This document shows positions 1-64,000 of a DNA stretch of 64,000 bases, piece after piece. The notes under the pieces were generated by a model that did not search any database, was not told the DNA's origin, and was given only the letters and a program-made list of their open reading frames with translations. Each line of letters begins with the position of its first letter. The stretch's first letter is position 1. Both the position numbers and the translations under genes were made by a program. The DNA comes from Marsupella aquatica (Eukaryota; Plantae; Marchantiophyta), in contig OZ316894.1 in assembly GCA_973895155.1 (NCBI GenBank), forward strand, positions 19,630,805 to 19,694,804, in the 5' to 3' direction.

Positions 1-2
1 AG

Positions 3-1106
3 GATGCTGCAAAAATTGTGAGGCAAATGTTGAGAGTGGCAGCTCGGTGTCATCTGCATGGTGTGGTCCATCGAGACATGAAACCGGAAAATTTTCTCTT
101 CGAGTCTCAAAAAGAGGACTCCAAGTTGAAAGCAACCGATTTTGGTCTCTCAGATTACATCAAGCCAGGGAAGAGATTCCAAGATGTAGTAGGTAGTGCG
201 TATTATGTTGCTCCCGAGGTCCTGAAAAGGAAGTCTGGCCCAGAGTCGGATGTCTGGAGCATTGGAGTCATCACGTATATTCTTCTGTGTGGAAGACGTC
301 CCTTTTGGGACAAAACAGAGGCGGGAATCTTTAACGAGGTCCTAAAGAAGAGGCCCGATTTTCGAGAGAAGCCATGGCCAACTATCAGCTCTAGTGCAAA
401 GGATTTTGTGAAGAAGTTGTTGGTGAAGGATTCGCGGTTGAGACTCACTGCAGCTCAGGCTCTATCACATCCATGGGTCAGGGATGGAGGTGATGCGTCT
501 GATATGCCACTGGACATTTCTGTTCTTTCAAATATGCGGGAATTTGTTAAATATAGCCGCCTGAAGCAACTGGCTTTGAGGGCTTTAGCGAGTACTCTTG
601 ACGCTGAAGAAATTGCAGACTTGAAGGATCAATTTGATGCTATTGATATGGATCGCAATGGAACCATTACTCTAGACGAAATCAAGCATGCGCTTGGTAA
701 AGATATGCCCTGGCGCTTGAAAGATTCTCGCGTTGTAGAGATTCTTAAAGCAATGGATAGCAATACGGATGGGATGGTGGACTTCGATGAATTTGTTGCG
801 GCTACTCTTCATGTACACCAATTGGAAGAAGCTGACTCTGAGAAGTGGCAAGTTCGCTCTCGAGCTGCTTTTGAGAAGTTTGATTTCGACAAAGATGGCT
901 TCATCACAGCTGAAGAGCTGAAACTAGCCACGGGGGTAAAAGGAAATATGGCGACCTTCTTGGAGGAAGCTGACACTGATGGCGATGGAAGGATAAGTCT
1001 ACCTGAATTTCAGAAGCTATTGAGGCAAGCAAGTCTGGGGTCTAGAACGAATGGCAGTCACAGTTTGAAACATACACCACATACGCCACGCACTCCCAAG
1101 GGTTAA
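3..1106 (+). CDS. CPK28: Calcium-dependent protein kinase, group IV (CPK16/18/28 clade), 5'-truncated by window edge, no introns in visible part
   Basis: Frame open from base 3. Kinase motifs HRDMKPEN, DFG, APE, DVWSIG; junction domain; four EF-hands (DMDRNGTITLDE, DSNTDGMVDFDE, DFDKDGFITAEE, DTDGDGRISLPE). SGPESDVW and GRRPFWDKTE are typical of the CPK16/18/28 clade. Orthology within the clade is not resolved. Confidence 0.93.
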   Translation, partial: DAAKIVRQMLRVAARCHLHGVVHRDMKPENFLFESQKEDSKLKATDFGLSDYIKPGKRFQDVVGSAYYVAPEVLKRKSGPESDVWSIGVITYILLCGRRPFWDKTEAGIFNEVLKKRPDFREKPWPTISSSAKDFVKKLLVKDSRLRLTAAQALSHPWVRDGGDASDMPLDISVLSNMREFVKYSRLKQLALRALASTLDAEEIADLKDQFDAIDMDRNGTITLDEIKHALGKDMPWRLKDSRVVEILKAMDSNTDGMVDFDEFVAATLHVHQLEEADSEKWQVRSRAAFEKFDFDKDGFITAEELKLATGVKGNMATFLEEADTDGDGRISLPEFQKLLRQASLGSRTNGSHSLKHTPHTPRTPKG

Positions 1107-2432
1107 CAAGTAGGTTTTCTGTGCATGTTTCCCCTGGGTTTCGTTTCTTCTAACTGAAGGGTAACTTCACAAATTGTACAATGTGAGCCAATTCAAAGCC
1201 TCGCTTCTTATTAGAAGCTGAGATGGTGGATAACTCGTCTTCAAGGCTGTAGATTCCTCAAAAGGACCTGGACATTTGTCATCCTTGCATCTACAAAGTA
1301 GGGGCATTGTATGTTAAGTAGGACAAACGTCTGGCATTGTATGCTAATTAGAATCGTCTTAGATATTGATATCGCGCAATGAATTGATCATACAAGGCAC
1401 TCCATTGATTTCGCCGAGTCTACTACGAATATTTGTGACTCAGTCAATCCTCATGTTGCAAATAATGTTCGGATGAACCTATGTTGGAAGTTTTCGAAAT
1501 CACGAATAGTAACATAACAGTTCAGATTCCTGTTGACTTTCTGGGAGCTAAATTTCCCTTGTTTACATTTCAGCAGCCACCCTAGTAAGTGGCATAGAAG
1601 GTTCGTCTAAGCCATTCAATTCAAATATGTATCTTCTGAGTTGTATGAAAATCTCCTGGACCTGCATAATGCAACTTTTTGTCTTGGCACGAGGTATCTT
1701 CAATTTCGACAATGCATCTCCTGGATTGTGCTATGTTCTCCCTAAAGTGTGGTATCACACACTAGACATCACACACTGGAACGTTGACTAACAAAATAAT
1801 ACCCACATGTGGACCCGAGATATTAATACGAGCGGAGCAGGGTACAGATCTCCATGATAATCTTTCCAAGAATTTAACAGACCTATCCAGAGGTTTATGC
1901 ATCAAAATTTTGTCCCTATAATGTTTTTGCATCTCAGAATGTCCCAATGTATGGTTCTTTGATCCCTCTATGTATTGCAAGGGTTTTATGAGAACATTAA
2001 CATTGGCCAAGCTGTAATAGAATAATTTTCAGTAAAGGACACAGAAAGCAGTCTGTCATGAGCAGGACATTATCACCCTCTGTCTGAACAGTAATTTAGG
2101 AAATTAGTATGTTAATGCTATCCCTGTCATCAGATGTCCCAAATGAAAGCCCTCTGAGCAGGCAGGCTATGAAGTCAGGGTGTGATCAGATGACCTACGC
2201 AACTACTCCTTCACTGAGTTCAGTTCAGACTGCTTACAGTATGACAATACATCAATAGTGATTGTATTGCTTCAGTTCTGGCTCCCATTGTGATGTCATC
2301 CACCCGGATTCACAAAAAATTATGACAACTGTTTGAGTGCTTGAGTTTAATCTTGATGAGATTTGAGTGCTTGATTTCAGGCTTTGCTGTGTTTAATCTT
2401 AAGTGTTTGCAAAGCTGGCATATTACTGAAGG

Positions 2433-2536
2433 GGCCGAGTGTGTTATTAGCGGTAAAACTCATATCAGACCTAGATGCTCGCTAGGCCGAGTGTGTTATT
2501 AGCGGTAAAACTCATATCAGACCTAGATGCTCGCTA
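2433..2536. repeat. Perfect 52-bp tandem duplication
   Basis: ggccgagtgtg...gatgctcgcta occurs at 2433-2484 and 2485-2536. Confidence 0.9.
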
Positions 2537-5486
2537 TCAAAATAAAATTTAGCAGCAAGGATATCTCGTAACAATTCAGGCACTCCTAATGCAACATGTA
2601 TGCGATGATAAAACATTTGAACCACGGAGGAGATGGTGCAGGCCGGGTGATACTTGCACATCAAAAGCTGCAGCATATGATGTATTGCGCTACATGGCAA
2701 CTGCCCTCAAGTTGGATGGATTTTTTGTACCACAAAAAATCCTGTTGTTTCTTTTATAACACTAAGTGTTACTCCTTCTGTGTATACTCTTTTTTATGTG
2801 CAGTTACCCCTACCGTACCCGTGGTGCAGTGTCTTCTAGAAGTGCGGTGCATGACGGATGTACATTCATTTAGAGTTTGACCATAGATGGCATTTAGTAA
2901 TTTTACGCCCTTCTATAATAACAGCTTTTCTTGAGCAACCCACTAGTGTGGATCCTCCCTCAATCACAAGGGGGAGGTCATGGGGGCTTGGGGTCAACCC
3001 CCAGATAATGGGCAGGTATGGGCAAGTTGTTGTAATAGGGGGACCTGGCATAACCTACTGCTGGCCTATGTTGCGCTCCGTCACACAGGCTTGTTAAGAT
3101 TGAATTGATTCTACACAAGAAACATTGGGAGTGAGGGTGGCTTTACAAGACCCTGGGGACAGTTTCCATATTATTTTGGTCTCCAAAATCTTATCAGAGC
3201 CATTTATTTGGGAGAAACTGCTGCTGGTCACTTTACAAAACATTGCGGGCACTTCCAACCAAACAGTTACCAATCTCGATAACAATGATGTTATATAATA
3301 TCATTGTAAACAAGAGTTACAATAACTTAATAGAATTTATTTTGACAAGAAAATAGGTTGGGAACAATTAAAATATCCAATTCCTAAGTTTAGGGTTATA
3401 TTAAGTAATGATTTTGGAGCACAAAAAACTCTTGAGAATGTTCAGAGTTTGATCTCCTATATTTGGCTCTTAACTACACTTCTAGCTTGATTTAATTCAG
3501 TTGCAATAATTTTTAATGATTTCTTGGCTAGCCAGCAGGTTTGTTTGTGTGTAGTAGTTGATGTGTCAAACGCAAAGGGGGGGGGGGAGAATTTAGGAAG
3601 CGCATTGATGAGAAGAAGCAAAACAAAGGGAAGCCAAGGGTGCCTTGATGTCTTGTGGCTATGTATATATTTGGGTGTATGGAATGTGATGGCAATTGGC
3701 TATAATGTCAAAATAAATCGCATAATTTATTGATTAGTTTTCTGAATAGAAGAGACAATTTTTTAAGGAAAAAAATTCAAAAATTCCCAGGAATAGAAGA
3801 GACAATTGGGGCGCTTTGCCCTATATGAGAATAAGTATTGAATGGTATTTATGGATGGTTTACTCTATAGAGAGCAGGTGAGACACAAACAATAGGCAGA
3901 AACAAGTTTATTATATTTCGTTTCCAATTCCAAACTCTCGTTTATCCCTACTTAGTATACTGACTTTAGGATGTTAGATGGTCAATAGATTAACTTTGAT
4001 TAAAAAAACACTGGAACTGACCCAAATGTGGTGTGAAGTCACTCTTGTTGCATGAAATATAATAGAGACCCAAGAATCACTATCAATTGAACCCCTAAAA
4101 CACCTAGGAAAATCATGCCCCCTAATATCATTTTTATTATTATATTTTATAGAATTCCTAGTGCATATTGTTACATTACATGGTTCCAGATTATAAAATA
4201 ATTTATTTGATGTAATGACTAATATAGCAGTGAAACACATATATGCAATATGTTATAGTACTAGCAATGATGGTATTTTTGGGTGTACGAGGATTAATGC
4301 TTGCCTTGGAGCTAAAAGCATCTTCTCTTGTATGGAAATTTCTCTAGGCACAAGTGATCTGAGCTTGAATCTGAGACACATCAGCTAAAAAATTGGACAG
4401 AACACCTAGACCTCTCATACACACCAGACTCAGCAACCAAAATGGTTTTGATTCTAAAGAATCAGGAAACAGCAATTTTAAACTAAGGGAGAATGTGCAG
4501 AGTTATCTGACTTTAAATTGGATAAAGCTCTGAACAAAGATAACCAATTAGAGCATCACGTGACACTGTTTGCTCATCTACTGTTTTTAGTAGAGGAGCC
4601 TCTCTTTGTAGAAAAATTAATTTTATCACAATTGGAAATCTTATATATCGTAACCATTATACAAATGGGACTAAGAGGCAATTTTTTATGCACTTACTCC
4701 TAGTATTCTCAAAGTGAGTGGGGAATGAGGGGGAAGCCCGGGGGGAAGAGACCTAACAAGTAGCAGCCTCAATTTTATAATTATTTTAATAACTTTGATA
4801 GATATCTCTATTGTTTTTCTTATCAGCTGAGTTGTGTATATCATCACCAACCACACTTCTGATGCAAAGCAAGCCTGCAAGCAAGGATAAGCTCACAAGC
4901 AAGGATACTAAGTATTGCATTTAATCTCTCATTCAAAAACTATTGTGAAAATCTACTCCAATGTTGTTAATTGCCCTGATGCATTCAAGGTTGTCTTGCC
5001 TAGCTATGATTAGATACAAGTGAGATGCAAGCTAAGAGAGCACATAGACCTTCAATTGTATATGAAATATGTATTCTTAACCATCTTTAAACAGATGAGA
5101 CATGGTGTGTCTCTTTGCGCACACATTAAAAGCAGGTGCATTCACCCCAAAATTTGGCTACTTCCATGTCATTCATGGCATAATTGAAGGTGCCAACTCA
5201 AGGGTTAGCATTATAATCATTAAAATACTATGGATGCAGAAAAACTCTCAACATCAATACTTCTAGCTATATTCACCACTACTATCAGAATCCAAATCAA
5301 ATTTGCTCTGATATTGCATATTCAAAGCAGCAATGGCCTCCTTATGGTTCACCTCAGACACCTCCAAGATCTAGGTTGGTAGATTCAATCTAACCTTGGA
5401 TCTAAATAGGGATACCACAAGACTAAAGTTCACACACCCCACACATTAGCACAAGGGAGCACACTCCATGCTAGTTGAGGAGGGCC

Positions 5487-5775
5487 CTCAAGGATCAACT
5501 ACCAAAAACTAAAAGAACCACATGTGATCCAAAATCAATATTTTTCTTATAAAATGAGCTAAACTTTTGAAAACCATAAGGTCAAATAAGGTCTGTATTA
5601 TGAACACAAACTAATATAATATTTTCTACATTACACCTTTTATAAAGTGACATGCGTTATTAATATGAAAAATATTAAATCTCCATAGATGATTGTTTTA
5701 TGAAAAGAAGTATTTGTATAGGTTAGGATCGCCCGTAGTATCCCAAATAATATATGTACTTAATTAGCCCCCAAG
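5487..5775. mobile_element. MITE, CTCGGGGG-ended family A, diverged copy
   Basis: Similar to the 9719 and 11889 copies (aaccacatgtgatccaaaat...ggatcgcccgtagta...cccccaag); ggagggcc repeated on both flanks. End ambiguous by 1 bp. Confidence 0.75.
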
Positions 5776-6249
5776 GAGGGCCTCTCCAAGAAATGACCAT
5801 TGAGAGCGATCTAGAATAAAGTGGCCGGAAAAGAAAAATCGCCAACATTTTGCATTGCAATGTAGTATTGATGATAGCTCACAGGCACATTGTTAGAACC
5901 ATTGCACTGCCGGCATTCTATTTCATTCTATTTCATTCACCAAAAGCTGAAGTCAGAGCTTCCTCTCTCATTCAATGTGTGACATGCATGCTTGACAGAT
6001 GTTGTCACATAACAAGAGCCAAACAGGACAACATGTTGCCTAGCATGGTCCATAGTCCATACTCATCAAAACATTGGATACTTACATATCCAAATCCTTC
6101 AAGTCAGAGATTGATTCCTCTTGAGAAAGAGTCCCTTGTCAAAAAAGTACTGTGCATGTTCCAAGGTCTTCAAGATGTTTGATCCATTGGTGAAGCCCTT
6201 CTCCATTCAATCAACACTACTACATTTTGAAACCATTCTACGCTATACC

Positions 6250-6556
6250 CTCGGGGGCCTCACTCCAAGGGATATCCCATATCACGCGCAAATTTTTCAA
6301 GTAATAAACACCCTAAAAGTTAAGAAAATAAATTATATTTTTACTATTTTAACCCCTAAATTTATGGAATATTCTAGAAATATTCTCACATTTGATATAT
6401 GAAAACCCTTATGGTTTTCATAAGTCTCAAAATTGGATTGAAACACCCCTATATTTCTTCAACAAAACTTTTTAAGTCTTTCGCGCAATTGAATAAAAGA
6501 AACCTGTAACTTCTTCGCGCGCGATCGGTTGGAAGAAAAGAAGTGAGGACCCCGGG
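6250..6556. mobile_element. MITE, CTCGGGGG-ended family B
   Basis: TIR ctcgggggcctcact / agtgaggaccccggg; 8-bp TSD gctatacc at 6242-6249 and 6557-6564; AT-rich interior. Confidence 0.85.
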
Positions 6557-9500
6557 GCTATACCTGGCATTGTAAAATTACATTTTTTGCCGATTTCTCG
6601 ATGCAAACTTTTACGACGTTGGCTAGCAGGTAAAAGGGGGTCCGTTAGTTGTGTCATGGTCTACAACATTTTTTTTAATTCCAAGACAACAATCTTAGCA
6701 ATGTTTGGGACCAGTTTAACTCAAAGACATGAAGTACATTGTAAATGGTCGAGTAGTCTGGACTAAATGATCCGTTCTACCATGTCCAGAACATGGTTAG
6801 TAAAGATGTTAGAGATGGCAATTGTAAGTCAGCGTTCATGAGGTTACATTGTGCATTACGACTCAATAATTAGAAGACACACTTCCATTCTTCAAATGTA
6901 ACGCTATGGTGGGGGTTGTATGGTGACTACCATGTCATGGATGACGTTTAACTAAATTCTTGTTAGGCGTTTATCACATCGTACTGGAAGGAACTATGTC
7001 TAAAACAACGTTAATCTGCGTGTTGGTAAGGTTGGCATGGGAGTCGCATGGTGACTAAAACCAGGTCACAAATGATGTTTAATAAAACAATGGTTTGATG
7101 TTTAGCATGTTGTATGTGAAGGAACCATGTCTGAAGCAATGTAAATGCGGGTGTTGGTTTTGTTGGCGTGGGAGTCGTAAAGAGTACCTTTGGAGGGTCT
7201 TTTTAGGGCTTGGTTTAGGATCTAGGGTTAGGGGTTAGTAACACATTCACAATAGGAGTAAATTGCCCTCAACACATGATCATGCTATGCAACATATACA
7301 TATATACACAAAAAGTACATCTGCAAGGCCTAAGAAAAAAGGTCTCAAGTCTTCCACGTGCAAGACTGATCATTCTACCTATGACTACGAGTCGGTCACA
7401 ATGAACACAAAGTAACCACGTACGCTACCTGCCCTACCCTGGCCCTTGCATCCTTGCTGCTGCTGCTGTACTAGGCTCACACCACCATCACCAACATAAA
7501 TAGGTGCTCCCAATGTTGGCTCCTTGACTACCACTCTAGCTGGGGTCCTAGATCCCCGGCCATGTGAAGCCACTGACCGGTGAGCTGGAGGGGTACAGCA
7601 GCCGCCACTGGACCCGGATCAGCCCACTCACTCCCTAAGTCAGATGCAGTCTCCTCCTCCTCCTCCCCATCCAACTTCTCCTCATCCTCATCCTCCTTAT
7701 CGCCTCCTGCTCCCCACCCTCCTCATTGGCATTGTCATCATTGCCCGATGCCAATGGAACTTCCTCATCGGGCCCGGTCTCCTCTCCCCATTGCCCTCTC
7801 CTGTGCACTCCCTCCTCCTCATCCTCCGAGATGGCCCTTGCAGCGAGGCGCGCTGGAGGGAGCACCTAAATCTACCTGTGAGGTGGTACATGGCAATTAC
7901 TATGTCAGTCCAATTTCCACATCCCTATATTTCCATGTTGTCGGTGTGGAATTAACAGACTCAATAACAATGAAGTATCCTCATAGAGAGAGGATATATG
8001 TATATACACCCCACCTATTATAAAATCACATTCGTCTAATGTGCATGGTTTCATGATATGTCTTACATGTGGTCAACATATCATTTCTCAGAATGTTGTT
8101 CCAACACTATTGATCAAAGGTAATATTTTATATGACATCTTTACAAAAAGTTTACCATGAAAAAATGTCAAAATTTTGGTAAGAAAGGCTACAACGTCTT
8201 ACCATGTCTTTTTATGACCGGGTATTAACCATGTATAGTGCATGGTAAGATATCTCTCACCTATCTTTGTTTGAAGCAACAACTAGTAACGTAGTACCAC
8301 ACGTCTTTACAATCACTTAACCACGTAGGACACATGGTAAATTATGTCACAATCACGTTGACATTCTTATCACATTGGTACATTCAATTGCATTAACAAA
8401 GATCATTGGACACTTTAGAGCATGTATGAGAAGTCAATACATCCAACTTGTCCATATTTTATGAAAAGTACCGTGAAAAGTCTCTAGAACTACATTCTAA
8501 AATGAGTGGAGTGTCCTTACAATTCCCAGTGGTCTCATATTGGCTTTCATAGCACATCCTTTGACGCTTGGCCTTACTCTCAGCTTGCAGCCTCTGGTTG
8601 ACCCTCTTCCAGATCTCCTGCTCAGTCTTGTCCTCCTTCACTTCTTAAACTCTGCTTTGCACCCTGCCTCAAAATGCTGCAGGAGGCATGCCAGCTCTTC
8701 ACCTGAAAGAGTGCACGGTGGCATTATTGTAGGCGGAGGCTCGTGATGGGACTGTGGTGGGGTCCCTGTCCCATGGCTGGTATGCAAAAAATGTGGAATG
8801 AGGTCCACTTTGATTTGACCTCACTGAATAATCACCCAAGTTAGTGGAAAGAAGTATTGTCCCAACTGATGCAAAGTGATCCATGAGCCCAGGGTAAGGG
8901 CTGAAATGCCCCACAACAATGCTCCAATGATTAGCAATGATAAAATCTGCATGTGTCCCTTTTGCAATACAACTCACGGTCTCCCCCTTGGCACTGAAAG
9001 CCACAAATGACCCTGGCTCCTTCCTAACTGATTGGCAGGAACACACATTGCTTGAAGTTTTTTGTAGCATGGTTGCAGCCCTGGTTGATTTTGTTCCCAA
9101 AACTACACAATTTCACTATTGATTCAAGGTCTGGTAGTCTGCTAACTATTGTTGCACTCTTAAGCCACTAGACATATATTTGTGCCCACTACTCCCCCCG
9201 CGCTTGCATTATTGTAATCACTTGTGAAAATCCTGGGCTAATAGCATAATGCAAGCAACTCGTCACACTGAAGAGTGATCAGATGCCCCTCTCACAACCT
9301 ACGCGTCCCATTGAGCTTGCATGGGCTACCCAGAATTTTACAAAAATACCCTAGAAGTTGTAAGTCACTGAAGCACATCTCTTTGTTTTCAGGGGTATGG
9401 TGTTTAGTACGTGCTAGTGCTGTTGTCATTGTGCTAAGTCTCTCACTCTTCTCTTTCACATTGTTGATCAAGAATGACCTGTAATGCATGTCAAGCATCT

Positions 9501-9718
9501 AAAGTGTATCTTACTAGCCTTATTACCTGTTCAATGTAAGTAGAGCTGAAGAGAAAAAACACCTTGCAAAAAAAAGGATTCATCTTGCAGAAAATAGAAT
9601 TCCATGCTATTTTGTGTTCATCTTTGCCTTATTTAATCCCCAATCCTCATTCCCTCTCTACACCCTCACTTAATTTCAGGTATGCACTCTCTTAGACTTA
9701 TGGTCTAGAGTCTTCACT

Positions 9719-10003
9719 CTCGAGGGGTTGACTATCAACAATCTTAGGAACCACGTGCGATCCAAAATATGTATTTTTCATGAAAATTAGCTAAATTTTT
9801 TTAAGCGTAAGAAGCAAAAGAAGATATTATAAACTCATATTTGTAGAATATTCTCTAATATATACCTTTTATAAAGTAAAATAGGTCATTAATATTGAAA
9901 ATATAGAATTTTTTGGAATATTCCTGTTATAAAATAGGTGTGTTTATATTAGGCTAGGATCGCACGTGGTACCCCAAAATATACACTAAGTTAACCCCCC
10001 GAG
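9719..10003. mobile_element. MITE, CTCGGGGG-ended family A
   Basis: Ends ctcgaggggttgac / gttaaccccccgag; subterminal inverted ccacgtgcgatcc; TSD tcttcact at 9711-9718 and 10004-10011. Confidence 0.9.
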
Positions 10004-11888
10004 TCTTCACTCTAGATAGTAGGCCCATGCCCTAGCTTTTGATTGCGCTCTATTAGTTAGATTTATGAGGTCACTAGTGTCCATCACTGAAGAACTCATG
10101 TGTTTCATTGAAACCCATTTAGTATTTGTGCATGGACTATAGTGGATAGTCTATCTTGGGTTTTCCTTTAGAAACTTAATGACTGCACATTGTGACTTCT
10201 CGCTATGTATTTCTCAAGGCTCTATTGGAGAAGAATGCACAGTCAACATTTCTATTACCTCATGATGAAGATTCTCTTCTATTTTTACTAAAACTAGAAA
10301 AAAAATCTCTTAGGTCTTTCATAAGTGTATGAAAGTCATGTTACCAGGACATTATGAGCAGTAATAGCCCCTCAAAACTAGATGTGAACACTTGTGTATT
10401 AGGCCATTATCTATCCCATGATGCATGTAAAGACTACTGTATTATACATAAGCATAGACACTCTGCTATAACAATAGCCATGACCCTTGCCAAGAACAAT
10501 TACAAGGTGAAAGCTACCCACCAAACAACTTAGATTGTATATTTCAAATTTTTAAATTATCTGTAAAATTTTACCAGGTGGGCCTCTAGTTTGCCAAATT
10601 GCTCCCACATACGTTTCTACCCTCGATAGACCTCGTTTTCTTCTACCCACTATGTCACTGACAGTATTCCTAATTAAAGTATCCAAGTTTAATGGTTATC
10701 TAGGGTCCACGGGGAGCATCTTTTCAAAAATTAAAATGACGTTATCCTAATTGTCGTTTGGTCTAAGGATATATTTGTAATTCTAAATAACTTTGAGGGG
10801 TCTTGGTCTTCCCAATAGTTTTTTCCCTTGTTTCCCTTTTAATTGAGTCCCCTGCTTTTGTGATCTTGTCTCCCTATTTGGTTCATTTTGTCTTTTTGTG
10901 TCTTGTCCCATATTTGCAGGATTTCTGCTTTTTTGCATTGCCTTACATATTTTCTATTCTATTATTACCCTCCCTCTTTGTCTCGTTTTGTCCTTGCAAG
11001 CTTGTCTCCTTATGTGGCGCTTTGGGCATGCCTTATAATTATTACCTAGATTGACTCTCTCCCTCTTTGTCGTTTGGGACATGGTCTCCCTATTTGGGGC
11101 TTTTTGCTTTCTTGCATTACCCTATGTAATTACTATCTATCGTAGCTTGCCCTCTTTGTTTTATTTTGCACTTTGCAATCTTGTCTCCCTATTTGGAGCT
11201 TTTTGCTTTGTTGGCATTAATTGTGTCATATATATATTGTCTATCGTAGCTTCATTTCACTTTTTCCAAAGGCTAATAAGTCATACTGATACTGACTATA
11301 TTGATTACGTATGCCAAATTCATTTCCCACAAGGGGTACTACTATCTTCAACGACTCCCCTGCAATGAGAATGTGACACGTGCTCCGAGCGCGCTGCGGT
11401 TTGGATGCCATCTGTACACGAGTGTGGCAGTGCGCTATTGCCTGAATGAAACGTACCGGATCCATGCCACTTGGATTTTATCGACGGCACAAGAAGCCTT
11501 GCCAATGGGCTTGACTACATGGTCCACGTCTGAATGACTGCGTCTGGTCGACGGCAGTGTTTTTTGTAGTTTAGCTCTTCGTTAGAACATGATGACACTA
11601 TAAGAGAAAATTTCAGAATGCATGTATTGTAGAAATATTCTTAGAGTTTTTGATGTAAAATATGTTCACATTGTTTGAAAAGTAGGTTGTATCCTAGGGA
11701 CGATTATGCGGGCAAAAAGTTACTATCTTAGTATTCCAACTATAGGGCAACATCAACCACTATGATAATTAGAGACAATTTTGGCTGATAGTCTCATTAC
11801 AACAAAAAAACAAAAAGTAGGACAAATCCTGGCTGTACATTGAAAACTTGTTTCCTTGTCACATTGGATACACCTTTAATTCCCTATT

Positions 11889-12172
11889 CTCGGGGGGTTA
11901 ACTAAGTGTATATTTTGGGGTACCACGTGCGATCCTAGCCAAATATAAATAGACCTATTTGATAAAGAAAATATTCCAAGAATATTCTCCATTTTCAATA
12001 TTAACCTATTTTACTTTATAAAAGGTATATATTAGAGAATATTCTATAAACATGAGTTTATAATACCTTCTTTTGCCTCCTACGCTTTTTAAAAATTTAG
12101 TTAATTTCTATCAAAAATACCTATTTTGGATCGCACGTGGTTCCTAAGATTTTTGATAGTCAAGCCCCCGAG
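11889..12172. mobile_element. MITE, CTCGGGGG-ended family A (opposite orientation to 9719 copy)
   Basis: Ends ctcggggggttaac / gtcaagcccccgag; TSD tccctatt at 11881-11888 and 12173-12180. Confidence 0.9.
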
Positions 12173-15100
12173 TCCCTATTACACCCTTTGTGCCTCACCT
12201 GCCCAAGTGCTCTCTGCCTCTCATGTTGTGCAAGCCTGTGCCTTCCTTGCCCCCTTTGCAAAGGAGGCATGGGTACGTAGGGTGAGATGAAGGCACGGGC
12301 ACCAGGGAGGTGGACCTCCATGCCTGTCTGCCTGTGCCGCCGCCCCACCTCCCCCCCCCCCTCCTGCACCAGCCCACCTGGCCCTGGTCCACCCCCTCCT
12401 TGTGCGGGGAGGCGGGAGAGAAAGTAGAAGGGGAGGACAGGAGTGAGAGGGGATTATGAAGGAAAAGGAAAAATGTTGCATATATCACCTTGGCTGGACT
12501 GTGTGGTCTTGTTGCCAGTCTTGTGCACCCTAATGGTCCCCTATGCGCCCTCCCCAAATCAACAATATCATTTTCATAATAATAACATCAACCAAATTGA
12601 TAACATTTTCACAACAACAACCACCCAACCAAAGTGATACACTTTTGCAAACATAATATGATAAGCAGATGATATGATCGGAATGATTGATAACACTTAT
12701 GTGTCTCACTTGCACTTCTTTGCCTCACCTCCACATTTCTGTGCAACTCATGGACATTGGGCTCGGCAACAACAACATGGCCGCAACAATAATTGTGCAA
12801 TGGATGCCCATAGGGCTAGTGGCATTATAATATTCTCAGTGCTTAGAATATTACAAAAAATGCATTGCAAATGCTTTTCCAAGTTTAACACTACCTGAAA
12901 CTGGGTCCCATAATCTCAGATTTTCAATAATTATTATTTATTACGGGAACCTGATCCTCCCTACCATACGGTTTCCAAATTCAGAGGAGGATGTGTTTCC
13001 TGGGAATTGAACTCTAATGTTTGAAAACAAGGTTGTCATAATAATCGTGGTATGGTGAGATTGTTTCAGTGTATCCCTTCTAAACATTTTTACTTCTAGT
13101 AAATGTCCAGTGTATCCAATCTAAGCTTTGTTTTTCTATCAAACCCTTAGCACATTTGTATTTTTGTAACTGAGGGTGTTCATAGTCATCAGTTGGAACT
13201 CCCTAGGTAGTCTGGCTTGGAGGTTATGAGATTTTGAACATCCAGCCTAGCTCAAAGGTTAGGAGACACTGTAGGTGGAAATTTTCCCAGTGAAAAGAAG
13301 GTCACAATACACTCAGGGTCTTGCCAACTAGTCAAGTGTTGACAGGCATCCACCCAAAAGCAAGCAAAAAATTAGCCTCCATCCTTGAGAGCAGAAATGT
13401 GGGGTTTAGGGTTTAGGGTTTAGCATTCTTAACTGAAGAGAGATCAGGGTAAGCAATGGATGCAAATTTACCAAAGTTACCAAAGATATTCACACCTTGA
13501 AATTACAGCATCAATTGCTTACACTTACAGCACGTTGCAGTCACTTTCTTGTAATTTCAAAATTGTGTAAGCATGGTCAAGCTTGACAATAGCCTACAAA
13601 ACAGTAGAGCTTGTGATGCATAGATTTGAAGTAATGAATGTACCCTCAAGAGTAAAAGACTCCAGCATCACAGGCCCTGCTATCATGGAGGAGCCAAATA
13701 TATGAACACAGTGCCAATGGACCAAAACCCCAAACTGGGAGACCGGATGCCAAAGGCAAAAACCAACCCAATAAAGGGAGAGAAGAGAAAATGCATGTCA
13801 ATGGCTTGGTTATTGCTAACTGCGAGGTTTGAGCATCACATTGGCAAGCTACCTCCTGCTTACAAGCCACAGAAGTTGGCCACTCTCATCACTGTGAAGT
13901 AATGCGACAATACATACATTACATACATAAAATAGAATTGTGACAGAAGCTAACAAACAAAGGGCCCCAACGTTTCCACTTGGCCTTGCCAGGACCAATA
14001 TCAACTATAACAGTCACAAATTCATTATTGGGCTGGGCAAGGCTGCCTTGCAAAATAGAGAACTGCAGTAATTACGTTGGAACAAGCTATAATTCCTCAG
14101 GAGGGTCCACATCACACACATATTGCTGAATTAGGATCCCAAAGCTTGCATGAGGTCTTTACAAAAACATGTATTTTCAACTAGGATGTTCAATTTGTAT
14201 TGCCTCACAAAGGTTTGAGGTAGTCTAGTCATAGGAAGTATATAAAATGTACAAAACCATAAAGCATGGGTTTTCCCTTGTGTACAATCTCCCTGAATTG
14301 AAGCCTAATTGGACTGTAACTAAACCCTGTTCTTCAATGTAGTACATATTGCGCCAATGAGTGAAATGTGACAAGAAAACTACAAAGGCAATTTTGGAAA
14401 TTTGCTGGTCTTTCAATTCTCATGAGATTTCACTATACTATGCTCATTGGAAAGATCTTTCCAAGCTCTTTCTAACTAACCAAAAAACAGTCAGATTCCA
14501 TTGGAGATAGAGGGAGATACGGAATGTCAAAGTTAACCCCTCAAAAGCTTTTGGAAGCACAAAGTGTGAACACTATGTGATGGAGTAGTCTTGTGAAATT
14601 CATAACTCTCTCAGCTCCTCATGAAAACTAGAAATATTAAACCAGTTGAAAAGATCTTTCTAAGACACTTCTAACTAACACAAGAAGAGACTATTCAGTA
14701 GGATATCAAATCGAGACATTGAAGCTCAAAATTAGGTTTCGAAACTTCTTTGGAAAATGAGAAAAGTGTCACCCAATAAAGGTGTGTGACAGGTGTCATG
14801 GTCAATGGGGTTACATAGTGCATAGGCTCGGTCCATGGGAGCCTTCTTCCGCAATGCGCAGTGATTATTCCAATCACGTTGCTTTCGGTTAAGTCTGTGT
14901 TTGCCTTGTAAAGTTGTTCATACGTTCATGTCCAGAAATGTGAGCCTTTCTTCTTCAGTACAGTGCTGTAGGTTGCGATCGTTTCAACTCACACAACTTT
15001 GAAAAATTCCTTCCTTGCCGTTTCTATTCGGAAGGGGGAGCGTTCGTTGCTGTAGCTGCTGCGCATGCCAACGGATCGACAGTGATCTGAATTCTCCCCG

Positions 15101-15884
15101 TCCGGTCCTCTCAGGTCTTCCATTGATTTTCATCAGTCAAGCAGACAGACGACGTTTGACGGATCACGGATGGAATCAAACCGTGGAGGGGTTCAGCAAC
15201 GAGCTGTGGTCAGTTCTGCCGTAGGTTCAGCAGTCATTATTGCTCTTGCTGCAACACAGCAGATTACCGAGGAACAAAAGTTAGTGGACTAGTGGGTAGT
15301 ACAGTCGTTGGAAGTCGCTGCTGCTGGTGCTGCTGCCATGCGGCTGGGTCGATCTCCACTTCTCCAGCCTGCGGCTTTCCTTGTCGTTCCCCATCCAACA
15401 TCCACGAGTAGGAACAGCAGCGAGTGACAGCTTTGTAAGTTTATTTCCTTGCTCCTGATGTCCCGCAGGTGGCTTTCGTTGCTGTAACTCTTCGCTCTCT
15501 CGTCCACGTCCCTCCTCCACAGCAGATTGGAGCAGGTGACGGGCTCTACTGGGTTGTGGAGTACCCGGGATAGATCGTCGATCGACAGGTGGTCGTTTAC
15601 AGTCCAAACAAGTCGCACGAACCTTATGATACTCTCGAGGCTTTGGCTTAGTATAGTCAATCAGGAACCGGTTGTTGTTTGCGTCTAGATTGTATTGGAT
15701 TGGATTGGGCTGGGCTGGGCTGGGCTGGGCTGGGCTGGTATGGTAATGCTTCAATTTGGTTTGATTTTTCAGAACCAGGTCGGTTCGGGAAGCTCGCTTT
15801 CAAAGGAGGGACGTTCCAGTTCGGGTGTGGAGCTTGTGCGTGACGATTGATTGATTGATCGAGTCCAATCCCAGACACTCCAGG

Positions 15885-23082
<7,198 letters not shown>

Positions 23083-24786
23083 TACTGTTCTGGGGGTTGG
23101 AGTGCCTAGACGGAAGTCACCAGCCTAACCAAACACTCATCAAGTGAGTTGAGTCAACTGACTTCAGCGTGTTGGAAGCAGAGAAGGTTGTCCCACGCAT
23201 TAAAAATTCTCAGGACGTGGCCCTCCGTTATTATTACGAGTAGAGTTGCTAGGTAGGCCGGCATTGCACCCACAACAGGAGAATCCTGAGGTGCATCGAG
23301 GCTCTTTCTCTCTCTTAAGGACTGGACCCTTTAGAGCGTTGGAAATGAGTTCTGCACCAAGAATGGCAGAGCATCTTGCTCTGACGAAATTGTAAAGTAG
23401 CAAATACATAAAGAGTGGTAGGTCTTGAGATATTCACTATGCTGTGTGGATTCGTGCTCATCAGCCCAGAAATGTTCTTGATTTGATTAAAAAACTCACT
23501 AGAGGCAGGCATTGTGGTGTGGGGCCCAGCGAATGACACCCCTGAGACGTCCGAAAACGAAATTGTTTGCTCGATTTTCCAGTAGAAATGACGGTTGACC
23601 TTCCCTTGACTCGTCTGGAATTATTGAATTAACACTGACAATGGACGTGGAACAGACTAGAAATTGAGCAAGTAGTAAATTCACTATCCTCTTTTGATGA
23701 GCTGACTTCATAAGGAATAGTGACACGCTGCCGCCACAAGCAAGTTGCGATCAAATGGCGGGCGTCTTTTTGCACGAACCAATTGCTTTGGCAAGTCGCC
23801 AATACTTTAGCCACCAACTTGGTTACCAAACAACAGTACTTAATCCATTCGGCGTCAATTCAAAGTCGAATACCAGCTAAGTTCGACACGTATCTCAAAT
23901 TCACCGAACAGACATCATGTTTCAATGCCACTCGACAAAATAAACGTCCTGTTCACTCCCAGTTGACAAAAGCCTCTCGATACCTCCTATACTGGGTGCA
24001 TTGATAGGTGTAGAACTAACTTTCCGGAACGTAGCTCGACTTCAGTCTGGTGTCAGGTTCTCTAAAAAGAAACGCCCCCTTGATTCCGTAACCTTCTGGT
24101 GATGGTGGAGCTTGAAGAGAATGCAACTTGTCAACATTGAGTATGCTGCAGCATGCAGAATTCAAGTTCAGTGCATGGAGAGCTGCGTTTTTTGTATGTG
24201 GCCAAAATTCGCCCATCTCCAGCAGTCTTGGCCTGGAAGTTTAGTTTAATGCATGGGGAGCAGCCTTTTTTATTTGTCCAAAACTAGGCTAATTTGGCTT
24301 AATGCAAGGGGAGCAGCCTTTGTCCAGTGGCCAAAAACTAGGCAAGTTTCACCTCACTGAATGGTCTTGCTCACTGGCTAAGATTGGCGTTTTTTTTCTG
24401 TCTTGATTAGCTACTGTACTTTAGTTTCCCACCCAGCCAGAGAACCCACCAGCCAGATTCTGATGGCTGTCCAGAGCTAGGGAAGTAGGGAGATTACTGG
24501 CCACCAATGAATAAAAAGGTCAGATAAGAAGTATCCTTACCCCATTGAGAAGTCTTTGCCACTTTTGGAAATTGACTTCTGTTTTTGTCTTTGTTTAGCC
24601 AGTCCTCCACCTAGCCACAGACCCCACTGGCCAGAATCTAAGCTAGCTTTGAATATAGACAGAACTAATGGCCAAAACGTTATCCTTGAATATATAGGTA
24701 GAACTAATTGCCAAAAAGTACTGTACGAAAATGAGATCAGGATATAATTAATAGTTATCAGCTTCTCCTTCGTACAAGGTGACTGC

Positions 24787-24943
24787 CCACGTGGCGGAAA
24801 TTTTTAAAAAACTAATGGGGACATTCATAGAAGATGACTAACCACGTGGCGGAAAATTAAAAACCTAATGGGGAGATCACGAGATGATTGGCCACGTGGT
24901 GGGAAAGGAAAGAAACCTTTTAAAAACTAATGGGGAAATTCAC
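24787..24943. repeat. Three degenerate 50-55-bp tandem units each with CCACGTGG
   Basis: ccacgtgg...taatgggga repeated; CACGTG at 24788, 24843, 24893. Confidence 0.75.
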
Positions 24944-25189
24944 TTGTATCAGACACGGGTGCTGCCGTACATGGGTTGACCTCGAAATTCCATACATGCA
25001 TTTATTCCTTCAGCCACCTGCTTGTAACTTAATTAAAAGCACTGTGACACTGTTCATTGGTTCAGGTCACATTATGCAATGCCCACTATACCGGTCCCAC
25101 TATCATACTGAAATCTTTGAAAAGTTTACTATCTAGGCAGAAGACCATAAAGATCCAGGCTCGCTTGCATAGGTGAACTTACAACATAT

Positions 25190-25575
25190 AGGGTAGCTTT
25201 ACACCAAGTGGCGACAATATTTTCCTTTTATTCCCGTTAGATTAAATCTGGAAGTGACGAACAGAATATAATGAGTGCATATAATGAGTGCAAACAGTTG
25301 CGAGAGGTTTTACAAGAACTACAGTAGGGGCTGAGAATGGCTTTACACCAAGTACGGGCCAATTTCTCGTTTCTTTTTAGATTAACTCTTGACAAAATAT
25401 CATGAATGAAAATACCAGCCTTTACAAGACCTACTGTAGGCCCCACTTTCTTTAAAAGAACAAGGAGTGGCTTTGCACCAAGTTTGGGCCATTTGTTCTT
25501 TTTATTATCTGATTAAATCTTGGACAAAATATAATGAGTGTAAATAGCAGCCTTTACAATAAGTAGGGCCCACTA
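25190..25575. repeat. Three degenerate ~130-145-bp tandem units
   Basis: gcttt(a/g)caccaagt...gattaa...aatat(a/c)atga recurs three times. Confidence 0.65.
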
Positions 25576-25761
25576 TGATCTGTACTTATTCTACAGGCGG
25601 TTGGCTTTACAACAACTGCTAGTGTAGGGGCCCTGTCATAACATCCTAGGTGGTACTATAGTGTAACTATTGTACTAACTAGGTTTAGAGGTTTTCATAT
25701 GTGTGTTGTCTATGAACAACTAGCATTGATTCAACCACAACATTCAAGCTCCTATATTGGA

Positions 25762-26046
25762 CTCGGGAGTTAACTAAGTGTATATTTTGGAGTATGATGC
25801 TGCGATCCCAGCCTAATATAAATAGACTTATTTTATAAATAAAAAATTCCAAAAATATTCTTCATTTTCAATATGAATCATTTATTTTACTTTATAAAAT
25901 ATATATTATAGAATATTTTATAAATATGAGTTTATGATACCTTCTTTTGCCTCCTACGCTTTTTAAAATTTTAGTTTATTTATATTAAAAATACATATTT
26001 TGGATCGCACATGGTTCTTAACACTTTTGATAGTCAACCCCCCAAG
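25762..26046. mobile_element. MITE, CTCGGGGG-ended family A
   Basis: Ends ctcgggagttaac / gtcaaccccccaag; TSD atattgga at 25754-25761 and 26047-26054. Confidence 0.9.
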
Positions 26047-27522
26047 ATATTGGATGCCCTACAAGCCTTCTAGCAAGGCAAAGCTAAGCTGGTGTAATAA
26101 TAAAATCAAAGTAAACATATGCCTTCAGTCCAATCTTGCAAGATAATAAAAAGAGTTAAGATCCCTAATGAAGAGAATTAAAAATAGCCCAGCGCAAGTG
26201 TGCCCAAATCATTACTTCTACAAATGAAAAGCTAGGAAATGATTGCCTTGTTGGAGGGAATGTAAGACCATAAACCCTACAAAGAATTATACACTTAGTG
26301 AGCTAAGTCTTGATTGATCTTACCTCAAAATGTTGTTGTAATTCCAATAGCTAATCTTAGATATCTCCGACCTTGACTTTACCTTGATTAGATATTGTCT
26401 ATTTACAGAGCATCCACCTGATGTTCTCAACTATTCACAAAACGCATGTTACACCATGAAATATTAGAAATAACAATCATAAACTTTATATCTAATATAT
26501 CAACGTAGTTACTTGGCTATCTGTTCAATTCAAGGCCGATCAAGGGAAACCCAACAATGAGTTTATTTATTCATTCATATTCTGAACGTTCACTCCATGT
26601 AACGGAGTCTAGAGATGTTGGATGTCAACCACCAGCTTGTTTTGAGACCTGGCCTGTATGTTATAGTCTCCGTTTAATACAATTTTTTTACAATTAAAAA
26701 TATACGGGTCCACAACATTCTCCTAAGTTCTTCAACCTCGCAATTATCTGGTTATCCTACCACATTGCTGAAAGCTTAACTCATTGGAATACTAACTGAT
26801 TGGAATGAATTTATACAAAAAACTTGGATGAAGAGAAGTTAGAAAATTGCCTTGCAGGATCCCGTTGCAAAACCGTTTCAATCCGTGCTCCAAGGTCAAT
26901 TATTCTGTTATCCAATCTTGTTTCTATTGCTTTCATGTTCCTGGTTACTCTCCTCTTCAGGTCAATGAATCTGTTATCCAATTTTGTTTTCATTGCTTCC
27001 ATGTTCCTTGTTACTCTCCCCTACCAACGTTCAATGGCATCTACAACCCAGGGGTAAATTTCAAAATCTCACCAGTTCTCTTTGAATTGGTTCTTAGTGC
27101 ATTCTCTAGGGCAATAAAATCAGGAGGTAAACCTGCCATGCTAAAGCCATGTATCATAATTCAGATCAAAGACAAGTATTCCAGCATTCCAGCAAACCAA
27201 AGAAACCATCATTACACAAACTTTAATACCAATGTAAATGTCAAATTTGAATAGGACTCGTGCACATACAGACAAGTCTCTAAAGCTCAGATTTTTTTAA
27301 CTTTAGCAAAAACCTACCATAGTTGGAAGCAAGTTACCTGAGCTAGTTGCAAACCAATCAAACAATTCAGAGGGAAGAAAGTGCAATGGCTAGGACTGTG
27401 TGAGGACTTCTTCTCGGACAACAATCACCGGACTGCCACACATACATTCAATGAAACAGAAGGAGAAAACTAAATGTGATAGAAAATCTTGGACCTTGTG
27501 GCATGGGTGAAGGGATCAAAGC

Positions 27523-28601
27523 CTTGCGGGGTTGACTATCAAAAAATTTAGGAACCACATGCAATCCAAAATAGGTACTTTCAATAGGAATTTGCTATAA
27601 TATTAAAAAGCATAAAATGCAAAAGAAGGTGTTTTTATGCCATTGGATGAGTTTATAAAGTAAAATAGAGCACTTCATTATTTTTCATTTTAGGAAAAAG
27701 TAATTTACAAAATAGGTGTATTTTCCAAAACATATTACATGACAAATGTCACAATTTTATTGGTCCATCTTGCATTGTTCGATTAGTCCGCATATAAAAT
27801 GCCTTGAAAAATACATAATATATTTATTTAAATATATATATATGAATACTTCGTATAATGACATACTAGTTGCCCCGCATACTGCCAACCTTGGAGCAAG
27901 CGTTGGTAGGCGTGAGTAATTTTAAAATTTCATTTTAGGGTAATGTTGTGATAGCACCCTAAAGTAATAAGGGCAAAGAGTGGAGGCGGCTCATTTTCCA
28001 AAATTTGAGCTCAAATCTGGAAGTTTAATTCTTTCTGCAGGTATACAAGTTTTTTGATCTGGTACATATTTCTCATAAGTACCTAACTCAACATTATTTA
28101 TAACAAGGCTTGGTTGCTTATGTCCAAAGCTTATATTTTTAAGAAATTTAACCAAAATAGTAGATAACCTTCTATAGAAGATTAATTTTCAATTTCTTTG
28201 ATGCATTAGATTTATCTTTGATCTTCAACATCTTTCATGCAAGTTGTTGAAATTATTTGTTTTGTACATCAAGTATTCTATGTTGCAAAGTCACAATCTA
28301 TTGAGTTGAACCTTAGTTGAATTTTACATGTACCATTGATACATTTGTAAGTATCTGACATTGGACGGTTGATGTCTTGCGCGGTAGATGTGTTGGTTAA
28401 CAAAAAAAAATTGAAAACAAAATAGGTATGTTTATTTTCCAAAATAAAATTTTTTGAAGTTAAAATACCCCTCAATATATTGTCCCCCCAAAAATAAAAT
28501 AGATATATATTCCCCAAATTGCTAAGCAAAAATAGAGGTATTTTAATTAGGCTAGGATCGCATGTGGTACTAGCATATATATACTAGGTGAACCCCCCAA
28601 G
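27523..28601. mobile_element. Longer (1079 bp) non-autonomous member of family A
   Basis: Ends cttgcggggttgac / gtgaaccccccaag; same subterminal motifs; TSD atcaaagc at 27515-27522 and 28602-28609. Confidence 0.85.
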
Positions 28602-29618
28602 ATCAAAGCAAATCTCTCAAGAAGACCTAACAAGGTAGCCAACACATGCATCAGCTAAGGAATGAGTATTACTAGCTCAATGTGGACTGGGAGCGGAAAA
28701 GCTATCTTACCCTTGAAAATGATCATCAACAAAAGTGATTGGTATGATGACTGCCAGTAGCTCGAGATAGTCTGGGTAAGGAGCGACTTCCACTACTTTT
28801 GAACAATGCATTGCTTCTCCGTTTAAAGTGAATTTCTAAAATTTGAAAAAGTAACTTAACATAAGTCTAAAAGTCTCCATGAAATATACAAGCACAAAAT
28901 ATACAAACATATACAAACCCCAATAGAGAACAAAATCCAACTGCAAGCTTCGATGGTGAGACCCAACATGATAATGCAGGTAGGCCAAGACAAGCGACAG
29001 TACTGCAAATTAACAGACAATTGCAAAGCAAATCACAATATACCTAGGACATCGCCATCTCAAGATTATGTAGGGACTACAGCTCAAGCTTAGCGCAACT
29101 TTGTGCAATGTCAAACCCCCTAGAACTCAGGAAATCTTCAAACGCAAAGATCCCTTCCTTGCAAGCGCAGCAGCTCACGAGGGCTCACACAACTTACAGC
29201 TCCCGTAGAACTGCAAAATGATGTTAGAGAAGGTTCATCCTTCCATAGATTTCAAAGAGTCCGTGCATAGCTCCCGCAACAAGTTGGCCAACTTGGTGAA
29301 CTGCAATCTCATGTCCAAAGATCTCTATATGGCAAAATCACTGATTCCTCATAAATCATGAAAACCGAGACAGACTCCCTTCCAATTGTACAAAGCTAGA
29401 CGGGCTCTCCTTTCCACATAAATGATCTCCCAAAAGGTCAGGGTAACCTCATTTCCAAAGATTTGTGTGTAGAGTTTATTGAAAAATCAGCAATTTGGCC
29501 CAAACTGTACAAAGCTAGTTGGATTCTCCCTTCCACAGTCTAACCATCTCGCAAGAGGTTAATCTCATGTCCAAAGATCTCAGCGCAGAGTTTATGGAAA
29601 AACCAGAGTAAATTAGAC

Positions 29619-29769
29619 TGAACAAGACAACATCAACAACAGTGAACAATATCCATAGACTTCGACACTGATGGAACGTGGGTCACCCAGTCTGGGCTAC
29701 GTCCATGGTTGTGAGAGAAATCCAATAACATAATGCAATTATATCCAATCCACAGCCAACGTGCTAGAG

Positions 29770-29842
<73 letters not shown>

Positions 29843-30081
29843 GAGAATAACCTTCAAGCTCTCACCTCTCGCTCTCTCTCCTAGAGAGTAACCTTCAAGC
29901 TCTCACCCTCTCACTCTCTCTCCTTGAGAATAACCTTCAAGTGTGAGCACAATTTTGTGTTCCCCTTTGGTATACTCCCTCCCATGGTCCATGGGAACCT
30001 AGAACTCAAACAAGTGCTATCCTAGTGACCCGCTAAAGCCTAGCTAGTACTATGGAAGTAAATATATGGCATAACCTAACA
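29619..30081 (-). mobile_element. Possible old LTR remnant containing a (CT)n microsatellite (about 29775-29838)
   Basis: Shares the acgtg(g/a)-tcacc...ggctacgtcca motif with the two solo LTRs and ends in cctaaca; no TSD found, ends uncertain. Confidence 0.4.
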
Positions 30082-30887
30082 TGTGTCGTATGAGCAGTTA
30101 GGGTTCAATTTGTGTTTGTGAGGGATAGTTATCTCATTCTGGTGGCTCAAATGCCCCATCTTTTGATGTTGAGCCTCGAAGCACAAGCTCCATGGTTGAC
30201 CAGGTTGTGTGAGTATGAACATGGATTCCGTGAGTGCAAGGCCAGTATAATGAGTGGAAATATATGCTTCACATTAATAAGCCCGCTTTATGGTGTGTAC
30301 CTATTTTACATGGCCAGGAGCTGACCCAAGGACAATAGAATGTATGGAAACAACCACAGTGAGTTGGCTTCACAAGAAAGCATGTGTACCTATTGTACAT
30401 GGTAAGCAGTGGGCCCAAAGACAATAGTGAAAACAGTTGTAGTAGGCTTTACGAGAACTGGGGGCATTGTGGTGCATGGGTACCCATTCTACATGGCAAG
30501 AAATGCACCCAAGGACATTATACCTTTACAGCACTTGATTGGGGTGGTTCTCCATGACAAGAGTGGGTTCAAGTAAATGCAGATGTGGAGTGCTAATTTT
30601 TGTCAGCACAATTTTTTTCCAAAGTTTTGCTAAGTACTTTATTCAACGTACTAACTGCATTCATTGAACTTTACTTTAAAAACAAATGGGTCTCTATCCT
30701 ACAGCAAAAGTTGTCTATTTTTCTCTAGTGAAAGAAAGTCACTAGTGTCCCCACCCCTTGTAAAGCCACCCTCAACTCTCTCAAGTGGACTACTACCTTT
30801 CAGATCGCACCCATATCCATCTTCCATTGGTCTACTTGTGTGGCAGGGGGCCACAAAAGGCTAGGCTCCTTACAACACATTCAAAAA

Positions 30888-31562
30888 GCAACTGGCTTCT
30901 AAGGTCAGTTGGCCAGGGGGGTAGCCTAGAACCAAGAGATCCCACGTTCAATCCCCCTTCCACATGCAGGGGTGTGGAGGGTATGAAGGGGCGTGGATGG
31001 GTGTGTGTGTGGGTGTGTGTGGAGGGCTGGGGGCAAAGTGGTGCGAGTACTGGTTTTTCTTGGGCCCCTTACTGGTTTGCTTTAGGGCCCTGGTTTAACC
31101 CTCTCTCCCTCCTGTTGAGCATAGACGACGATCGCAACGGCAAGCCCATGAACCATCCAACTCACAATAGTCGACACAAGAGATACGTGGTTCACCTCCT
31201 TGAGGCTACGTCCACGGGAACACACAAGAGAGCTTTACTAAACTCTAAGCCCATCGGCTATACCGAGTCTCCACAGTGTAAGCTCTCCCTATCTCTCAAG
31301 TGGCTCCATAACAATGAGCCTTGGTTCTACCTCTCCAAGCACACATGCCTCTTATGATATAGTGTGCAACTTAGTTGTACCTAACCACATAGTTGTACCT
31401 AATCACGTAGTTATACCTAACCACATAGTTGTACCTAATCACGTAGTTGTACCTAACCACGTAGTTACACCAACCCACGTTGTTGTACCAACCACGTCAT
31501 ACCTAACCTAGACGTAAGAGTAAATATCCAACACCTCCTTGTATGGGTCCCATTGGATTCCT
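30888..31562 (+). mobile_element. tRNA-derived SINE, diverged, interrupted by a solo LTR
   Basis: A-box-like tggcttctaaggtcagttgg and B-box-like cgttcaatcc; colinear with the reverse complement of 57059-57394 on both sides of the LTR. Confidence 0.65.
31113..31533 (-). mobile_element. Solo LTR (TGTTG...CAACA), Copia-like, with internal 18-bp tandem repeat
   Basis: 5-bp TSD cctcc at 31108-31112 and 31534-31538; tagttgtacctaaccac repeated about 7 times at 31372-31510; homologous to 42125-42444. Strand inferred from the GTGGACGTAG/GTGAACCACGTA motif. Confidence 0.88.
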
Positions 31563-31941
31563 GGTATTATCCCCTTGTGGCTACACTATAGAGGTGCATT
31601 CTCCAAAGTAGATCACTTAATATCCTCTGCTGGATGGGCTACTTTCAGTCTCTAGGAAATAAATGTAGAAACTCTGTCAGGTCAGATGCCACTTTTGAGA
31701 TTGCACCCAGCTCCATGTCGTGACATATAGTATTGTAGCCATAGTGTATCGAAAACATACAAGTCACCGGCAATGCATATGTGCAAGCTGCTAGCAACCA
31801 ACATGCATAGAAAAAGTCCAATCACATTCATAAGTGCCAAGAAAAAGCAACTGAGGTGGTATGTACGTAGTGGAGGTGTAAACCTCTGTATCCCCCCAGA
31901 CCACAGCCAAAAGGAGGGCTAAAGAAAAGTCAGGTAGCATG

Positions 31942-32067
31942 TCAGGAAGGGCAAAACCATAACCCTTCTGGCACTTGGGTAAGTTCAGGCCGAAGGCAGA
32001 AAAGATGGTACCCTCCATTGCAATTGTCACATAGCAGCATCTGGTCAGCATCGTCAATTCGCAAACA
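31942..32067 (-). pseudogene. PHD finger at the integrase C-terminus (frameshifted, not in ORF track)
   Basis: Manual translation CLRIDDADQMLLCDNCNGGYHLFCLRPELTQVPEGLWFCPS*; C4HC3 spacing with the first Cys lost to an indel and the last replaced by TGA. Confidence 0.85.
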
Positions 32068-32175
32068 CAGGGTAGTCCACAGGTGGAATCCAAGTAGAAG
32101 TCACAATGGTGGGATCCAGGTTAGGCAGATGACAAGGGGCACAATTATTGGCATTGTCAGCAATTGTGCGCCCAT

Positions 32176-33963
32176 CTACCCTTGTAACTCTAGCACTCCA
32201 AACGGTCGAATAGCTTTAACCCTAAGAATAGTACAACTGGTATAGGTGTCCAGGGTGTCGTTAGCTTGCCGCTGCAAGTACACAAAATCTCCCACTTCAA
32301 ACTTTCTGACCTTGGGCTGAAAAGTGCCCCCTCGTGTGTGTGCATAATGTAGTGTGTCCCTATGCTGTGCAATTATGGCCAAATTCTTCATGGCCATGGG
32401 CATAACCCTCCCGAATAGGGCAGCCCTCTCAGAGATCACATCAGACCAAGTCACAGCTGAATCCAAGTCCACCACCTGAAGCATGTGAGCAGCAATAGCA
32501 GAAGGCGGAATTGGGTAACGACCAAACAACAAGAAGTAGGGAGAAAAGTTAGACAGTGATGCATGTCTGGACATCCTATACCCCATGGCAATGTAGGGTA
32601 AGGCCAGGTCCCAATCCTCCTTGTTTTTGGTGAGGCAAATCTTTCGGAGGCCCTTCTTGCATGTCTGAACCATGCGCTCTGCCAATCCATCTGCCTGTGG
32701 GTGATCTCGTGATGTCCGGCGATGATCATTGAGGGCCTGATCAAGCAGCTCCTGGAACTCTCCTCTAAACTCTGAGCCCTGGTCAGTGAGACATTCTGCA
32801 CAAGCTCCAAAGCGGCTGAGAACTTGTTGCAGGAATGCCTGGCTGGTGCTACGGGAGGTCTTATCCGGCAATGCCACAAGTTCTATCCACTTGGAGAAAT
32901 GCTCTATCATGATCATGATGTAGAGATTACCCCAAGACATGAGGGGTAATTCTCCAGCCAAATCACATGACCAACGATAAAACATGCCCTGAATAGGGAG
33001 TGGATGAAGTGTGGGTTGCCAAGATGTGAAAGAAGTCCTTACCCTATCACACTGCTCACACCGGGCAATAACATCTCGAACCTGGCCATGCATGCCTCTC
33101 CAATGATAATGGGGGACTAAGAGGCTATAAGTCCCCTTAACACCAAAATGACCAAGCTCAGAATGTACCTTACGGATAAGGCCAACCCTCTCATGAATGG
33201 GTGGAACCACCACTTCCCTGTCTGGCAAGCAACGCACGAGATGATCTCCCTTCCACAAGTATCGCTTAGACCTTTGCTGAATTCGGTCTCTCTGGGCAGC
33301 AGTAACATGTGTGGGGTACTCCCCATGCTGTAGAAATCTCATAGTGTTGTTGTCCTCCCATATGTCCACCACAGGTTGGTCAACAACATAGCATGGCAGC
33401 AAAGCAAGATAGGTCGATGCATGACATGTAGGCAGGATGGAAACCTGGTCAAAATCTTGCCGTGCATCTGAGGAATCATCAGAGGTAATCAAAGGGCTGC
33501 GGGACATAGTGTCAGCATTCTGATGTGTCAAACCAGGCCTATGAATTACCTCAAAGTCATACTCCTGGAGGATGAGTGCCCAACGAGCAAGCTTGCCAGT
33601 AAGCTTGTCGTTAGTCATCAACCACTTGAACAAGGGCTGGTGGTCGGTGTAGAGAGTAAACTTGGTCCCATAGAGGTAGGGCCTGTAATGTATGACAGTC
33701 CACACAATAGCAAGGCATTCACCCTCATAAGAAGAGTAATGACTCTCTCCCTGATTGTTGCTCCTGGATGCATAGGCAATGACGTACTCCTTACCTTCCT
33801 CATCATGTTGGCCCAGAATGGCACCAATCCCAAGGGCACTCCAATCTGTGTGGAGCACAAAGACTTTGCTGAAATCAGGTCTTCTCAAAACCGGGTATTC
33901 TGACAGCTTCTCCTTCAAAGTGGCAAATGCTGCCTCAGCATCTGTACTCCATGTCCAAGTCAC
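32176..33963 (-). pseudogene. RNase H and DDE integrase
   Basis: LHTDWS, YASR, YEGECLA, TDHQPL, RWALIL; HSELGH...CEQC zinc finger; WSCDLAG, TDQGSEF, GLAERMV; GDFVYL GPY/F-like region. Confidence 0.95.
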
Positions 33964-33972
33964 ATTCTTTTT

Positions 33973-34845
33973 CTACAAAGCATACAATGGGTGTGCAATG
34001 GTACTGAAATCTTTGATGTAGATCCGGTAGTAATTGCACAACCCAATAAAACTCCTCAAAGTGTGAACATCGATAGGAGTGGGCATTTCCAAGATGGATA
34101 CCACCTTGGCCCAGTGGGCCATGGTTCCATTTGGAAGAATGCGGTGCCCAAGGTATACTACTGATCTGACAACAAATTCACACTTCTTGGGGTGTATCTT
34201 TAGGTTCACCTTCTTAAGCCTCATGAATAGCTCCTCAAGGTCAAGTAGATGCTGGTCAAATCCTTTGCTGTGGACCAACACATCATCAATGTAGCATTTC
34301 ATAAACTCAGCACCTTGAAGAACCTGGTCCATAACTCTTTGAAAGAATATGGGCACATTCTTCAAGCCAAATGGCATCACCAACCACTCCCATAGTTGGT
34401 TACTACCATGGAAAGCTGTTTTCTTGCGATCCTTTGCAAGCAGCAAATTCTGGTTAAAGCCTTGCCTTAGATCCACAAGAGTGAAGATGTCTGAGTCTCC
34501 AATGTTGTCAAATAGCTCCTCTGGCCGTGGCATGGGATACCTATCCTGGGGTGTGACCAGGTTCAGAGGCCTGTAATCCCCACACATGCGCTTCTCTGTC
34601 CACAATCCACTGGAATCCTTCTTTGCTGGCATCACTATAGCTGCTGCAAAATCTGATGTAGATGGCTGAATAAGACCAGCTTCATAGAGCTCTTGGCACC
34701 TCTCATCCACCAGCTGCCACTCATGCTTACTCAAACGGTGTCTCCGCCTAAAGATAGGTGTTTCATCAGCCAACTCAATGGAGAACTGCATAGTCTTGCA
34801 CTTACCCAAGTCCTTCATAGAGAAAGCAAAGTAACACATTCTCAT
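33973..34845 (-). pseudogene. Ty3/Gypsy reverse transcriptase
   Basis: RMCGDYRPLN, DLRQGFNQ, VMPFGLKN, YIDDVLV, KCEF, YLGH, LRSFIGLCNYYR. Confidence 0.95.
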
Positions 34846-35219
34846 GCTTGAGGAGCAAATTCAGCAGCTGGTCCTTCTGTCTTTTACTCAGGTGGTTGCC
34901 CATGATGAATGTGTAGTTGGCAACACTAGGAATAGGACCTGATGTACTCGTGCTTGAAGAGCCAGAAGTGTCAGCCTCTCCATTGTCCAAGCTGCTAGCA
35001 TGCTGCTGATAAGGTGATGAGGCCTCTCCAAGGCCTATTGTACCTGCTGATCTGGGTTGGTCCACACCATGAAACTCAGAGATATTGTCAGCCACGTTAC
35101 AAGGGACCTTCTCCCCCCCAACACTTGGACTAAAGCGATGAGTGTTGAAGAGGGGTAAGTGCACCTGTCTGGATGCCATGTAGCAGCACCATGGAGTGGT
35201 AGGGCTGGAACTCCTGATG

Positions 35220-36233
35220 TTAGATGAATGTACATTTGAAAAAGGATGCAAGTGACCAGAAGCCAGTGAGAGCATTGAGATCCATTACCCTGCCAAGTAA
35301 AGCATTCCTGGCCAGCCTGGTGATTTGGGTGTGGCCTATAGTACCGGATTGGAAGCCCATAGCCCGTTCTCTCTCCTCAAGACTAGGTTCATCCCATGTA
35401 CTGGTAGAATGTAGATAAACCAGGCCAGGACCATCACCCTGAAAAGCATGGGCACCTGGAAAGGACACAAATGTAGGCCAAGCAGCACGGGGATCTCCAA
35501 TGGTATTGGCTGGATACCCAGGGGCTGGCTCTTGCCGTGTAACTGGTTGGCAAGAACTGTCAGGATCCAAAATCTGGTCCACTGTGAGGTTAGTGTCCCT
35601 GGATGTGTGGTGAAGAGCTAACTCTAGCAAGGAAGGTGGTGCAAGGTTAGTCCAAAAGTTACGAAGACAATGTGCATAAGAACCACAGTGCACTGCATCA
35701 ATGAGAAGGGGTGGTCCCAAGTAGTGTTGGATCACACTGAAATCCTCTTTGACCTATGGACGCTGGTCAAACTGAGATGGAATATTCTCAATGATATAAC
35801 CAACAGTAGGGTAAAGGGATTGAGCCCAAGTGAGAACCTGAACCAATGCTATGAAAAGGCCAGAACGAGAATCATGCAGTCCAGCACCGTGACCAACAAC
35901 TGAAAACCCTTGGCATTCCCAACCAGCTATGATCAAATCAAGGGAGCCAAGAAGGGTTAAGTGCCGGTGCTGGATAAGCTGGATATCTGGAGGGAAGAAA
36001 GAAAATGCAGACTTCCATGCACTGTGTGGAAACTGCTGGGGAAATCGCTCTGAAAATTCCAGCAGATGGGATTCAGCCACTTGCCTTGCACCTGGATCAA
36101 TGTCCACGTAGATGTACTGCTTCACCACCATGCCGGACTGTAGGAGAGCTTCCAGGCCTGTAGAAATGCCACCAAAAATCTCAAGCAATGTAAGGCCATC
36201 CGGAGTAGGAGTCCATGTAACTGGTGTGCTCAA
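35220..36233 (-). pseudogene. C5-cytosine DNA methyltransferase domain, DNMT3-like, one in-frame TAG
   Basis: Motif I LEIFGGISTG, II YVDID, IV DLIIAGWECQGFS, V SRSGLF, VI IIENI, VII-VIII PLLIDAVHCGSYAHCLRNFWTNL, IX EERERAMGF, X RNALLGRVMD; ORFs 35754-36233 and 35220-35735 are in frame. Confidence 0.88.
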
Positions 36234-36414
36234 GATTGAGGCTATTGGCTGTCCATTGTGCTACCCAAGGTCTTCAAACTTGCGCAATGCAGTCACCAAA
36301 GGTCCATGGGCTGCTTGGAGCCGTTGTACCATCTCTGGTTGATGATCCACGTTGCTGGAAAGTGCTGCTATACGTGCAGCAGCATGTGCAGCAGCCACCT
36401 CATCATCATCCTCC

Positions 36415-36923
36415 TCAATCCAATCCTGCAATGGGTGGTTGACATAGGTAGCTGTGTGCACTTCTTTCAACACAATGGTGAGCCATAGGTGTATGGGCAC
36501 CATGCAAATCAAGTGGAATGTAGCCCAAGTGTGAGCCATCATTATGCCAATCAACTCTGTAGTATGCATGCTCATGCCAGTTGTCAATGGTAAAACCTGG
36601 TGGGAACAAAGCCTCCTGGCCAATGAGCACATCATACGTAGTGGCATTGGTAACCAAACATCTGATTGGGAAATGCAGTTCCTGATTTGTACCTCCATTA
36701 AAAGTGAGAGTGACGGAGTAAAGTAGAACTCTCACCCAGCACATCCTCCACAGTGCCACTAGCAGTCCGAATGTGCCACCTAGATTGTTGTAAATGATCA
36801 GTCAGCAGTCCCATCTTCTTGGCAAAACTGAATGCCCAATATCACTGGTTGAGCGCCTGTGTCTAGCATGACCACCTGAGGAGTGTGACCCTCCAATTTG
36901 ACTGCTGAATTCTTGTTGTCAAC
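36415..36923 (-). pseudogene. Retropepsin-like aspartic protease, frameshifted
   Basis: VMLDTGAQPVI read manually (Asp at 36863-36861) and downstream YDVLIGQEAL. Confidence 0.85.
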
Positions 36924-39051
36924 AATGGCAATGGTGGTGGAAAACTGAAGTCCTGTTGCTAGGCACTACTTTTGGCAAATGATGAGGTACCTTGTGAAGG
37001 GAGTTAGTGTCCACGGTCTTTCCACTCAACAACATAGTCAGGAAAGATGGAGCAGCATGACCGGAATCCAGTGTAGCTCTGGTCACACAATCTGCAGCAA
37101 TACTATCATCTCTACCACTGGAAATTGGTACTGGGATAGCCAAACCAGTGGAAGCACGTAATGGAGAAGAAGAAGGTCTAGTATGTACATGAGATTGGAC
37201 CTCCAAAACCGGTGGCATAGGGGCTGATGAAGAATGCAATGAGCCCTCTAGCGCTCTCATGATAGCTCTAGCATCTAGCTGTAAATCATGGCAACTGAAA
37301 AGTGGAGTTGTAAGAATCCTTTGTGCCATACCGGAGGTGAAATGCTCAAGCAACTCAGGAGAAACAACTCCCTATGAAATGTCAACAGCACCTGGTGGTG
37401 GAATGGATGTAGCTGCAGCTCCCTCCCCCCTCGCCAACAAGGTGCGCTCTTCAGCAAGTGTGAGTGGATGAAAAGATTGGGGCATGACAGCCCGAGCTCC
37501 CCTGGCTCTAGTCATAGGACCAGCAACAAGACCATCAGCCTGTACAATGCGGCGTGTGGAAGCAGTACGGGAGGCAGCACTGGCCTGCTGGTAAGCAAAA
37601 TAGGAAGGGCAGAATGAATCTGAAAATTTTGCTGTAAGGCCAGGCTGTGTAGCAGAGGACAACACACACTCACCCATATGAGCATCAAATGGCAAGCCAT
37701 AGAAAGAGCGGGGCAGAGGTGCTAAACTTTCAGTGATGCCGGGGCCAGGGATGAGTTGCACGTGACCAGCCGGTTGAGAACAACTAGCAGAGGCAGGTGA
37801 CTTGCCTTTGATGTTGGCAAGTTGGGCACGTAAGGACTCAACCTCATGAGTCAGAGACTGGAGTTGACTTGCCTGTGCGTTGTGAGCCTCCTTCTGAGTT
37901 GGTTGCTTCTGTTGTTGCTTGGGCGATTTATTAGCACCATGTACTTTGCCATTGGAAGGAGGAGCAACAAAGGCAATATGAGCCCTCCTAGCTGGTGGGG
38001 GAGTGGAAGTAGGAGCAGGATGAGGGGCCTGTTGTCGTAGCTGCTTTCTCTTTGGGAATTTGGCAAAACAAATTGTCTCCAAGTGACCCACTTTCCCGCA
38101 AAAATCACAAGACAGGTCCTCAGCAACAATATCACATTCATTAGCCTTGTGATTGGGGTTACCACAGTAGTTGCAAGATGGCAGCAGGAAAGTAGCATGT
38201 GCTGGCGTGGTCTTGGAACCATACTGTGGCACACGGGAAGGAGTGGCCAGTGTAGGGGTAGCAGCCTGGTACCTGGATCATGGTGGATGCGCAATATTGG
38301 CCTCATAATGTGCATGGGTCAACTCAAGTTTCTCAGCAGTGTCATAGACATTGAGCAATGTGTAGCTGTCTCCAAACTCTGAGAATACTTGCTGCAACAC
38401 TTGCGAATGGAGAGTTGGTGTGCCCTCCAATGCACGAAGATAGCGATGAGCAGCCTCCAGGTCAGTGATGATCTGGGTGTCCTCCTTCAGCTTGAGAAGC
38501 CGATGATACATCATCTTCAATGTTTCATCGCGCTGCCTCACAAAGGTAGCCAACTGCATAATTTTATTAGCACTCTTGATTGGGAATTCCAATTCAAGAA
38601 CCTGGAAAAACTCAGCCACTGGATCAGCAAAGGCAGGGGAATCAATGGTAGGAGAAATGCCTGATGTAGCCTGTGCCAAGATAGTGGGAGTAACTGGCGC
38701 AGTGGTAGGAACTGGAGTAGGAGGGGAAGTGGCAAGAGCAGCAGCATGGGCTGCAATGACATTCTGTAAGGCCAATTGTGAGGCTGCCGCAATTGCACTG
38801 GCATAGGCAGGGTTATGCAATTGGGTGATAACAAGCAACCATTGAGAATGCTGCTCATACACATCCAAAGCCTCATGGTGCACATACTTGGCTAGCTGCT
38901 TAAATGCAAAAGCATTTGTGAAATTGCTGCCGTACTTCAACTCCAATTTGTAAACGACAGTGTAGAAAGTGGATTTGAACTCACATAAAGAGATAGTGCC
39001 TTGCCGCCCGCTAAAGCGCTCAATGCCGCCAGATGAGTGGCTGGCGTCCAT
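36919..39051 (-). pseudogene. Gag-like region with two CCHC zinc knuckles, broken by in-frame stops
   Basis: ORFs 38278-39258, 37372-38232 and 36919-37353 are one frame; CNYCGNPNHKANEC and CDFCGKVGHLETIC; first ATG (MDASHSSGG) at 39051. Confidence 0.8.
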
Positions 39052-39929
39052 GCTATATGTCGGTGAAGCAAGAACAACCAAGGATGCAGAAGGGGTAAAT
39101 GGCAATGAAGTGATAGCAGGCTTCGGAGTAGTGGTGAAGCGACCGCCAAATGTAGCAGAGGGGTTGCGTGGTGTGGGTGCTGCTATTGTCTGCTGACGTC
39201 GTCGAAATTGCCTAGACTCCAGTGAAATTGGCACCAATGGTCGTGGATCGCTCCGCAAGTGGTACTTGGGTGTTGGTGGCTATGAGCTGCTATCTCCCGG
39301 CTCGTCGGCTGACATGCTGCATGCTCATCCGGGGTGCCAATGGGAAAGAAACTGACAAGAAAAAAGAGTGGCAACTCAAGGCTAGGAAATGAAACCCACA
39401 AAGGAAACAAACAATGCGAGGCAAAAATGTGTAGAATGTGTAAGCACCGAGAAACCGTCAAAGTCTATGCAGATGACATGTGGCAACAACAAAGAAATCC
39501 GGGAAGAATGGGCCCTTGAAAACGTGAATAGGGGCCCCCCTTAAGTGTATACATCGGGCCCCCTTAAAGTGTATACGTCGGCCCCGATGTGGTCCCGAAA
39601 ACTGGCAGTAAGGGTGCGCATCGGCAGGAAATGGAAACCGGGCCAAGTGGGGACAGGGTATCGGGGCACGGTGCCCTATGCAGGTCGTCGATGGCAAGGC
39701 GAGAAAGAAATGGAAGAAACGACTCTTTGGCCAGGGGAAAGAAAAATGGGCCTCAATTGCTCGAGCCCTGCATAGGGCTTCGTGCCATACTCCCTCCTTA
39801 TGAGCTCCCGAAGCCTCCTTGAATGCAATTGGGCTTCGTGCCCTGGCAGACACGAGTACTCCCGAGAGAAGGGAGTCGATTGTACCCCCCTTTCTTTAAT
39901 GTTTTGAAAGGGCCTCGTGCCCTGGCAAA

Positions 39930-40309
39930 CCCGGTTTAAACTGACGGGCACCTTCACGCCTTGCCGGGCACGTCAAATCGTCAAATGACGGCTCGAAAAC
40001 GGCCAATTTGATGGATATTCGATAAGATTCTCCCAAACTCACCCAAACCCAAACTCCCCCCCGGACCGCCTCTCCCCGGCCGGACCCCGAACCCAAACTT
40101 CCCCCCCGGACCGCCCCCGAACCCAAACCCGAACCCGGACCGCCCCCCCGAGCCCCCCCCGAACCCCTCTCGGAGCGCCCCCAAACCGCCCCCGAACCCG
40201 AACTCCCCCCGAACCCAAACCCACCCCCCAGACTACTCCCGAGCCAGGGTGCCAGGTTGCCAATTTGCCGGTCGTTTTTGCCCAGTTTGACGGGCAAGGT
40301 CAAACCGGG
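39930..40309. mobile_element. GC-rich MITE nested in the retroelement 5' region
   Basis: TIR cccggttt / aaaccggg with further subterminal inverted similarity; 8-bp TSD ctggcaaa / ctggcaga (1 mismatch); interior cccgaa/cccaaa repeats. Confidence 0.7.
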
Positions 40310-41964
40310 CTGGCAGAAGACTCCTCCTGAGGGAAGGAGTCGTATGTACTCCTCCCTCTCTTTACTCCATCTCCCCCTCCATTTAATGTAGCATAGGGCC
40401 TCGTGCCCACTTCTTGCACTCCTGCTCCCCTCCTCCTGGGTTTAATGTTGCTGAAGGGGCTTCATGCCCTGCAAGAGGACTCCCGAAAGGAGTCTACGTT
40501 TACTCCCCCCCTCGTTAATGCACTGTGGGCCTCCCGAGAAGGAAGTCGAATGTGAACTCCCCCTCTTTAATTCAGCATAGGGCCTCGTGCCCTCCTTTCG
40601 CTTCCCCCTCCTCTTAATTCGCCATAGGGCCGCCTCGTGCCCTGGCAGAAGGCCTCCCTGGCTCCCTAGACTCCCTGGCAAAATCTCCTCCCCCTCTTTA
40701 ATGCTCCATAGGCCTCCGTGCCTTCTTCTCCCGAGGGAAGTGAGTCGCTCCCCCTCCCCTGCATTAATCACTGGATGCGGAAGGTCGAGACGAGGAAGAA
40801 AAATTCCGAAGGGAGGGGTGACTGGGAACGTGACCCTATGCCCGGCCGATGTGCTCCGATGTACTCGATGCTCCGGGAAGTAGTCGCGGGGTGGCCGAGG
40901 CTGCCGAGAGGTGGTCGCGCGGTAGTCGACGCAGCCGAGAGGTGATCAGAAAACACCAAAAAATGGCCTGAAAAATGTCGTGGCAATCGGCAGCGGTAGT
41001 TGTAGGGAGGTCGTGCGGTGGTCGGGAATAAAAAGTTGGGAACAAAAGCACGGGCTCAAACGGGGGCGTTATGTGTATAGTTAAGTATACACATAACACC
41101 ACATTAAACCCATAACTTTCAACCCGCCATTCAAATGCTGCTCAAAGAAATTGCACCGGCTTCGATGGAAATTGTATGTACCAACCTAAGCAGCTGAGAC
41201 GAGAATGTCTCCTATCTTCTTCCTCTCACCACAGAGTTCTTCTTGAATAAAAGGCGTAAGAGAAACAATCGTACTGAAATCGAATCGAAAACCGGCGGGA
41301 TGCCAAGATCGGCCAAGAGCATCTAACAAATCACTGTGTGAATCCCGTGTACGGAACCGACGAGCACTATCTGAGCTCTGTCAAGAGCGATTCAAGAAGA
41401 ACTGAAAACCGACAAAGAGAAACACGCCCTAAGTAGGACCGGATCCACTCCCAGGCGTCACACTAACAAACACCTTTGCTTCAAGAACGGCCCAGACTCG
41501 CTACAAGAACATGACACTGACTCAAGTAGTACACTAGCCCTAACTACAAACCTAGCGGGCATGCGAGGGACATGCCGATGTGCACAAGAGGCACTGTCCC
41601 TTGGCATGACATCCAGGGAAAACCTAATTGAAACAGAACTGCAAATTACACATTATTTTGTAAAATAGCAAACAAAACAAAGGGCTACTTTCAGTCTCGA
41701 GGAAAATAAATGTAAAACTCTGCCAGGTCAGATGCACTTTTGAGATTGCACCCAACTCCAGGGAAAACCTAATTGAAACAGAACTGCAAATTACACATTT
41801 GTAAATTAGCAAACAAAACAAATCGATTCTACAACCACACATTTGAAGGTGAGCAAATCAGGATGAGCTTTCCTACCACCCAGGCTGTTGCTTTTAGGGT
41901 CTTTGAGAAGCTCTCCTATGCAGTTCACTATGGAGCTATACCAGACTCGGGTTTTTGGTTATTT

Positions 41965-42810
41965 GGTCTGAGTGGGGTCTTTCCCTTGGTTTCTCCCATT
42001 GTCTTGTTGTCTCCCTTTGTTGGGTCCCTTGTGGGATTTTCCCTTGTTTTCTCCCTTTGTCTTGTCTTCTATGTCCCTTTGTTGGGGCTCTTGTGGGTTT
42101 TTCCCTTGTTTACTCCCGTTGTCTTGTTGAGCAAAGACAACATTCACAACGGCAAGCCCATGAACCATCCAACGCACAAGCAGTCGACACAGAGAGATAC
42201 GTGATTCACCTCAGCTGAGGCTACGTCCATGTGAACACACGATAGCTTTACTCGGCACTCTAGGCCCGTCGGCCATACCTAGTCTCCGCAATACAAGATC
42301 TCTATATCTCTCAACTGACTCCATAACAATGAACGCAAGTTACTCCTATCCAAGTAAACACCGTTGGATATAGTGTGCAGCCTAGTTAACCTAACCTAGT
42401 CGGCCACTACAGTTACAATTGTAACCTTAGGCTAAGAGTAAACATGTCTTCAGTTGCTTTCTCCCTTTGTTAGGTCTCTTGTGGGTTTTCCCTCCTTTTC
42501 TCCCTTTTTCTTGTTTTCTATCTCCCTTTGTTGGGTCTCTTGTGGGTTCCTCCCTTGTTTACCCCCTTTGCCTTGTTTTCTCCTTTTGTTGGGTCTCTTG
42601 TGGGTTTTCCCTCCTTTTCTCCCTTTTTCTTGTTTTCTATCTCCCTTTGTTGGGTCTCTTGTGGGTTTCTCCCTTGTTTACCCCCTTTGCCTTGTTTTCT
42701 CCTTTTGTTGGGTCTCTTTTGGGTTTTTCCCTTGTTTACTCCCTTTGTCTTGTTTTCTCCTTTGGTTGGGTCTCTTGTGGGTTTTTCCCTTGTTTACTCC
42801 CTTTGTAGGG
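41965..42810. repeat. 58-61-bp tandem array, almost A-free on + strand, interrupted by a solo LTR
   Basis: tctccctttgttgggtctcttgtgggtttt units start at 42460, 42521, 42579, 42640, 42698 and 42756; more diverged units before 42125. Confidence 0.85.
42125..42444 (-). mobile_element. Solo LTR, same family as 31113-31533
   Basis: Starts tgttgagc, shares caacggcaagcccatgaaccatccaac and tgaggctacgtcca; candidate TSD tgtct at 42120-42124 and 42445-42449 (right end could alternatively be 42452). Confidence 0.8.
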
Positions 42811-43044
42811 ACTCCTGCTTTGGGTCTCTTATCTCCCGGTTTTGTACATTTTGTTCTCTGGCAGGTTGACATATAAACTATTGTAGCACTTCTCCCGAAA
42901 GCATCACGGAATTACTACACCCTCTCCTGCCGATGACTCCAGAATTATACAACGAATTTAACGCTGTTAGGGATCATGATAATTCTACTCCCTCTGTTTT
43001 CATGATTCTTGAGCTGTCTATCCTGCAGGATGCAAAAAGCCTTC

Positions 43045-43257
43045 GAGATTCAGAAGGAATTGTGGTCGACTAGAAAAGACGAGGTGTTCATCAGACTCAT
43101 GACTACTCTATGAAAAATGAGCTACAACGAAATGAAAAGTGACATGATCAGAGATTCAGGAAGGATTGTGGTGGACTAGAAAAGACGAGGTGTTCATCAG
43201 ACTCATGACTACTCTGTGAAAAATGAGCTACAACGAAATGAAAAGTGACATGATCAT
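43045..43257. repeat. ~106-bp near-perfect tandem duplication just upstream of the pseudouridine synthase
   Basis: gagattcag...gacatgatca at 43045-43150 and 43151-43257. Confidence 0.9.
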
Positions 43258-43358
43258 ATGATCTCAGTGATCTGAATGTTCATAGTCTTTCAGTCGTTGC
43301 TCGGTGTGGCTTGGAGTCTTGGATAGTAACCTTCCGATTTGTATCATGTAGCAGGTCA

Positions 43359-46197
43359 ATGATGGTGGTTCATAGCTTGGGCGTTGAGCCCCTCTTTCGC
43401 TTGCGCGCTTTTTTCCGAGGCCCAAGTGCCGGTTCCTTGTTCAGGCAGAAGCAATGCGTTTGCATCAGCTCGACTCGAGTTCTTACCGAAGCAGCGAGCT
43501 CTTTGAAAGTGTTTGCTTCCAAGGTGGAAAATGGCTATGCGGAGCTTGAAAAGAAAAACCTGGCAGTGGCGGAGGCTGAAAGTCGTGGGGGCTTGAAATA
43601 CGAGGGAATTGTAGAAAAGGGCGAATGTAAAGTACGTTTGGATCAATGGCTGACGAGACAGCTGCCCCACGTGAGCAGAGCCCGAGTTCAGACCAGTATT
43701 CGGCATGGCTTGGCTCTCGTGAATGGCCTGCCTGCGAACAAGGTTCGACTGCGCTATCCTTCACATCCTGCTAGTCTTCGAGTTTGTAATTATTTCTGGC
43801 GAGTGCGAGGGGGGAACAATTGATGGAATTTAAACGGAAGGCCCCCAATCGAGCCATTTCATCAGGGTTTAGGGTTTAGAGTTTTGAGGAATGGACTTGC
43901 GACAGTGGAAAGATGGAATTCGGTGGCATGGGTATGCTGAAAAGGTGTTTGCGGAGCATTTTCTTTCGCATTGTACTCATCTTGTCGGTCCTCCAGGTGT
44001 CTTTTCCAGTGAAAGGAGGAGACCACGTGCAGTGCAAGTTAATCGGACCGACTCCATCTAGAGCTGAACCAGAAGATATAGCACTTGACATAGCGTACGA
44101 AGATGAGCATCTTCTAGTCATCAACAAGCCGGCTAATATGGTGAGCAAGAGCTTGCTGAATTCTGAGATTCGACCCCTGCCCGAGTGCAATTACAGTTAA
44201 AGTTCCGAAATTTGTATTGCCAGTTTCAATGAACAGAAGGTGCCTATTTTCTATTTTTGAATAGTTGAATGTAATGGCATCGCTCCTAGAGTTACCGAAA
44301 TGATCACACTCTGTCGTTGCAACTTATGGTGCTCATTGCTGGCACAGAATTGTCTTACCATTTGAAGAGTGCACGGTTTTCTGTGACAAGATTGTTTCCA
44401 CCTAACGTACTATGGCAAGGTCAGGACATTAGGTAGAGCCCTCAGGAGACACAGTAGTTTCGTGGCTCTTACATGACGGCACCTTGCGTTTCGCTTCTCA
44501 ATTTGTGTCTGGAATTATGTAGGTTGTTCACCCAGCTCCAGGGCATTCGGGTGGAACTCTAGTGAATGCATTGCTGCATCATTGCAGGCTCCCTTCAATG
44601 CGAATGGCAAGTGGGTCTTCCTCTCCAAAAGGCCTACTTGGTGGCGAAGAGGAGCAACTTCAAGACGAGGACGAGGACGAGGATTTGTTAGAAGATTACG
44701 ACGATGAAGAAGCTGCGTTGCAATTAGTCCATGAGGATTTGTGGTCTGGACCAGCACCAGTTATAAGACCTGGCATTGTCCATAGATTGGATAAGGGGAC
44801 AAGTGGACTCCTGGTCGTTGCAAAGGTATTCTGTCAACTTTGTTGAACAATGCCAAAGAGTTTAGTGGAGCTGAAACTTAATGAGTGCTTTTCACAAGAC
44901 GATTCATGATCTTTACCAGTAGGTTGACATTTCATTGGAGGATTTGGTGGCAGTGTGTCTTCTAGTGTCACAGCGTCATGAGGAGTTTCTTTTGGTCTGA
45001 TGGAGATCTCTTTGTCCGATGTGGTGGTATATCAGGATGACTACACCCATGAGCATCTCTGCAACCAGTTCAAAGCTCGAACTGTGCGAAGATCTTACCT
45101 AGCCATGACATGTGGACTGCCACCGCGAAGTATTGGTCGCGTGGATGCTCCGATTGGTCGTGATCCACGTGATAGAAAGCGCATGGCTGCATTTCCTTTT
45201 GCGTCATCCAATGCAAGAACACGTTCCGCTGCTAGTAGGTGAAATGACACCTTCTCCCCCTCAAATACATGTAATTTTTGCAAATAAGACTCGTTAGCAC
45301 CCATATTAGTGATTCCCTCCCTTCTCGTTCCGAACCACGCTTGGATGTGGTGCATTAATGCACCAAAAGAGGGTGGATCTATCATTACGAAGGTAACTCG
45401 GTTGTGATTTGCAGGTAAATATCGCGTTTTGGAGATTATAGCAGGGGGAGGATCTGCATTGGTGGAATGGAGATTAGAAACTGGACGCACTCATCAGGTT
45501 CAGTATATTGAAAATCTCTTTTAAAAGCCATCTAAATTAAAAAGATACCTATCAGAAACGTACTCACAAGGTTTAATATTTGCACTTATTATCGAGCACC
45601 TGAATGGGGTCTCCCGTTTTTGCTTGCTCCATTTTGAAAAAGTTTCTAATCTGGCTGTGAATTGCATGTAGGCAACAGTTTTTCCGTTTCTGAGATGAGC
45701 CAGCTTCCGTGGTTGTGGCCTGCAGATCAGAGTTCACGCTCAACATTTGGGCTATCCAGTACTTGGTGATGAGATTTATGGAGGTACAAAGGGTGCAGCC
45801 ATATCACAATTGCTTCCGCGCTGTCCTTCCGGAAAACATGGAATTCTGAGGCATTTAGTGGCCAACATTGAGCGCCCATGCTTGCATGCGCAGACACTCG
45901 GGTATGCATTCATTGTTCAAATTTCAAATTAATTGTGTTTGAAGAGGAGTGATGATCGTGTATCAGGAGGTTTTGTTCATTCATCATTTCGAACACAACA
46001 TTGACTGAAACAGTCGAGACATCTCATTTTGGGTTTGTGCTTACAACTAAGTGATTGCTGGTTGTCACAGATTTACTCACCCTTGGACCGGGGATGACCA
46101 CAACTTTAGGTGTCCACCCCCTGATGATTTTGAAGAGATTTTGGAAGCCCTTCGTCAGTGTGGGTCCAAACCTGTGGAATCTTGGCACCCTACTTAA
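43359..46197 (+). CDS. RluA/RluD-family RNA pseudouridine synthase with S4 domain, probably organelle-targeted; about 471 aa
   Basis: Exons 43359-43742, 43997-44140, 44523-44825, 45036-45234, 45415-45497, 45726-45901, 46071-46197 sum to 1416 nt in frame. RLDQWL S4 motif, YEDEHLLVINKP, IVHRLDKGTSG (catalytic Asp), ETGRTHQIRVH, GDEIYG, LHAQTLGFTHP. Confidence 0.93.
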
Positions 46198-47454
46198 ATT
46201 AGGTTCTAGGTCTCGAAGCTGTCAACTTAAAACTGGCAACAGGAGTACAACAGGTTGCCGATCGAACTGTAAGAAGAGAACCCACGGCCAGATTTTACTC
46301 TGCTTCTGTGACAAATTGAATAGTGTGTAGATTGAAATGGCTTGAGAGTAAAAATTTGTGGTTGATATTTGCTGAACCTCTCTTCTTGCGATTGGAAATT
46401 GGATTGTATTACATGCGCCTGTGTAATCGTCATCTCTTTTCCTTTCAGCATGTCTACAAGAGAAGGTTGACGGGTTCCACAAATTCCCTTTCCGTCACTG
46501 AAGGAATTTGATGATCACATCAGATTGACTTCGAGATGTAAATTGATTTAAATATAAAAAGAGCTTGATGCTTGTCCTTTGGTATGTCTATTGACAAAGT
46601 TGTCTACACCCACATTTTCACCATCGTCAATAATATATGGAATGTGGAATCCCTCCAAAACGCAGCAATTTCAAATTCGTTTGCACTTTCGTCTCTAGCC
46701 TAGTACCACAGGTGACGAGCCATTGTGAAGAAGTTCACTCGTGCACTGAGAACCCTAGGGGTGCAAATTGAGAGGTCCTTTCATATGCCGTAAAAACGAG
46801 TTCTTCTGGAGCCAAATCAAGAGATCCTGTAAACCCAAGGTGAGAAGTCCACCCTACTCGTTATGTCATACATTGCTTGAAGGTAATGTAGTACTTTCAC
46901 AAGACATGACAGAAACTTTTGAAGCCCGCGAAGAAAGTGGACGCTAAGCAAACTCTGTAAAATGCGAGATCATGTGATATGTGAGGAGGAAATGAAAGTT
47001 GGGAGGCTTGTAGAATGAGAAAATATATGTTAAATACGCATGCTTTACTCTTACGGGTCCCCTTCTCCATAACTACAGAAGCGTCAAAGCCGAAACGTGT
47101 ATAAAACCTGCTCTTTATCAGTTGTCTCTGGTTTAATACGATTGCCAAAATGACCTTCGATCTTAGTATGGTGTATTGAGAACTAGCAATGGGCAGAAAT
47201 GTCATTTAGCAATTTAAGAATGTTGCGGCAAACAAATTTTAAAGAAGAGGGTAAGTGCATATGTTTCTATCTGAATGCTGGAAATTGATTAAAAAAATCA
47301 GTTTAGCTATCAATGTTCTTGCTACTGTCCTAGTCAGAATTTGGCTGGTTCCAGACGGGAGCAAAGATGTGACCAATGGTGCAAGCAAAGATGTCCTCCG
47401 ACCGCCACTGGAGGTTGTTAGGAAACTGCAGAACTCGACACTGTCAACTTTGAG

Positions 47455-47810
47455 TTCCTTTGCAATCAGCCACCTCTTGCAATATGTGGAACAATGAAAT
47501 TAGTAGTGTGGTCGAGGTACCACATTAACTAGCTCTCATCCAAAATGAGAAGAAGTTACCTCGAAACTGACGACCTTGAGTATGTTCGTAATCATCCACC
47601 TCTTGTAACATGTGAGCAATCAAATTCGTCGTGCAGCACAGGTATTGTCCAGGTCTCATCCAAGATACGAAGAACTTACCTTGAAACTCACAACTTTGGG
47701 TTTGTTTGCAATCAGCCATCGCTTGCCATGTGTGGAGCAATCAAATTAGCCGTGCAGAAGAGGTATTGCCCAGGTGTTATCCATGACCAGGATCAGAAGA
47801 ACTTAGACCC
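47455..47810. repeat. Three degenerate ~120-bp tandem units
   Basis: aatca(g/t)cca...caat(g/c)aaatt...aggta...atcca...gaagaa(g/c)tta recurs three times. Confidence 0.7.
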
Positions 47811-48674
47811 GTGAAAACAAGAGAGGAATTACCCAGGGATTAGACATAATTGACGATGCTTATTGTGCAACCGAGTGCTGCTCTCTACCGTTGTATCTCT
47901 ACGTGATCCTCAAGAGCCACCACGAACACACATTCGTTCGAGCAGAGCAGCTGGAGAACAGTCGTGCCCAATTGCCAATCACTGGCCTCGTTAGAAGCAC
48001 AGCCATATCCAGGCAAGAAAGTGGACAATCATGAACCTCCATCATCCGCACGTGGCAATCATGAGCTCATGGACCCACAAATTCATGAACTTCGAGGGCT
48101 AGAGGCTGAATATGTATGTGGTAGCTTGGTTCTCGATCTTCAATGGGAGGCATTTGGTTGATGGCCCCCCAAACCGAACTTTTCTCTCGAACAACCCCAT
48201 GAGGTTTTGGGTACCTCGATTTGAGATCTATCAAGGTCTATCAACAGTCCAGATCACTCAGGTAACAGTCCGGATCACTCAGGTTCCCATCAAGTAATAG
48301 TTTTCATTTTGGTGGTCCATCAAGCATATAGCTCTTGTCAATGGCAAAAATTTATTTTTCACTTGCTTCCAACTGTGGCTTAACCATCAAGCTCCTTTGA
48401 TGTGGAGGCAGAGAAAGGGACGTTTGTTTTCGCTTGGGCAAAAGAGACTAAACGACCGAGCTCGTCATGTAAAGACACCCTAAAGATGCCCCTAAACAGT
48501 TTTCTTTGTGTGGGGTTTGGGTGTGGGGGGGGGGGGGGGGGGGGAGGAGGGTTTCTCCCTATATGTTACTATTCTTGGCAAGGGCAAGGCAATTGGATTT
48601 AGGGCATCTAGTCAACCCCCTCCTCAGAATCAGCTGGTTCAAGTACTGTAAGCCTAAACGACATGGGGGGCTGC

Positions 48675-48772
48675 TGTACTAAACTGTGTCGTAAACTGTA
48701 CTAAACTGTGTCGTAAACTGTTTCAGAAACTGTACTAAACTGTACTAAACTGTAAACTGTTTCATAAACTGT
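48675..48772. repeat. Minisatellite built from AAACTGT units
   Basis: About nine aaactgt motifs with 0-5-nt linkers. Confidence 0.8.
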
Positions 48773-48942
48773 AAGCTGACAGGAACTACTTAGTTTCGGG
48801 ACCTAGTAGCCAGATTCTTCCTTATGCTGCAGACAGGAGCCAGTGTGTGAACATTGGGAAATCCTTAGCAAAAACCCTGTTGTCCAGCAACAAGACTGCA
48901 CACCACCAGTCCCAAGTGATTATTTGATGCTGCTAATGAAAA

Positions 48943-49088
48943 GGTGCTCTTGAGTTTCACTTTGATTTCCTCCCTCGACAAAGCATTAATGCAATGGGGA
49001 AATGCAGCAAATTGCAACCCTTAACTGGGCACCCCATGGCATTAATGCTTCATCGAGGGAGTAAATGAAAGTGAAGCTCAAGAGCACC
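48943..49088. other. Long inverted repeat (57-bp arms, 32-nt loop)
   Basis: 48943-48999 vs reverse complement of 49032-49088: 51 of 57 identical, no gaps. Confidence 0.85.
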
Positions 49089-50869
49089 CCCAAAAGTCTG
49101 GAAGCAAGTAAAAATGCGTGTTAGCAAATGAGAATTGCACACAGAATTATCACGAAGGAACAGACTATTGCCCATTGCCAGGCTGAAACCTATCTAATAA
49201 AGTATAATAAAAAAATTAGGAGAAAGAATTTACAGTCTAGAGTGAAAGAATTTACAGTCGATAGTGAAACATCTAGACTGTGACACTGGGGGCACAATTC
49301 TCGTACTGGAAATGGACACTATGATACTCAGTAATTATTTAGGCTAGTGGATATTGTCATGGTCAAATTACTCCTTGGCATAATGGTAGCTCACATGAGT
49401 TGCAACAAGGCGGTTGGGGCTTTGAATCACAGTTATGCCCAAGAATTTTGCACCAACCCCACCATTATCGATCTCACTGCCAAAGAACAAGAAGTGTCAA
49501 AGCTGGAGAAAGGATCCCAAAAGCAAGAGGCCCAACGTGGGATAAACCCAAGAAGACCAAAGAGACCCAAAAGCGCACGAGTCCTCAACAACTGCAACAC
49601 ACTCCACGTGGAGCACACCACGCCCATCTTTCAAGGCTCTGTCAAAGGCAGAAAGGGCCATGAACAGGAAATCAGCAAGGAGGACTCGACGCCCACTAAT
49701 GAGCCTCGAAATTGGCTTTTGTTGTGAATTGGTCCCCCTTTCCACTTTCCCACAAAAAAGAGCTTAGGTTCCATTTCTAGACATCAGTTTTATTCAGTCT
49801 CATCCTAGTTTTGGTTACTTGCCATAGCAATCAATCATGGTGGAATGAGGAGTGATAAGATGTGGAAATGACCTGGCAAGGAAAAGGCATTGCTAGTACT
49901 CCCACTACAGCACCATGTCATCTCTTCTCTAGCAGCTACAGTTGAGGCCAATCCTCGCTTTCCCAACTGATGAAGCCACTGACGGGAGTGGGTGGTTGAA
50001 GCAACAGTGAGATCTTGAAAATCGATCGAGGACTCTCAGACTCTGACCGCAAATTTCGTGGCAAGGAAAGTTATACAGTGTTTCGGCGTTTCCATTCCTC
50101 CTGAGTTACTTGTGTTCTACAAGGTACATTGCAAATATTCTGTTACGGCAAGAGCCTCACCGACGTGAATGGGAATTCAAGGCAAACACCAGGCCTTACA
50201 AGGAAAGTCTCTCGAGGCAAGGAAAGAAAAGCTTCACCGACAGTCACGGAGATTAATCACGATACTGGTGAACGGAATTCAATGCAAGAAACGCAGAATT
50301 GAATGAAATCTCTCGAGGTAAAGAGAGGAAAGCTTCACCGACAATCACGTAGATTAATGAAACTGTACACTGTCACCACTCACCACTCACCAAGAATGCC
50401 AATTGCCAAACCAGCCAGCCCAGAAATTCGGAATCTACGTGCTCAATCTACTGTAGAAATCTAGTCTAGCTTGGTGTGCATCCACGAGTACACCATCCGT
50501 GCCTCTGACTGTGCCATTTGACCTCGCAAGAAAGAGAGAGACAGAGAGCTATGAATGCCAATCAACGTACACGCACGGTGAATACATGCAAGAGTAGGAA
50601 GCTAGATTGACTGGCTACCCAGTACCCACGCTGTTTACTTGATGGACGGATGGGTCGATGGTGGATAATCATTGAAGGCTTTGAAACAAACTGCTCACGG
50701 TGCATCACACTGAGTCACTGCTCTCCCATAAGTCACTGCTCTCCCATACCAGGAATCCACCTACCATGATTGTTTAATTTGTTATGCTGCACAGTTTCTT
50801 GGCGAATAAAATATCATGCTCAGAACAAAGGTTTAAAGGCTGCTCAAATAAAAAACATAGTCCTTAAAA

Positions 50870-51591
50870 GAGCATCTCCAACACGGTTTATTGGGTTTGG
50901 TTACTGTGAGGATAAGGAATTAATACGTAGTCTGACAACACTCTGTGTTGTAGTTTACTTTATTGCCCTCCCGGTTAGGCACAAAAAATAAAAATTATTA
51001 TAATTTTGGGCCCACTGACGACATGTTGTGGGATACTTGTGAAACCTCCAAATAGTTTCATCGTCATGTTTTCAAAGTAGATAAACATTAAACTGAAATG
51101 AAAAATTGAAACACGAGAATAATATGTGGGGCTGCATTATGTCCTGAAAAACAATGAAAACAAGAGAATATTATTTGAGGCTAGCATTATCTCATGATCT
51201 GGCTTCCATTTCCAAAAAAAAACCAAAAACAAATCTCCTGATATAAAAAAGAAATCAATGTTTTTGCAGGCCCTGGGCAAACCTGGATGGCACTAAGGAT
51301 AGTGATGAGAGTCCTCGTTAAATGAGACTAGCCCCAACCCTTAGTATATAATGCTCCTTCCCACTCCACTCTAGAAATCAGCTTCACACTACCTTAGATT
51401 ACAGTGTTGTAAAGGAGCAACAAACCTAGTAGAAAGTCAAAAACTGTATATTGTCTCCCAAACTCTTATCCACTAACCAAAAAACTCAGTGCCTGAAAAA
51501 AATATGATAATATTAGAGTGAATGGATTGGACACCACCTTCTAGCAACACCCAGTTACAATAAGGCTTTCCATTAATGGGTGGAGATGCTC
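50870..51591. mobile_element. PIF/Harbinger (Tourist-like) non-autonomous element
   Basis: TIR gagcatctcca / tggagatgctc; flanks aaa / taa; a related fragment at about 57840-57945. Confidence 0.65.
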
Positions 51592-53047
51592 TAATAAGGC
51601 CCTATCTTTTCAAAATGACTTACCTGGCTTCATTAGGGGTGTTGCGAGGTATTCAATGTTCTTAGCTAAAACAACCAGGGCCCAAATGCAAATCTTTGGA
51701 CGCAGTATTTAGGTAGCAATGCATGCCACTTTGATTGAGCTCTGTCCCCAGATTCTAAACATCACCAAAACATCCCTGAGCCCACTTGCCAGCTGCAAAA
51801 AGTACTGCAGGAAACAGACTTGAGTTTCCTATGCAAATAGTCCCGCAGCAAAGTAATCATAATCTTTCACAATCCCTATCAATTTCCCAGTCCATACAGC
51901 TTCTTATGACGACTGCAACCCTAACAACAATCGCATCCTTACCCCGTGCATCATTTGGACAGCCCTCCATTTGGCCCTGCCACCAGTGCTGGGGATCCAG
52001 GAAGTCCTTTTTAAAGTTGGCCACCTGATGGGAGGCTTTGCACCGAAAACTCATCGGAAAATAGTTCTAGCCTTCCTTGTTATACCTTATTTGCAATTTC
52101 CAAAACCTTTGGGTTATGATTTTGAGCAAAGTGGCAAAGCCTAGCTTTTGGATGACTTAAAGCACGGTTATACCTTTACAGAAGGGGTCAACCTGCTAAG
52201 TCTTTCTCCAGGCTACTATGCTGAAAGGTTAGCCAAATGTGAGAGCAACTTTTTTATTGGCAATCCCCCTCCACTCGCTAGCATTCCTAATTGTGAGTTT
52301 CCAAAGCCACAAACACCCTAGCTCCCAAACAAAACCCACCCCTACTCTCCACCCTCCTCACTAGATGAGGACATGTGTTGCCACCCCCTTTTATTACCTC
52401 TCTGCATTGTACTTTGCCTCTTGCATATCGCCCCCCCCACCCCCTGCAATACAACCAACTCTACTGATCAGCCATTGTTTTTGTTTAGCCTTTTTTGGAA
52501 CTTGGATGAGTCCTCCATGGCCTCGTGCTGCTCGGAAATCCACTACCAAGAAGCTTGCTCACCAAAATCACAGACTCAGCTGGGTGCGGCAAGATTGCCA
52601 CACATCCTTAGGAATGGTCCCATGTGGTCACTACCCCTATATCCCGAGCCAGTCCAATTGGGCTATTGCCACAACATTGTTACTAATTGACTTACTTCTT
52701 AGCTATAATTAGTTTGGCATTACCAGGATTAGTTTTTTAACCCTTCATTTGTTAGAGATAAGATTCATTTAGACCCACAAAACTTAGTCCATGTGCAGGA
52801 CGAGGTTGGAAAGAGGGCATTCATTTCTTCATTTTTCACATGTATTCTCTTGTGCTATGGATCATTCACAAGATTATTCATCTTTGTGTCTGAGCTATGT
52901 TTTATTGTGAGATTTGAGTGCACTCTCATGTCACACATTCTTGCCACCAAGTGTGATCTGTGCAATTTATTACAAACATTGGATTGTGTACCTGCTCAAA
53001 CACCAAAAACAAAGCTAAGGAGAACATATTGGTGAAGTCATCAATTA

Positions 53048-54650
53048 TGAGGAACACATAAGGGATTAGTCACAAGGTCGAATGGTCACGGTCGCAGTGC
53101 AACACATCCAACTCTGGTGGAGATTTGGCGGATGGCCAGAAGATGATGTTAGTGAGATTCTTTCAAATCACAGAACGAGTATTAGTCGCAGAACTCAACT
53201 ACCTTAACACTTAGCTCCGGCGTCGGAGTCAGCGACGCCGAGATCCCTTATGGTCCAGGCCCGGATAGGCCATCCGGGGAGGACTTAGCATGGGGAGACT
53301 GGTGGACAATGAGACGTGGCACTAGCGAGGCAAGGAGCCAAGCTGGGGACACACACTAAGGACTTGGACTAGCTAAGAGCTGGTCGGGTCAAGGGGAAAC
53401 GGGCCGGGCTCAAGGACGACCGTCCGGACTTCCGGATGGACTTTGAGTTCTAAGGGCTTGAGTGAGAGCTCCTCTTGGGCCCAAGGCTAATGGAGTTGAC
53501 GCCATGGGCAACGGACGCTTGGGGCGCAAGTTATGGCCCGATCCAGGTTGGGCCGGTCGGGGGCCCCGAGCGACGGTGAGACCTGAGGGCCTAGGCATGA
53601 GCACTGGGTCAGCCCGATCACAATGGGCTAAGGCACTCCGCTTGCGGATGCCTAACGAGAAAGTTATGGGCATTGCCAGTTGGTGGCACCCCCATTATGC
53701 GCGATAGGATCCTGGTTGAGGGCCAAATATTTAGGGACCAAAGCTGGTCCGGGGGTGGCAGGTCTCCAGAAGCATATATGAGGGGAGTGGTGTCTCCTTG
53801 GGGGCTAAGGGCGAGCCGAAGTCGTGAGCTGCGACGGTCGCGACACTAAGGGAAACGGCGATATCTTCCCAACGGGAAGTCCGTTGGAGGACTTCTTGGG
53901 TGCGTTGGAAAGCTCAGCTGGGTCTAGGGGCACCATGGGTTCTTGGGGTTTGCGGGTGTTAACTCGCCCGCTTGCCAAATCCTGCTGAACAGCAGCCAAG
54001 CCGCGTTCAGTCTCCCAAGGGAGCTTGCGTTGGGGAGGCAAGGCCAAGTAGGTGTGGAGGTTGAGTCCCAATAGTGTTCGGCCCCTAGACCATCAGCAAG
54101 GCAAACCGGGAGTCGGTCGCTAGAGTCGGGGCCATTCTGGTCCCGGCGTGTTGGGACAAGCTTTAGGACAAGCTATGCTAGTTGGGCCATGAGCATGTCC
54201 TAGGGTCAGGGCGGTCAGTTGGTGATGGATAGGTACGAGGGGGAACCCGGGCCGCGCCCAAGGAAGGAGTTGTTCTGGACGAACAGTGGGCGTGGGTTCT
54301 AGTTCCGGCTTATGGCATTGGGAGGACCTATCACTGACCTATTTACCAATGTCTGTTGAGCTTGAGTTAGGATGCTAGACTTGGTGAGTTCTAGATCCTG
54401 AAGGGTTACTTACCGAGGTGCTTGGTTGCTTGTCAGACAGTGAGGACCGTTGAGTAGCGGTCGTGTTGGTGAGAAAGTGCGGCTTCGTATGGGAGGGGCC
54501 GCTGGAGGTGCAAGGGGCACAACGTTGCTTGCTCGAGGTATTCCGTGGAGGCATTCGGGCACCAAGGGCACTTAGGCGTGAGTGTTGGGATTGGTGAGGG
54601 CGCTAGGTGGCAAGGTTCACCACTGTATTCCACACTTGCTGGTGAGGACA
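53048..54650. mobile_element. Possible LTR-retrotransposon-derived GC-rich segment
   Basis: Abrupt GC-rich non-coding block with TATA-like catatatgagggg and ending gtgaggaca; no TSD found. Confidence 0.3.
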
Positions 54651-57058
54651 CCCTTAGATCCCTCCAATAGCATTGTTTTGGGCCAAAAGTACTTGTGGCT
54701 CAAACACCACAAGGACAAAAATATTTGATTCCTCTAGGTGGGACAACTTTCTTCTTTTTCTGAAATGAAAATGTGAAGAGATCCTTTTGGTGGGGATAAC
54801 GTTCAACCCTCCAGCAACTTTGTTAATGAATGGCCCAGCCTGGAGTTTTTGTTTGTTGGCAGTGTGATATATAAATGGACACAAACTAATGGCAATCACA
54901 TTATCTAACCCAAACTGAACTTTTTGCAAGATGATAATTTTATCTCGTTTGTCAATGAGTCAATCCAAGTTAACAATAATTGGATCTACGGTCAGAATTT
55001 GGCCACTACATTTACCATGGATGGCCAAGATCAACATCTACCACTCTCAACGTCCCAGGTTTCAGTTCTGTCAACCAAAGTCAACCTTAGTTAATGCCAT
55101 CAATTTTGGGGCCAACTCAAGTAAACTTGTAACGATAGAGTGATAATGCGGAAGGGCCAATTCAGGAGGACTTATCTTGGCCGTTCACAGAGATTAAATC
55201 TTGATTGTAAATCCAACAACGGTCAACCTAGGTTGACTTCAGTTAAAAGAGTGACATTCTTGTCACTAAAATGAAAAGTGTGCCATATTAGTAATATTTT
55301 GGTAATGAGTAACAAATCCCCTCAACTAGGATTGTGCTCGTCTCGCATCGCATTTCCCCTGCACTAAGGGACCCACTTGTTCAGGTCAAGGTTGGAATTA
55401 TTACATGTGGCTCTCTTCTTTGGATCACCCTCATCACATCATTGCTTTCTGGAGGATTGGACAGTTCCCTTTTCCACCTAGGGTCTCAAAACGAATCATA
55501 GGGAACAGTATAAACCAGGAAATAAAGGATGTTTTCAAAAGTTTGGAAAATATATTTCTTTCTGCCCTTTCCCCTCTTTTCCTCCGTTGCTTTGGCTTTG
55601 GATCTTGTCTCCCGGTTTGGCATTTTTGCCCTTGGGCACTGTGTTATATATTTCTGCCTCTTTTGGGGAATGAAACTTTTCCATGTTCCAAACAAAGGTG
55701 ATATAGCAGAGCCAGACGTAGTAACCCACTTTTTGATTTCTAAAGGTAGCCAGAAAGCCTCGATAGCAACACCAACGTGGATCACGAGATCTATGGCGCC
55801 CATCTCTATCTTTTTCAATTTCTTACTATTCTCTTTTCATTTGTACCTACAAGCTAGGTTTGGGGAGGACATCTAATTAGTGTGAGTGGGACATTAGTGA
55901 TACTAACAATATTAGGAGTATAAGGTTTTCATTCGGAACCTGGCCCCCACATTTTCATTGGGCTAGAAAGTATTGTTAAAAATGCATGAATATTTTTTAT
56001 TGAAGAGGTAGTAGAAATTCATGATTGTTAGTCGAAAATTTGACTAGCCTTAATGAGTGTGAGTTTAGGGGTTAGGATAACACTAACTGCAGTGAACAAT
56101 GAAGACATGTAATACATGTATACACCAGACTCCCAAAGAACAAAAAGCGAGAGGTTATCCCAAAGGCACTAGACCCAAGAAAGGGTGGAAACCAGGGAAC
56201 AACCAGGAAGACCAAAGTGCTAAAAGTTTTCAAAGTCCATAGCCTTCTCAACCAAAGACGATGCATGCGCCCTGTGAGTTTTGGTTGTCACCACCTGATG
56301 CAAACTTGTATGCCTGGTAACGAATCTAAAAAGCCATCATCTGGAGTCCAGATGCATGCACCAATTGCGTTTGTTTGAGTGGTCACCACCAGGGACAGGA
56401 CGGTCTCAAAGCTATATATAAATGTACAGTAAATGGGAACAGTTCGTTAAAAAGTTTTTCCTTTTCCTTTGGTTCATGACTACCTTCTAGAATAAAAGCC
56501 TTCAGAATCACTGGAAAGAGAATTCCTGTCTTCTTCATAGGTAATGCAGTTCAATGGGCAGACAACAGTGGATCCATGTCTATTATGTGACTGTCTTCTT
56601 CCTAGACTGACCAGTTGACCCAACAAAGGAGTTCTGTAGATTGTCAGCAAAGGTATTTCTGCTATTCAAGGATCGCTTTGAATTCCAAACTTATCTCTGT
56701 CCGTTTTGGGTGGCTCTGTGGCTCACTTGCTATGTCGTTAGTCTTATCTCGAGCGAGCATTAGGCTCTACGGCCACTTATTCTATTCACCATACCAGTAG
56801 GCCTAACCAACATTGGTTTTATCTACTTGGTACCCTTGTTTGACACTTTACTGCTTAGTACAGTGTTTAATTTCAAGGCAGCAAAGGACCCTCAGGAATT
56901 TTTTAGTCTCTGCTGTGTGAAAGAGAGCCCAAGCTACACACAGTAGTTGTGAGACTGCCCAATCTATTGTCCTGAGGGTTGGCTTGCAGGCAGCCCTTTC
57001 TTGTGTGGTCCTAATCTGATCTCTTGGCATCATATTATAGACTGAGAATTCCATGTTT

Positions 57059-57394
57059 TTTTTTGTTTTTTTTGTCTTGAACGGAAATGGGGAGGAAATA
57101 CAATTAGACTCCCCCCACCCCAATGTGACAGTTTTTCTGTAGGGAACCCAGACCAGGGTGGGCCCTAACGGATCCAAAAGGGACCCGCACTAGGAAGGAG
57201 AGAGGATTACATCAAGGCCACATAGTGGGCAACCAGGGGCCGAGCAGATAATCAGAATTCCAATCCATTACCCACAAAACCCATCCCACCCACACACATA
57301 TACCTTCCACACTGGGGTGTGGAGGAGGGATTGAACCTGGGACCTCTCAATTCCAGGCAAATCCCCTAGCCAATTGACCTAAGCCAATTGGTTT
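57059..57394 (-). mobile_element. Full-length tRNA-derived SINE
   Basis: On - strand: A-box-like tggcttaggtcaattgg, B-box ggttcaatcc, A-rich tail; 14-bp TSD agaattccatgttt at 57045-57058 and 57395-57408. Confidence 0.88.
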
Positions 57395-57952
57395 AGAATT
57401 CCATGTTTGAACCCGCCTCCTGAGGTAGGCATCATATTATAGACTGCGAATTTCATGCCTGAACTCCCCTCCTGAGGTAGGCCAGAATGTGGAGGTCCAA
57501 GGGGCAAAGGCGGCAAACTTCCAGCCATTGAGGTCTTGACCTATGAAATCGGAATAAAGCAAAATGGCTTCATGCCACTACAGCATAGCACCAGTAGGTA
57601 AGAGATAACTTAGGGTTGCAAAAGAAAAGGTAGCTTACAAGCAAGAGAACCCTAAGGTTTTGCGAGTGCAGATTTGGATGAAGATCTCATGGGACATAGG
57701 AGAGACTTGACCTAAAATTGGTATTCCAGTCTCAAAATGGTCCTGAAATCTAGAAAAAGTTTGGTCACGTACATTTTAATAATATTCTTCGAGTATGGTG
57801 GTGTAAATATTGTATATAGATTGTCTTTAAAATTAAGGAATGAAAACAGGAGAATAATATTCTGGCCTTGCCTTACTTCCTAAATTGCAAAACATAAAAT
57901 GTTTTGCCCAAGCCCTGTGCAAACCAAGATGGCACAAGGGTAGTGTACTCCC

Positions 57953-58400
57953 CAGTCAACAATACTCCACTTACACTTTTACAGTAATCTTTGCCACAGT
58001 CAACAACATTGCATTCACACTTTCACAGTAGTTTTTATTGCAGTCAACAATACTGCATTTACACTTTTACAACTCTGTGCCGCAGTCAACAATGCTGTAT
58101 GTACACTTTACACCAGAATTTACCACAGTGGCTTTACGCTTTTATGCCATTCTTTACCGCAGGCAGCAGGACTCCATTTACACTTTTACAATTGTCATTA
58201 CTGCAGTCAACAATACTGCATTTCCACTTTTACAGCCTTCTTTATCACTGTCAAGAACACTCCATTTACGCTTATGTACCAGTTTTTATTACAGTTAACA
58301 ATACTGCGTTTACAGTTTTACAGTAATCAACGAAATAGCATTTCCACTTTCAAACAGTCTTTATGACAGTCACCAATACTACGTTTACACCCTTACAGTA
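57953..58400. repeat. Degenerate ~44-bp tandem array, about 10 units
   Basis: Consensus cagtcaacaatactgcatttacacttttacag plus ~12 variable nt. Confidence 0.85.
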
Positions 58401-59437
58401 GTAATGCTGAACGGAGGAACGAAATAAAGTCCAGTGAATGCCAAACAGATGTGACATGACCTGACTTGAAAGAATGCAATGGGGCCATGTATACAGTTGT
58501 ACAGTAGTTAGTGTCTCTGTAATAAGCTGGGCCCCTACATCTGACGGTAGGCCGGAATACGACACGCTACGTGCCATCACCCGATGCTGGATGGATATAT
58601 GTGGAGCGAGGCCGAGATCGACGGTGCATATGGGTCCGATGTCGAGCTAGATTCCTAATCGACGGTATTCGCTCACGACGGCCCCACAACTACGGAGGCT
58701 AGACATGAGGGGGACCACTCCGGCCCTACGGTAAACTACCCGCGGGATTTATAAGTAACCCATTATTCCGTTTAGGAAACTGACGCCTTCAATCCCACAG
58801 GTGGACGGCTCAGACGCCATGGGATAAATCAAGAAATAGATTTGATTTTTGTTGGCTCTTGTATAGTCTATCCTATTTAAGAAAAGTGGCGCCGTCAATT
58901 CAACAGCAGGACGGCTCAGATGGCATGGGAGAAATTGAGAAATAAATTAATATTTGTGGGGCTCTACCATATTCTTCCATTGGCATTGAAGCATGAAGTC
59001 ATTGTATTGAGGCATGAAGTCATTTGCGAGAGCAGCGAGACGTTCTGCCAATTGGTGTGGTAGCCAGCTTTTTAACACAAACTCATCACTGAACTTGTCT
59101 TACGAGTTACTTACAGTCCTTAATAAATCATGTTTCCCCACCTGAGCCGTCTACAATAGCTGCTGGGCTTTGCTGCTTGGGTGTGGTTTGCTCGTTTGGG
59201 GGAAAACCCATCCCCCACGCATGTGCACTCTCCATGTGGATCCCTTGCGGTGTCACTACAACCCCCAAGTGTTTTTCATATAATGTGGCAGTACAAAATA
59301 AATAATCAAATTTCATTAGATTCTCACCCACCCTGCAATCAAATAATCAAAATATTGCTTGCTACCAAGGCATCATGGGCGATAATCCCTCAAGACTTAG
59401 GCTAAAGCCCTGGTTTATTTTGAATTTTTTTACTTTA

Positions 59438-60035
59438 AGAACAATGAACAAATCATTGCTCTACATCCAAATGCCCTAGAAAAATTCTTTAAGAGCAATG
59501 ATCAAATTAGTGTTCTACATTTAATGTCTAGAATTTTCTTTAAAAACAATGAACAAATCAGTGTTGTACATCCAGATGCCTAGAAACTTGTAAAATAAGC
59601 ATACTGAATATTCCCCAAGTTTCACAAATAATTACAGTAATTGTTTTTTGAGCCCACTCACCGTCCCTCATGTATACTAAACTACAAACATAAAGTAATC
59701 AGATTTGGGTATCGCAAATGGTATTAGGTCATGGGTCATTGGCTCTCCTCCTAGAGGCTGCCTTACAGGGCCACTGTAGCCCTTTAAAAGCAATCCATAC
59801 ACCGAATCGAATATGTCGTTGCTCTAGAAAACAAGCACACTGAATTTCTCCTCGAGTTTCACAAACACCCCTAAAATTTTGTTCCCAAGTTTCACAAATA
59901 ATTAACTGTTTTTAAAGCCCTCTCATCGCCCGACCTGAACCCTAAACTACACTAACCCACAAATATAATGTAATCAGATTTCGGTATCGCAAAAAGGGCT
60001 TAGGTCATTGGGCCATTGCCCCTCTTCCTCCCTAT
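59438..60035. repeat. Nested local duplications (three ~50-55-bp units, then a ~200-bp diverged pair)
   Basis: caatga(a/t)caaat...tacat three times; cccaagtttcacaaataatta...gtaatcagattt...gtatcgcaaa...taggtcat twice. Confidence 0.7.
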
Positions 60036-62964
60036 AGGCCGCCTCACTTGGCGAGTGTAGGGCCGGGCCCACCATGCACTTTTCCGTCGTCAGGGCCAGT
60101 TCGCCACGTGGGCCAGGGCTGAGGTAAGCAAACCTCTACCGCGGTTCGAACTTCGAAACCCGAGTGAGTAGAGAGTCCCAGAGTCCGAGGAGACGACGTG
60201 TGGACTCTGGACCTCCTTCCTTCTTCTTCTGCAGTTCTGCTGCTGCGAAAATCTCTGTTTGGAGTACAGTGCAACAAACTTGTGGTGATGAGACTGACGA
60301 ATGACGATGATGCCCTCCAGTGCTCCTGATGCTCCTGCCAATTCCGCCACTGCGCTGCTGGATTCTGGTGCGGTGCGCTCGATGATGAGAGGTGGTGGTG
60401 AGCGGACTTGTGGCGGTGGAGGCGGAGCGGAGAGCTGAGCTGAGCTGAGCTGAGTGAGCGGAGCGGAGAGGATCAGTGGAGCTTGAGCTTCAGCTTCAGC
60501 AAAAGCTTTGAGCTGCTGCTGCCGGGAAAGGGAAAGGGAAAAGGAAAAGGCGAAGAGAACGAATTAAATATAGATTGGGAGATCGTTCTCCCGGGAGAAT
60601 GGCGAGACTAGATCCGAGAGATGCGAGAGGGATTGATTCTTGTTGCTGGGGGTGGCGGAGTTGTGTCTGGCCGTCGTCGTTGCCTGGAGCGCAAGCGTTG
60701 GGACTTGGATTGGCGTGGGATGGGGAGTAGTTGAGCCAGGCGGACGGAAGGAAGGAAGGGAGGGAGGAAGGGAGGAGGGAGGAATTGGAAGGGAGGGGAC
60801 GAAACCGACGAGAAGCGACAGACGTGCGGTGTTTCGCGAGAGGAATTCGGAAGAGTCGGACTGGGTGGGCTGGGTTGTTGTGGACGGGAGTAGCGGAGCA
60901 TTGGAACGGGATATTATTTGCAATTCCGCCAGTGTCTGACTCTGGGTTGCTCGGAAGTATCGAGGAGAGGAGAGGAGAGGAGAGCAGAGGAGAGGAGAGG
61001 AGAGGGTGGTGGGCAAAGAAGAGGACGCCTGCCTGGTGGGTAGCCTGGACGAATCTTTCGTCAGGCTACTTTGTGTTGGAATTGGACCGGTTGATGGATT
61101 TGGTGTGGCTGACACGGACCGTGTTACCGTGTGTGGGAGTTGGAGTTGAGAGTTTGTGAGAGTGAGAGAGGGAGAGAGGGAGAAAGACGGTGAGAGAACG
61201 AGAGAGAGAGAGAACTCTTGCCGGTAGGATTTTATGATGGAGCAGGGGACGGGGGTTTGGAGAGATTGCGTCCGGACATTTTACTTTCGTGTGAGTCCTG
61301 TTTAGTTTGTCGGGAGGATAGATAGGGAAGTTTGCGTTTGCGTACAAGATTTGGGCACTCTCGCTTTTCCTTTTTCTAGTTTTCGAATGGGAATCGTGGG
61401 GGAGAGATAGATAGATCGATAGGGCTGAGGGATTGAGTGAAGAAGGGCTTTCGGCACGAGTCAGTCACCGCCGTCATCATCTCGGGCTGTGACTGATTGT
61501 GCGTGACAAGCGAGAGGTAGTGGTGTGATAGTGAGGCACGAGGTTGAAGAAAGTGCAGAGCAGGGGTAAGAACTTTCATTGGATTTCATGCAAGAGCTCG
61601 AGTTCTTAGAGAGCAGTCAAGGTGTCTTTGTGAGTCCGGGTTCCTTGGCCAGGTTTCTTCCACCTGCAACTCAGCGGTCTTCTAAGGAGGTGCCCACTCC
61701 ACGGAAGAATGTTTCAGTTGTCTGGCCAGTTTCCCGGGTGCCTGAGAGTTGTAGTTAGCGGCCGAGGACGTGCCATCAGATTCCCCTTTTTCTTCCTCGA
61801 GTATTTTTGAGCATTGTCATCCTTTTGCAGTTGTTACCGACACAGGCCAAGGACGAGACGGCGTGCAGCACCGGAAGAGTTTTATTATGACGCTAGACTT
61901 GTCTCTCTGTCCTGTTCTGTTCCCATCCATGAGAATTCGGTAGCTCTTTTGCTGCCCCTTCCCCCCGCGGTCCCTCCTACTAGGTGGGAGATGTGGCTTG
62001 GTCTCTGGCATGACATGGAATTGCTGCTTTTTCCATTACAGATGCGAATTCCGTGGGGGATCCTTGCTGGAGAAGGAGATTCGGTAATCGCCCACTACCA
62101 CCATAATAGCTGCTGCTCGTTGGCGAAGAAGCGACGGAGTGGATTCCTGAATGGGAATGCTGCCTTCAGCAGATTGCACGGTGATAAAGAACCTGCAGCT
62201 TTTGATGTGGAAAGGGGTGTGGGATCTCGTTGATTGGATGAGGATGGGATGCGGTTGGGTCTGAGTTCTAGTAGCGTTGCTTTTTGAACAAATGTTTGTT
62301 TCAGTCAGACCGCTCATGAGACCCTCGTTCTCTGCTTGATCTGGATGAATCGGTCGATGCCGAGCAACACCTTCCGCTCGAGGGAAATTCTTGCGACATG
62401 GAATCATAGTTACACAGATAGATAGATAGATAGATAGGGTGAGGGAGAGATTGGTGTGTTGTCACCAACAACATCTTTCTTGGGCATCCAGCGGAAGCCC
62501 GCAGTCAATGGGCTCCGTTCGTTGTTGTTAAACCGTGCTCTGTGGCACGGGAAGAATCTGGTTGCGGAACTCACCACGCAACACAACGCCCCAAAGCCTC
62601 TACCTCTGGGGTTTGGAACTTAGATCAAAATTGGTTTTGGATGTTGGGTTGGGGTATGGGTATGGGTATGGTGCATATGATGACGTTGACGATGACACAC
62701 TGGAAGAACTATGGGTGACCGAAGCAACAGCAATTTAGTTGGGAGCATGAATTGTTTTTGTACAACTTTCCCATTCTTGGGATTGTAGGTTTCACGTGAA
62801 CGACAGAAAATTGCTCAAGGCCATAATGCTCTGCGGGAACTGAACTTATAACGTATTGGGACAGATTAGTATTAGAGAAGAAGAAAATTGTTGTGCCCTA
62901 GAGTTGTTTGTTGTCGGACGAGTCTCAAGCAACAGAGAGAGCGACCTCAACAAAAGCAACAACC

Positions 62965-64000
62965 ATGGGGCTTCCGCACGAGGAAGTGGTAGCGGAGGGT
63001 GCTGTGGTGGTGGGGCGTGGCGCTGGTGAAGGATCCCAGCAGCCCCACTACTACCGAACGGAGGAGATCAACGACATCAACAGCAGACGGGTCGGTAGTA
63101 GTGGTAGTCATGAGAGAGGAGGGGCAACTCCGGCGACTGTGATAAAAGGGGTGGATCCTGTGGGCCGGAAGGGGTTTATCGAGTTTTGTGAATGTGGCAG
63201 CAGGAGTGGGAGTGCCAGCCTATCTCCCGACCAGCCATACAATGCAGCCCATAGCAATGACCTCGAAGAAGAAGGGGTTTGGGAATATGGGTATCCTCCA
63301 GTCGTCGGTGGTGGGAGAGGCCAGGTTAATGGCCGTTCTCTCAAAACCCTTCAAAGTACAGGCGCACCCTCGTCCATCATCGTGGGCTTTGACTCTCCTC
63401 GGGCTACTTGTTCGCCACAATTAAAACCCTCCTTAATTGTAAGCAGGGAGTCCGCATTTACTGGTTTGCAGCCAGATTGTGGCAGCAGTCTTGCTTCCCC
63501 CCGTGGCGAATACCATGGATCTTCCACAAGGAAAGGGACATCTTCTCCCCTCGCCAGCATGCTGTCGTCTGAACAGAATGACGGAATTTTGGAATTTTCT
63601 GCAGAGGAGGAGTCCGATTCGTGTAAGGAGAGGGTCAGTCAGGATGACGACGAAGACGATGCTGTGAGTAGTCCAATTATAGTCACCGGGCTGTTCAACA
63701 GGGACCGAGTCCCGGTTACAGTAGATGGAAGCAATCCAGTTCCCATACCTGGAGCAGTAGATAGGAATCGCAGTGGAGTGATAACTAGGGAAACTGATGG
63801 GCCTGTGCTCTCCCCTAGAGTGGTAGTGAATTACAGACAACCGCAGCGCTCTGATCTCCCTTCGGCGTTCTCAGCCAGTAATCCAGGGAGGTTGGTGGAG
63901 CAATGCAGGCTTGGAAACAGTGACTGTACCTCGAAATGGTCTCCCTCTCCGCGACCAGGAATGTCTTCATTCTTGTCGTTGTCTCCACTCGGTCCACGAT
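62965..64000 (+). CDS. Unknown protein, Ser/Gly/Pro/acidic-rich N-terminal region, runs off the window
   Basis: 345 stop-free codons from aaccATGG (MGLPHEEVVAEG...SPLGPR), translated manually; absent from the ORF track because it has no stop; no recognisable domain. Confidence 0.7.
   Translation, partial: MGLPHEEVVAEGAVVVGRGAGEGSQQPHYYRTEEINDINSRRVGSSGSHERGGATPATVIKGVDPVGRKGFIEFCECGSRSGSASLSPDQPYNAAHSNDLEEEGVWEYGYPPVVGGGRGQVNGRSLKTLQSTGAPSSIIVGFDSPRATCSPQLKPSLIVSRESAFTGLQPDCGSSLASPRGEYHGSSTRKGTSSPLASMLSSEQNDGILEFSAEEESDSCKERVSQDDDEDDAVSSPIIVTGLFNRDRVPVTVDGSNPVPIPGAVDRNRSGVITRETDGPVLSPRVVVNYRQPQRSDLPSAFSASNPGRLVEQCRLGNSDCTSKWSPSPRPGMSSFLSLSPLGPR

Follow-up and report, generated by a model that had tools for sequence, protein, structure and literature searches.

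A liverwort Gypsy-type retrotransposon with a predicted DNMT3-like methyltransferase domain belongs to a green-lineage family with split terminal repeats

Introduction

Retrotransposons that carry a DNA methyltransferase (DNMT) are described from two systems, KnitGypsy-Dnmt3 in Klebsormidium nitens and SymbioDIRS-Dnmt3 (text of de Mendoza et al. 2018, PMC5890265), and the relevant passage of a later article restates that result for 'streptophytes and dinoflagellates' (PMC12344493). According to the 2018 text, two Symbiodinium retro-DNMT3 domains produced CG methylation in yeast; the Klebsormidium domain produced none, a result its authors call inconclusive, and human DNMT3B was also negative in the same test (PMC5890265). 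The sole plant-side example until now was an alga whose domain gave no yeast signal, and why a retrotransposon carries an enzyme that normally silences it has been a question since 2018.

Here we follow up a first-pass annotation of 64,000 nucleotides from the liverwort Marsupella aquatica (contig OZ316894.1; this whole stretch is called the window). The window element is a land-plant member of the KnitGypsy-Dnmt3 kind. In our literature search, which had most subscription journals, Repbase and Dfam outside its scope, no such elements were reported in land plants, and no report was found on DDE-integrase elements with split repeats.

As its text describes it, KnitGypsy-Dnmt3 is the closest known system, sharing with the window family an unpermuted DNMT3-related domain in a Gypsy polyprotein and purifying selection on that domain (PMC5890265). 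It combines DIRS-like repeats with Gypsy domains, matching the A-coding-B-A-B layout of the window element's relatives. The same text attributes its capture to the K. nitens lineage, whereas relatives of the window element are found in liverworts, mosses, Closterium and chlorophytes, and the text, figures aside, makes no mention of target-site duplications (TSDs), the junction, the purine tract or a PHD finger. SymbioDIRS-Dnmt3, PAT and Ngaro resemble the window family in the A-coding-B-A-B repeats (split repeats in PAT and Ngaro) or in having a methyltransferase in the element, but use a tyrosine recombinase, whereas the window element, with its TG..CA ends and 4-bp TSD, encodes a DDE integrase. 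Canonical Ty3/Gypsy elements (Metaviridae; REXdb, PMC6317226) share the order protease, reverse transcriptase (RT), RNase H (RH) and integrase (INT), the D-D(35)E signature, TG..CA ends, a 4-bp TSD and the purine tract; the window element differs in having no LTR pair and no visible primer-binding site, and in the added DNMT and PHD domains. Neither 'methyltransferase' nor 'PHD' occurs in the main text of the REXdb paper (PMC6317226). The atypical Gypsy-like Troyka was considered as a counterpart and rejected, being described in its text with CG..CG ends, a 3-bp TSD and an ordinary LTR pair, and from animals only (PMC12440569).

Results

Anatomy of the window element

The window holds plant genes with introns. 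The regions 15855-22271 and 43254-45490 contain a beta-amylase exon (PF01373) and an S4-domain host gene whose further exons, judged by motif, we take to be of RluD-type pseudouridine synthase. At 19743-20219 a frame may encode a BED finger; it matches no Pfam family.

The element occupies 31716..41611 on the minus strand (9,896 bp, 5'-TGTCATG ... CACGACA-3') and has the form A-internal-B only. Its limits were set by contigs from four public runs: summed depth was high inside and low outside, and joints fell exactly at 31716 and 41611. The termini are TG..CA, and a 4-bp TSD, TCCA, lies at 41612..41615 on the 5' side and 31712..31715 on the 3' side (plus-strand positions). Repeat A (~365 bp, 41247..41611, minus strand, as are all features that follow) is bounded by a joint 31891-41247 in other copies. 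It is followed by a leader of short GC-rich repeats whose frames match no Pfam family (39280..41246), a Gag-like region recognised by similarity to the N-terminus of P0093 and without a Pfam match (38296..39048), and CCHC zinc knuckles (38032..38187; PF00098, E 3.6e-4). The aspartic protease (LDTG; 36451..36932) is frameshifted; it was located by tblastn to P0093, PF13975 is matched in the relatives P0005 and P0375, and Pfam gave no match on the window protease fragments alone. The DNMT3-like C5 cytosine methyltransferase domain (35220..36260) lies between the protease and the RT (YIDD; 34033..34830; PF00078, E 7e-27). RNase H (33508..33960; PF17917, E 3e-36), a DDE integrase with an H2C2 finger (32518..33210; PF17921 and PF00665; D-D(35)E with a spacing of 35) and a C-terminal PHD finger (31945..32100; PF00628, E 8e-12) complete the coding region. 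A G-run purine tract (31892..31897) stands directly 5' of repeat B, the 176-bp 3' terminus (31716..31891) defined by joints and sequence.

The domain order of this 9.9-kb Gypsy-type element is Gag-CCHC-AP-DNMT-RT-RH-INT-PHD, and the Gypsy domain set is present in Gypsy order. No two direct LTRs surround the coding region, and inspection by eye of six loci and the window revealed no TGG-led tRNA primer site directly behind A. A tyrosine recombinase was not matched in 10 window frames or among the leader frames from related loci, of which the 30 longest (out of 148) were searched; decayed frames may escape such a search. We regard the window element as almost certainly of the Gypsy-type retrotransposon class with a DNMT3-like domain in its polyprotein. 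The split terminal repeats, the missing LTR pair and the PHD finger were features absent from the first-pass annotation.

Two other repeat pairs were examined as possible termini. The repeats at 31636-31715 and 41612-41822 were rejected as the element's split repeats: depth there is single-copy and the joints lie at 31716 and 41611, which together indicate a host tandem duplication interrupted by the element. This duplication of ~146 bp is the insertion site and mimics split repeats. A 79% identical pair at 31113-31533 and 42125-42444 was rejected as an LTR pair, each member having its own 5-bp TSD; these are two solo LTRs of an unrelated, very abundant family (TGTTG..ACA).

The methyltransferase domain

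All motifs quoted in the first-pass annotation were recovered on the minus strand; their order is canonical and unpermuted, as it had claimed. By the usual numbering of C5-methyltransferase motifs, these are motif I EIFGGI (36182-36165), motif II YVDID (36110-36096), motif IV LDLIIAGWECQG (35942-35907), motif VI IENIP (35792-35778), the PLLIDA block (35711-35694), motif VIII AHCLRNFWTNL (35675-35643), the ERERAMGF block (35375-35352) and motif X RNALLGR (35309-35289). With the stop read as X, the window domain matched PF00145 at E 5.2e-6 and 26.6 bits against a cut-off of 22, the outcome that the earlier annotation had named as a check.

The proposed likeness to DNMT3 also held. The best 29 PDB sequence matches of the single window sequence were DNMT3A, 3B and 3C (best E 1.4e-7), and a 70-row family profile ranked DNMT3A (5.7e-25) ahead of DRM (2.3e-14) and M.HhaI (4.6e-9). 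An earlier structure model built from 11 rows reached a pLDDT of 53.5; with the 70-row alignment the value rose to 96.5. The latter model superposed on DNMT3A with TM 0.73, Z 29.4 and rmsd 2.5 over 270 residues at ~26% identity. Sequence and model together confirmed a DNMT3-like C5-methyltransferase fold, with predicted methyl-transfer activity. Compared with the DNMT3A/3B/3C catalytic domains, its best matches in sequence and fold, the window domain has WEC in motif IV, has no PWWP or ADD domain and sits in a retroelement polyprotein. The nearest neighbours in a sequence atlas were a Streptophyta DNA-methylase cluster (0.96), then two phage methylases (0.95). As regards the donor, the comparison covers a similarity ranking, DNMT3 over DRM over bacterial enzymes.

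The window copy itself is dead. An in-frame stop (35756-35754) and a frameshift near 35264 interrupt the DNMT region, and motif VIII has Cys in place of its first Arg; further breaks lie in the protease, in RT-RH and before the PHD finger. Several of these defects (35669, 35264, 35166 and 34829) were absent from the dominant contigs of related copies among the 40 rows listed.

Conservation across related loci

Related loci were collected by RT-RH-INT alone, and of 476 confirmed loci the best 80 by pol score were used. The scan covered 31 of the 64 parts of the collection, the 80 loci come from few assemblies, and with the window they formed 68 groups at less than ~98% RT identity. Bet v 1, DIOX_N and P450 are among the plant gene families in their flanks.

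Among these best 80 of 476, the DNMT was present in 52/52 loci with protease and RT, which bears out the claim that it is built into the Gypsy polyprotein between these domains and shows that it is no one-off insertion. Where 1.5 kb upstream of RT was available the domain was found in 58 of 61 loci, and the three misses were also without protease and Gag. Summed contig depth was high over DNMT as over RT, depth not being copy number. With matches up to E 1e-30, the family profile recovered 402 clusters (50% identity). The DNMT had been described as contiguous with the pol reading frames. This applies to the family, in which P0391 carries DNMT-RT-RH-INT-PHD and P0375 protease-DNMT-RT in a single frame and the DNMT of P0094 shares one frame with RT; it does not apply to the window copy, where the DNMT shares its frame with neither protease nor RT.

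Comparison of the window DNMT with 35 loci gave pN 0.24, pS 0.73 and a dN/dS of ~0.11, with dS near saturation. In the same comparison dN/dS was 0.05 for RT, 0.08 for RNase H and 0.14 for protease, and 0.22 and 0.40 for the linkers. Among the 35 decayed loci themselves dN/dS was 0.45, and none of the 35 had a stop-free DNMT. These results show that the DNMT domain belongs to the family and is under purifying selection.

The catalytic Cys and the motif VI Glu were invariant in 70/70 aligned proteins, and both motif VIII Arg columns were at least 90% conserved. In the window lineage the Pro before the catalytic Cys is replaced by Glu. WEC was the commonest form of motif IV (62 of 146 representatives) and WPC was found in 38 of 146, so that the earlier observation of a catalytic Cys kept in WECQ rather than in PC was correct, and WECQ is a family trait rather than decay. 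The window subfamily runs in frame from DNMT into RT and has WEC, whereas Klebsormidium has FPC.

A second architecture, in which the DNMT lies between RNase H and integrase (RT-RH-DNMT-INT), was seen in 39 of the best 150 representatives, and incompletely in further ones. It includes P0100-P0102, P0104, P0106 and many of P0227-P0372, one of them named, from the chlorophyte Monoraphidium. The integrase bears a PHD finger in both domain orders. In Marchantia, the Klebsormidium cluster and the related element L162, the Gag-protease-DNMT frame ends with the DNMT and RT opens a second frame. At L162:3489-3497 CAATCA stands directly after the TAG stop of this frame, and pol continues in phase. We take this sequence to fit the UAG-CARYYA read-through signal, in which case the DNMT would be produced at Gag levels in that lineage. 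Viral contigs yielded no element, and the 4 of 64 parts scanned for methylases gave only distant phage-type enzymes (best E 1e-12).

Terminal repeats and the internal junction

Related loci open with A on the 5' side and close with B-A-B on the 3' side (A-internal-B-A-B). Among 39 distinct loci that reach the PHD finger, 20 have the B|A junction, 16 end after B and 3 were unassignable; one of the 16, L074, is B-A-B with a mutated junction. The G-rich purine tract stands directly 5' of B in 31 of the 39. Thirteen related elements have both ends. Of their 4-bp TSDs, 8 were exact (one of these in a T-run), 3 matched at 3/4 bases, 1 at 2/4 and 1 at 1/4; none of the 13 had an exact 5-bp TSD.

The junction is palindromic, CGACA-NN-TGTCA, with the spacer NN being GC in 6 cases, GT in 6, AT in 4, AC in 3 and TA in 1. 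GT, AC and AT are the products expected from deamination of GC. In the undecayed element L162 (53% pol identity) the junction reads CGACA-GC-TGTCA, the purine tract is present and the two B copies of B-A-B are identical; L162 is a collapsed, circularly permuted contig, and its two long ORFs leave no space for a tyrosine recombinase frame. In the window's own family, a B|A join with a 2-base spacer was found in 2 and 3 contigs of two runs and an A|B join in 6 and 7 contigs of two runs. Since other copies of the family show both joins, the window copy represents a reduced form. At L016:16801-17280 an A-B unit stands alone, with no coding region, as A1-A2 recombination would be expected to leave.

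Taxonomic spread and phylogeny

The nearest named relative is from the liverwort Calypogeia fissa (DNMT 76%, RT 81%), and named proteins carrying the domain come from Calypogeia, Sphagnum, Marchantia, Closterium and Monoraphidium. The Coleochaete relative is known from pol only. A domain protein clustered with K. nitens KFL_000540010 (90%) has the order CCHC-protease-DNMT and shares 35% identity with the window domain. In Marchantia, several gene models of ~1,280 aa combine Gag, protease and DNMT, and full-length Gag-protease-DNMT annotations include Mp4g09160, Mp5g06330, Mp5g06860, MpVg00370 and MpVg00540.

In RT-RH trees the window grouped with Calypogeia, Closterium, Coleochaete and Klebsormidium proteins and with the RH-DNMT-INT type. 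This clade of 20 rows separated from other Gypsy rows at 100/98 in IQ-TREE (30 chosen rows) and had a FastTree support of 0.985 (84/139 rows). FastTree placed the RH-DNMT-INT type inside the AP-DNMT-RT type (subsets of 84/139 and 86/196 rows); IQ-TREE recovered the two as sisters (100/100 and 92/92, 30 chosen rows). We infer that the K. nitens proteins in the trees are the elements of the 2018 paper. Land-plant relatives support the proposal that the strategy of the algal element is also present in a land plant, but that proposal was understated: with the window and the Klebsormidium elements in one RT-RH clade, shared ancestry is likelier than parallel capture.

Calypogeia fissa P0119 and P0145 represent two distant lineages of the clade, one of which groups with the Coleochaete protein and L162. 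L161 and L162 are an intact-looking eukaryotic family element inside an assembly labelled uncultured cyanobacterium, likely due to contamination from a green-lineage host.

CpG content and decay

CpG observed/expected (o/e) was 0.35 in related elements and 0.32 in their flanks (33 loci), and CpG depletion was therefore rejected as a sign of self-methylation. It was 0.82 in intact L162. In the window the element had lower values (0.18-0.37) than the flanks (0.52 and 0.58), which host silencing explains equally well. Seven short flank matches to other Gypsy remnants ranged from 0.09 to 0.59, too little sequence for a control.

Related copies showed C-to-T decay in CG, CHG and some CHH contexts, so the copies were methylated after insertion, whatever the DNMT did. 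Across L001-L080, from protease to RNase H, C-to-T change was high at CTG, CAG, CCG, CG, CTC, CTA, CTT and CAA and about background at CAC, CAT, CCC and CCT, a pattern that records host CHH preference. Special methylation of the junction was rejected, as decay of the spacer bases (0.35 and 0.50) lay within the range of 23 nearby CHG sites (mean 0.32). Genomic tests of self-methylation are weak because long-term host methylation swamps the short cDNA stage.

Discussion

The conserved domain and the unusual ends suggest a single explanation that we consider moderately probable as a whole: in live copies the DNMT would be packaged with RT and would methylate new cDNA before insertion. For its first part, cDNA self-methylation by the element DNMT, our prediction is evenly balanced. 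The protease would release the DNMT within the particle, where cDNA would be the sole DNA present; that DNMT and cDNA meet in the particle was proposed by de Mendoza et al. (text of PMC5890265).

For the second part we predict, with somewhat greater confidence, an integration route by junction cleavage. The plus strand would begin at the purine tract and copy B-A, and the internal B|A junction would serve as a template restoring both ends, as in split-repeat DIRS-type elements, for which the text of PMC7192593 describes such a role as proposed. Foamy virus integrase, according to PMC1180852, cleaves a palindromic LTR-LTR junction. In the present family, the integrase would cut the regenerated junction after each CA, leaving two CA-3' ends with 2-nt 5' overhangs, and would insert these ends with a 4-bp stagger. 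Such ends are the form used by retroviral integrases. A-internal-B copies, the window copy among them, would come from B1-B2 recombination or from a one-junction circle, and the PHD finger may direct insertion by reading histone tails.

An alternative for the enzyme, which we consider unlikely, is that an active DNMT acts on chromatin and not on free cDNA, methylating the insertion site or other genomic copies and thereby tuning silencing. It would arrive with the PHD-bearing integrase or be overproduced as part of Gag. The PHD finger in both domain orders is consistent with the former route, and the DNMT at the end of the Gag-protease frame in Marchantia, the Klebsormidium cluster and L162, implying Gag-level amounts, with the latter. 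However, the DNMT itself has no joined chromatin-reader domain, and both architectures keep it inside a processed polyprotein.

Somewhat less likely again, the domain is retained for binding and not for catalysis, whether to bind cDNA or RNA, to shield the internal junction or to act as a decoy for host methylation partners. The replacement of the PC motif by WEC in so many representatives and the CpG loss that is not element-specific are compatible with this, as is the Klebsormidium domain's negative yeast result, but human DNMT3B was equally negative there. The invariant catalytic Cys and motif VI Glu, the conserved motif VIII Arg columns and a DNMT3 fold that is complete in the model argue for catalysis.

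The repeat layout, A-internal-B-A-B, might have arisen incidentally, when an ordinary LTR element inserted in tandem or recombined, a reading now largely excluded. The window copy alone has no repeat pair, repeat contigs can be misassembled, and L162 is such a collapsed and permuted contig. Against this, 4-bp TSDs flank the A1 start and B2 end in full-form copies (exact in 4 of 7, with 3/4 bases in 2), no B precedes A1, the purine tract precedes B, and the same junction recurs in an element as distant as L162; the text of the 2018 paper also notes the layout in Klebsormidium (PMC5890265). That a single copy once captured a piece of host DNMT3, or that the motifs match by chance, is a reading to which the modest single-sequence Pfam score had left room; it is refuted by the domain's presence in every locus with protease and RT, its breadth across clusters and the purifying selection on it.

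Returning to cDNA methylation and junction cleavage, a wider and more tentative reading, to which we give somewhat less than even weight, is that these elements form an old Gypsy-derived clade of the green lineage, from chlorophytes to mosses and liverworts. The clade would unite split repeats, a palindrome-cutting DDE integrase and an active cDNA-methylating DNMT3, three traits whose joint occurrence had no earlier characterisation. The DNMT would have been acquired once and now occupy two polyprotein sites, and the integrase would make both ends by cutting circular or overlong cDNA at a single CA-GC-TG. Methylation of cDNA would possibly also shield the spare internal junction.

The family turns the story from a local capture in Klebsormidium into an old clade. 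Added here are the breadth and age of that clade, a model plant with intact domains, and a defined junction suggestive of an unusual integration route. The ends suggest a replication route between those of LTR and DIRS elements. Tools that seek LTR pairs would likely overlook such elements, and host methyltransferase genes can be overcounted where the DNMTs of these elements are included. With full-length Gag-protease-DNMT frames annotated in Marchantia, the activity of the enzyme, its sequence context and its effects on the methylome become testable.
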